A DNA stretch of 64,000 nt from Moniliella sp. 'wahieum'. Its lineage: Eukaryota. This document shows, one piece after another, positions 1 to 64,000 of this stretch. Under the pieces are notes generated by a model. The model worked only from the letters and a program-made list of their open reading frames with translations. It searched no databases and had not been told where the DNA came from. The stretch's first letter is position 1; the number at the start of each line of letters is the position of its first letter. Made by a program: the position numbers and the translations under genes. The stretch lies in assembly GCA_003971905.1 (NCBI GenBank), contig RSEE01000017.1, positions 248,001-312,000 of the forward strand, given 5' to 3'.

Positions 1-796
1 GAGTGTATCCGCGCGAAGGAGGCCGGGCGGGAGTGTAAGATCGGGTGGGCAAGGATTGGCCACCGGAGGCTTGCTCGTACAGTCCCGGCGGCAGCGAGGC
101 GGGGATACTGGGGATGGAACCGCTCATGACGCCCTGGATGTAGTACATGGCGATGGTGAAATCAGTCAAATCCAGTGCACCGCGCGAGTGGGTGTCGGCC
201 AACGCCCAGATGTGTCCGAGCTTGTCGAACGGGAGCTTGGACTTGAGGAAGACTTCCTTGGCCTTTGCGCCATCCAGCAGTCCGCCTACGGGGCCGGCGT
301 TTGCAAAGATACGCGCGTAGCGTGACTTGGACGCGGGGCTCAGGTCAATAGCAGCGGCCGGAGTGGCAGCGGCGGCGCGCGGGACGGACATGACGGAGGC
401 CGAACGGGAGGGGGGCTGCTGGACCTGTGGATACACAACGCCGTCGAACACGGGCGGGGCGATGGGGCTCGAGGCGAGGGCAGGGACGATGGCGTGGCCC
501 TGCTGGGCATGGGAGATGAGGCGGAGGGCGGTGCCAAAGCTGCTGGGGTGGGAGGAAGCCGACATTGTCGCTGTCGGCGATGGCCCAGATCTGGCCGAGG
601 ACCGCGGGGGGGAGGCGGGAGGCGGCAAAGAACTTGACGGCCTGGTCGCCCACCAGCACGCCAGACTGGCCTGGATCAGCGAGCGACCAGAGATGGGCAA
701 ACGCGGTGCGCTCGGCCGGGGTGAGTGCCACTGCGCAGGCGGGCGAGGGGCTGTCAGGATCGGATGGGGGGTCGAGGGGGGGCACGTACACGACAT
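1..796 (-). CDS. EDE1: EH-domain endocytic adaptor (Ede1/Eps15-like), 5' part; runs off the window start
   Basis: ATG at 796 with a GTACGT...CAG intron (789-731) gives MSLALTPAERTAFAHLWSLAD. EH domain 1 reads AVKFFAASRLPPAVLGQIWAIADSDNVGFL. After a frameshift, EH domain 2 reads KEVFLKSKLPFDKLGHIWALADTHSRGALDLTDFTIAMY. Confidence 0.85.
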   Translation of the reverse strand, partial: MSCTCPPSTPHPILTAPRPPAQWHSPRPSAPRLPISGRSLIQASLACWWATRPSSSLPPPASPPRSSARSGPSPTATMSASSHPSSFGTALRLISHAQQGHAIVPALASSPIAPPVFDGVVYPQVQQPPSRSASVMSVPRAAAATPAAAIDLSPASKSRYARIFANAGPVGGLLDGAKAKEVFLKSKLPFDKLGHIWALADTHSRGALDLTDFTIAMYYIQGVMSGSIPSIPASLPPGLYEQASGGQSLPTRSYTPARPPSRGYT

Positions 797-1305
797 GAGG
801 GATACCAGTGGCGGGCAGCGGCGAGGGCGGGGGCGGGGGCGAGGACAGCGGCGGGGGCAGTGGCGCGGGAGGGGCGGAGGCAGCCAGATGGAGGCTGAGC
901 TGAACGGGCGCTGGCTGGATGCATCCTTCGAGCGCAGCCAGCGCAGCCAGCAGGCCAGCAGGCGCAGTGCGGGTGCGGCGCCCTGCCAGGCACTGCCCCG
1001 TGCATGCGCCTGCCTGCGCCTGCGCAGCCCCCTTGCGTCATTGGCATCTACGCGCCCCCCGCTTGCGCCGTGCGGCCTGCGTTATGTAAGGTGCCGATCA
1101 TTGTCTGCCCAAGCCATCGTCCGCGGACAGTGTATATACACCAGCGCACCCACACAGCCCACTGCCACTCTCGCGTCTGTTTGCTGCTCCTCCAACTCCA
1201 TTGCATTGCAGGCACCCACCACCACCGGCCACAGCAGGCAGGCAGGCAGGCACTCGTAGTGTACAAGAGGGGCATTTCCGCCGCTCGCAGCCATCCGGCC
1301 CGCAC

Positions 1306-2321
1306 CTACGCGTGCCGCTGGTACTGCGCCACCAGCATCGCATGGTCACGCTCATACGGCTCCAGCGTCAGCTGCTCCCGTGGCCGGAACATCTCCCCCT
1401 GCAGCTTCTTGACCTCCGACGCAAACACCGCCTCCGCCGGTGCCGTCGAGTCAATGCACGACGCCTTGATGGAAATGACGACATGCCCTTGGTCCTTGAG
1501 GAAGTAGTGCGCATTCAGCGCCACAATACGTGCCTGGTCTGGCTGCGCCACGTCGGCAAAGATCACGTCCACCGTGTCCACCAGCATCCGGTACTTTTGA
1601 GGGTGACGCGCGTCCTCAATAATAGGAATCACATTGGTGCGCTTCTTGGCCATGTTGATCAAATCCCGCCCACTGCGATGCGAAAATTCAACAGCGTACA
1701 CCACACCCGTCGGCCCCACCACGTCGGCCACGTGCGAAACCGACGTTCCGGAAGCAGCTCCCAGATAGAGCACCTTGGCACCAGGCTGGATGTGGATGTG
1801 GTCCAGACCACCGAGGATACCAGCAGCAAGCTTCGAACGGAAAGGGTTCCACACACGGTACTCCACCTTGGCGCCAGGCACACCATCATCTTGAACCACG
1901 TCGACCGAAATGCGCTTCTCGCCATACACCGAATCACCGGGTGCCATGTTCTTGGTCACCAGCAGGTGCTCTTTGCCTTCCGCAATAAACACGCCGGCGT
2001 GACGGTGCGGCTTGACAATCACCTTGCTGCCACCGCGAGCACCCCTCGGGGCGCACCCCGTCCACGAGGAGCACCCCGTCCACCACCGCGAGCGCCACCA
2101 CGTCCGCCACCACGTCCGCCACCAAAGCCACCTATCGATAGAGAAAAGAAAAAAAAAAGTCAGTCAGCCCAGCCCGCAAGAATCTCGTGTGGAGACGCCA
2201 ACATACCACGTCCACCAGGAGCACCACGAGCACCACCACGTCCCCCACGACCAGGGGGTCCGCCACGCCCACCGCGGAATCCACCGCGTCCTCCACCACG
2301 TCCACGGTCACCAAAAGCCAT
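1306..2321 (-). CDS. NOP1: Fibrillarin, rRNA 2'-O-methyltransferase
   Basis: RGG-rich N-terminus [14 protein letters not shown], one intron at about 2206-2132, then [35 protein letters not shown] and [13 protein letters not shown]. Confidence 0.97.
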
Positions 2322-2885
2322 TGTGTCAGATGAAGCAAAGATGTGGTTGGGCTGGGCTAGGGGGTAATGCTGTTTTGCCGTGGACGGTCAAGTCGAACAG
2401 CAGAAATTTTAGTGCTTACGTACAGCTTTCTGTTCCGCCTGTGGGAGAAGCGGAAACTAGCTGGTGGATTTTGAAATGGATCGGTCCGCCCTCAACCGTT
2501 CAACCTCAGCGATAAGTAGGTGCGATAGCTCGGCCATGTATTAAAGCTTGCCTTGGAAGATCTGGAAACGGAAACAGTGGGCGCGTTGATGGTACACTGA
2601 TGGCATCGATGGCACCACTGCCAACTTCGTCCTCCTTCGGTCTCAACATTGAGACCGTTAACCCGCCTTTTTTCAATTCGCACTTTTCATCTGCATCCAG
2701 CCGCAATATAACAATCGTTGATGGAATGCAATGTGCTTGATGTAGCGGGCAAGTGTCTGTTGTGGGGGTGGCCACAAAGCCAGTCGAAGTACAAGATGAA
2801 GCTTTCCGCCTGATGCGAGCAACCTTCCCCACGCAGTACAGGGAGGGAGAGGGATGAGGGGGGGGGGGGGAGGAGGAGACGGGTA

Positions 2886-5037
2886 TCATTCCCCGACGAT
2901 GGTGGTAGCGAAGGTGGCGATCTCCTGTTCGACCGAGGGTGGCTTGAAGGGCCAAATGTCGAAGACGCGAGCCAAAGCGACAAGCTGCGTTGTAGACAAA
3001 TCGCATACCCTTGCGCTCGGATCCACCTCCTCCTCGGGGGAGTGGGCAAACTCAGTATCGCCCTTACCCAGGCGGTACACAATTTCCTCTGCCCCCGGCG
3101 CGACGTGGCGCAGCGAGTCAACAATCGAGTGATTGCGCAGCACGAGCACATTTTTCATCAACCAGTCAAATGTGGGGAACAACGCCACTGGTACTAATGG
3201 ATCTTTGCGCGGAGTGATCGTGACAAAGGCAAGACGCTGTCGGTTCAGCGCCGACGCCGCATTGTCGCTTTGAGGCCCTCCATTGGTCTTGACCAAGCGG
3301 GAATAGGCTCCTTTTCCCACGATCATATGTTCAATGCCATAGATGTGCTCGTAGAGTGGCAGGAACTCATCCCCACGCATGTGGTACTCCACCTGCGCCA
3401 GCGCGTCGGTGATCACATTCACCTTGGATCGGTGATGATTCCCTGGTGTGATCACCAACCGATCTGCCAAGCTCTCGGTTATAATCAGGTGCATCTTGAC
3501 CCTGCCATAGCGGAAAAGCCAGGCACGAGATCCCATGGCTGAAATCATCTGAACCACCAACTGCCCCCAACGTGGTGTTAGGGACCGTCATAAACACTTC
3601 CAAAGGCGAGTCCACTTTCCAATCGGGGGTATCGAACGACATGTGGCTGTCGGATTGTTTTGGAAGGTACGAGGCCCGTGGAGCGCAAGGGATAGTCAAA
3701 TGCTCCGCCCTTTTCCAAATCACTGTACGTGCTCCACTCCCACGCCGAGTAGGGGAACACAGTGAGCCGGCTCCGATCCACCTTGGACGACTCGGGTGCA
3801 TTCTCCAAGCGGACAAGCCAGGCCCAATAGTTCAACGCATCCTCAAGCGCATAGACGTGCTCCACATTGGGGTGGCGGAGAAAGCGCTGAGTGACGGAAC
3901 CTACGCCTGCATAGCCCTCAAGAATGATGCGGGGTGGGCCCTGGTCGAGCTTCATGTAGGAAACGACCTCCTCCACAGTCGAACTGTTGTTGAGGAACAT
4001 GTGGTTCAGCGCATGGAAGGAAGTGTCCCTCTCAAAGCCAAACTCAAACGCCTGGCCCCACTGACCGGTGGAAGATGAGGAAAATCTTGATGGGTCTGAG
4101 CCAATTTTTTCTTGCCTTGAGTGGGCAAGTCCCAAAATACCTTGTGCGTCGCAATGAGTTCTTCCATTCGCTTCTGGCGCTTGCGCAGCCGGGCCTTTGA
4201 GATCCGCGTTCGCCCCAGGAGAAACTGGGTATCAGGGATAGGTGTCATGGGGGGATCATTGGCCACCGCATCCTCATCCCCTGGCGCCTCACCATGATGG
4301 TGCATCTCCGCCATAGCCAACGCTTGAGTGATTGACAAGAGTGACATGCGCGCTGCGTCGAGGCGTGAAGTCTGGGCATCCAACACGTTCTGCCGAAGAA
4401 GTTCCGCATCGTACTCTGGGGGTCTTACGCCAAACGGCACTGAGGAGCGAGTGTGCGTGGTCTCGCTTTCTTGGGATTTCGTGCTAACCGGGGTGATATT
4501 CTGCGCAGCTTCGGAAGGGGGGATGGACTCCGACGGAGCGGGAGGGGATGGTGCTTCGGGAGAGAGGGACGCGTCTTCTTCATCAACTTGCCTTTGGGAA
4601 GAACTGCCGAGAGAGGGCATACGATTTGGATCGCGATTGGACGATGGAGGAGACACCTCCGCCTCCTCAACAGGCTTTTTGCGAGAACGAGGACGACGTG
4701 GCTGTTTAGCAGGCGTCTCGGCATCGGATGCTGGGGGTGCCGGACGCGCATTTCCGCGGGAGCGCTTTTTCGGAACGTTGGCGCTGGATTCATCAGCAGC
4801 ACCAGCTGTAGTAGGAGTCTTTCGGGGCGGGCGGCCGCGTCTTGGACGGGGCGAGGGAGTGTCGGTCACTACATTGGCTTCGCCCTGGAAGCAGGTAGAG
4901 GCGGCACTGAAATGGCGATAAGGAGTTGCAATAAGAGCCCCCGCGGGAGGAAGAGAAGTCTGGGTGGCCAACAGGCTTGGTGCTGCCAGCCGCGGGAGGA
5001 CATAGGCGACACGAGCGGCACGAGCGGCGAGCGCCAT
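2886..5037 (-). CDS. Mitochondrial transcription factor / KsgA-Dim1-family SAM methyltransferase fold (Mtf1-like); frameshifted over three ORFs
   Basis: Arg/Ala/Ser-rich presequence (MALAARAARVAYVLPRL...RHFSAAS). SAM motif I-like RIILEGYAGVGSVT and VYALED, then WLFRYGRVKMHL, RSKVNV and C-terminal LARVFDIWPF. Confidence 0.7.
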
Positions 5038-5334
5038 GCCGAGCGAGAAGATGGTGCTGCTCTGTTGAAGCCAAGTGTCTTAGCAGCGCGGCTGGCACGG
5101 CCTGGCTCGGCTGAAGAAGCCAGCGACGCGACAGCGATTACCTAAGCGGCTATCACGTGTGCGTTCGCTGCCACGACTGCGCAAATATCAAGTACACTGA
5201 ATATACGAACCCCTCTGGTAGCTGGCAGCTGTATCCTACCACACCACTACTGCACCCGGTTCACCTACTATGCAATCGCACATACGTGCAACATGTTCGA
5301 TTACCGAGACTGCCCCCGGATACGACGGGCCTCA

Positions 5335-7649
5335 TCACAGCCGGATCATATCGATCCGACACCGCTCGGCAAAGCGATAGTCGATCTTCTGCCCCTCCTC
5401 GGCCGGCAAGTCCTGCATGGGCGCAACAGTCACCTCGGCAAAATACCCCCCCCGGTCGCCCGTCCTGCCTCCCAAGCGACCTGGGTTGAGGCAGACGGTC
5501 GGAAGCACTTCCTTGACCGATGGCGGCAGAGTTGACGGAAGTACCAACAGATCCGGCGTAGCGCCCACAAAGTCGGCCAAGTGCATGTGAGCAATGTCCA
5601 CCGCCAGCGGCATCTCCCCTTCTTCCGGAGCGGACGGTGTGATGGGGTAAAAGTTGCGTTGCGAGATGACATGCAGGAAGGAACGGAGGATCGGGTCGCG
5701 CGTCGTCTTGGAAGTAGGCAAGGGCGTCTTCGAAGGCAAAGTGACCATCATTTCCTGACTGCACAGATCGCGCAGTACATCGGCCGTGCTCAGGCCCAAA
5801 AGGCATTCGTTGATCCACAACCCGCACGGATTGGGAAGGAGGACCAGACGGCGGTCCTCAAAGAGACCATGGTGCACGTCAAACATACCTTCCTCGGTGG
5901 ACGTCTCCTTCGACAGAGCTGGCTGAGGATAGGCAACGTGGGAACTAATATAGTCATCGGTGCTGGCGACGATGGCGATCCTGAGGGTGGGGATCGAAGC
6001 TAGTAGCGTCTTGAGCCGCCCCGAGAACCGGCTGCGGATAATTTCTTCCGGGAATGCCTCAGGGTCCTCCTCCAGCGCTTTGTGTTCCCGCGACAAGATC
6101 GGACCCAGCAAGACCAACACATCGGGCGCAGTTTGAACAACATACTGAGCCAGCTGGGCCAGAGGTTGGAACAAAAGGTCCGAGGCTGAAGTGAACGGTC
6201 CAGCCGCCACAATCACTTTGAGCGGCTGGCCATTCATGCTCTTGGGGCTGAGCTGATACTTGCGCAACTTCTTGACTTCTTCTTTTCCTGCGGGTAGCCG
6301 AGGAGGCAAGAGGACCTCCGACACGACAAAACCCAAATCGCCCGACCCGGATCCGGTACCATTCCGCCCTCGAAGTCCGACAAGCATGCCGGGGAAGAAG
6401 CTGACATGGTCAGTGCGCTCCAAGCCATCGTCCTCATCCCCTGGCTGACTTCCTGGAGCGGGAGGCGCAGAGCGCACTTGGCATCCCATAGCAAACGAAA
6501 GTTTGACCCGATCCCCATCCCCCGTTCGCTTGCTCACCTCCAGTCCCATTCCCATGTCCGCCAGCTTGGGAACCCCCGTCTCGAGCCAGTCAGCGGCACC
6601 ATCATCCTCCCCTTGCTCTGCCCGCTTGGCCAAGTTGCGCACCTCCCCCGGCGAGTCAACCAAAGGCACAATTCGCCCCACAGTGTATACGTCCTGTTGG
6701 GTCTGGACACTGGGATCTTGAAACACGCTAGGACTATCCAGGTTGTAGTACTCAGCCAGCACAACCGCCATCTGCTCAATATTGTCGTCCAGCACTGGAA
6801 ATGGGAGGCAGGCAGGTCAGTGCCTGGGAGAGGATGGGGAGAAAACACATACCCGAGGTGACCGCTTTCTTGGGTGTGAACATGTACCGGTAGTTCCACT
6901 GGTCCGGATCAACAGCGAAAGAGAAAAATGCCTTGCCCTTGTGGACACTGGGATCAACGTGATTGTCGAGGTAAGAGTTAAAGCTCAAGTTGGGCAAGGG
7001 GGAGAAGGGGTGTGGGTGTAGCTGTTGTCGGCACGGGACTTTGCTTGGGCCACTTGCTGCTTGGTAGGGAGAGACTGAATATTCTGTGTGTTGACCTGCT
7101 TGATGGTGGCGGTCAAGTCATCAGTCTTCCCAGCGCCGGAGCGTGAAGGAGTGGTGGGCTCGGGCTGCCCAGCAAAGTCCGACCAATCGTCATCCATGTC
7201 CATAGACACATCGCCCGAGACCCTACGAGCTTGCTGACGGCCGGGGGTGGTGCCAGGGATGCTGCTCAGCCTGCGGGATGGAAGGAAGGGAGTGGGGAGG
7301 GGGGCGGGGTTAGTGACCACGTCGATGGGTAGACGAAGACGACATACAAACTACTTTTGCCGCGGCGGGTGGTGGAGAGGACATTGCGAGGCGTGGCGCG
7401 CGGAGTGATTTGGTCGGCGGCCGAAGCAAGGCTCTGACGAAATGCGTCGATGTTCTTGGGGTTAAAATCGAGCATGGCATTGTCCATGCTGAATGCTTCC
7501 CACTTGAAAAAGAGGTCTTCAGCGCTGAGGGCATGGGAGGTGCACAGCTGTGCCACAGCCGACAAGGCATCGCGGGCGTCGTCGGAAGAGAGAAGACCAA
7601 GCTGCTGGGAGAACGTTGATCCGAGTTGGCGCTGGAGTGGGTCCGTCAT
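5335..7649 (-). CDS. POL12: DNA polymerase alpha/primase subunit B
   Basis: LSAEDLFFKWEAF, YRYMF, SFFPGMLVGLRGRN, VIVAAGPFT, PDVLVLLGP, YPQP, LPNPC and PDLLVLPS...VCLNPG. Introns at about 7347-7272 and 6853-6797. Confidence 0.93.
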
Positions 7650-7735
7650 CTCAGAGACGATACCAGGCTGGTGGTGGGGCGGTGGTGGTGGTGGTGATGG
7701 GGAAGACAGAACGGCGGGGGTTGGGTTGGCTGGCA

Positions 7736-7810
7736 CGTCGCGTCGACATCGCGCTTCTGACGCGACGCGCATTGGCGTCGTTTCAATTTCACTTGCGTGG
7801 CCGCGATTTC
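7736..7810. promoter_or_regulatory. Cluster of MCB-like CGCG/ACGCG elements upstream of POL12
   Basis: TCGCGT, ATCGCG, GACGCGACGCG and CCGCGA lie about 90-160 bp upstream of the POL12 ATG. MCB boxes regulate fungal replication genes. Confidence 0.45.
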
Positions 7811-8026
7811 GCTTCTTCCAAGCATCCCACCTGTGATTGACACCTGCGACTAAATGATACACGGGGTGCGGGCCAGCTTATATTCAACTCACCCTCTCGG
7901 CTCTATTCGCCTCCATTCCCACTTGTGTGGCTCCTCGGGCCTCTAGTCGCAGCTGAGCTCGCAAGGATATGCATACAGAGTAGGAACAAGGGCAAGGGGA
8001 ATCCAGAATGGAACTAGCAAATGCAC

Positions 8027-9659
8027 TTAGATCTCCTCAATAACCAGGTCGGGATCATACTCCTCTTCCTCCTCAGCTTCGGCTGGCCGCTTGGCTGGTG
8101 TGACCTGTGGCGCCTCGCCGGCATCATCATCCAGGTCTTTGAGCGTAGCCTCTCTCGTCGCGCTTCAGAATGTTGACCAAGCGGACAACGGCTTCGGTAA
8201 TGCGTTCATCCTCTTCACGCAGATGGGCCTCACGGACCACAATGTACACCCCGCGATGACGCAGACACTCCCGTCCATACAAGGTCGTGCATAACAGCAA
8301 GAGCGACTCGACCAGCATCAACCGCAGCGCCGGATCCCGTTCTCTCTCCTTGTCCTCCGAAGGGAATTGGCACGACTCGGGCAACGATTCTTGGTCTTCC
8401 ATGTCCAATTCGGCCACCTCCTTCCCATTCACCAGTGGGATCAAAAGTGAGGGCAAAAGATCCAGTCCGGCAGAAGGCCGTTTGACCGACGCCAAAGCCT
8501 GGACATGAGCTCCTTTCCCTTCGGGAATGTGGGTGGGCGGGGCAATGAGCAGCCTGTGTTCTGCCTTGAGGAATAGGATTTCTATCACACCGAGATTAGC
8601 GCAAGAAAGGCCCACGTGAGAAGGAAATACGTACTTGAGCGTGCTCACCACGCCACCTCGCCGGATCAAGTCGGGGTGCTCAGTGTAGATCATGATCCGG
8701 GCAATGGCGTAAGACGCAGAAGGGATGTTCCCCTCAGAAGCAATGAGTGCCAAATTCTCGGCATCAGCGGTAGCGTGGGTGGGTTCAACAAACCAAGAAC
8801 GGCCCTTGGGGACAATGGAAACATTGGCAAATACGCTCGCGAGGAAGTTGCAATTGGACTTGCGCTCGAGCTTCGGCCTGCCGTCAGGGCCAATCTCGGG
8901 TTTGGGGGCCTCTCCATTGTTGGCATCCTTTTGTGCCTTTTCCACCCGTGTCTTCATCTCTTCGAGGGACGAGGCATTGCTGGCGACTGCTGCCCCTCCT
9001 CAAACGCATCTAGAAGACGGTTGAGCGCTGGAACAAGTTTCTTGGCCTCCTCTTCTTGTTTCCGCGCTTGAGCGGCCAAGCGAGACGCGCGCTCTTGCAT
9101 CTCAGCCTTCTTGGCCTCAAAGTCGGGAGCGTTGGGGTCGGCATCCATGGCGCCCATGAGAGATTGGATGTCAGCTTGTTGAACAAACTGGTAGAAAGGC
9201 GCCTGCGGCACCTGCAGGTTGAGCAGGTCCCCTGAGACTTTGTCGTCCTGGGTTAAGTTGGACAACAGCATACACGCCAAATCGGCCAGCAGGGACACGG
9301 GATCGGCAATGTATGTGACGAGGAAGGTGAGGAACTCCTTGTCCCCGATTCGCGTCCTCAGCCCTGGTTCGTCTGCCAAATTGATGAGCGTGGAGAATGC
9401 GGGATGGGCAGCCATGGGCTGGTCCTTGCACAGCGCCTTGAGGTCCTCGATCTGGTCCACAGGGCGGTGGTTGCGCCCAACCAAGATGCCACGGCCATTG
9501 GGCGCCGAAAGGGTGTTGGGCGCGGCAGTGAGCAGCTTGCGGAAGGGACTGTCTTTGGCAAAAGCCGGCAACATGCTCGACAGCCATTTGGCGGGCAGTG
9601 TTGTTCGGGTCAGAGAGGAAGGTGAGGAGCTCGAGAGCCACCTTGGTGTTGGCATCCAT
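8027..9659 (-). CDS. HGH1: Hgh1/FAM203 eEF2 chaperone (armadillo-like); frameshifted
   Basis: LELLTFLSDPN..RQMAVEHV, LADLACMLLSNLT, NFLASVFANVS, EHPDLIRRGGVVSTLK, KERERDPALRLMLVESLLLLCTTLYGRECLR and C-terminal DLVIEEI*. Confidence 0.9.
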
Positions 9660-10088
9660 GATGGGCAGCTAGGACGAGGGGCGGTGGGGTGGGGAGGAAC
9701 GGCGGGAAGCGGAGCGGTCGTCCCTTAGGCTCATGCGAAGCAGGAGGGGCAAGACATCCACTGCTGCATGACGTCGGTCGCCTTCGCTGGGCTTCAAATT
9801 TTTCGTCCGCATGGGCTTCAGGGCCTCAGAGCCTCAGCATGCATATAAGGTGCCTGCCTATTCCACAACGCCCAAGGCCCGCTGTTCAGTATTTCATTTC
9901 CGCGCTTAGCTCAGCCCAAGGCCCCTGCCTCGCTCCCATGTCAGATTCAGAGGAGGAATGCTCCCACTTCCGCTCCGTAGCTCCGCCGCGCCAATCCACC
10001 ACGGCCTGCCAGCCCAGCCCACCAAGTTATCCGACTGCCGGACTAGCGTCTTCTCCTGCATCTGAACCCGCCCTCGTTGTCTGCCACG

Positions 10089-11020
10089 ATGGGCTTGCTC
10101 ACCATCATCCGCAAGAACAAGCGTAGGTGCCCTCCCTTGCGTTCTGCTGTTGTGCAGCATACTGATTCGCTCCTCCAGTCAAGGAGCGCGAGTTTCGCAT
10201 CCTCTTCCTTGGTCTCGACAATGCTGGCAAGTCGACCATCATCAAGAAGATCAATGGCGAGCCCATCGACTCGATCAGTCCCACCCTTGGCTTCAGCATC
10301 AAAACGTTTCTGCACAGGGGGTGCGTTTTGGCCCCCCCCTTCCTCTTCATGCCTAACCAACCTATGTTTTGCTTTCACCAGATACACCCTCAACGTTTGT
10401 ATGTCGCTCTCCTTCGCATGCGCCTGGGTTACTGACGAGCGCAGGGGACGTGGGTGGACAACGAACGTTGCGTCCGTACTGGCGCAAACTACTTTGAGCG
10501 CACCGACGATGCGTCGTGTGGTTGTGTGGACAGCAACGATGTGGACCGGATTGCAGATTGTCGACACGAGTTCCAAAGTCTTTTGAGCGAGGAGGTACGT
10601 GCCCCTTCCGCCCTCCCCCCCCTTTGCTTTGCTGTTCTAATCCACTCTGGGCCCCCGCGACTGGCAGGTGCGTCGATCCTTGTGTTTGCCAACAAACAGG
10701 ACATAGCAGGCGCGCTGAGTAGTGACCAGATCCGCCAAGTACGTTTTCTGTCCTGCTCCTCAGTCCCAACGCTAACCTTCTGTCGGTCCCTCGACCCCAG
10801 CTCCTCGGGCTGGACGAGATCAAGTCCCATGCCTGGCGCATCCAGCCCTGCAGTGCCGTGACGGGGGACAATTTGCTCAAGGGGTTTGACTGGATGATTG
10901 ACAATGTAGCCTCGCGCGTGTACTATTTTGGTGCCGCTCGCTCTGGCACCGTCGAGCCAGGCTCCCACGCCCGCCCCGTGCCCGCCCCGGCACCCCCGGC
11001 CCCCTTGCCCCGCTCCTTGA
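10089..11020 (+). CDS. ARL2: ADP-ribosylation factor-like 2 GTPase (Arl2/Alp41/Cin4); multi-intron, 3' end approximate
   Basis: [63 protein letters not shown] and CSAVTG, spread over about six exons. Confidence 0.93.
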
Positions 11021-11115
11021 ATCATCGCTCCTGTACATGTAAGCTCAGGGCTTTCTCCCATGCAGTCGTCGCCCCAAAATGTGAGATAGTTCAATGGGGC
11101 TCCAGGGTGCCATGG

Positions 11116-13651
<2,536 letters not shown>

Positions 13652-14517
13652 GGTCGCGTGTGCAGGAGCGCGCGGGCCAGACTGGTTGCGGCGATCCACC
13701 GTTAGCGCCCCTTGGCTCGCAACGCTCTGCGGACCAAGCCTTGGTGTGGGAGGAGGGGGGAATAGATGTGGCGAGGGCGGAACAAAGGAAAGGGGCGGTA
13801 TGGGAAAGGTGGGGGTGGAAATGTCCAAGCGGGGGCGCGTGCTGCTCACGGGGCACGGAAGGGGGTGGTGGGGGTATGGGTGTCCATCCGTGACTTCGAC
13901 CTGGTCAAGACTGGGCTGTGGTGGATTAATTCAATGTTCTAATTCCTGCGCGCGAGCTACTGCCTGCTACTGCTGCTTGTACCGGCCATTACAGACTTAA
14001 TCGTTGGACAGAATGCGCCTGTTCACCCAACCGGCTTGGGTGTGGGCTTGGAAGGCAGGCTGGGGCTCCGCTCGCATCGGCAATCGTTCCCGGGGAGAGC
14101 ATTTGCTTTCGCTCTTGAAGCTCGATGTTGCTTCCTCTTCGGTTGTTTTCGCTGCGCGGGTTGGTGGGACCTTAGGCCTCAAGCTAGCTCGACTCAGTCC
14201 TGTCGCAGAACACAACCGCGCTTCCTCCTGCCGAGGGCGGAATGAAAGCCCTGGCGGGAAGCAGGTTTCCGCCACGGCGCTTTTCGCTACCCCTGCTCGC
14301 CCTTCTCCCCACCTCTCAGGGGCAGCGGCGCACAGCTGCGCTGTTTCGGTCCACGGCTCATATCATCAACAAGCGCCAAGCTTCAAGCCAGCTCCCCATT
14401 CCCAACAGCCACATGTGCTGCGTACCCTCTACCTCGCCCCCTCGCCCGACCATAGCTTATAAATCTTTGGCATGCTCACCAGAATCTCGTCCAACGGAAA
14501 GACGGAGAGACACCGCC

Positions 14518-15270
14518 TCAGCGTATATATCCACAGGCGACAGACAGGTGTGTGTCCCGGCAGCAAAGGACAAGGAAGCCCACCTGTTCCTCGTTCCTCT
14601 GTAGTAGCCGCCGCAAGTCGTCCACTAGGGGCTTTCCTTGTGTTGCGGTTTGTACAGTATGTATTTGCTGCCGCAACTGTGCTGCTTGTCTGGCAACAAA
14701 GCAGTTCAATTTGGGACTATAGCCCGCTCCCTCCATTTGGGCACCTTATAGAAACGGATGGTGTTCCCTTGAGTTGGGTGATGGGCCATGTTATGTACCC
14801 CGTACGGCAGACACAAGTCATTCGCGGTCGTGGTGCTACCCACTTCGTTCTGTGCCTTTCTTGTTGAGTCGTAGGCGGTAAGTCTTGACGGATATGGTGC
14901 TTGAGAGGTGGGACTGTTGCGAGCCCCCCACCCTATTGGGCAAACTTCTGCTGATGGTGCAGGTATCCATGTGGGATAGTAGGTGCTGCCATTGAAAGTG
15001 CCTGTCATAGACCCACACTGCAGTGAAACCAGTTTGCTCACAAACGCTTCGCCGAGAGAGACTAAGTTCCTGCTGCTTTTATTCTAACCGTCTGATCGCC
15101 TCCTTTCTCCATCTCCAAATCATCCCTTACGCACCTTTTGGGTTGAGGACCAGATACGAATGGGGGAGTCGGACGCAAGGCTATGGGCTGTGCGTGGTTA
15201 AAGAGAAGGCAGGGCGGAGAAAAGGCGACGAAGAATGGGCGCGGGGCGATGAGTAGTACGGGAAGTCCAT
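14518..15270 (-). CDS. Hypothetical small protein, possibly secreted or degraded
   Basis: A hydrophobic stretch near 15190-15260 precedes a canonical-looking GTAAGG...TAG intron (about 15130-15084) that splices into the frame continuing as ORF 14706-15041. No domain recognised. Confidence 0.3.
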
Positions 15271-16168
15271 TCAACTCCAAACAGAGAACCACTCTTTGGG
15301 GAGACCTCCCTTCGCAATACACCCCAGTCCTAGTGAGATAGAGATGACTGTGGGTCAAAAAGTGCTACTGTTGTGTGTGCGTATGTGAGAGTCCACTCCC
15401 GATCCCATATCGAAACAGCCGGCCAACATCAACTCAGATACACACCCGTATTTTCCTTTCTCTTTCCAGGCTTCCGCCTGGACACCACACCAAACCCATG
15501 ACGAGATGGCGGCATCTTCGTAACCCGCATGGTTGCCAACGGAGCCGTCAATGAGAAGGAGGCAGCTCCACGATAAAAAGTCCGAATGATGCCTTCACCA
15601 TCAGGCCTCAGGCGTGGTCACGCGGCCACGCGGTCACGCGTACGGCAGAAGCCTAGTGCCACGTGTCGGTGCAAAACCGGTATCCAAACCCTAACCCCCG
15701 CCGGCGAGGGACCTGTTTTCAAACCCGCAATTTGGTCGGATGCCGAGTCGGAACATTCACTTTGGATCACACACTTGCTATTGCCCCTCGGTCATTACCG
15801 GCCATAGTCCGTGCGCTGGTACGGATCGACCCGTAAGCAACGTTCGATATTCAGGCCATTCTTCAAGCTTCAAGCTCTTCAAGCTTCAAGCGTCAGCGTC
15901 AGCGTGTCAAGGCACAGCTCAGGCTGCTCAGTTGAGCGCTCCTGCCCCATCGAGGCCTCAGGGCCTTAACGTTCAATGCTGGCTACGCTGAGGCGCTGAG
16001 GCCCGTGCTTGCGGGGTCACCCAGTCACATCGGTCACGTCATGCCTTTTGCTGGTGCAATCGCCGACGCTGACAGATGTGCTGGGTATTTAAACTCTGCC
16101 CTCAGCCCCACCACCCATCCGCAACTTCATCGTTCCTCTTTTCTCTCTTCCACCTCCAACGTTTCCAA

Positions 16169-17024
16169 ATGTCCTCTCTTAGCATCCTCATCTTTGGCGG
16201 GCACGGCAAAGTGGCCCAACACCTTACCCGGCACGCGCTTGCTGCTGGCCACACGGTCTACTCGGTGCTGCGGCAAGAGGCGCATTTCAACGATCTGCCC
16301 AAGCCCGAGGGGCAGGCAAGGTGGTTCCGGTGCTGGAAAGTATTGAAACGGCGAGTGTATCGTCGCTGAGTGCGCTGTTGCAAGAGCACAAGCCTAATGT
16401 GGTCGTCTGGTCCGCTGGGGCCGGCGGTAAAGGCGGTCCGGAACGGACGAGGGCGGTGGACTTTGAAGGGGCCAAGAAGGTGTTTGATGCGCTGGAAGCT
16501 AGTGGTTTGCCTACCTCGTCCACCTTCGCCGCTTCATCATGGTCTCGGCCATTGACACGCGCGACCTCTCTCGTCCCCCGCCCTCGTGGTACACCAAGGA
16601 GGACATTGCCAGTAGCCAAGCAGGCCATGGCGCCATTCCGTTTTACTATGAAATGAAGTTGGCTGCCGACCAAGACTTGGTCAAGCGCACAGCGTTTCCC
16701 TGGTTCATTCTCCGCCCTTCGCTCCTCAAGGACGGGCCCGGAACAGGCAAGGTCAGCCTCGGCGCCCGTACTGCCATCGGCACTCCGGTACGTATTCTCC
16801 TGCGTTGGCATTGCTAGGATGTACCCCTACTGACCTGTCCCCTTGCCCTCCCTCTCCATTCCCAGGTCTTCCGTGATGATGTGGGCCGTGTCCTGTTGGG
16901 CGTCGCCGAGGCGCCCAAAGGCCAGTTCGATGGTCTCGCCCTCGACCTAACCAATGGCGAGGTTCCGATTCCCCAAGCGCTTAGCGAGGCGCTCGCGCGC
17001 GGACGGACTGACTTTGAGCCCTAG
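16169..17024 (+). CDS. NAD(P)-binding Rossmann protein (atypical SDR)
   Basis: ILIFGGHGKVA, VVWSAGAGGKGGPERTRAVDFEGA, YYEMKLAADQDL and WFILRPSLLKDGPGTG. Intron at about 16788-16865. Confidence 0.88.
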
Positions 17025-18959
17025 ACTGGGCCGGCTTGAACTGTACGACGCACCTGCCCTGCATTGTGATGCGCGAACTGCAGAAAGAATCTTGTCTTGT
17101 CACCATGTCACCCCACCCCAACCCAACCAAAACAAAACAAAGCAAAACATGGCATGAGATTGGACTTTGGTCTCTTCTTCTTTCTGGCTTGGAGCCCAGG
17201 TGGCACCTACGGGCCCCATGGAGGATGGACGAGAGATGATGGTGCGTGTGGGGCAGGTCTTCTTTTAGTGTCTCTGTAAGAGCCAGTGTGTCCATCTTGA
17301 TCACCGAGAGGCAGTGGAGTCGGTCGCGAGGAAGAACACCTGATGGGTGTTCTGAGCCCGTTTTCTCGAAGCGGGGGGCTTTGAGACATTGATGTCTTGA
17401 AGGCATAAATGAACGATGGTAGCTACCATGGTCAGATTGATTAGGGCTCTGTATTATGCGGATGAGATGCCCCTTCTGTCCCCAACGGGTGGAGGGGGGG
17501 TGAAGATACGAGATGCGCAGAGGGGCATGCTTGTCCCTTTTGCTCTTCTGTGGCTGCCAGGCAGATGAAGGCGGCCAGAAGGTTGTTGGGGGGTAATAGA
17601 TACACGGCAAAGCGAACGCAGCAATTGCCGGCCGGGGGCTAGTCGGAGCTGAGAGGCCGCCGCCAATTCCAACTTAGTAGCCGAAATCCCGACAGTTGGG
17701 CGGAGTCCGAAGGACAAAAATTCCCTCTCTTATGTTGCTGTGCAGGGCCACATATACACCGCTTTTGGCTTTTGGAAGACAACCTGTGTGCACTGATAGT
17801 ATGGATGTTGGATGCAATCCCCATATCCCGTCTCTCGGCATACCGGCGCTCGCTTGCGGCCTTTCATGCGCGTCCGGAAAAAACGGGTGGAAGAGGGAGA
17901 AGTGCAACGGGCGCGGAAGAGGGTGGGATGGTGACATCATTGATGTGCCGCCGCAGCTGCCGTTTCGGAATGAATCTTGAGTGTCCTAATGCCTATGGCC
18001 TCTCATAAAGGCAGCCTGCAGTGAGATTGCATCTTGGGCCGAGGGCCTGGCCCCTCTCGTCTGAGTCATACGCGCACAGGTTAATGGTGGCTCGCTCCAA
18101 GAAGCATAGTATATTGATCGTGCGCGCCGGCTCTTTTGCAGTCAACCGGGCTATGCGTGGTTGCGCACGTCCAAAAAGGTGTCTCTCTCTTTGTCGGGGG
18201 GTGCGAGAGGAGGCGGATCCGCGGTGACCCTGATCCATCAGTGTCAGCACAGGTCAGCACGCACAGCCTCAGGATTATGCTGTCTGTCTGTCGTTCCTGT
18301 GCGTGAGGAAGCTGGGTGGTGTCGAGAAAACATGGCAGACCTCAGGCGATGTGGTGAGTGAAGCTCCCTCTATGACGCTACTGCGAGTTGGTTTGGATTC
18401 CCAGGCGACTGAGTACTGATGAAGCAGAGAAAGGAGACAGAGGGGTGCACATGCAGCACAGGGGGGAGGCTGCGCTGAGCGAGGCGCAAATGGGCAGTGG
18501 AGGGGCAAGGGCGCGTTGGCCTTCTCCTTTTGCACTGCAAGGGCAATGCAGGGGGAGGGCGGTATGCGGGAGGGGTGAGGTAAGCGTGTGAGCGTGTGCG
18601 GGAGGACAAGGCAGAGCGAGGCGAACGGAGGCTGCAGGAGCTGCGGCGCGCTGTCGCATGGCGCGTGTCATGCAGTGAGGCCGAGCTTGGAGCCGAGGGT
18701 CGAGGCCTGAGCCTCAGCACTCGTGTGGGGGGCGTTGCAGGTGGCATGCATGCCAAGCTAACCCCCGCGCGTGGCCGGGCTGGGTGGCGCAGCGCCGGAG
18801 GAGGCGTGGCATGTGCTCCAACGGCAGTTGGTATTTGCGACGCATCTGCCGCGATGACGTCAAGGACGCCATGACGTAGCCCGGCACCCAGGCCAGGCCA
18901 AGCCGGGTGGCTTTTGGGGTCCAACGTCCACCGTCCAACGTCCATCGACCATCTGGCTC

Positions 18960-18987
18960 CATGATGCATGATGCATGATGCATGATG
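18960..18987. repeat. (CATGATG)x4 heptamer array, preceded by degenerate (GTCCAAC)x4 at 18919-18946
   Basis: Read directly from the sequence. Confidence 0.9.
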
Positions 18988-19733
18988 CGGGTGGGGGCGC
19001 GGAGCCACCGGTGAGCCACCCCACTCAGCGCTATTGATATGGACGTGTGACGCGTGACGATTGTGCGTAGTGGCGCGCGGGGAAGGCAGGGCGGGGCGGC
19101 AGTGGGCCCCTGGCGGAGGCACCGGATGGCATGCATGCATGCGCTGGGCCTGGCACTGGCTCCGCAGCACGTGGGGAGAGGCGCGGGCTGGTGGCTGATG
19201 GGTGAGGCCTGAGGGGCTCTGCGTACTTGATTGGGGAGGCGTGGGGGAGGGTGATGCGGACGGGGCCAGTGGGAGATGCATGTGGGGGATGCGCGGGATG
19301 ATCGATGATCGGCGGTGGTGCGGTGTCTTGCAGGCTGTGGACAGCGCAGGCTTGTTGCGTCCCTCTCCACGCGGGCGGCGGCGACGGCCGGACACGCAGC
19401 GCTGCGGAGCGCCGGGGATAGCAGACCAGCACCGAGGACAGCAGATGGGACACACCGGCCTGGGCAGTGTGCCGCCGGTCGCTCGCTTGCGTCACGCACT
19501 GCACCACAAGGCGCTGGCAAGCACACGCACAGCGCCCCCCCCGGCCTCACTCGACCCGTCCCGTGCCCGTAGCCACTCGCCATCCCCCCGTCGCTCTCAG
19601 CCCCATCCCCCTTATTACTCCTGTCGCCCCTCCGCATCCTGCCCTCGCCACCTGCTCCCACGTGCTCCGCGCCCCCCCCTCGGCTTTCGCTTCTGCTGCG
19701 CCACCACCACCACCACCACCATCCGTCGCCACA

Positions 19734-21081
19734 ATGGCCTGCGCCAGCCGCCCCCCTCCCCAGTAAAAACCCTCCCACTGCTGCCCTTCCCTGCTTCCCC
19801 CCCCCCATGCCCAGCCACAACGCAGCGCGCCGCGCGCGACTCCTGGCGCTCCCTCCTCCCCGACGGAGACCCGTTGTTGGTCCCCCCCCAGCTCCACTCC
19901 CTCGTCCGCCTCCAGCGCCACCTCCGCTCAAAAGGCTGCCTCCTCTGCCTGCCCTGCCGCCCCCTGCACCCCTCGCCATGCCTTGCTCGCCCTCGATCCC
20001 GACCCTGCTGCCTCGCTCCCGCCCCAGCCGCTGCTGCCGCCTGCCCAGTCCCAGCCCACCTCCTCGGCATCAGAGTCCGTCACAAGCAGCGCCAGTCATT
20101 CGCTTGCATATACCGAGCGCAGGCTCTCGTCCCAGTCGCAGTTCAGCGCACGCACCCAGCTCAGCGCCCGCTCCCAAGCCAGTGCTGCCAGCGCCTTCTC
20201 CTCCGACTCACTCTTCCCCGTTGCCCCCATCATGGAGAGCCCCGCCGCGGTAGACCTCGACGGAGCACGAGCCCGATCGCGTTTCCTGCTGCTCTGCCTC
20301 ACCCCCTCTGGCTCAGCGCAAAGCGCGTGCTGTCTCGCCTTTATCCCTACCGACGCGAGGCAGCACCGGGCCGCAGCATGGACGCCGAAAGTAGCACCGC
20401 CCCATACCCCCTCAAGCCTCGCCTCTCCCGCCCGGCCCAGCAGTACCCGCAGTTGGAATGGCCAGGAAGGCCAGCCTGCCTATGTCATCCGTCACTCGCC
20501 CATGACCACCACGCCGTTTTTAGAGAAGCGCCCCGCCCCGCCTGAAACAAGGCTGGATGTGGAGACGCATGCCAATGGGTATACCATCCGGCTCAACCTG
20601 CCTGGGTTCACCATGGACGGTATCTCGCTTTCGGTCAAGCGTACGTATGCCTTCCGTGTTTTGGTAGAGGAGTGGTAGCTCATATTCTCTTTGCTTTCCT
20701 CACGTTCTCCTTCCCGTTCCCGCGCTTGTTCCAGACCATCGCACCATCCACATTGTCGCCGACAAGTGGGACGACGAGACGGGGGGACACTTTGAGCCCA
20801 GCGTCGTATTTGGCCCCGACGCGGATTTGCACAATGTGCGCGCTCAGTTTGACGGTACGCTGTTGGTAATCGATGTGCCGCTCAAGTTACAACGCCCGTC
20901 CTCGATGGGAGGCAGACGGTCCAGTACCCTGACTACCCGCTCCGAGCCAGGCGGCCGCTCACGCGTAACCCAGTCCCGGGCGCTCCCCGAGCGCAACCAG
21001 CGGCGACTGCGTTGCGTTCGAGTCCGGTGGCTGGATTGCCCCCGTCGACGGAGGAGGAAAGGGCAACAAGTCTGGCGGTAG
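19734..21081 (+). CDS. HSP20/alpha-crystallin-domain protein with long low-complexity N-terminus; frameshifted
   Basis: RLDVETHANGYTIRLNLPGFTMDGISLSVKR, an intron at about 20641-20734, then HRTIHIVADKWDDETGGHFE...DADLHNVRAQFDGTLLVIDVP. Confidence 0.75.
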
Positions 21082-22099
21082 CGGTTCCCCAACTCCCTAG
21101 CGGTCGAACGACACGTTTTTTGTTTCCTCGTCCCCCTCGTTTTCGTCCATAACTTGTTTTCCTGCACCTCTTGTGCACCCCCACTGATCCTACTCGGAAT
21201 CGTCTTGGATGAACTCATCTTTGACGGTTGAACTCCGATGGAGAGCAGAGGCCCCCACCCCCCGCTGGGCCCTTGCCGTACCCTACCCAGGACCGGTTTG
21301 TCAACGCTCCATCCAGCTTCATGGTAGCACGTGCACCTGCCTTTCACATACCTCGCACCCGATACCACATGTCCCTCCCACATAAACACTGAACTCTCAC
21401 TTTGCTTTCGCTCGTTGTCTCGATTCCCATCCCATTCTGTCCATCCTCCGTCTCCCTTTTCCTCTCCACTTCCCTCTGCCGCACCCTCCCCCTCTCACTG
21501 CCTATTTTGCCAGGCCTCATCTCATCCTCCGTCCCTTCTTTCCTCCCATAGATCCACCGGACCCGCCCCAACCCGTCTTGCTCGCACCCCCCTCTCCCCG
21601 TCCTCTGCTGGCCCAATAGTCCATGTGTGCCGTTGGACCCGATATCAGTCTCTCCCACACCATGGGCTGCGCCGGCTTGGAATATCGAGTCTCTTGACGA
21701 ACCAGACCCCGATCCAGATCCAGATCCAGATCCATAACCATACGTCTACGTGTCTACGTCAGCCCCCTCCCCCCCCCCTACATCCCTTTTTCACTTTCCT
21801 ATCGCTGCTGCTGCCCTTCCATCCTGTTCTGTTCCGATCCACCTCGCTTCTGTCGCGCGCCTCTCGCTCTCGCTCTTGTTCCCCCCCCAAAAAGAATCGC
21901 CCCAGTCGCGCAACCTATTCTTGGACTGTCACGCTCTTCTCGTTTCGACGTTTGGGTTTCGCGGTCCGACCGAGTGGCAGCGGCTGCGCATGCTAGCGTT
22001 GCGCCCGCTTGGGGGCCTGGGGCAAGGGGGGGCGGGTCGTAGGGGGCAAATGCCCTACGGCAGGGTGTGGAGTGTGGGTTGTGCATTATGCATTGTCAC

Positions 22100-22152
22100 G
22101 CTTCAAGCTTCAAGCTTCAAGCTTCAAGCTTCAAGCTTCAAGCTTCAAGCTT
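22100..22152. repeat. (GCTTCAA)x7.5 heptamer tandem array
   Basis: Perfect repeat. Shorter copies of the same unit occur at 15861-15891 and, degenerate on the reverse strand, at about 50272-50314. Confidence 0.95.
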
Positions 22153-23408
22153 GCAGTGCCACGCTTCGATCAATATGGCGCGTGAAGCTAGTATCGTGAA
22201 GGGCTCAGGCTGAGCGCTCAAGTGCCCGAAACAGTCGGGTTTCTGTGCCTTGGCAGACCCCTAGGGATGTGTGGATAAATGGAATGCAGGAGGCGGACGT
22301 GTGCCCGGTCAGTGGGCGCTTGGTGGGCGCTCCGAGTTGGGCGATTGTAGCGCTCGGTCCCGTACGGGCCGGCTCAGCTTTGCTTCCCCATCTCGATCTG
22401 TATGCGTTCTGGGCACTGGTGCCAAGGCACGAGTGACGTTTGTGTCACGGTACGCCAGATAGGCACGGCGGGGTCTCGGGCTAGGAATAAGCAAAAGGGA
22501 ACGGCGGCTCATGCACATATCGGTGTCCAGTTTGTTCCTGTAGCTGGGCAAATAAGAGTGGTAGGAAGGGGGGCTGCGGCGCTGAGGGCCAATTCAAAAG
22601 AAGGCGACTGGCTTGGGAGCTGTGGGAATGTGGAACCCGAGAACGGCGCAAAGGAGAACTATAGTAACTAGTAACCGGTAACCGCGGTAGGATAGGCACA
22701 TGGGCTCCCGGCTCCCAACACACGAATCTCAATCTCCGTCCTTCTCTTGGTCGCGCTGTAGCACTAGCGGGCGTAATGCATAATGGCCACTGCACACGGT
22801 GGACGTGCGGTGGACGGACAGAGGCCAATAAGCAGGGCCGTGCACACGGCGCAGTCCCTCTGCGGTGGTTCGCGCGGGCGCTTTCCCCCCTTTTTTTAAT
22901 GCGGTCCCTGTTTTTCCCCCTCGGACGCCCCGTCGGTCCATTGGCTGCTCGACCTTCACGCTTCGTCCCACATCAAAAAGGAGTCCACGGACCGAGCTCC
23001 GCGCTCTCTCGTACTCCGCACGACGCGGCGTGCAGGGGGGGGGGGTCCTCCTGTCCCCACGTGCCCTACTGCGCTGGCCAACGTGGCTCGCGGTCACCGT
23101 CCTCGCGCGGCGCAGCGTATAGGGTACAAGGTACCGCTCCAAAACAGCAGCAGGGTTCGCGCCCTCCGGCCTCACCTCCTCTCCCAACCGCGCCAGGGAG
23201 GGCCAAGCGAAGGAAATGAAAAGAAAGCACCGAAAGCTCATGATATACCCACTGCCACAACAGTGCCGGAAAATGTGCAACAGTGCATGAGTGGAGAGAG
23301 ATGACCAGGGGGAGAACAGCAGATAGAACCGTGCACCATTATTAGGCGCAGCAGCACCATCCGCAATGTTATTCTGCAACCAAAGGAAACAGCGCCATTG
23401 TCGGAGCC

Positions 23409-23842
23409 TGTCACAGTCGGGGCTATGGCGAGGGAGAGTATGTTGGGACCCGCGGTCCCGTACGTAGGCCAAGGCGCTTTAACGTTAACACCATTTGCCC
23501 CTTATTATTATTTAACCTCCGAAGCCTCCACGTGTATACTCAGGTTTGTTGAACCCCTGTCTCCTCTAGTGTGTGGCATAAGACTTAGACCTACCGTCCA
23601 CCACCGCAATTGCATCGCTCTACATTTCCAGAGGTTCATCACGCAACCCCTTGGGTCCCCCCGGTCTTAGATCTTACAGAGCAGAGTCGAGACTAGGTCG
23701 AGGGATGAATCAATCATTCGTGGGCAAGAAGCATGAGCAGATGACATGGTGCGAAGGGGGAGAACAGTAATGAAAGAGCGAGACGCCGCTCGGGACGAAG
23801 AAATTGGAAATGGGAGCGAGATCAGCCAAACTATTATATGAC
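23409..23842 (-). mobile_element. Diverged solo LTR of family A (same family as the 43692-47442 element), split by a nested insertion
   Basis: 23409-23437 matches the reverse complement of the LTR's last 29 nt at 28/29 positions. About 23679-23842 matches the rest (e.g. GACGAAGAAATTGGAAATGGGAGCGAGATCAGCCAAACTAT). Confidence 0.9.
23441..23678 (+). mobile_element. Solo LTR of family B nested inside the family-A solo LTR
   Basis: TGT...ACA termini flanked by GAGTA/GAGCA (5-bp TSD with one mismatch). Shares blocks with 42257-42604 in reverse orientation. Confidence 0.8.
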
Positions 23843-25873
23843 CCCGCGCCAGGCACATCTTGCACACCGCATCGGGCCCTGGGTGGGGGATACACTGTGT
23901 GATCCATATGCCCCTATGATGGCGGAAAAGTCTATTAGGACAGAGAGGATCCTTAACTGCAGTAGAGGATGATGGTCATCGATCACAGATGGTCGCGCGT
24001 TTTAAAATTTACCCCAAGCGCTTGGGTGCACACCATCCATGTAACCCTAACCTCGTCTCCCCTGCACGGGGGCAGTAGCACATAACGCATGGCGCCGACC
24101 ACCTATAAAACACGCTATAGCGGACCAAATTGGTGCAAGACCTAAGGCGAAACGCGGAACGGCGATGCATCGGCATCGCTCTTGGCAAGGAGTAGTACAC
24201 TACATTAGTATGCACCTTAGGTCCTCTCTCAGCCGGGGAGACGTACCAGGTGAGAGTGCCAACACCACAGTGTTTTTTGCTTATACTCTCCGAGAGTAGT
24301 GTCGTGTCATTATATTTTGCTGTGTGCTTTTCGCAGATAGAGCAGGGGGGATCCCACACCAGAAAAGAAACTTATTCACAGAAGCCACAAGCATGCTCAT
24401 CGACATCCCTCGGTCAACTGACACACGTATGTGAACGAGATGCATTACATTAGCATACGCAGTCGCCTCCCTCAGCCCAAACGGACACACATCTCTGAGT
24501 CGTGAGATACGAGATCCCTTGGTGAATTGAGGGACAACTCAAGGAAGGTTCGTGCTTGAGATGGTTAGTGGAATCCGAACAGAGCGATAGCAAAAAGGAG
24601 TGGCGTATCGGCATGTATATAGCAGAGGAGGCTGCACGTGTGGCAAGGCTGCATATTCACCGTCGGCTTGGGCACAAGAACACAATAGGAGGAACGTTTC
24701 TGAAGCCTCTCCGGGACTTAGAGACGTAGAGAGGCAGCGAAGAACAAACACTGAGAGAGCTGGGACCGGGCAGAGACGATATTCGGCTGCTGGTGAAGAG
24801 AAACCCAGACACAACAATAAGACTGTTGGGACTGAACTCGACGTGGCCAAAGGTGAACTCACCCGAGTTGACTGATGGAAAGCTGAGAACGGGAGGACGG
24901 AAGACGAGATGGTAATCAAGTGGAGAAGATGTTGCCTGTATTGGACTAATTGGCTGGAAACCGACAGTAATGAATAGGAGAGGCAGAAGGGGACGGAGAT
25001 GGAACATGGGAAAAGACCCCTAACCGCTACCAACCAACAGGGTTACAGGCCAATAGATATGAAAGGGCAATCAGGCGCAAGAGGGGTGTAGAAATGGAGA
25101 CACAGAAACAATGGTTTGACTGCCAAAGGCGCAACAGAGAATGATAGAGGTAAGCGGGGACGCGGCGACAATTGCCGCAAGTAGGATACCACCGACTTGG
25201 TGGCCTCTCATTGGGGCCACCGCCTTCACCTTGAGCACGAGGTGACTATTGTCGCATGGATGCGTGGCCACTCGGGCCACCGTACCAGCAACAATCAAAA
25301 CCTTGGTTGGACTTTGAGAGCGCAATCTACTGGGCATGGGTAGAGGAATTAAGGCGACCCTACTAGCTTGGATCCGACCATCTCAGATCCGACACGTCCT
25401 GTAACATCCCTTCTCTCTTCTCACTTTTGATGAAGCAGGTATAACATCTCTTTTGTTGATGGTATGTGCCCTCGAAGTCCGTCCGCTGGGCTTATTGTAC
25501 AAGAAGCAATTCAGAGCCATTTCCCTTTTCGCTCTCTGACTGCTTGTTGTGGTGGGTGCTGTGGCTTGTTGCTGTGAAAAGATGTGGATGCGGGGCAGCA
25601 GCGGGGCGGCGGGGCGTCTTAGCTAAGCACGCCCGCCCCCCCGCCACCTTGGCAGGAGGCAGACATGCCAGCCAGCTGAATGCGCCCCGGCGCGCTCCAT
25701 TGTTGGCAGTCACATGTGATCTGCGTGTGACCACACGTCACACGGCCTGTCGCCGGCACAGCGGCCTGCTGCTGCTGCGCTCCAGGCGGCCTTCGCTTCG
25801 GCGCCTCCCTCCACCTCCCTCCGCGCCCCCTCCAGCAGCACCGCCGCCGCCCGCCGCCCCTCCCCTCGCCGCC

Positions 25874-28800
25874 ATGCCTGCGACGACGGCGCCGGCAGGC
25901 CAGCCCCCGCTGTCCGCGCCAGATGCGGCGCCCCCCGCCCCCTTCTCTCCCCGTCGAGACCACCAACTTCAACGCCGTCAAGGCCCGTCGCTGCCCATGG
26001 CCTCGCACTCGACCCCTGCATGACCGCCGAGCAGGCTGCTGCTGCCGGCGACCTGGGGCAAGGCACCCCTATGTCTCCACTGCACCCCCCTCCCCGACGG
26101 ACGCATCCTCTGGCAGCTGCGCACACGAGCCCCGTCGCCCGCCGCAGCTGCCGCCGCCGCGCCCTCCCTCCCGCCCGGCACCCCCTCGGCCTTGACCGCC
26201 TCCTCGTCAGCCCTCCCCGTGGCTCGCCAGCGACAGGCGCCGCGCTCCAGAGTGGCGACATGCTCGGCGCCGTTCTATCCACCCACCCGTCCTGGGCTGC
26301 TGCCGTCGCCCATGCCCAGTCCGCGGCGTCGCCGCCTCCACCGCTCGATGACCGCTGGGCCCGAGCGTCATCTTCCACCCGCTTACCCTGGCCCAATGGG
26401 CCTCCCTTCCGCCGGCACCGCTCCCTGCGCCAGCGTCTTCTTCCAATCCTCCCTCCATGCTTGCTGCCCACTTCGACTTTTTCCAGTCCCTTTCTCCCCG
26501 ACGGATGCGCCTGAATCGGAGGATGACGAGCCCTGCTTGGCCGACGACCCGCGCTTTGCCGTGGGGTGTGGCCCATGCTAAACAACCCCACCGAGTCTTG
26601 CAGACGTCCGGTCCCGGCTCTGCTGAGGCTCCCTTGGGGCTCATCGAGGCCACCAGCGAGACAGCCCCGCCCCCCTTTGAAGCTTATCAGCTGCCTGGGC
26701 GAGACATGGTCCCCCCCCTACGCGCCTATGAGGTCTCCGCTCTCTTCCCCCGGCGCTCGTCTGCCCTCCTGGCCGCCTCAGCCGAGCGGCTCGTAGCTCA
26801 GCTCACTTCGGTCATTGATACGCGCCTCCAGACCGACTTTTTCTACACCTTCCGTCTGTTTATGACTCCACACACCCTCCTTGACCTTCTCCTGGCCCGA
26901 TGGAATGGACCTTCCTGTCTTTGACGCTCAAATGGGTGAGGATTCACCGAGAACTTTGGCTCGAGTCAGCCGCTGTTGCCAAACACGACCCAAGCCAGCC
27001 GCCAGATCCAATCTGTTGTTCGGGTGCGCACCATGGTCGTGCTCCGCTTTTGGCTCGTCCACTTCTTCGACGACGACTGGTACCCTGACCGCAGTTACGC
27101 TCGAGACTGTGCGACTGGCTCAATGCGACTCGCCAGGGTGCAGCGGATCCGGGCGTGGCAGGGGTGCTGGATGCGTTGCGTAAGACGGTCCGTCGGGTTC
27201 AGGCCGTATATGGGGCGCAGCCTTCTAGCGATGGCCCGTTGGATCTGTCAGACTTGCTACCACCTTCTGCCTTGGCATTGCGTAAGGATACCGAGACGTT
27301 CCCTACTGCACCATCCAAGGAACAATCCAAGCGCCCGACGCCTTTACGGAACATGCTTGGCAACCTACACCGCATGACCCGCGTTCCCACTCGCAAGCCC
27401 TCCAAACAGACGCTCTCCCCCTTGCTTGCGTTCGGACATGACATAGGTAGCACTACAAATTTGCTGGAGCAACAGCCCATTGCGCGTGCAGGCCCAATTG
27501 CGGATCTGCTCACCATCCCGGCGCAGCTGCAGGCCTACCTCGAGTACTACGATGTGGTTGTCTGAGCCGGAGGACAGCTTGTCGGCAGGCGACCTTAAGG
27601 AGGCGGATAAGCCTGAGTCGGAGGACAGCTTGTTGGCAGGCGACCTCAGTGCGCCAGAGCACAAAATCAGGCTGGCCGTGCCATCGGCGACGACCAAGTC
27701 TGTATCTGTGGAAGCATCCGACCTGTCGAAGGCCAATCCCGCCCCTGTGCCTGCCACGGTCGCGGACAATTTGGCCGAGGACACGGACCACTCAAAGGTT
27801 GTTGAGGTACAGGGCACTGCACCCCAAATGCTTGAATCATCGTTTGGGCCGGAAGGGTCCACGGCGTCTCGGCAACCTCTTTCCCCCTTCCTGCCGTGAA
27901 ACCGTACGTGTCTGAGCACCCTGATGGCTGGCTTGAGCAACTCACAGGCCCGAGCAACGAGTCGGTGTGGAACGACTGGCATAGCACCTCGGCCGTGTCA
28001 CATGCCACCTCCACTTCGGCCGCACCAAGCGGGGGGACATTTGGTGTTGGGCCCCAGAGTTCGATGGCGTCGCTACCACTGTCCCAGGATTTGTCGGCAG
28101 ATGATTCCCGGGTTTCCTCGGATAGCAAGGAGGCCCCGGACGTTGCTCCCCTGCGCTCCTCGCCCGTACCACCCCTTCCTACGAGCTTATCCCGCGTCCT
28201 GCCTACCCCCGCACGACCGCCTTCGATTCCCTGCCTCCCTTCCCGGCTCCGTTGGAGCTATTCCCTTCCGGTAATGATTCGGATGGTGACTCGGAGGTGC
28301 TGGGTATGCACGAGCTGGATGTGGTCCAGCCCGGCTCGAGTCGGGGCAAGACAGAGGCCCCTCTAAACTTGTGGGGGAGAAGACGAGACCTGACACCCTG
28401 CGCCTCTTCTCCTGCGCCTGAGGCGGAGGCAGGACCAAATGCGGCTGCTGTGCTTCCCTTATCTCCCGATGAAGCCTTGCCAGAGGAGACGCCAATTGAG
28501 ACTCCTCTTCCCGTTTCGTCCCCCTCGATCGGCCCAGTGCCGGAGCAGCATGCTGTTGAGCCTGTATTGCCATCTACGCCGGACCTGATGTGGGAACCGG
28601 CGGAGCACCCCAACCAGCACCGGGACCTTTCTCGTACGCCCGTGCCTGGGCCCCTTATGACAGAAGGGGACCAGGACGATGCCGCCTCGCCTGTACGGAC
28701 AATTTCCTCTCTGCTGATGCAGGTCGTTCAACGCCAGCTTCTTCGGTGGACGATGCGAGACTGTCTAGGAAGGGCAATGACAGCGATGTGGGCATGAGCA

Positions 28801-30840
28801 CCGGCGTGGGGAGTGATTCCGAGCCTCTGACCCATGACGAAGAGGAGTCGCGTCATATGTCGTGCAAGATCACCGGCCTCGCCCTAACGGAGGCTGTTCC
28901 GGTGGCCCAATCGGCGCGCGGCCGCGAGAAGACCTGCATCACTTTGCCTCCGAGCAGACGCTCAAGTCGCCTCGCCCACTCCGGCTGGGAGAAACGCGAA
29001 TGGGATCATGTCCATGGCGGGCCCGCCGCCTGTGGCTGTCCCGGCCTGGCCTGGGGTGGTGCAGTTGGATGATGTGGACCTGTCGAGTGATGATGAGGGG
29101 GATGTCGTCCGCAAGGCCCTCCGTCGGTTGCCTGGGGCGAGAGACCTGCGCCATGCTCGACAGGTAGGCAACCTGGCCGACCCACCTCGCCGGCGATCCT
29201 CGTCGTCCAGCTCATCAGATCTGGACCAGCCCACTGGGAACCAGGAAAAGGAACGACGCATGGCGGGGCCACCGGTGGTGCAGACGGTGCCCAAGTCGGT
29301 CATGCCTACAGGTCCACGGGCTCTTCCTTATGGTTTCTTAACCAGCGATTTGTTTGACGATGAGCAGCGTTGGCCGGGTGCGAGATGGTGAAGGGGTTCA
29401 GCCTCGATGGGTTCGTATCGGACGAGGAGGAGGAAGGGGGTGTGTCGGATGCCCTTGCTCGACTGGAGGGATTGATCACGGATGAAAAAAGGTCGGCACG
29501 GGCTCGCAAGGTAGAAATGCTTTTGGCCGCTTCGGCTCGGAAGATGGGGACCATTCCTGAGAAAAGCACTTCCCGTGCCACCGCCCTCCTGGCCCACAGA
29601 ACTCGATGCATGCCCCCTCCGCCTCTGCCAGCCGTGCGCGGGCGACGGCGGGAGTCGGGGTGCAGAGGCTTCCACCAGCCTGGAGGTTGGGCAAGCCAGG
29701 GGCATGGCCCCGCCCCCCTCTCCACCGCTCCTTATTCTCGACTACCGTTCGGAGGACGTGGCGGCGCAGCTGTGCCTTATCGAAGCCGAGCTGTTTACCA
29801 AGGTGTCATGGCACGAATTTGCGTCGGGGCCTGGCGGACGGTGCGGCAAGTGCCGGCAGTGTACGACTGGGAGGCCTTTTACCGTGCGCGCATGCGTCGC
29901 CGTATCGCGCCGGAAACAACCGCTGCCTCATCCGACTCGGCTTTGGCTGTGATTGCGGCTCGGTTCAACTTGGTGGCCAACTGGGTTTCGTCCGAGGTGG
30001 TGCTTACCGCCACGCCCCGTGCTCGGGCAGGACTGGTGGCCAAGCTGATCCGTATTGCGGTGCGCTGCTACGAAATGGGTAACTTTGCCTCGGTTGTCCA
30101 GATTGTCTGTGGCCTCGAGTCGCCCTGGGTGGCTCGCTTGTCGCGCACGTGGGCAGGCGTTCCGGTATTGGAGAAACGGGCGTTGCGGGACCTGCGCACG
30201 CTCGCTTCTCCTGCCCATGGGTTCCGTCACCTGCGGAGAGTATGCGACGATCTTGTTGCTCAGTCGGGCCTGGAGGAGCATATGAACTCGGCAGGCCCGC
30301 CTCCTCCCGCCGGGGGAGGATCACACCCACTGACTGAGGCCGTTGCGCAGCCTCGTCTTCCCCCGAGCGGGCGTGCGTGCCGTTCGTGGGGCTTCTTGGT
30401 CGATTTGACCGAGGTGGACTTAATGCCGACGACATTGAGTGCGGCTGACTATCTCGATCGGTGCCCCGACCCTGAAGGCGCCTTACCCTCCGCCCTTTCG
30501 CCCGACTGGGCTTCCACCTCGGCCGAGGGCGCCGTGCAGCGGCGGAGGTGCTGGAACAAGTTCTCACTCCCCTTCCCGATGCACTGGGGCAGCAAGCGCC
30601 GCTGCTCATCAACATGTACAAGTACCGCTTTGGCGATGAAGATCAAGACGGCGCTGGCTTTCCAAGCATGCGCGCGTGCCTACTCCGTCCGTCAATGCCC
30701 CATTGTACTCGCGCTGCCTCAAGCTACGCTGCCTCTCCGCACCCGTGCTTACGCAGTATGTCCTCCTCTTTCTCTATCTTGACGACCGCTTGACTGACTT
30801 GCTTCCTCTTCTCCAGGCTTCTCATATGCAAGAAAACTGA
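25874..30840 (+). CDS. RasGEF with REM and CDC25 domains, Lte1-like; frameshifted
   Basis: REM: SAERLVAQLTS..DTRLQTDFFYTFRLFMTPHTLLDLL. CDC25: ILDYRSEDVAAQLCLIEAELF and RFNLVANWVSSEVVLT...RAGLVAKLIRIAVRCYEMGNFASVVQIVCGLESPWVARLSRTW. A long disordered spacer separates them, as in Lte1. Confidence 0.85.
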
Positions 30841-31044
30841 GGCTACATGCATTGTTGCTTTCCTACGTCCCTTCATACGCTCTTCTTGTACCCCACGCCT
30901 TGACCCACGCGACCTGACTCTCTGCTGTGGGCTCTATCCGCCCCTGTCTTTTACTTGGGACACCGAGGTGTAGGATAGACCTGCCCCGATCCGACGACTC
31001 CCCTCCTATCCACTTCGCCTCTTCTTCCTCTCATTCACGACTCT

Positions 31045-31076
31045 GAACCCGAACCCGAACCCGAACCCGAACCCGA
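31045..31076. repeat. (GAACCC)x5 microsatellite downstream of the RasGEF
   Basis: Read directly from the sequence. Confidence 0.9.
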
Positions 31077-31727
31077 CTCTCACCCCGACTCAACCTTTAC
31101 GCGCCTTTTTCTGCTGCCTCTGCCTCATGACCTTAATGTGGAGCGCCAACCAACCCTTTTGTGACATCCTTTCCCTTTTTAGCTTCAAGTGCCGCCCTGA
31201 CCGAACTGCGCCTCCTTCTTCATACCGTTTACGCGTTACGCCTCGTGCACGTTTTGCCAATCTTTTGTTCCAATCAATCTACATCTCTCTGCGTGCTACC
31301 CCTTCTTTCATGGCCTAGTGTGCCCTCCATTCCTTTGCTCCCGTGGTGACGCGGGCGAGCGCTCATGGTCACGATACACACACTGGCCTGAGATTCAACT
31401 AGCTTGCCACACGGCTCCAGCTTGCTGGGCTACGCTTCGACAATACCTCTATAGTGTAGGGACGCACTGCGCCGGGCCGAGAAAGGAGATGCTTGCGGAG
31501 TTCTCACCAGGAAACAATTTGCCCTAGCCAGTAGGGCGCCTTGGGACTCCCAAGCGAAGACTGGCGCTTGGCCGTCATGTCCAAAGAAGAAGAAAAAGAA
31601 AAGAGGGGTGGACGGACGGTCCCATGGATAATCGGTCACCTCGATACCCGATCCGCGAATCAGCGGCATATAGGAGTTGATGCAACGACCAGCGCACCGT
31701 TGGCCTACATGAGCTTTGTGGATTGGC

Positions 31728-32482
31728 TTAGACCAAAGTCCAGGTCATTTGGAACTCGCTGGGGGAAAAGAAGAAAGCGAGCCAAAGCCAGTTAGTACAC
31801 AGGCACAACAACAAGGTAGATGCTCTATCTAGGAGACAAGGCAATAGAAGGAGAGAAAAAACGTACCCCTCGTTGAAGTTGTTGTTGGTGAGGGCGCCAA
31901 AAAGGCTTTGGGACATATCCAAGTCCCCGCCGTTGGGGCAGGTGGGGCATGCATCGACAATGGTGGCAACTTGGGTCTGGTGGGTAGCTTGGTTGGTAAT
32001 CTTGAGCTGCTTCCCGCACCAACTGGACTTGGCACCCGTGTTGCCATAGCGTGATCCACTGATCGCCACCACCATGTCGCTCGGCTTGGAGTTCCAACCG
32101 CACGCACCTGGGTTTTGCCAGTCCATATGATGGTGGTCAGCACACCATGCAAAGCAGACAAACAACCCCCCTTGGCTGGGTTCATATATATAGACGTACC
32201 CAAACCAACTTGGAAGAAAGTAGCCCGGCCACCCCCACTGGTTCCGCCACTGGATCCGCTAGTGGAGCCGGACCCGGAGCTGCCGCCTGAGCCCGAGCCG
32301 GAGCTCTCCCGGATCCGGAGCCAGAACCAGAGCCGGAGCCGGAACCAGAACCAGACCAGAGCCAGAACGACGAACATGCACCATGTGTGCCCGGCTGACA
32401 GCGCGTTCACCCACAGGGCGGCCAGCGCTGGCAAAAGTCGTGACAAAGCCCCGATGAGGCAAAGCTTGGTAAAGGAAACCAT
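31728..32482 (-). CDS. Secreted DPBB (RlpA/barwin/expansin- or loosenin-like) protein with Ser/Gly linker
   Basis: Signal peptide MVSFTKLCLIGAL and an SG-rich linker. Spliced GRATFFQVGLGACG, then MVVAIS, CGKQLKIT, VATIVDACPTC and DLDMSQSLF; last exon FQMTWTLV*. Confidence 0.88.
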
Positions 32483-33813
32483 TTCTAAAAGGAAGCAAGA
32501 AGCGAAGAATGTGAAAGGAGAAAGAAGGGTTGTTGGGTCTAGTGAGGAGGGAAGTCGGGGGGATCTGAGCGAGGAGGAGGCAGAGAAGCGGATGGAACTT
32601 TGGGCCGGCCAAAGAAGAGGAAAAAGGGGCACGAGGGTGGTGACGGAGGGGAGTCGATGGTGAGCTGCGGTAAGGGGGAGGGCTAGGGGTGTAACTTATA
32701 TACCTCTGCGAAGAAAGCAGGCGGCGGCAACGCTTGTGCTGGGCGCTAAAAGAGCTGAACACATAGTAGTAGTGCATATTAGCTAGCCACGCAACAGCTT
32801 CTTGCAGTGCTCAGGGAAAGCGGTGCTGCATGCCAGTGCTGGCGAGTGTGGAGGATGATACAGTGATGCACGACCCGAGCATAATGCTTACTAGTTACTC
32901 GAGAGGTGCGAGCGTGACGCGCAACGGTGACAGGCGCAGGGGGTGGTGGCGGTGGGAGGAGTCAACTTAAGCAACCTAGCGGGGAATGATCGATAAGAGC
33001 AGGAGCGACGCTCGCTCGCTCGCTCGCTCGCTCGCTGCATCCGGGCGAATACTTCGATCAGCGCTTACATGTCACAGCGAGGCCGCGGAGGCACAGCAGG
33101 GCGCAGCCGGGATAATGCGTTACGCTCTGCTACGCCCTCTGTTACACATGCGACGCGTTACGCGTTACGCCCAACTTCGTAACCGGTAACACCTACTAAG
33201 AATGGGCGGCTACAGGTGTTGAAAAACGTCCAGTGCTGGAGGTCAACAGGGCCCGACCGGTGGCCCGGGACAGACCGAGTACCTCCCTACTCGTGTGTGT
33301 TTCCACCAGAGCGACGCGAGGTGGGGCAGGGCGGCCGGTGAGGGGTTCGGGGCGGTGAGAGTGTGAGGACACGACGCCGCAATGATATAAACCACTTCGG
33401 CATTCCACTTTTCTCCACGTCAGGACGGTGCACGATCTGCGTTTTCTGTCTGTGCCCCATCGGCTTCCACCCATCTCCAGCGCCAGCGCAGTCCATTACG
33501 GATTCAATATTCACTGAGGAAACACCCTCCACGCCGTGGACGCTTCACCCCGGGGTACGTGCTTGATTGGCATATGGGGAACGCTGCGCTAATCCTGCCC
33601 AAAATGGCATGCACGGCGTAGAAGGCATGCTGAACGTTAGGTCCATCCAAAGCGGGTTAGGAGGGATTGTTGTGTTCGGTGATAACGCGATAACGCGATA
33701 ATGTTGTTTTGTCGGTTATTGCAGCTGCCAAGCTCTTCATCCAACGAAGTACCCTCGGTACGTAGATGTGTATAGTACACAAAACTGGATCTCATTTCCA
33801 CATAACAGAGCGC

Positions 33814-35536
33814 CTATTCGAGTCTCGGACGTTTGGAGGGGCGGTGAGAATTTTGCTGTGAGCTGAAAAATTCACGAATGTGCTCCTCTGTCACTACCTC
33901 TCCCGTCTGTGCAAAGGGGCGAAGGTGATCGTACAACGCCGTTCGCAGTCGATGGTACCCCTCGAGAGTAGAAGCGAGTTGTACGCGAGGTAACGTATCC
34001 AACGCAGCGAGTGCCCGCTCATACGACCCCCGATGTTGTATTGTTGGTGCCTGGACCTCGGAGTGAGACCCAGCTCCAGCTCCAGCTGCAGCACCAACAA
34101 GGGTGGAGGCAAGGCGAAGCAGAGCGGCATGGTCCCCATGGCTTTCAAGTCCTTGGCCTGACATCCCCAAAGATGGAGCAGGGGTCCCATCGCGTGATAC
34201 TGGGGGAGTGTAGGACTCTTCTGTATCCAGAACAAAGGGAAGTTGATCCCACTTCGGTAGACACTGTGAAGCATCAATACCACAGGTCAGAGCAGCTCAA
34301 ATACAACGCTGGCAAAACTTACCTTTGCGCAACGACAGATGCGGCTGCGGTAGTTAGATCCCAGATACAAATCCACTCTGGGAGATCTCTGGTCCGACGG
34401 AGTAGTGGCAGACGTGGTATTTGCTTGCAAAGTCTTGACGAGAGCGAAATCTACTCCCGTACCACCCGGGTTGGTGCACGCCTCAGAACTGGACCGGGGG
34501 CTGGACTCAGTAGGTGCAGAACTAGCTACCTTCGGAGGGGATTCAGCATCCGTCTTGGTTGCACCCCCATCAGGCAGCTCGGATTGGGGCCCCTCATTCG
34601 CCTCAACAATATCGCGACCTTCAACATGACCCTCCTGAGACACCTGCGTTTCAGTCGACAAAGTAGCTTTGAGCTCGGGTCTCGCCGTTCCAACCGCAAG
34701 CAGATCAATGGGACTGTCCTGTTCCGAATCAGGAACAGCTTTTTGCACCATTGTGCTCTCCTGGATTGCAATGGGATCCCGTGCCACCTCTCTTGGGACG
34801 AGAGTGATAAAGCCAGTACCGTGGACACCGACATAGTCCTGCAAAATAGGGTGGGCCAACACACACTTTGAGCAGATGAAGTCGTCAAAATCATCTTGAC
34901 CAAAGGTGCCATCGGCTGAACCAAGGGAGATGCAATTCTCGTGGTACCATTCTTCGCATACGACACACTGGAACATGGTCTGTCGTCGGAGCCTCCGTCA
35001 GTAGCGGACCTGATCATGAAGCAAACAAGGGAGATGGGGGGGGTTGGAAAGATGCTAACCTCCTCCTCAGTTTCTGGGTCGTATGTCTTGCCCTTGGGGC
35101 AGTAACAAAACTCGCCTTCAAAGTTTTTGGTATACTGGTTTTCGGTGTTGGCCGTCCCGCGTCCTGGGGTACGCAGAGAACATGCTTCCACCTCCGTATC
35201 TGGCTTCAAGCGGGCGAGAGAAGGGGTGCCGCAATCGCAGCGGAAGTGCCGCCGGTGGAAGAGTTCGACGAGCTCATGTTCAGCATGGCATCCCAAGCTG
35301 CAATGGGCGCAGATCCCGCCAGACCCACAGGTACGGCAGGAATATACGGGCTGGCGAATATAGCCGAGATCATGTGTGCAGGCGCCGAGGCCAAAAGGAA
35401 TGGCCTCGGCTGCCTCTCGCTCGAGCGCCTGCTCGCGCTCAATCAGCTCCTGGGCAGTGTACACCGCCTCCTCGGCCGGAGTATGGGAGGCGTCGCAAGG
35501 CTTGAGTGGGGACGGGGAGCGAGAAGAATGGAGCAT
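33814..35536 (-). CDS. UBR7/mlo2-like UBR-box + PHD E3 ligase
   Basis: CTHDLGYIRQPVYSCRTC..GICAHCSLGCHAEHELVELFHRRHFRCDCG, NFEGEFCYC, MFQCVVCEEWYHENC and C-terminal GEVVTEEHIREFF. Two introns. Confidence 0.9.
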
Positions 35537-36099
35537 GGGGCGCCGGTGGTTGTGCAGCCCCTCCTCCCGATTGACGCGCTGGAGCAACGCAACCGCGTAG
35601 ACGAGACGACGCACGGCTGCTTACCAAAGCGTAAACAACCACTTTCATTTACACGTGAGATGTAATTGGCGCTCGGGCCTCTTTATCAAATGTTTTCTTT
35701 TGTTGTATTGCCACCTGTTGTGGGGGTCGTCTGCTTGCTGTTTCTGTAGGCACCACCGTGGTCAGCTTGTGAAACATACGAACTTGTAACGTGTTTATGA
35801 GGCTGTATGGGGTCTTCGGAGCTATAGACGTGAGGTTCGTATTCCGAGGCGGGGCACATACATGGTTACTAGGTCCGATCTTCAGACGGGGGGGTCCCCA
35901 TAACGAATCTTTGGGTTAGGCATAAAAGGCTCGCTACGCTTTTTGAGGGTCTCTTGGTGCCGTGCCTCATCGTCTCAGTAGAGAATGGAGATCTCATTCC
36001 ATTGCATACAGCCCTCACTGCCATTCTCGAACTGGGCGCCGTACTGGGCTTGAAACTTGGCCAGAGACCCTCCACACTGTTGCCAATAGAGTGCGAGCA

Positions 36100-38429
36100 T
36101 TTCCTTGGTTTCTTTAGCGCCACATACAGCGATAGGGGTCATCATTCAGCGCTTCACTCATACAGGACGGATGCTTGTACACCTCAGGAACAGGAGATGT
36201 CTTTTTGACAGACTCCTCGTAACCCTTTTTCTTCCCGTTCTCCTCCATCCTGGTCGTTACCTTGCATAAGACTTCTCTTCGGTTAAGCACAAAGTGCTCG
36301 TTGATGAAAGTGGAGGGATTATGGAGAGCGACACCCCTAGGAAAAGGGAAGAGGGACTCCAGGGTTGGTGTGGACTCGTATAGCAGAACAGGGCCGTTCC
36401 TCTGTCAAAACTGGCACTTCTTGGGGAGCATGTTCCACCGTAGTAGGAGGTGTATTAGTGGCAGGGGCAAGAGTGGCTGCTGGGGCTGGCATGACATCGG
36501 GGACCAGAGAGCCTTTAATCAACCGCACAATCTCCGACCGACAAGGCCCCAGCTGGTCAGACATGTTGGAGATGCTGCAAGTAGACGCTCCTTAAGGTAA
36601 GTGATCTCCTGCTTTAAACCTTCACGTTCGATCTCCAGGTCCTGCACCTGAGCCCTCAGACGCTCGATCTCAACATCCTGGTTTTGCTGCTCGGCCTCTT
36701 GAAGCGTGGCCCCGCGCAGGATGAACCCCTTGGGTGTATCGACTTGCATACAGTCACACATGTAATCCTCGACACCGCATTGGTCCAACACGTAGCGGAT
36801 GAGAGCCAGGTCGTTGTCCCGGCACCACCCGCCCTACCAACGAACCTCCATGAGTGACTTGGTCCGTTTCCCATACTCATGGGCAAAGTTGAAGGCGTCC
36901 TGGGCGCCACCTCGACGGAAACCATGACTCAGAAAGCACCCAGTGATGTTGTTGAAGCGGGAGATCGCCTGGGCGCATGCCGGTGGAGTGGTGCATGAGA
37001 AAGGCGCCGTTCTTGGATAACTGGGGAAAGAGAAATTGGTCTTCCCCCAAACGAATCCAAAGGCACGGCAGTGCGCCTTCCATAGGGACATGCCCTTAAG
37101 AGTACTCGCCTTGGGCCGCCCAGGCATGTCAAACAGACGATATACCTGACGAGTTTCCGAACTATTCTGGTTCGTCTTGCGGAAGGTGATGCTACGTGCA
37201 CGATACGTCAGCTATGAAAGCGCCAAAAGGGAGGGAAATGCAAGGCTCACGTCACCACGGCAGCATCACCATAGCTGCTCCCGACTTGCTCCTGAATGTC
37301 CCTCCAACGTAGCGTTAAAACTTCCCCCGAACGAAGCCACATACGATAGACGAGGACGCGGGCGGTCAGCAGCTTTGTTACTATAGGGTTAAAGTGGGTG
37401 GCGGCTCCGACCTCCACAGCATCGTTGACGATCGCCGTTAGCTTCTTCTCAAGCGATTCAACGACTTCTCTTGAAGGAGTAACCGATGGCGTTGGAGGAG
37501 TGTGGGACACGGGGACCAGACCGACGGCGTTTGTATGCAGCATCCATGATCGCGAGGACTTGGTCATTGTGTGCGGGGTTCCCGGCATGAGTTTGCCAAT
37601 TGTAGAGGTGACTTGAGCTGGAATCGGGAAACAAACCTTCAAACCACCACGTCAAGGCAGCGTGTCGACCAGATAAGGTGGCAAATGAAGAGTGATCGAA
37701 AGCAAAGGCATTGCAGAACCAAAGTATCACTGCGGTCGTCGTTTTGTCGCTCTTTTCCCGTAAACAGTCGCGGAACGGCCGCATGATAGATCGCCGGAGG
37801 AACTTGACAAACATGCTCACAGCCGACCGGTACTTGCGCTCCGTCGAAGGTGCGATCTGCTCGCGGGCAAGGTGCTCCCGAATTATCTCTCCGACATCCC
37901 TCCCGGTCCGATACGAGTGAAGCAAAAGCGCGCTCAAGTTGCGGTAGGGTTGCAAGGGGGCCATACGCACACCCGTCTCCTGGGCCGCTTGGACCAAACT
38001 GTGTTGAACCGGTTCTCCAGTGGGGCCCAGAATGACGGCATCATAATCGACAGCCGGCTTTTTTCCAACCTCATCGGCGAGGGCCCGAATATATTCGGCA
38101 TCAACCATCGGCAGCTCGACGCCACAGATATTGAGAACCATGGGCGGCTCCTCCACGTTGTTGACACGGTCAGGACTTGCATCATCGTCGAGGCCAGGAT
38201 CACCGACGTCTTCCTCCTTAACAAGGTTATCCTGCTGTGCGGTGGGGCGGGGCGTGTCGACATCTTCGGCGGTTTGAGCGACGCCCAGAGGGGCCGCCTG
38301 CGCTCCAGCCAAGGCAACCGTATCGTCGCTACTGCGGGCTGTGGGCCGAACGGGTGAATCTAGAGCGCTTGTCGACAATCCATCGTGTGTGTCGAGACGT
38401 GCGCGCTTGTGGGCTCGGGGCGGCGGCAT
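36100..38429 (-). mobile_element. Crypton-like tyrosine-recombinase gene, probably pseudogenised; element ends not defined
   Basis: APSTERKY, GNPA, WLRSGEVLTL (R), FRKTNQ (K), SHGFRRGGAQ (HxxR), RW*GGW and LIRYV (Y). Spliceosomal intron at 37250-37192 (GTGAG...GCTGAC...TAG). In-frame TAG at 36834-36836. Confidence 0.8.
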
Positions 38430-39087
38430 GTTGTGGTGGCTTTGAGCGACAAACCATTGATTGCCACGCCCGCACAACAGCTGGAGCGGAGCCCATTTCG
38501 CCCCTGCTCTACTCAGTTCCGCGGGGGGTTGGCCAGCGACCTTGCGTTTCCCAGCCTTATTTGAACCGTTCACAAAAATCGGAGACGTTGGCTTGAAAGT
38601 TGTAAAACTACCCTGGCACTACGACAGTGTAGCCTGGGACACTCCCTCGTACAGAAATCTAGAAATACTGCTCGCCTCGGCGGCCTGGGCCCTGCATGAC
38701 GTTTCGCAATTGCGATCAATCTAGAAAACGGCAAAGGCATTGCCGATCAACGGCAGCACCGACGTCTACAGGCAAGTCCAGGGTCATGGCCAAGTTTCAG
38801 CAGTGAAAAAACGGGCGTAAACAGAGAACATCAGAAAATCAGACTCGGGAGGGACGTTGATGGGCCCGACGAAATAGAGGGGACGGGGGAAGGGGTTATC
38901 GAGATAAGAGGGGGAGGCGAGGTGGTATAGCGATCACGGGTTTGGTATAGGGCACAAACGAGCGAATGGCGCAAGGGAGGAATTTGCACGCGTTTGCTGT
39001 TAGACGACCCCGAGAGAAAGTCATTCGCCAGCCAGCCCAGTCCTAATCGGACAAGGACAGACGTGGTATCTATCAGGCCGGTGCGAC

Positions 39088-40605
39088 TTAGTTGGCCTCC
39101 ACGGCCGGCGCATCGGCCTTGGGTGCCTCGGCTGCAGGCTCGACAGGCTTGGCCTCCTCAACAGGCTTGGCCTCCTCAACAGGCTTGGCCTCTTCGACAG
39201 GCTTGGCCTCTTCGACAGGCTTGGCCTCCTCAGCAGCCTTGGCCTCCTCAGCAGCCTTGGCCTCCTCAGCAGCCTTGGCTTCCTCGACAGGCTTGCTCTC
39301 CTCGACCTTCTTGGGCGCCTCTGCCTTAGCCTTTGGCTTCACAGCTTCAGCTTTGGGCTCCTCTGGCACGACGGAGGGTTGTGTGTCTTCTTGTCACCGT
39401 GAAACTTGTCAAAGAGCTTGCCCAGTTTCAGGCCCTTCAGGCTCAGACGACGGCCGTGCTTCGGCTTCTCCGCTGGCTTGGGCTCTTCCTTGGGCTTGGA
39501 CACTTCCTTAGGCTTTTGCGCAGTCTTGGGGACCTCCTTAGCCTTGGGGGCAGGCTCCTCAGTCTTGGCCTCCACTTTGGGGGCCTCGTCGACCTTGGCT
39601 TCTTCAGCCTTGGGTTCCTCAGCCTTGGGCTCTTCCGCCTTGGGCTCCTCAACCTTGGGCTCCTCAACCTTGGGCTCCTCAGCCTTGGGCTCCTCAGCCT
39701 TGGGCTCCTCAGCCTTGGGCTCCTCAGCCTTGGGCTCCTCAGCGGGCACGGCCTCTACCTTGGGAGGTTCTTCCACACAGCACCCCAGTAGGTTTGGCCG
39801 CTTCAGCCGCAGGTTCCTCAGCGGGCGTGGCCTTCGGAGCGGCAACCTCCTCAGGCTTGGCATCTTCCTTAGGTGCCTTCTCCGTGGCGGCAGCTTCCTT
39901 GGGCTCCACCTTCTTGGGCGCCTCCTTCTTGGGCGACTCCTTCTTGGGGGTCTCCTTCTTTCTTGCCAATGGTGAACACACGCTGGATGAAAGAAGTACG
40001 CTTCTCCTTCTTAGTCTGCATGATATGTGGTGTCAGTATCGGTAGTCCGGGATAAGTTGGGGGATATGTACCTGGGCAGGGGCAGGAGCGAGCTTCTCTC
40101 CTTCTTAGGAGCCTCCTCCTTCTTGGGAGCCTCCTCCTTCTTAGGCTCCTCAGTGGCTTCCTCCTTGGCCTCCTCCTTGGCTTCCTCCTTGGCCTCCTCC
40201 TTGGCCTCCTCCTTGGGGGCAGGTGTCTCCGTGGCGGAGGCTTCAGCAGGGACCTCCTCGGGCTTGGTAACCTGCAGCGGGAGACTCCTCAGCTTTAGCC
40301 TCCTCCTTCACGGCAGGCTCCTCAACTTTAGGCTCCTCAGCTTTGGGCTCCTCCTTGACGGGGGCCTCTTCTGTCTTGGGCTCCTCAGTGGGGGGCGCAA
40401 ACGTAGGCTCAACAGCATTGGGGTCGATAGGCTCGACGGCAGTAGTCACCTCAGGGGCAGGAGCAGCAGCCTCTACTTGCTGCGGGCAAGGGGGAATGGG
40501 TTAGCGATAAGGCGCAGAGCGGGGAGCTGCGGAGGCGCGGATGCTCACAGCAGCGACAGGCTCGGCCTTAGGGGCCTCGACGGCGGGAGCAGTGGTGTCA
40601 GCCAT
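39088..40605 (-). CDS. Disordered Glu/Pro/Lys/Ala repeat protein (EEPKA and EEAKPV repeats, RRLS motif)
   Basis: ATG at 40605 and introns at about 40548-40480 and 40072-39963. Codon-phased 15- and 18-nt tandem repeats; KHGRRLSLKGLKLGKLF. Confidence 0.8.
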
Positions 40606-41611
40606 GGTGGTGGGAAGCGGGTGGTGCTGGGGAGAGGAGGACGGAACAGCGCGGGAGACAGGAGGGTCAATACGCTGCTCCGGGCCGACGGGGGCTGAGT
40701 TTGTTATATATACCAGCCGCAGCCCCGAGCGCACGGCTGCACCCGAGCGAGGGGGTCAGACTGCCCCTGTGCCACCTACTCTCCGCGGAGTGTAGCCGAC
40801 AGCGGCATCCCGGGGGTGTTGGGTGCCTGCTGCCACAGGGCCAGAGCGCGCGCGCGCGGACGGGCAGACTGCCCCCAGGCTGGCACTCCACACGGGGAGC
40901 AGGGGCAGTGCTCTGGGAGGGGCATGGGGCCAGTGCTGGCCAGGCGCGCGCGGTGCACGCTAGGGTGTGGGCGCAGCGCGCACGGGATCACACTAAGCGC
41001 CGTTTAGCTGTTGACAATTAGCGCACCCCACACTGTGCTATTGCTGCAGCAGGACAGCAGGCTCTCTCTGCCATGGGCTGCTGCAGCGCGCCGCGGGTGG
41101 CCGCAGGCAAGCAAGGAGGACGGCAAGGGGTTGCCGCTTCAACTTTCAAATTGTTCCGCCAGGGTCTACCGCAGTTGAAACGGCGAAGGCAGGCGCCGTG
41201 CACGGAACGCTCAAGTTGCGTGCGCTAAGGAGCTGGGCCATGCACCATGTGCGCTGTAGGGGCCAGGCACTGTGGGGCACTGTGCTGGGCAGACGCATGG
41301 GCGCGTGGGCACCCAGAGATATTGACACTGGCATAGTGCTAGTACCTTCTCTGTGGGGAAGGCGATCATGCACATGATATGGTGGCTGCCCCCGCCATAT
41401 GCGTTCTACGAGCGATTGTCGATACATGGTTACAGCTCCTTGCGTGTGAGCGCGTGAGCGCGTGAGCCGCGTCAGCGCGTGAGTAGCGACTAAAAATGAT
41501 GCCTATGGTGTTGGCCTCTCCTTACTAGTTACTCGACAACGTAAACCCGTATATATCCTCAAAGGCACTCCTGGCCCAGTAGGAGTTATTGACCAAACCC
41601 CAATCAAAAAC

Positions 41612-41660
41612 CAGAGCATCAACTGTCTCCAGAGCATCAACTGTTTCCAGAGTATCAGCT
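41612..41660. repeat. 18-bp tandem repeat CCAGAGCATCAACTGTYT, about 2.7 copies
   Basis: Read directly from the sequence, in an AT-richer non-genic tract. Confidence 0.8.
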
Positions 41661-42256
41661 CTCTCACTAAACACGTCTATTGACTCACAGTCAATCAACT
41701 TTTTTGAATGCTTTGAATTGATCAACATCATTGATCAGGAATATCTCATCTTATTTCGATCCGTGGGCCAATGACCGAAATATCCCTGCCCTCACAACTC
41801 TCTGTCTGCACTTTTTGCATCCCCTCGATCGATATGTGTGTGTGCACTCCCATCGTCCACAAACAGGTTTGACTATGGTACAACAGGGGGAAAACATTGA
41901 CGGCAGAGAATATGATTACAAGTGTCCATCCGTAGCAGACATTCTGCCATGAAAATAGGGCCACCTCATCGCTAGTGGATGGGCATCTCGCTCCGATTTG
42001 GTATCGTGTGGCCGGTTTGTTCTCATACGGCTTCCCTTTGTATAATGATCCGTGTGAGCATGACTGATGCCGATATTTACTACTTCACCTATTGACCGAG
42101 AGCGCGTTATACGCGTTAACCACAATAGCATCTAGCCAGGATAGGAGCACCCACAGTTACTACGCATGCTCTACGCTTTTACAGGTTTTGAGACGGGGAA
42201 CCCACCATGATTTGTTTGCCTCGTTATTACTCAACAGTCTGAGTATAGTCTCTTTC

Positions 42257-42900
42257 TGCAAATTAAAGACGGGAGGAACCCAAGGATTTGGGCGGCGAAC
42301 CTGTGGAACTGTAGAGCGATGCAATCGCGGCGGTGTGGTCGTGACCGTCTTGTTGACCACCGGGGGTGCAGAGCTCATCGGGCTCTGGTACCACGTGTGT
42401 GCCCCGTCACACGCAGTGCATCGGGGAACCCCGTCCCGGACCTTCCACGCACTTCCACTTGCTTACGGCCCCGGTACTCCGCACGAGCCATAGGTCTAGC
42501 TCTCCTTAGCTTCGCAAATCTATACCTCGGAGGTCAAACATAAGAAGGCCAAAGGGTGAGGAGAGAAGGTGCCATAATTTCGACCTATGTGAACCAGATT
42601 ACGACTAGGGCGGCTTATCCCCCATATATTGTTGGCAGGTACCCAATCGTTCTCCGTCTCGGGGAAGCGGACGAAGGAGACCACAGGTATACCGGAACTG
42701 GCGACGGTACCAACGGGGGTTGAGGATGCGCTTGGCCAACCAGTGCTCTTCGCCTCGCTCAACCTCGGGTAGTGGAGGTAGCGGCCCATGTGGGGCTGGT
42801 ACCGCGTCGAAACGATATGGCTCGAAAGTGGAAACGTTGAGCACAGGATGTATATTAATTGATGGGGAAGATCAACCACAAAAGCCTCTGCTCGTCCCTA
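42257..42900 (-). mobile_element. Degenerate chromovirus 3' end: integrase C-terminus/chromodomain remnant plus family-B 3' LTR (about 42604-42257)
   Basis: Frameshifted IHPVLNVSTFEPY...GEEHWLAKRILNPRWYRRQFRY...FPETENDWVPANNI. The downstream sequence matches the 23441-23678 solo LTR. Confidence 0.8.
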
Positions 42901-43691
42901 GCTCGGCTCGGATCCACCAACAACTAGCCCAAGCCCGAGACTATCGTGGGTCGTCCTACCATCGTCTCCTAAGGGATCGTATTCCACCAAACTGGGTGAG
43001 TTCCCTCTATCGCGGGGCCCGCCCGTGACCGGGATCCCAACACTTTCTTTTCATCATTGTGGTATTTGCGCGGGGGAACTGAATACAGGACACTCTCCGA
43101 TGAGCACTCTACAAGAGAAGTCGCCAATTGATTGGTCACGGCGAGCGGGAACGATGTTGGCAAGTGACAAGCCGAAGAGCGATGGTGGGGAGTGACAGGA
43201 CACCGACTGTGCAAAGAAGGAAGAGGACAGGAAATGAGCGTCCCTGAAGAGCAACTGCACCAGCCTATTACAGGCAAGCTATCACTCTCCCACGGCACGA
43301 CAGTGGCTCTTCCCATCTCCTGTTCACCATCTCCCAACAGCTCGCATCCGCATTTACCTTGTCCAAGATGATCTCGATGATTGCCACTCTTTTGGTACTC
43401 CTTTTAATTATCTTTTGTTTTTGATGCCCTTTCGAACCCTCCCATTTAATGACGAGAGAGCGTGTATAGACGCATCTCTCGCTTACTACTTCAGATTAAT
43501 TATACACAGAGCGCGAAAAAGGGCGCCCACCATCCTCCGCCAGGCGGCCAAGCGTGATACAGGGAACCACCAACTGAATGCCAAAGGACTCTGCCGGTGG
43601 TGGCAGTAGCACGGGTGGTCATTTAGGGCAGAAGGAGTCTGGTTGGTGCACAATCTACAGAGGAAGCACCGAGTGGTCTGCGTAGAGATAC

Positions 43692-43872
43692 TGTCATAGT
43701 TTGGCTGATCTCGCTCCCATTTCCAATTTCTTCGTCTCGAGCGTCTCGCTCCTTCCCTGTTCCTTCCACTTCGCACCATGTCCTCTGTTCTTGCTTCTTC
43801 CCCACGAACGATTGCTACACCCCTTGGCCTAGTCTGATCCTGGTCTCCCTCGCCTTAGCCCCGACTGTGACA
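43692..43872 (+). repeat. 5' LTR (181 bp), family A
   Basis: Differs from the 3' LTR only by five single-C run-length differences. Confidence 0.97.
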
Positions 43873-43913
43873 TTATCGTTCGTCTAACCGTCAACAGGCG
43901 AACCCGACCAGAG

Positions 43914-45200
43914 ATGTCCTCGATCCACGACAACCCCCTGACCCCAGTAACCCTAGCGCGCCGCAACCCATCGCGCGGCGCGGCCCGATCCGACCCCCGT
44001 TCGACCCCCCCTCTGACGCTCCGTTCGACGACGATGGCCCGGAGTGGTTCCACCCGGCTGGCCCCTCTGGACCCCCCCATGCAGCTCCGTCTGTTGCGCC
44101 CGCGCCCCCGGGGTATACATTGCCTGCCTCCGACCTGTCCGGGCTGGGCCTCGAGGCCGCTCAGCGCCGGGTCGATGAGGCCCGCAGAATGCGCCAGCTT
44201 CTGTTGATGGAGGCCCGGGAAAATCAGGCCTACCTTGCAGCCCAGGAGGACCAGCACCGCGCTTTCGAGGCTGAGCAAGAGGCGAAGCGCCGTGAGCACC
44301 GCCTCCGTCAGCGGCGGGAGGAGGCGGCGCTCGCCGCGGAAGAGGCCCGGTTGGCCGCCTCGGTCCGGGAGGCTCAGACTGGCGTGGCGTCCTCGGCCCC
44401 CGCCCCCGCTCCCGCCCCTGGGCCTTATGGTGATCTGACCGCCATCCCGAACAAGGCGTCGGAAGAGCCGAAGATGTTCGAGCCCGCTCGTTTCCACCCG
44501 TCGTCTGGTGCGAACCCCACATCTCGTGACCGGGTCCAGGCCCAGCACGTCGTCACCTCCTTCGAGATTTACGCGCGCGTCGCCCTCACGCATATGGGCG
44601 CGGCGGCATGGATTGACCGCTTCATGGGCCTGCTGCAGGGGGAGGCCCTCACTTGGGTCGAGCAGTTCGGTTCGGAGGTGGCCCTCCCCCTGGAGGCGCG
44701 CACCACACCCGCCCTCCAGTCTTGGCCTGCGTTTCACGCAGCTTTCCTGGAGCAGTGGGGCGAGCGCAACCCGGCGCTGAAGGCGTTTGAGGAGTTTGGT
44801 CGTCTTCGGCAGACGGGATCTGCCGCGGACTATTCCGCTACGTTCACGTTTCTGCTGCGTCGCTGGAACCCAACGCGTCGGATGAGGACCGCTACTATTG
44901 CTTTCTGTACGGCTTGAAGCCGCGGGTGCGTGACGCAATCGCCTCCCGCGGCGAGTCGGCTCACTTGGGACGGATCAGTTTCGAACAACTGCGCACAGCG
45001 GCCATTGACATCGACTAATCGCAATCGCTGGGCGCTCATGGTACCGCAATCTCCCCGGGATCGGGCGGCAATCATTGGTTTCGGCCCTCGTCGCCCGAAG
45101 CGGAGCCCATGGACCTCAGCGCAGTCACCGCCACCGCTGAAGCGGCGCCCGGCGCACCGAGCGCCGCGCTCAAGGTGCAGTGCCGTGATCACCATATGCC
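43914..45200 (+). CDS. Retrotransposon Gag (capsid); frameshifted, no intact CCHC knuckle seen
   Basis: LLQGEALTW, SWPAFHAAFLEQW, FGRLRQTGSAADYSATF, FLYGLKPRVRDAI and EPMDLS. Confidence 0.85.
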
Positions 45201-45223
45201 TTCCACGACTGTACCCCGGCCAC

Positions 45224-45540
45224 AGCCCCAACTCCCGCCCAAGCCCCAACTCCCGCCCAAGCCCCAACTCCCGCCCAAGCCCCAAGCCCAGCCCAAGCCC
45301 CAAGCCCCAAGCCCAGCCCAAGCCCCAAGCCCAGCCCAGCCCAACTCCCGCCCAAGCCCCAACTCCCGCCCAAGCCCCACCCAGCCCCAGCCCCAAGACC
45401 AGCCCAAGCACCAAGACCAGCCCCAGCCGCAAGACCAGCCCCAGCCGCAAGACCAGCCCAAGCACCAAGACCAGCCCCAGCCCCAAGACCAGCCCCAGCA
45501 CCCAGACCAGCCCAAGACCAAGACTACGCACCAGCACCAG
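45224..45540 (+). repeat. Coding-phase 18-bp tandem repeats (CCCAACTCCCGCCCAAGC and CAAGACCAGCCCMAGC variants) encoding a Pro/Gln or Pro/Ser linker
   Basis: Read directly. It occupies the position where PR-RT-RH would normally lie. Confidence 0.9.
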
Positions 45541-45679
45541 CACTCGCCCGGGCCCCGGCCCAAGTCCACCTCCTCATCTAACCCCATCTCGCCCCCCTCT
45601 GTCAACTCGATTCCTTTTCCCTCCTCGGTTCCCTCCCGGCCCGCTGGCGCGGCACCTCAAGTACTGGCGGAGCCCATGT

Positions 45680-47260
45680 CCGAACGTTCTGCGCGCCGCC
45701 CTCAAGCTCATGTCGGCGGACCCCGATACACCGGTGGTGGAGCGAGTGTCTGCCGACGAGACTCGACAGCGCATCCGCCAACTCGTGCCTCGTGACCCTC
45801 GTTGGTCCCTTGCTACGGCTCCAAGCCCACCTCGCCATGCTTTGACGGTCCGCGACGGTCTTTTGTGGCACGGAAACCAGGTCTACGTCCCCGGCGACCG
45901 GCCGATCCGCGCTGCCATTCTCCACCAAGCCCACGACTCGGCATTGGCGGGCCATGAAGGGCGCGACAAGACGTTGGCCCGTGTCCGCGCTCAATTGGTG
46001 GCCCGCCTGTCAGCCGACGTGTGGGCCTACGTGCGCTCGTGCGACCGCTGCCAACGGACCAAAGCGCCTTGCCACCAACCCGCCGGACCCCTTCAGCCCC
46101 TTTCCCCTCCCCAAGGCCCGTGGACCCCTTGACGATGGACCACATTACCAGCTTCCCCGATCCAATGGTTACGACGCGATTCTGGTGGTGGTGGATCGTT
46201 GTACCAAAATGGGTCACTTCATTCCCGCCCACACGACGGACACTGCGCCCCAGCTCGCACGCCAGTTTGTACACCATGTCTTTCGCTACCATGGCCTTCC
46301 CCGGGATGTGGTAAGTGATCGGGGACCGACCTTCACAAGCCACTTCTGGCAAGCCTTGTGTGCCGACTTGGGCATCAAGTCGAGCCTCAGCACCACGTCC
46401 CACCCCCAGACGGACGGCCAGACTGAGCGACTCAACCAGATCCTCGAACAGTACCTCCGCTGCTACCTCGACGAGCAGCAGTCCAACTGGTTCGACCTCC
46501 TCCCCACGGCCGAATTCGCCTACAACTCGTCCTCCCACTCAAGCACCCACCAGTCCCCCTTTGTCCTCACCTATGGTTACTCTCCCCGGGGGGAGTTGGA
46601 GCCCTCCACTTCGCCCGTGCCCGATGCTGCGCCATATTTGGAGGACTTGCGCTCGGCCCAGGCGGTGGCCCGCCGCACGCTCGCCGCGGCCCAGGACCGC
46701 TACAAGCATTATGCCGATCAGCAGCGCACCGAGGCGGCTTCCTTCACTGCTGGCCAGCCTGTCTTGGTCCGTCGGGACGGCTATGTGCCCAGCCAGCGGC
46801 CTTCTGACGGCCCCGACTATCGCTACCTCGCGGCCCCTTCCCCATTGTCCGCGCCGTGGGCCGCGCCGCGTACCAGGTCCGCCTCCCCGACTACCTACAC
46901 CTCCATGACGTGTTCCATGTGTCCCGCTTGCGAGCCTACACCCTTGGTGACGTGGTCCCTGCCCGCTTGATCGAGCCCCCGCCTCCTCTCCCCGAGTATG
47001 CTGATGATGGTGAGGTTCATCACGAGGTCGAACATGTTCTCGACTCTCGCCGCAAGGGTCGTGGTGGCCGCATTGAGTACTTTGTTCACCTCCGGGGCTA
47101 TCCTGTCCACGAGAGGGAGTGGGTACCCGCTGCGGACATGTCTCATGACGCCGAGCCAGTGGTCCGTTTCCACGCCCTCTACCCGATAAGCCTGTCTCCC
47201 ATGCCCGCCGACTCGCCCTCTCTCGCCTCCGTCGCCGCCCGGGAGATGAGGTCTGAAAGG
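45680..47260 (+). CDS. Integrase (HHCC + DDE core) and chromodomain; frameshifted
   Basis: AHDSALAGHEG...CDRCQR; LTMD, VVSDRGPTFTS and HPQTDGQTERLNQILEQYLR; LHDVFHVSRL; HEVEHVLDSRRKG...EYFVHLRGYPVHEREWVP. Confidence 0.93.
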
Positions 47261-47266
47261 GGGCAA

Positions 47267-47442
47267 TGTCATAGTTTGGCTGATCTCGCTCCCATTTCCA
47301 ATTTCTTCGTCTCGAGCGTCTCGCTCTTCCCTGTTCCTTCCACTTCGCACCATGTCCTCTGTTCTTGCTTCTTCCCACGAACGATTGCTACACCCTTGGC
47401 CTAGTCTGATCTGGTCTCCTCGCCTTAGCCCCGACTGTGACA
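47267..47442 (+). repeat. 3' LTR (176 bp), family A
   Basis: Direct repeat of 43692-43872. Confidence 0.97.
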
Positions 47443-49180
47443 GATACGCTCTACATTTTAATTTTCAAGTGGCGGCGATAGAGTATTACGTACATCTCTG
47501 GAATGCAATTTCAAAGATCTCGTTCTGCGGTCCGGTTAGAGTTTATCTGCAGGCTACAAGTACAGGCGTCCGACGTGAGTTTCTGGCCCACCACATCGCT
47601 CGGCTACGTTGTTGACCGCCGCCGGCATGCGCTCGCTCGCCGCCTCCACAGGCCATGCAGGGTTGGACGCTGCGCTGATGGTCTGGGATATGGTCCAATG
47701 CTGCCTACAGAAACACTGCCGCCTCTCCTTGTCATTCTCCCTCTCCAATGTGCCGCCGGCGGACATCGTGCGCCTCCGCCATGCCATGTCCGTCTGGTCC
47801 ATCGATGCGCACCAGTGGGATTCTCGGGGCACCGAGCTTCAACCGGTGCTTGATCTGGCAGTCGCATCTTGCCCATGATGCCAGGGCTGGTATTGCCTCT
47901 CGCTGGGCCCAAGGTGACGCGACGCGTATCCTTGTGGTCAGTGCCCCGCCCAGTTTGGACGCATTTACTCTGCCCGACGAGCAGGGTCCATCGAGCTTGG
48001 CCTGGCTGCTCTCTTCTGCTCCGCTCCAACTTTCCAAGGCTGGTGAGCAGGTCCTGATTGTGCTTCTTGATGGGCAACTTACCTCCCTGCGTCGCCAGCG
48101 GATCTGTATCCCGTACCTGCCCCCCTTCCTTGTTCAGCCCCGCCTCCCCTTTACAGTCAATGGGTGCAGTGACTGTCGTAGGCGCCTTCCAGGACGGGTC
48201 CTACTCGTTTAAATCTCCTGCACGCTCCATGCTCATGCCTACTCCACCCAATGAAGTGCGAGCGCTTCCATCCGCGGGAGGACAAAAGCGGAAACGCATT
48301 GCTTCTGAGATCGAGGAGACGGCGGACGACTCGGTTCTCGCATGGGGCAGGAAAAGATTGCCCCCTGCTCCCAGGAGATCCCTGCATTCTCACTTCTCAC
48401 TCCCCGTGGCTCGGGCACCCGCCTTCATCACCCTCGTTCCCGGCATCGTTCTCATACCTCCCGCCTCCGCCTCAGTCGTAATCATAGAAGGTTCCCATTC
48501 CTCCTTTCATTTTGCCTGCCAGATCAGCAGGCTGTATGCTCATCGCCATTCTCGTTTTGTCCTATGCATTCTCGGCCTTAATCTCATGCGCGTAAGGACC
48601 AACTGGCATCCATGCATGTCCCTCTTCCGTGATAGATGCTTGTAAGCAGCCAATAAGGCTAGCACTTTGTCCTTCCCGCTTTCGTTACACTGGGGGCTTT
48701 TACTCCTTCTTTGCTGTTGTGGCTTTGTTTCGCACTTCTTGCGTTTTTATTCCTTGGCCGTTGTCTGCGCTTCTTTTTAGACGTTGTGGCGCAAGTGTTA
48801 AAGCATGCCTACGGGTTGGATAAACCGGATGTAGAGCCAGTGAGTACGGATGAGCGAAGAGAGGGACATATGAGTGGTGAGCTATCTCCAAAGAGGGTCT
48901 GCCGAAGGTTCCTTCCAGGTTCAAGTAAAGTATCAATCCCACGTGCAGATGTGATGATTCGGTATGCAATGCGCGGGATAGGGACCACCTCTCTAGGCTC
49001 TGGCAAGTAGTAATGCCAAAGGAAGGAGGGGAGAAATCCACCAGTGCTTCCCCTGCCCCTAGAGCGGACCCCAGCGGCTAGGTTGCGGTAGTATGGGAGG
49101 GGGGGGGGGGGAATGCGAACAAAGACATGATACAATGGAGGAAAACGAGAGAGTAAAGCGGAGGGAAAGGGGCGACGCGC

Positions 49181-49741
49181 TTACTCTTGGGGAACCTCGA
49201 TTTCGCCCTCGTTGATCGCGTCAATAATGTCATGCGGAGGGCGGCGGTCGACGCGGCAGCCGACCGACTGGGCCGTACCGAGGATCTCCTTCACTACGCC
49301 GGACAGGTCCTTGGCAAAGGAGCGCGGGCGCATGGTGCGTGCAATCTCAACAATCTCATCAAAGGGAATGTTGCCACCGTGCTTGATGTTCTTCTCCTTT
49401 TTGCGGTCGCGGGGGGGCTCCTTCAACGCGCGGATGACCAGCGACGAAGCCGAGGGAACCACCGACACAGCCGCCTGGCGATTTTGCACGACCAACTTGA
49501 CCGTCACCCGCAGACCCTTCCACTCGCCGGTTGCCTTGGCAATGTCCTCACCAATCTTCTTGGGTGACTGTGGGGGGAAGGAAAGGCCGGGTCAGTATTC
49601 GTGGGATTCGGCGGGCACGGCACCACGTACCAGACCAAGGGGGCCGATCTTGGGGGCGAGCGCAGAAGAAGCGCCAACCTCACCGCCGGTGGCACGGAGG
49701 ATGACGGTAACAGGGATGGAGGGGTCAGCCTTGGGCGCCAT
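49181..49741 (-). CDS. RPL12: 60S ribosomal protein uL11 (L12)
   Basis: MAPKADP...[23 protein letters not shown], an intron at about 49631-49569, then [13 protein letters not shown]...[14 protein letters not shown]...[12 protein letters not shown]. Confidence 0.97.
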
Positions 49742-50755
49742 AGTGTCGAAGAGTGTCGATGGGTGGAGGAGACGTGGGGGACCTTGAAGCTTGACTTGGG
49801 ACTGGGACAGGCCCTGACCCACACGAGCAAGGCCAGAGGCAGACGAGGTAGGGGACGAAGGAAGGCACGTCCAGTGCCGTAGGGTTGCAGGCACTCCAGC
49901 AGTGCTCTCTGCCGCAGCACCCCCGGCCTCTGAACGTGCAACGTTCAAATTAATCGTGCTACACTGAAATTGCAAATGGCGGCCGGCAGCCTCCAGCACC
50001 AAAACTGATTCATGAGCATTCAAACGTACAACGGCTCTCCATTAGGGAATCAGAAGTAGCAGGGAGTAGCTATAGTAGCCCTCGCTCTTCCCAGGTTCGG
50101 AGCGACCCGAATTCCAGAGGACGGAAGTGTAGAAGGGAATGGGGAACAAGATAAATGAGTGGTTAGAGTGTTGGGCCGTCGAGGGAGTACCGCGGGGGGC
50201 AAGAACCTGGGCGGATGCAGACGCATTTTGCCGACAGAATGAAGGCAGGCGGATGAAAGATGATCGATGACGCTTGAAGTCAAGCTTGAAGTTGGTCGAA
50301 GCTGGAAGTTTGAAGGCAAGCAGTCAGGCTTCAGGCCTCAGGACGAAACAGAGGGCGTAACTGGGCCGGGACCTGTGCCTGTCCATAGGAGAAGCAGGAC
50401 GCGAACGCGCGTCGCGCCCAGCCTTTTTGCACTTAGCTGGCGACGCGTCAGGCACTGCACCAGTGCTGCCAGGGCATACCTGCATCACTGGTTGCCGATC
50501 AGTGGACCGGTGACAGGCACCCACCCGGTGCAGCTTCCCAGGGGCAGACTCATCACCAGGTGATGTCAGCGGCTGCATCCGACGAGGCGAACGTCCTCAT
50601 CGACTCATCGGTCTCATCGGCCATTAGCGCTGTCGTTTGCGTCTGGCATTTCAGCGGGGTTGCCGAAGCGGCCAGAACTACTACAGGCCACCTCCACCCT
50701 CTCCAACCCCAACCCTCCCGTTCGTCGTGTCGCGCAAGCTGGACACCTCCCGTCC

Positions 50756-55134
<4,379 letters not shown>

Positions 55135-55675
55135 GCGTGGTTGAGCTTTGGGGGAGATGGGATGGACGAGCATCGACGATAATCGATAATCGATAATGTG
55201 GAGCACCGCGGGGCTGCGCGACACCGGCTAGGCTGCGGTGATGCATGACACTGCTGTCGTGCCTCGGCTGCTCGGCTGCTCTCCTCGGTTGTTCTCGCGC
55301 TCGCGGCATCGGCCGGCCGGGCAGCACTGCGCCACACCCGCTGGCTCCGGCCCTGCTGCGGCACGGGGCGCACGCCCAACCACACCAGATATGTTCGGGG
55401 GCGCAGCAACCTAGCAACCGCCCCTCGCCAGTCCCCGCCAGCCCTCCCCCACATTGCCCGGACACGTCCCGTGTGCGGTCGTTGCTCTGCCACCCTGCGG
55501 CACCTTGCTGCGTTTACAAAGAGCAGACCAGTTTTGCGTTCTGTTACCCTCTTTTCTCAGGGACGCTGGGACATAAAACTCACCCCATTCCGTCATTACT
55601 GGTATCCTCACCATCACCACCACCCTTCTACCCCCCCCTCTCAAGATCATCCATCGTAGCAGCAGGTCCGCAACC

Positions 55676-57377
55676 ATGGCACCGATGGCGCATCGCATCC
55701 AGGACCGGGTCCAAGAGCATCGGCAGCAAGTGTCTGGGTAGGCATGCTCCCTTTTGCGACTCTAAAGTCTGGCACTCACCTACAACATCCGTTTCTTTAG
55801 TTTTTGGGGCAATACTCTCCCCGCCTCCCATGCACGCTCCCCACCCACCCCCCATGTCGCCTCCTCCCTCCTTTTTCAATCCTGCTGGAGCCACTGGGCT
55901 GTCCCAGGACACAACAGCGGCCCTCCTCCAATGCCCGCACCCCGCACTTGGCGGGGGCACGGCCCGGAGCTCATCCAAGCTCCCAGCGTAATGATTTTTT
56001 TGCCCCACCCAACAACCCAGTAGGTGGCTTTTTTGCCCCACCTCCGCCGGGTTTCGGCCCACCACAGGGACTGGCGAGTTCTCAGGTTCCTCATAACTCT
56101 TTACCGCCTCACGGCGGACCAGGCGTCGGCTTTGCCCCCCCGGTATCGCAACCACCTCCCCTTTGGATTTGGGGCAATCCACAGCAAGGCCCTATTGGAC
56201 CTGCCGCGTACCAACACCTACCTGTACGGTTTGAGCGTCCTACGGGAATGAAAATGGACAACGGCATGTCGTACGAGTACTCCAGCATGACGGGCAAGCG
56301 CAAGGCTCTACTGATTGGGATCAACTATGTGGGGACCAAAGTGGCCTTAAAGGGATGCTGGAACGATGTAGACAACATTCTTGCTTTCCTTATCACACGC
56401 GGAAACTACAAACGAGAGGACATTGTTATCCTCACCGATCGCGACCGCAACCCCGCGTACCGTCCCCACCCGAGCCAATATGACCGCTGGAATGAAGTGG
56501 TTGGTACAAGGTGCCAAGCCGGGTGATGCTCTTTTCTTTCATTATTCCGGGCATGGTGGTCAAGCCCCCGCCCACGACGGCGACGAAGAAGGTACGATTG
56601 GCATCGTTTTCTTGTGCTGACTTTTTGGCTTTTCATCGAACACCCATCTCTTCTTCCAAAACCTATATACTGACTGCCACAACTTTGTATTTGACTCTGA
56701 TTAGACGGACTGAACTCGACGATCATTCCTCTCGACTATGAACGGGCGGTCAAATTGAGGATGATGAGCTGCATGCCATCATGGTACGCCCACTGCCTGT
56801 GGGATGCCGCTTGACGGCAATTTTTGACTCGTGCCACTCGGGCACGGCACTCGACTTGCCCTATGTGTATTCGACCACTGGAAATATCAAGGAACCAAAG
56901 ATCTTCAAAGCATTGGGGAAGGTGCTGGAAGCCGTGTTGGATTATGCCCGCGGCGACACTATGGAAGCGGTCCGTGGGTTGGTCACAACTGCCTTCACGG
57001 TCAAAAACACAAGTTCGGCAGCAGAGATTACCAAACGTACACGTTCCTCGGGCGCAGATGTAGTGATGCTCTCTGGGTGTAAAGATTCACAGACGTCGGC
57101 CGACGCGGTCGAAGCTCAAAAAGCCGTTGGTGCCTGTTCCTGGGCCTTCATTACCGTGATGAACAAGCACCCTCGCATTACATACTACGGCTTGCTGAAT
57201 GCGGTACGGGATGAACTGGTAGCCAAGTACTCGCAAAAACCCCAAGTGCGTATACTCTTTTTTGGAACGGGGTGCATCAGTCTCTTCATCGTCTGCACAC
57301 TACTAATTTCTCTGCTTTTTTCTCTGCAGCTCTCTTCGTCGCATCCGATTGATCTATCACTGGTGTGGACGTTCTGA
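55676..57377 (+). CDS. MCA1: Type I metacaspase
   Basis: Pro/Gly-rich prodomain, YEYSSMTGKRKALLIGINY, LFFHYSGHGGQ (catalytic His), LTAIFDSCHSGTALDLPY (catalytic Cys), SGCKDSQTSAD and KYSQKPQ|LSSSHPID. Confidence 0.95.
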
Positions 57378-57858
57378 GAAGGGCTCCTGAACAAATTATA
57401 TATTTTCCTGCTCATACACTCAATGGAAATATGTCACATGTTATCCCTGGCGATGACCACGACGTCGTCGCGCGCAGTTCTGTTTCTCCCTTCAGCATCG
57501 CCACCTCCCATATATATGTTCTTCCCCGATCATCAGTCTCCGCCCCAGCTGTGCACAGGAAACAAACACGTTCTCGGGTTGTTGGAGAAAAATGGATGGC
57601 GACTGCTCCCGTTAGACGTTGAGGAGAGAATGAAAAGGTAGGACGTGTCGTGCCTGTCAATGACATCTGTGGAAGTCTGGAGAGCGAGGGAGAGATGCCA
57701 GGCGAAAACACAAAAGTATTTGGGGCTTGTGGGACCTCCGGAGTCCTGTAGGCTATTTGAGCTACTGTTATATTACGTAACTGCCGCGTGGACTAATGAA
57801 ATTTCAGGGCGCGGCCGGACGCGTTGAAATCAACTCGTCGAGCGCGCCGCCCAGAGAA

Positions 57859-60800
57859 ATGCTTTCCCCGCCATCTGTCGACGCGACCCGGCGACGCCAG
57901 CACGGCATGACCAGCATGGCGAATGCCCCCGCATCTCCGAGATCCTTGTCGCAATCGCCAGCGGACTCCATACTGCCAGCAGCTCCCCTGACATCAGTGA
58001 TCACATCGACGCCCTCGAGCTCCTCTCCCTTACCCACGGCCTGACCTCGCGTCAGGCCCACGCAGTCCTGCGTCTCGCCATTGGCCGCGGTGATCGCGTC
58101 CCCGCCGTCCTTGCTTCCTCGCTTCCCCCCCAGGCATCGGTTGACTTGGTTCCGCACAAGACGCGCGTTCCTACTCAAACTGTTGGGCTTGCCCTCCTCC
58201 GTCTTCTGCGTCCTGCACCCACCACGCGGCTCGGCCCAGCCTTTGTTCGTGACGCGTTCGGCGCTCTTGGTCCCGATCCAGGGGTGCTCGAGTTTGGTGG
58301 GCCACGTGGACCACCCCTTTCGGAACGTACGCCCGAGGTGCCTTACCGCCCTCATGTTCCCATGCGTGTCCAAGCGGCGCTTGTCACGCTTCTCTTGCGT
58401 CTCTTGGCTGTGCCCCCACTTGTGTCTGTGGTAGGCGCCGAACATGTTTCTCTGCGCGTTCTTTCCCTTACCCATGATGCACGTACTGCGCTTTCAGATG
58501 GGTATGGAGTGCTGTTTCATTACCTTGACTACGCCACTCTTCGTCCTGCTTTGATCCGCCTGCTGGGCGCCATCACACGCAAACGACATGTGCGCCCAAA
58601 TCGGGTGACCAAGCTGCTTACGCTGCAAGTCAGGGACGCGGCTTTGGCACCGCAGATGACCAAAGAGGACACCACACCCTCTTGGTTGCTTCAGATTTTC
58701 GCGGGTACTACCCTGACTTAGTTATTGCCGGTCTTACGCGCGACGAGGAGCCCAAGACGTCGATGAACGCCGTTCTGGCTGCCGGGGCAGACGCCGCAGC
58801 TGCCGCTCAAACCGATCCTGCCTGGATCCTCGAGGTTATGGACATTGCTAGACGGCGATTCGACTCCAGCCTTGCGCCTCCTCTCCCAACGCGCGGTGGA
58901 CCACCCAAACGCAAGGCGGACGACCAGGCCCCCAGGACCGCATTGGAAGTGGAACAAGAAGCTCAAGAGTCCTTGGAATGGACTCGCAAGCGTCGTCGCA
59001 TTGCTCTTTTGCGTCGTGCGCTGACCCACACCGTCGATGGCAAGATTGATCTGGACGAGGTATACGCTCGGGCGGAACAGGAACTAGAGACTGAAGCCGC
59101 GGCCGGATGCCGCTGCTGCTGCAGGCCGAGGACGCGGTCGCGATGGCATTGCAGGCCGACGCGGGGGGATCGGGAGGGGTGGCTTGCGTGGCCGTCCCTC
59201 GGCCGCAGGCCCGGCAGCGGCAGGGCTAGGCACTCTGGTCGGCGGCGCACCGGGCGATCGTACGGGCGGGCTGCTGGCTCTGCTTCCTAGTGACACAGGC
59301 GCCTTTGGTGGGGAGAGCCGAGGAGCGCTGTTAACGGTGATTCGCGGGTTCCGCTCTCTGGGAAGGCGCTTGGACCGTCTCGCCCTCCCAGCTCGGATCG
59401 CTGTAGCGACATCGCCCGCCTTTGCAGGCTCCTGGCCACAGAGCCTTGTCCTGGCAGCCCGGTTGGCCGTGGTGGCAACGATGCTCAAGCCTGGCGATGC
59501 ACCTGAACGTTTGGGCGACTCGCTCGTCTCGGCGTTTGCTTTGGCCAAGACAGAGTGCGAGGTGCGGATGCAGACGCAGCAACAACCTGACCAGCAGAAA
59601 ACACAAGGGTTTGCCGAGGCCCATGGACCCCTTAGCGACCGCTGCGGGGTGGGGCGATGCTGTGGGGGAACTTCCGACGCTTGTGGTGGACTATTTGGAT
59701 CGCATGCTTGCCCATCTCGCCACCGTAGTCAATGCTGCTTCGGTCGATGGGTTTGCCGCACAATTGGCCGCCTCGGCCTCGCTGCGAGAAAGTGCGGCGC
59801 AGCTGGATGCATTGGTGGGACAAGTCCCCTTGGCCCAGCTGCTTCCGGCGCTGATCCCGCATATTGGATTGACCATCTCGGGTATGTCCTCCTCCCTTGC
59901 GTTTCTATATGACGGCTGCTGACCCTGTTGGAAGTGTCCAAGCTTGAACCCATCGTAGCGACGCTGCTAGAGCTGGTACACGCATCTGCCTCGCCCTGGT
60001 CCTGGCGCATGGCATCCGTGCGTGCCCTCACGGATCTTTTGAAGTCATGGACATACAACGCCCCCTGGGACCACTGGCTTGGCCTGGGGAAGGACAAGGT
60101 GTCCGTGCGATTTATGGCTGGGGGCCGATCCCAAATGCGCCCGATGGGAGACTCGCGGTGCTGTCTTCCGATCAACTTGAACCGCTGCTCCAAAACGTCG
60201 AAATTGTAGCAAAAGCGCTGATCGAGGGAAGCCACCACCTCTTTTTATCCCGACCGGATGCACTCTCCGCTCACGAAACGTTTTGCGATGCCTGGCAGAT
60301 CCTGCCTGAGGTTGCGGGCCTGCACTCGTCGATGATGTTGCGGCCGAGCGCGATTGGGCTTCATTTGCTCGCCCCACAAGTTGTCTCCCCTTCCAGGATG
60401 GCCGAGACGATTGATCGGTTGCGCCGGTCCTTTGAGCGCTGGGAGACTGTCGAGACGGCCCGTGCGACAGGCGGGGTGGTTCTCCCCGAGACGAATCCGA
60501 CCTTGGCGGACCTGCTGCCGGAGCTTCCGTTGACGCGGGGTGCTGTGCTTGGCCACACCTCTCCCTGCTCATGCAGCCAAGGAACTGCGAGATTACTACA
60601 GTGACGAAGCGCGGGCCAGCATCAATGCTTCGGTTGTCCTCTTGGCTGATTGCGTGTGGCGGATGAAAGGATTTGCGACAGCCGATGTGGATGTGGTACA
60701 GCCAACGTTAAAGCTGGATCCCTGGCAGGCCACCGAGACGGGGGTGTACTTTGGTCTGGGCCGACGCTTCTTTGACGATTACAACCGTCGTGCCGAGGAG

Positions 60801-61175
60801 CACGGTGTCGCGCCTGGGTCCGTTGGCTCGCTTGTCACAGGCCTCGCCTCCTTTGCCTTGGCAGAGCAATGTTTATGGTCCTTGCTCCCCGGTGAAGATG
60901 ACACTAAACGCCTTCCTTCCGGTCTCCCTTTACGTCCAACTCGCTTCGTCCTAGACGGGGACGAGCATCAGGGACGACTAATACGTACCAAGGCCCAGCT
61001 TGGAGCGAATTTCGTGGCCAGTTCCTCCGCTGGCTCGAGGCCCGTGGCGCCGGGGGCATGTACCTCCTCCTCTCTTCCATCATGTCTTCGCTCCGCCAAC
61101 TGCATGATGAGACGGCGCTGTCACAACCGCCTGCTCAAGCAGCCAGTCAGCCGTGAAGCGCAGTGTGGGGGTTGA
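57859..61175 (+). CDS. Inner kinetochore protein CENP-I (Mis6/Ctf3)-like; frameshifted, ends approximate
   Basis: AFGALG...PMRVQAALV and YGVLFHYLDYATLRPALIRLLGAITRKRHVRPNRVTKLLTL resemble the conserved Mis6-family N-terminal motif. A perfect MCB (ACGCGT) lies at 57819-57824. Confidence 0.7.
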
Positions 61176-63192
61176 CCTCTGTTGGCCTGGTGCCCGTGAT
61201 CTATTCGCTTTGTTACTTTCAGGAAGTGCGGAAGGGGATGCAATGATCTTAGAAAAGCGCGGCAGACAACCGTCATGAGAATGGACACATGGTATAGGCG
61301 ACCTAAGCTGCAGGAGCGAGGCCCGTTTGGTATATACGATGGAGCTCCGCCCTTCGGCGCGGAGGCAAAGAAGCGTGTGGTGGTGATTTTCACTAGCACC
61401 ACTCCCGGCTTCTCTCCAACCAGCAAAGAAGAACAATAGATCTGGGTAATGAGTGACGAGAAGAGATGGCTGCGCTCTCGCCTACTATACAAAAAAGTAT
61501 TGTTACTCATAGGACGTTGCCTGTTACGGGGCGCTCCGGTTATCTCCGGACGCTGAGCCCCGCATGTCGTAGACATCTCAGCCAACATGCGTTAGTTCGG
61601 TTAGACTAGCGAGAGAGAGCCAGTCGACACCTTATCTTTGCTGCGGATATCATCCGCGGCCCGCCATGGCCGCATGGGCTTATCGGTACGATGCTTTGTG
61701 CCTATTGCGTCCAGTCTTGTCAGAACCCTTCTTCCTCCTGCGCCCGACTGCGCAGCGTCAGCACCTTGGGAAGCAAGGGCTGTGTGCATTAGACTTTACC
61801 TTTCTAGGAAGTGCCCCGCATTCTGTCCATACCTGTCATGAGGCACTTGAGGCCTGGTTCCTTCTGCTGTATATAAGCAGCCATGTCTAAGGCTTGCTAG
61901 TTGTGGTCCTTACCGACCATCCTGTCTATTACCGTTTGGTCTCCCCGACTACCAGTTCCTCTCTCGCCCTTCCACCTTCTACCACCCTTACGCTTACGAA
62001 TTATGACTTACGTCGAGTGCACTGCAAGCCGCGGTTACTCTCATCAGTAGCGCTTGCTTCTTTAGGACTCTGCCCGTTCCCGCCTATTATACAGCTTACC
62101 GAGTGAGGTAACACCGCGAGGAACAGTGACTCCGGAAATCCTGGACCCCTTCAGTTGGTCTTCCGACCTACGTACGCGGCTCCTACCTCGGAGGGTCTGG
62201 ACTGCGGCCTTTGCACGCAGGCAGCCACCCAAACGAGAGGGTCTCTCCCTTGCCTCTACACCCTCCGTTCAACGTTCAACGTTCAACCAGGATCTGAAGC
62301 AGAACCGAGAACATACGTAACTCTAATGCCATGTCCAAGGGTTTTCACTCCTAAATTCTGGGGTCGGGCTCAGTCTCGGGGCTCGCGCCCCATAACAAAC
62401 CGCCTCCAATCCTTCCCACTCAAGGCTGTTAAAACGAGGACAGTGTCTACAGGGAGAAGAGAGAGAGGGGGAAGATGATGGATCTATTCCAAGAGATGAG
62501 CTCGTTACTAGGCCCGTTAGGGGCAGAAGTGTGAGAGCTGATCAAGGGAAATATGGCTCCACTGCTCATGGACTCGGTGGATCTTATCCAAAACAGAGAG
62601 GGTTCAGTGAAATGGACACTAGGGGGATAGGTTGGAGAGGAGAAGAAGGGGTTGGAGAAACATTTTGTAGCTGGCTAGTGTTGAGCTAGGTGGCTCGTGC
62701 TTTGGCCAATGTTCCTTCAGTTCCTCCTTAGGCATAGGAATTCCGCTGTTTCCCCTCTCATGTTTTCCTCATTGTCCTCGCAGATTAGCCCCTGACGGCG
62801 ACTCGCTCCTTGATGTTCCTCTGTAGGCATTGCTGGTTGCCGCCTCACCACCACCAGTGCGATAATTGCATCACCCTCGAGAATCATCAGGACTCCAGGT
62901 CTCATCAGCTAGCGCCCGTGACAAGGCGTGGAATATCACCCTTGACGCGATACGACAGGTAACTGCCTTGGCCCCACCCTGCGACCAAACACTCTCGATC
63001 CCGGCCATTGAAAGCTATACGTACTTTTAGTACGCCCCTGCTCGACTGAAAAGACGCAGCCGCTCCAGTGACTACGACACCGTTTGATCCCACTGTACCC
63101 CCCGCCCCCGAATCCCTCCGTATATAACCTCCTACCATCATCTCCTCACCTCTTCTTGCGCCAACACCACCACCACCACCACCACATCACCA

Positions 63193-64000
63193 ATGGAAGC
63201 GCACGCCTCCCACACCCGTCCCCCTGATGCCGCCCGCCGTCCGGCTCGTCTGACCCAATTCCTCCCTACGTTTCTTGCAGCCAACAGCCCCACCCAACCG
63301 CCCCCAAATCAACAGGTCCCGACCCAACAGCCCCCCGACCCAACAGCCCCAACCCAACAGCCCCCAACCCTGCCACCAGCCGCTTTCCCGCCCCTGGCCC
63401 GCGCTGGGGATGGGCCCATCTGCCGCATGAAGTTCTGCTGCAGGTCATGGAGACGGCTGCCACCATCAGCAGCGACCTGTTGCTTCCTTGCCTCCTCGTA
63501 TGCCGGGCGTGGAGTGCGGCCGCAGTCATCCCGCTCTGGCATCTCCCTCGTTTCCCCATCCGGATTCCTTGGACCGCTTCACCTCCGTCTTGGCCCAGTC
63601 CCAGACCCATTCTACTTTTATCCGTACCCCATTTTGGTTCGCAACCTCGACCTTTCCATTCTGCCGGATGATTTCCCACCGCTCCGAACCATGCACATGG
63701 ATAGCTTTAAACTGTGCACGCGCATGCAATCACTGGTCCTCAGCGAACCCCGCGAGCGACTCGTTGACGGATGTACAAGTCGCCACGCTGATCCTAGCCT
63801 CCCCATGCCTCTGCCACGTTCGTCTCTTACGCGTGGACAGTGTCGGTCCATCGACGATGGAGGCTTGACGTTGGCCCGTGGCTTGCAACGTCTCGAACTG
63901 AGTGACTGTGCGCTCGTTACGAGCACCATGGTGGCGCAAGTGGCACTGAAGTGTCCCCTTCTCAAAGAGGTCCACCTGGACGGCACCCACAACAATATGC
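63193..64000 (+). CDS. F-box/leucine-rich-repeat protein (Grr1-like), 5' part; runs off the window end
   Basis: F-box-like EVLLQVME...LLPCLLVCRAWSAAAVIPLW, then LVRNLDLS and LRR-like LQRLELSDCALVT..VAQVALKCPLLKEVHLDG. PTAP repeats near the N-terminus. Confidence 0.75.
   Translation, partial: MEAHASHTRPPDAARRPARLTQFLPTFLAANSPTQPPPNQQVPTQQPPDPTAPTQQPPTLPPAAFPPLARAGDGPICRMKFCCRSWRRLPPSAATCCFLASSYAGRGVRPQSSRSGISLVSPSGFLGPLHLRLGPVPDPFYFYPYPILVRNLDLSILPDDFPPLRTMHMDSFKLCTRMQSLVLSEPRERLVDGCTSRHADPSLPMPLPRSSLTRGQCRSIDDGGLTLARGLQRLELSDCALVTSTMVAQVALKCPLLKEVHLDGTHNNM

Follow-up and report, generated by a model that had tools for sequence, protein, structure and literature searches.

A pol-deleted Ty3/gypsy chromovirus in the fungus Moniliella sp. 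'wahieum', probably mobilised by full-length relatives

A gag region and a chromodomain integrase, separated by a Pro/Gln-rich linker, lie between the long terminal repeats of an element in the 64-kb window of Moniliella sp. 'wahieum' analysed here (the whole 64,000-nucleotide stretch of contig RSEE01000017.1). Protease (PR), reverse transcriptase (RT) and RNase H are missing, and the element is unable to copy itself. We think it moderately probable that a Ty3/gypsy chromovirus gave rise to this copy by internal deletion, and that the copy, non-autonomous and already deleted on arrival, was mobilised by full-length relatives, its gag and integrase being leftovers. It is an ordinary defective kind of element, not a new parasitic class.

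Results

Ends, priming site and insertion

Terminal direct repeats with TG...CA ends, a short target-site duplication, a candidate primer-binding site (PBS) and a polypurine tract (PPT) identify the element as an LTR retrotransposon (Table 1). A reading made from the sequence only had described LTRs without substitutions and a perfect 5-bp target-site duplication, and both descriptions were borne out, with 0 substitutions over 176 aligned bases and GATAC on both sides. It would nevertheless be wrong to call the LTRs identical, because their alignment contains five one-base gaps, each of them a single C missing from a C run and always in the 3' LTR. The very recent transposition that had been proposed agrees with the lack of substitutions, but 176 aligned bases bound the age loosely. 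No second copy of the element was found within the 64-kb window, which also carries a diverged LTR-like fragment at 23678-23845.

By eye, the absence of a TGG after the LTR led us to reject a primer site of the tRNA type. In the self-priming group of Tf1/sushi elements, transcripts fold with their 5' end onto the primer site. A nine-nucleotide stretch of the LTR is complementary to the candidate primer site here, a match that was equalled in 6 of 5000 shuffles of the LTR; the bases at 43804-43812 pair in the minimum-energy fold, for which the fold z-score is -0.67. A likeness to the Tf1/sushi type may be indicated by this complementarity of 9 nt; the element has no RT for placement in a tree.

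Table 1. Features of the element, in positions of the window
Feature	Position	Strand	Remarks
Left target-site duplication GATAC	43687..43691	.	same 5 bases recur at 47443-47447
LTR element	43692-47442		3,751 bp; Moniliella sp. 'wahieum' contig RSEE01000017.1
5' LTR	43692..43872	+	181 bp, TG...CA ends; gapless match to a contig of metagenome run X1
LTR stretch ACGAACGAT	43804..43812	+	9 nt complementary to primer site; candidate transcript 5' end for self-priming
Candidate primer-binding site ATCGTTCGT	43875..43883	+	starts 2 nt past 5' LTR, without TGG tRNA-type start
gag, ATG 43914	43914..45018	+	frame breaks near 43933, 44868; in-frame TAA 45016-45018
gag tail	45019..45195	+	EPMDL (~45100) and zinc-knuckle remnant CRDHH
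Pro/Gln-rich linker, frame 1	45224..45516	+	18-bp tandem repeat, 16.1 copies
Right edge of PR-RT-RNase H deletion	45634..45635	+	
Integrase with N-terminal extension	45635..47256	+	frame breaks near 45693, 46127, 46147, 46829, 47181
Integrase_H2C2	45905-46066	+	Pfam E 1.9e-14
rve core	46143-46406	+	Pfam E 1.8e-10
SH3_Tf2-1	46832-46939	+	Pfam E 3e-11
Chromo PF00385	47024-47155	+	Pfam E 4.4e-07, 30.2 bits versus cut-off 25.1
Polypurine tract GAAAGGGGGCAA	47255..47266	+	adjoins 3' LTR
3' LTR	47267..47442	+	176 bp, TG...CA ends
Right target-site duplication GATAC	47443..47447	.	

Retained and missing coding regions

The chromodomain that follows the rve core and SH3_Tf2-1 places the element among the Ty3/gypsy chromoviruses, and the best solved relative of its integrase is the Ty3 Gag-Pol polyprotein (7q5b, E 3.8e-34). 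All of the catalytic D, D and E and the H2C2 residues are present, so that the integrase may be working. Its closest relatives in the protein collection are 63% (P0009) and 58% (P0015) identical over the core; no longer protein exceeded 63% identity and no protein of near length 52%, and the element's own family is absent from the collection searched. Relatives whose integrase is 45-63% identical carry RVT and RNase H domains. RVT (PF00078) occurs in at least 85 of the 120 longer relatives listed, and gag (PF03732) in six; as all six carry RVT too, none of these 120 combines gag and integrase without RT. P0009 and P0015, metagenome polyproteins of the order PR-RT-RH-IN-chromo, have in common with the element the linker between RNase H and integrase (ADALSRR...AAPQVLLEP), but they possess a full-length pol and belong to another family, whereas PR, RT and RNase H are missing from the element.

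The capsid region is interrupted by a frame break and for this reason scores just below the cut-off for Retrotrans_gag (44627-44869, E 6.9e-05, 23.4 bits versus 24.1). Ten relatives of the capsid part were found, eight of them Retrotrans_gag/Ty3_capsid. The near search of the protein collection for gag relatives gave no candidate at E<=0.001, its words probably stemming from low-complexity sequence.

Two further claims of the sequence-only reading concerned the middle of the element, namely that about 0.5 kb of Pro/Gln repeats separates the EPMDL motif from the integrase and that there is neither a protease, RT or RNase H nor room for them. Both agree with our results: the repeat lies in the interval between EPMDL and the first Pol homology at 45649, and no Pfam match to RVT, RNase H, aspartic protease or zf-CCHC appeared at E<=5 in the 27 forward internal ORFs of at least 25 aa, nor any Pfam match at 1e-05 in the reverse-strand ORFs of at least 110 aa. 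A foreign Pro/Gln-coding fragment may conceivably have been captured. Between the tandem repeat and the deletion junction lie 118 bp.

A fuller relative and the edges of the deletion

A search of sequencing runs gave a single match, the public metagenome run X1, with 0.26 of the query words and no RNA run among the matches listed. This run derives from a different sample than the genome, and holds contigs of a relative that is 95-99% identical to the element. In these contigs gag leads on into a zinc knuckle, and the integrase is joined on its upstream side to an RNase H tail; the two junctions, although located on short contigs, imply a fuller relative with PR and RT. One contig runs PPT-LTR-PBS-gag, with 13 differing letters in 722 aligned bases. 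The contigs match the element only, its flanks being without match, and none of the eight pieces listed, out of 21, bridges 45178/45179 or 45634/45635. No contig of two other runs (X2, X3) aligned to the window, a metagenome scan for the pattern of LTR end and primer site gave 0 matches, and a scan for an integrase motif gave two contigs, L001 and L002, whose shared sequence is confined to the 30-47 bases surrounding that motif.

The right edge of the deletion was placed at 45634/45635 because the RNase H tail of the X1 relative runs into the integrase there. One of the X1 contigs, record 3, aligns with the element from 45635 onward, and its 30 preceding letters read SRRPDLAEG by eye, in frame with the integrase extension; P0009 and P0015 both have ADALSRR(C/S)DL at the matching spot, and the Pol homology of the element starts at residue 662 of P0009, just past the ADALSRR at residue 643. 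The edge lies about nine codons beyond the RNase H tail of the X1 relative. Splicing as the origin of the deletion was dismissed by eye, since the X1 letters preceding 45635 do not end in AG.

On the left side, an X1 contig continues past 45178 with letters that by eye read CFYCGSRDH, the start of a zinc knuckle, and by the same visual comparison the knuckle of the element is apparently five codons short and devoid of FYCGS. A 7-bp microhomology (AAGGTGC, 45172-45178) was set aside as the left edge of the large deletion in favour of a 15-base loss within the zinc knuckle, a tentative preference as both are by-eye readings of 30 letters. One X1 contig joins another sequence (DYPSHTLYFD by eye), absent from the window, to the stretch from 45172 onward.

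Frame breaks in the assembly

As assembled, the coding part is broken by at least six frame changes and by the in-frame TAA in gag. The X1 contigs have one extra base at 43933 and one at 44868, and their indels (at these two positions and at 45693, 46127, 46147, 46829 and 47181) coincide exactly with the frame breaks of the element, restoring the motifs WWP and YPDKP and placing a stop just before the PPT (by eye). X1 also agrees with the 5' LTR, whereas the five single-C gaps all sit in the 3' LTR. Host genes show the same kind of damage, with two frame errors in the MOZ_SAS motif of a MYST acetyltransferase and one in an SNF2 motif. Since single bases were dropped in host genes too, the frameshifts of the element are mostly one-base assembly errors. 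Such errors mimic gene decay and call for caution.

Discussion

Origin of the element

We propose that the block between the start of the protease and a point roughly nine codons beyond the RNase H tail was lost in a single deletion of about 2 kb, which would have left gag, the Pro/Gln linker and the whole chromodomain integrase in the genome of this GC-rich fungus. The parts that copying requires in cis all appear intact: both LTRs, the primer site with its pairing nine-nucleotide LTR stretch, and the polypurine tract; the parent would on this view be a self-priming chromovirus, with priming as in Tf1. The element had most likely already lost its middle when it reached this site, full-length relatives having provided the proteins that would have packaged its RNA, reverse-transcribed it and inserted the product. 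The gag and integrase that it carries itself are presumably leftovers and not a kept toolkit.

A one-off dead copy, whose middle was lost in place or through a template jump of RT in one cDNA, with neither spread nor helper relationship, is a possible though clearly less probable origin. Internal deletion is the commonest fate of LTR elements, and pol is described as incomplete in most fungal elements (PMC3248453). A single copy is visible, within the 64-kb window, and the X1 relative shows undeleted junctions only, none of the eight listed pieces of 21 crossing 45634/45635. It is highly unlikely that the real chromosome contains pol and that this was collapsed out of an error-rich assembly: the assembly is indeed poor at the single-base level, and the junction has a tandem repeat 118 bp away, but the errors observed are losses of one base, not of kilobases, and the junction falls outside the repeat.

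The sequence-only reading had seen in the element a distinct parasitic class that supplies its own capsid and targeting integrase, possibly as a single Gag-linker-IN protein. A semi-autonomous lineage of this kind, kept by selection and borrowing only protease, RT and RNase H, is in our view very unlikely. The catalytic and H2C2 residues of the integrase are kept, gag tail and linker (45019-45693) form an open frame that enters the integrase extension as it does in X1, and with one-base errors discounted a single stop remains within 43914-47254. The frame of the supposed fusion thus does align across the junction, but the remaining stop, the TAA at 45016-45018, sits upstream of the integrase; moreover, a 67% GC sequence has long open frames in every frame, and an in-frame junction arises by chance one time in three. 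The zinc knuckle seemingly lacks FYCGS, and gag plus integrase without RT is found in 0 of the 120 listed relatives. The analysis of dN/dS that had been suggested, run as pN/pS against the X1 relative on 40 of the 72 differences found and with both lineages mixed, gave 0.53 for gag (8 synonymous, 12 non-synonymous) and 0.65 for the integrase (3 synonymous, 6 non-synonymous), both indistinguishable from neutral; six non-synonymous changes out of nine would be unlikely at an omega of 0.15 (P 0.03). The TAA in gag, the short-looking knuckle and these ratios argue, as far as sequence comparison goes, against selected Gag and integrase genes, and together with the simple nature of this chromovirus deletion they speak against a distinct parasitic class.

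That the deleted form has spread is in itself plausible. It is likewise unlikely, however, that it forms a lineage which spreads through several independent insertions and, with a working chromodomain integrase (perhaps as a Gag-linker-IN fusion), directs its own integration and takes just PR, RT and RNase H from a full-length partner. No description of such a semi-autonomous division of labour was found for fungal chromoviruses in the literature searched. Several insertions of the deleted form with a conserved integrase would show which proteins a parasite gains by keeping in cis (capsid and targeting integrase) and which ones can be borrowed.

Comparison with known non-autonomous elements

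The internally deleted chromovirus copy that we favour resembles several described systems. Gag is the sole coding capacity of TR-GAG elements, while all four integrase domains are present here; LARD and TRIM elements have no internal coding capacity, and in this element gag and integrase homology fills most of the 3.4-kb internal region. Among TR-GAG elements and in the pair RLG_Quinta/RLG_Cereba, a shorter gag-keeping element has its LTR ends and primer site in common with a full-length partner from which the enzymes come, partners being recognised by the same primer site, the same LTR ends and a conserved part of the LTR (PMC11302176). Quinta and TR-GAG elements, as described there, lack the integrase (PMC11302176), which our element has retained, PR, RT and RNase H being the parts that it lacks. 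The candidate partner of our element is visible as junctions in contigs of another sample.

The sequence-only reading held that the familiar types TRIM, LARD and TR-GAG do not keep the present combination. A survey in sugar beet, however, reports 15 non-autonomous LTR families keeping at least one decayed POL domain (RT, RH, INT or chromodomain), eight of them also with GAG/PROT remnants (PMC13570524). These families resemble the element in their intact ends, target duplications and incomplete pol, but they are plant families with decayed fragments (PMC13570524), whereas the element resides in a fungus and its integrase is complete in all four domains. The same survey argues for a continuum that joins TRIM, LARD, TR-GAG and 'defective' elements (PMC13570524). 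The element described here neatly illustrates a chromovirus with a deleted pol.

An LTR element encoding Gag and a chromodomain integrase

The element is bounded by LTRs of 181 bp (5') and 176 bp (3'), both starting with TG and ending with CA, and encodes the Pfam domains Retrotrans_gag, Integrase_H2C2, rve, SH3_Tf2-1, and Chromo, in this order. No match to a reverse transcriptase, RNase H, aspartic protease, or CCHC knuckle was found at E ≤ 5 in its 27 forward internal ORFs of at least 25 aa, and its reverse-strand ORFs of at least 110 aa gave no Pfam match at 1e-05. These domains and ends, together with the target duplication GATAC on each flank, bear out the sequence-only reading of an LTR element with Gag and integrase-chromodomain but no protease, RT, or RNase H, and the domain scan it proposed came out as it expected. 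Its description of substitution-free LTRs and a perfect 5-bp duplication also holds (0 substitutions), though the LTR alignment contains five one-base gaps, each a C absent from a C run of the 3' LTR. A search of 1.84 billion representatives with the capsid part of Gag yielded only 10 relatives (best E 3.4e-12), of which eight are Retrotrans_gag/Ty3_capsid proteins, and the closest solved structure to the integrase core is the Ty3 Gag-Pol polyprotein (E 3.8e-34).

Coordinates of the element and of its cis-acting and repeat features
Feature	Position	Size or sequence	Context
LTR element	43692-47442	3,751 bp	
Polypurine tract		GAAAGGGGGCAA	adjoins 3' LTR
Candidate primer site	43875-43883	9 nt	2 bases past 5' LTR; exact complement of LTR 43804-43812
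Tandem repeat	45224-45516	18 bp, 16.1 copies	between gag EPMDL motif and integrase

Since no TGG directly follows the 5' LTR, we read the candidate primer site as a putative self-priming site of the kind known from Tf1. Complementarity over nine nucleotides was reached by 6 of 5000 shuffles of the LTR, and the two segments base-pair in the predicted fold. The only LTR-like piece elsewhere in the window (23678-23845, minus strand) is 83-85% identical to the element LTR and has the 9-nt putative self-priming stretch with one mismatch; a solo LTR or a relic of a related, older family is its probable identity.

The window itself is GC-rich eukaryotic DNA, dense in genes. Among its 254 ORFs of at least 110 aa, Pfam matches include fibrillarin, DNA polymerase alpha subunit B, a MYST acetyltransferase, a RasGEF, an SNF2 helicase, ribosomal protein L11, and a metacaspase. 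The ORF at 39092-39508 (plus strand), weakly matching the S. pombe DUF963 repeat (E 3.8e-07), probably encodes a repetitive Ser/Thr-rich protein.

Frame breaks and single-base assembly errors

In the assembly, the reading frame of the element shifts near 43933, 44868, 45693, 46127, 46147, and 46829. Host genes show comparable breaks where their motifs are invariant: in the MYST acetyltransferase, two frame changes in about 60 bases are needed to read through the MOZ_SAS core (around 11990-12090, minus strand), and an invariant SNF2 helicase motif (52650-52680, plus strand) needs one, with too little space for an intron in either case. The assembly therefore drops single bases and is unreliable at that level, and since host genes show the same errors, the frameshifts of the element are no evidence of decay.

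A relative of the element was found in X1, a public metagenome sequencing run from another sample, kept as contigs, which contains 0.26 of the sampled words. Nineteen X1 contigs align to the element, with identities of ≥99% (3 contigs), 95-99% (15), and 90-95% (1). Indels of one or two bases separate them from the window at 43933, 44868, 45693, 46127, 46147, 46829, and 47181, exactly the sites of frame change in the window, and the X1 LTR aligns to the 5' LTR without gaps. Although X1 comes from a different sample, this suggests assembly errors as the source of most of the frame breaks and probably also of the five gaps in the 3' LTR. Read by eye, three additional letters at 45994-46001 turn AQLVARL into AQLWWPRL, in agreement with the WWP of P0009 (an unnamed metagenome polyprotein, among the closest integrase relatives), and an extra C at 47181 restores YPDKP and puts a stop at 47254, just upstream of the polypurine tract.

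A single X1 contig leads from the end of the integrase (from 47091) through the polypurine tract, one LTR, and the primer site into gag, joining 47091-47266 to 43692-44237. Such a contig is the expected de Bruijn assembly product of multi-copy, tandem, or circular (one-LTR-circle) forms. In another, the window sequence that starts at 45172 is preceded by 255 unknown letters, of which the final 30, translated by eye as DYPSHTLYFD, have no match in the window even with up to 3 mismatches allowed. This join could reflect a second variant, a recombinant, or another origin of the Pro/Gln stretch.

Edges of the deletion and probable parent

Homology to full-length polyproteins begins at 45649, corresponding to residue 662 of P0009, whose ADALSRR motif (residue 643) lies just ahead. 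An X1 contig matches the window from 45635, and the 30 preceding letters shown read SRRPDLAEG (by eye), in a frame continuing into PRPAGAAPQVLAEPM; the same spot in P0009 and in P0015, a second such polyprotein, reads ADALSRRCDLMKGG and ADALSRRSDLLEGG. An RNase H tail thus joins the integrase in X1 and not in the window, which places the right edge of the deletion between 45634 and 45635. On the gag side, an X1 contig tracks gag to 45178 and then reads CFYCGSRDH (by eye), the start of a CX2CX4H knuckle. The window rejoins the tail of this knuckle after a 15-letter skip, with agreement at 9 of the 10 following letters (by eye); FYCGS would have been lost and CRDHH left. Given this small loss, the large deletion probably begins where the Ser/Pro-rich linker ends (...NSIPFPSSVPS), the point at which the protease of relatives starts. 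Judged from P0009, the missing part would amount to about 655 residues (about 2 kb), and the parent element would measure about 5.7 kb.

Coding constraint on gag and integrase

That Gag and integrase form a toolkit kept by selection in a semi-autonomous lineage appears highly unlikely to us. The integrase has its D, D, E, and H2C2 residues, and the gag tail and linker form an open frame over 45019-45693 that enters the integrase in the frame of X1, as such a lineage would have it; yet at 67% GC every frame contains open stretches of 200-400 codons, and an in-frame TAA (45016-45018) stands upstream of the open linker frame. This TAA is a substitution, unlike the usual error type of the assembly, and the zinc knuckle appears truncated. 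Compared with X1, gag shows 8 synonymous and 12 non-synonymous differences (pN/pS 0.53), the integrase 3 and 6 (pN/pS 0.65), and the gag N-terminus 1 and 5; these counts, small and incomplete (from 40 of 72 differences), do not differ from neutral in any of the three, and an omega of 0.15 would make each of them improbable (P 0.005-0.03). Of the Gag-plus-integrase element proposed from the sequence, a pol-deleted, non-autonomous copy carrying both genes thus stands, whereas the TAA, the knuckle, and the pN/pS values speak against the selected toolkit. A genome-wide count showing a conserved, spreading Gag-plus-integrase lineage would make the element of more interest.

Comparison with known non-autonomous elements

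Among the 120 longer integrase relatives listed, 85 carry RVT and 6 carry gag, all 6 with RVT. A keyword search of open-access text found no description of a family with complete integrase and gag and nothing else. Non-autonomous LTR elements are described as a continuum, TRIM, LARD, and TR-GAG being argued not to be discrete types, and a sugar beet survey reports 15 families retaining one or more decayed POL domains (RT, RH, INT, or chromodomain), 8 of which also have GAG/PROT remnants (PMC13570524). RLG_Quinta has retained gag and relies on RLG_Cereba, its primer site and LTR ends being those of that element (PMC11302176), and most fungal LTR elements are stated to have an incomplete pol, without one or more of INT, RT, RH, and AP (PMC3248453). 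The element is a pol-deleted, non-autonomous chromovirus copy, of a kind already known.
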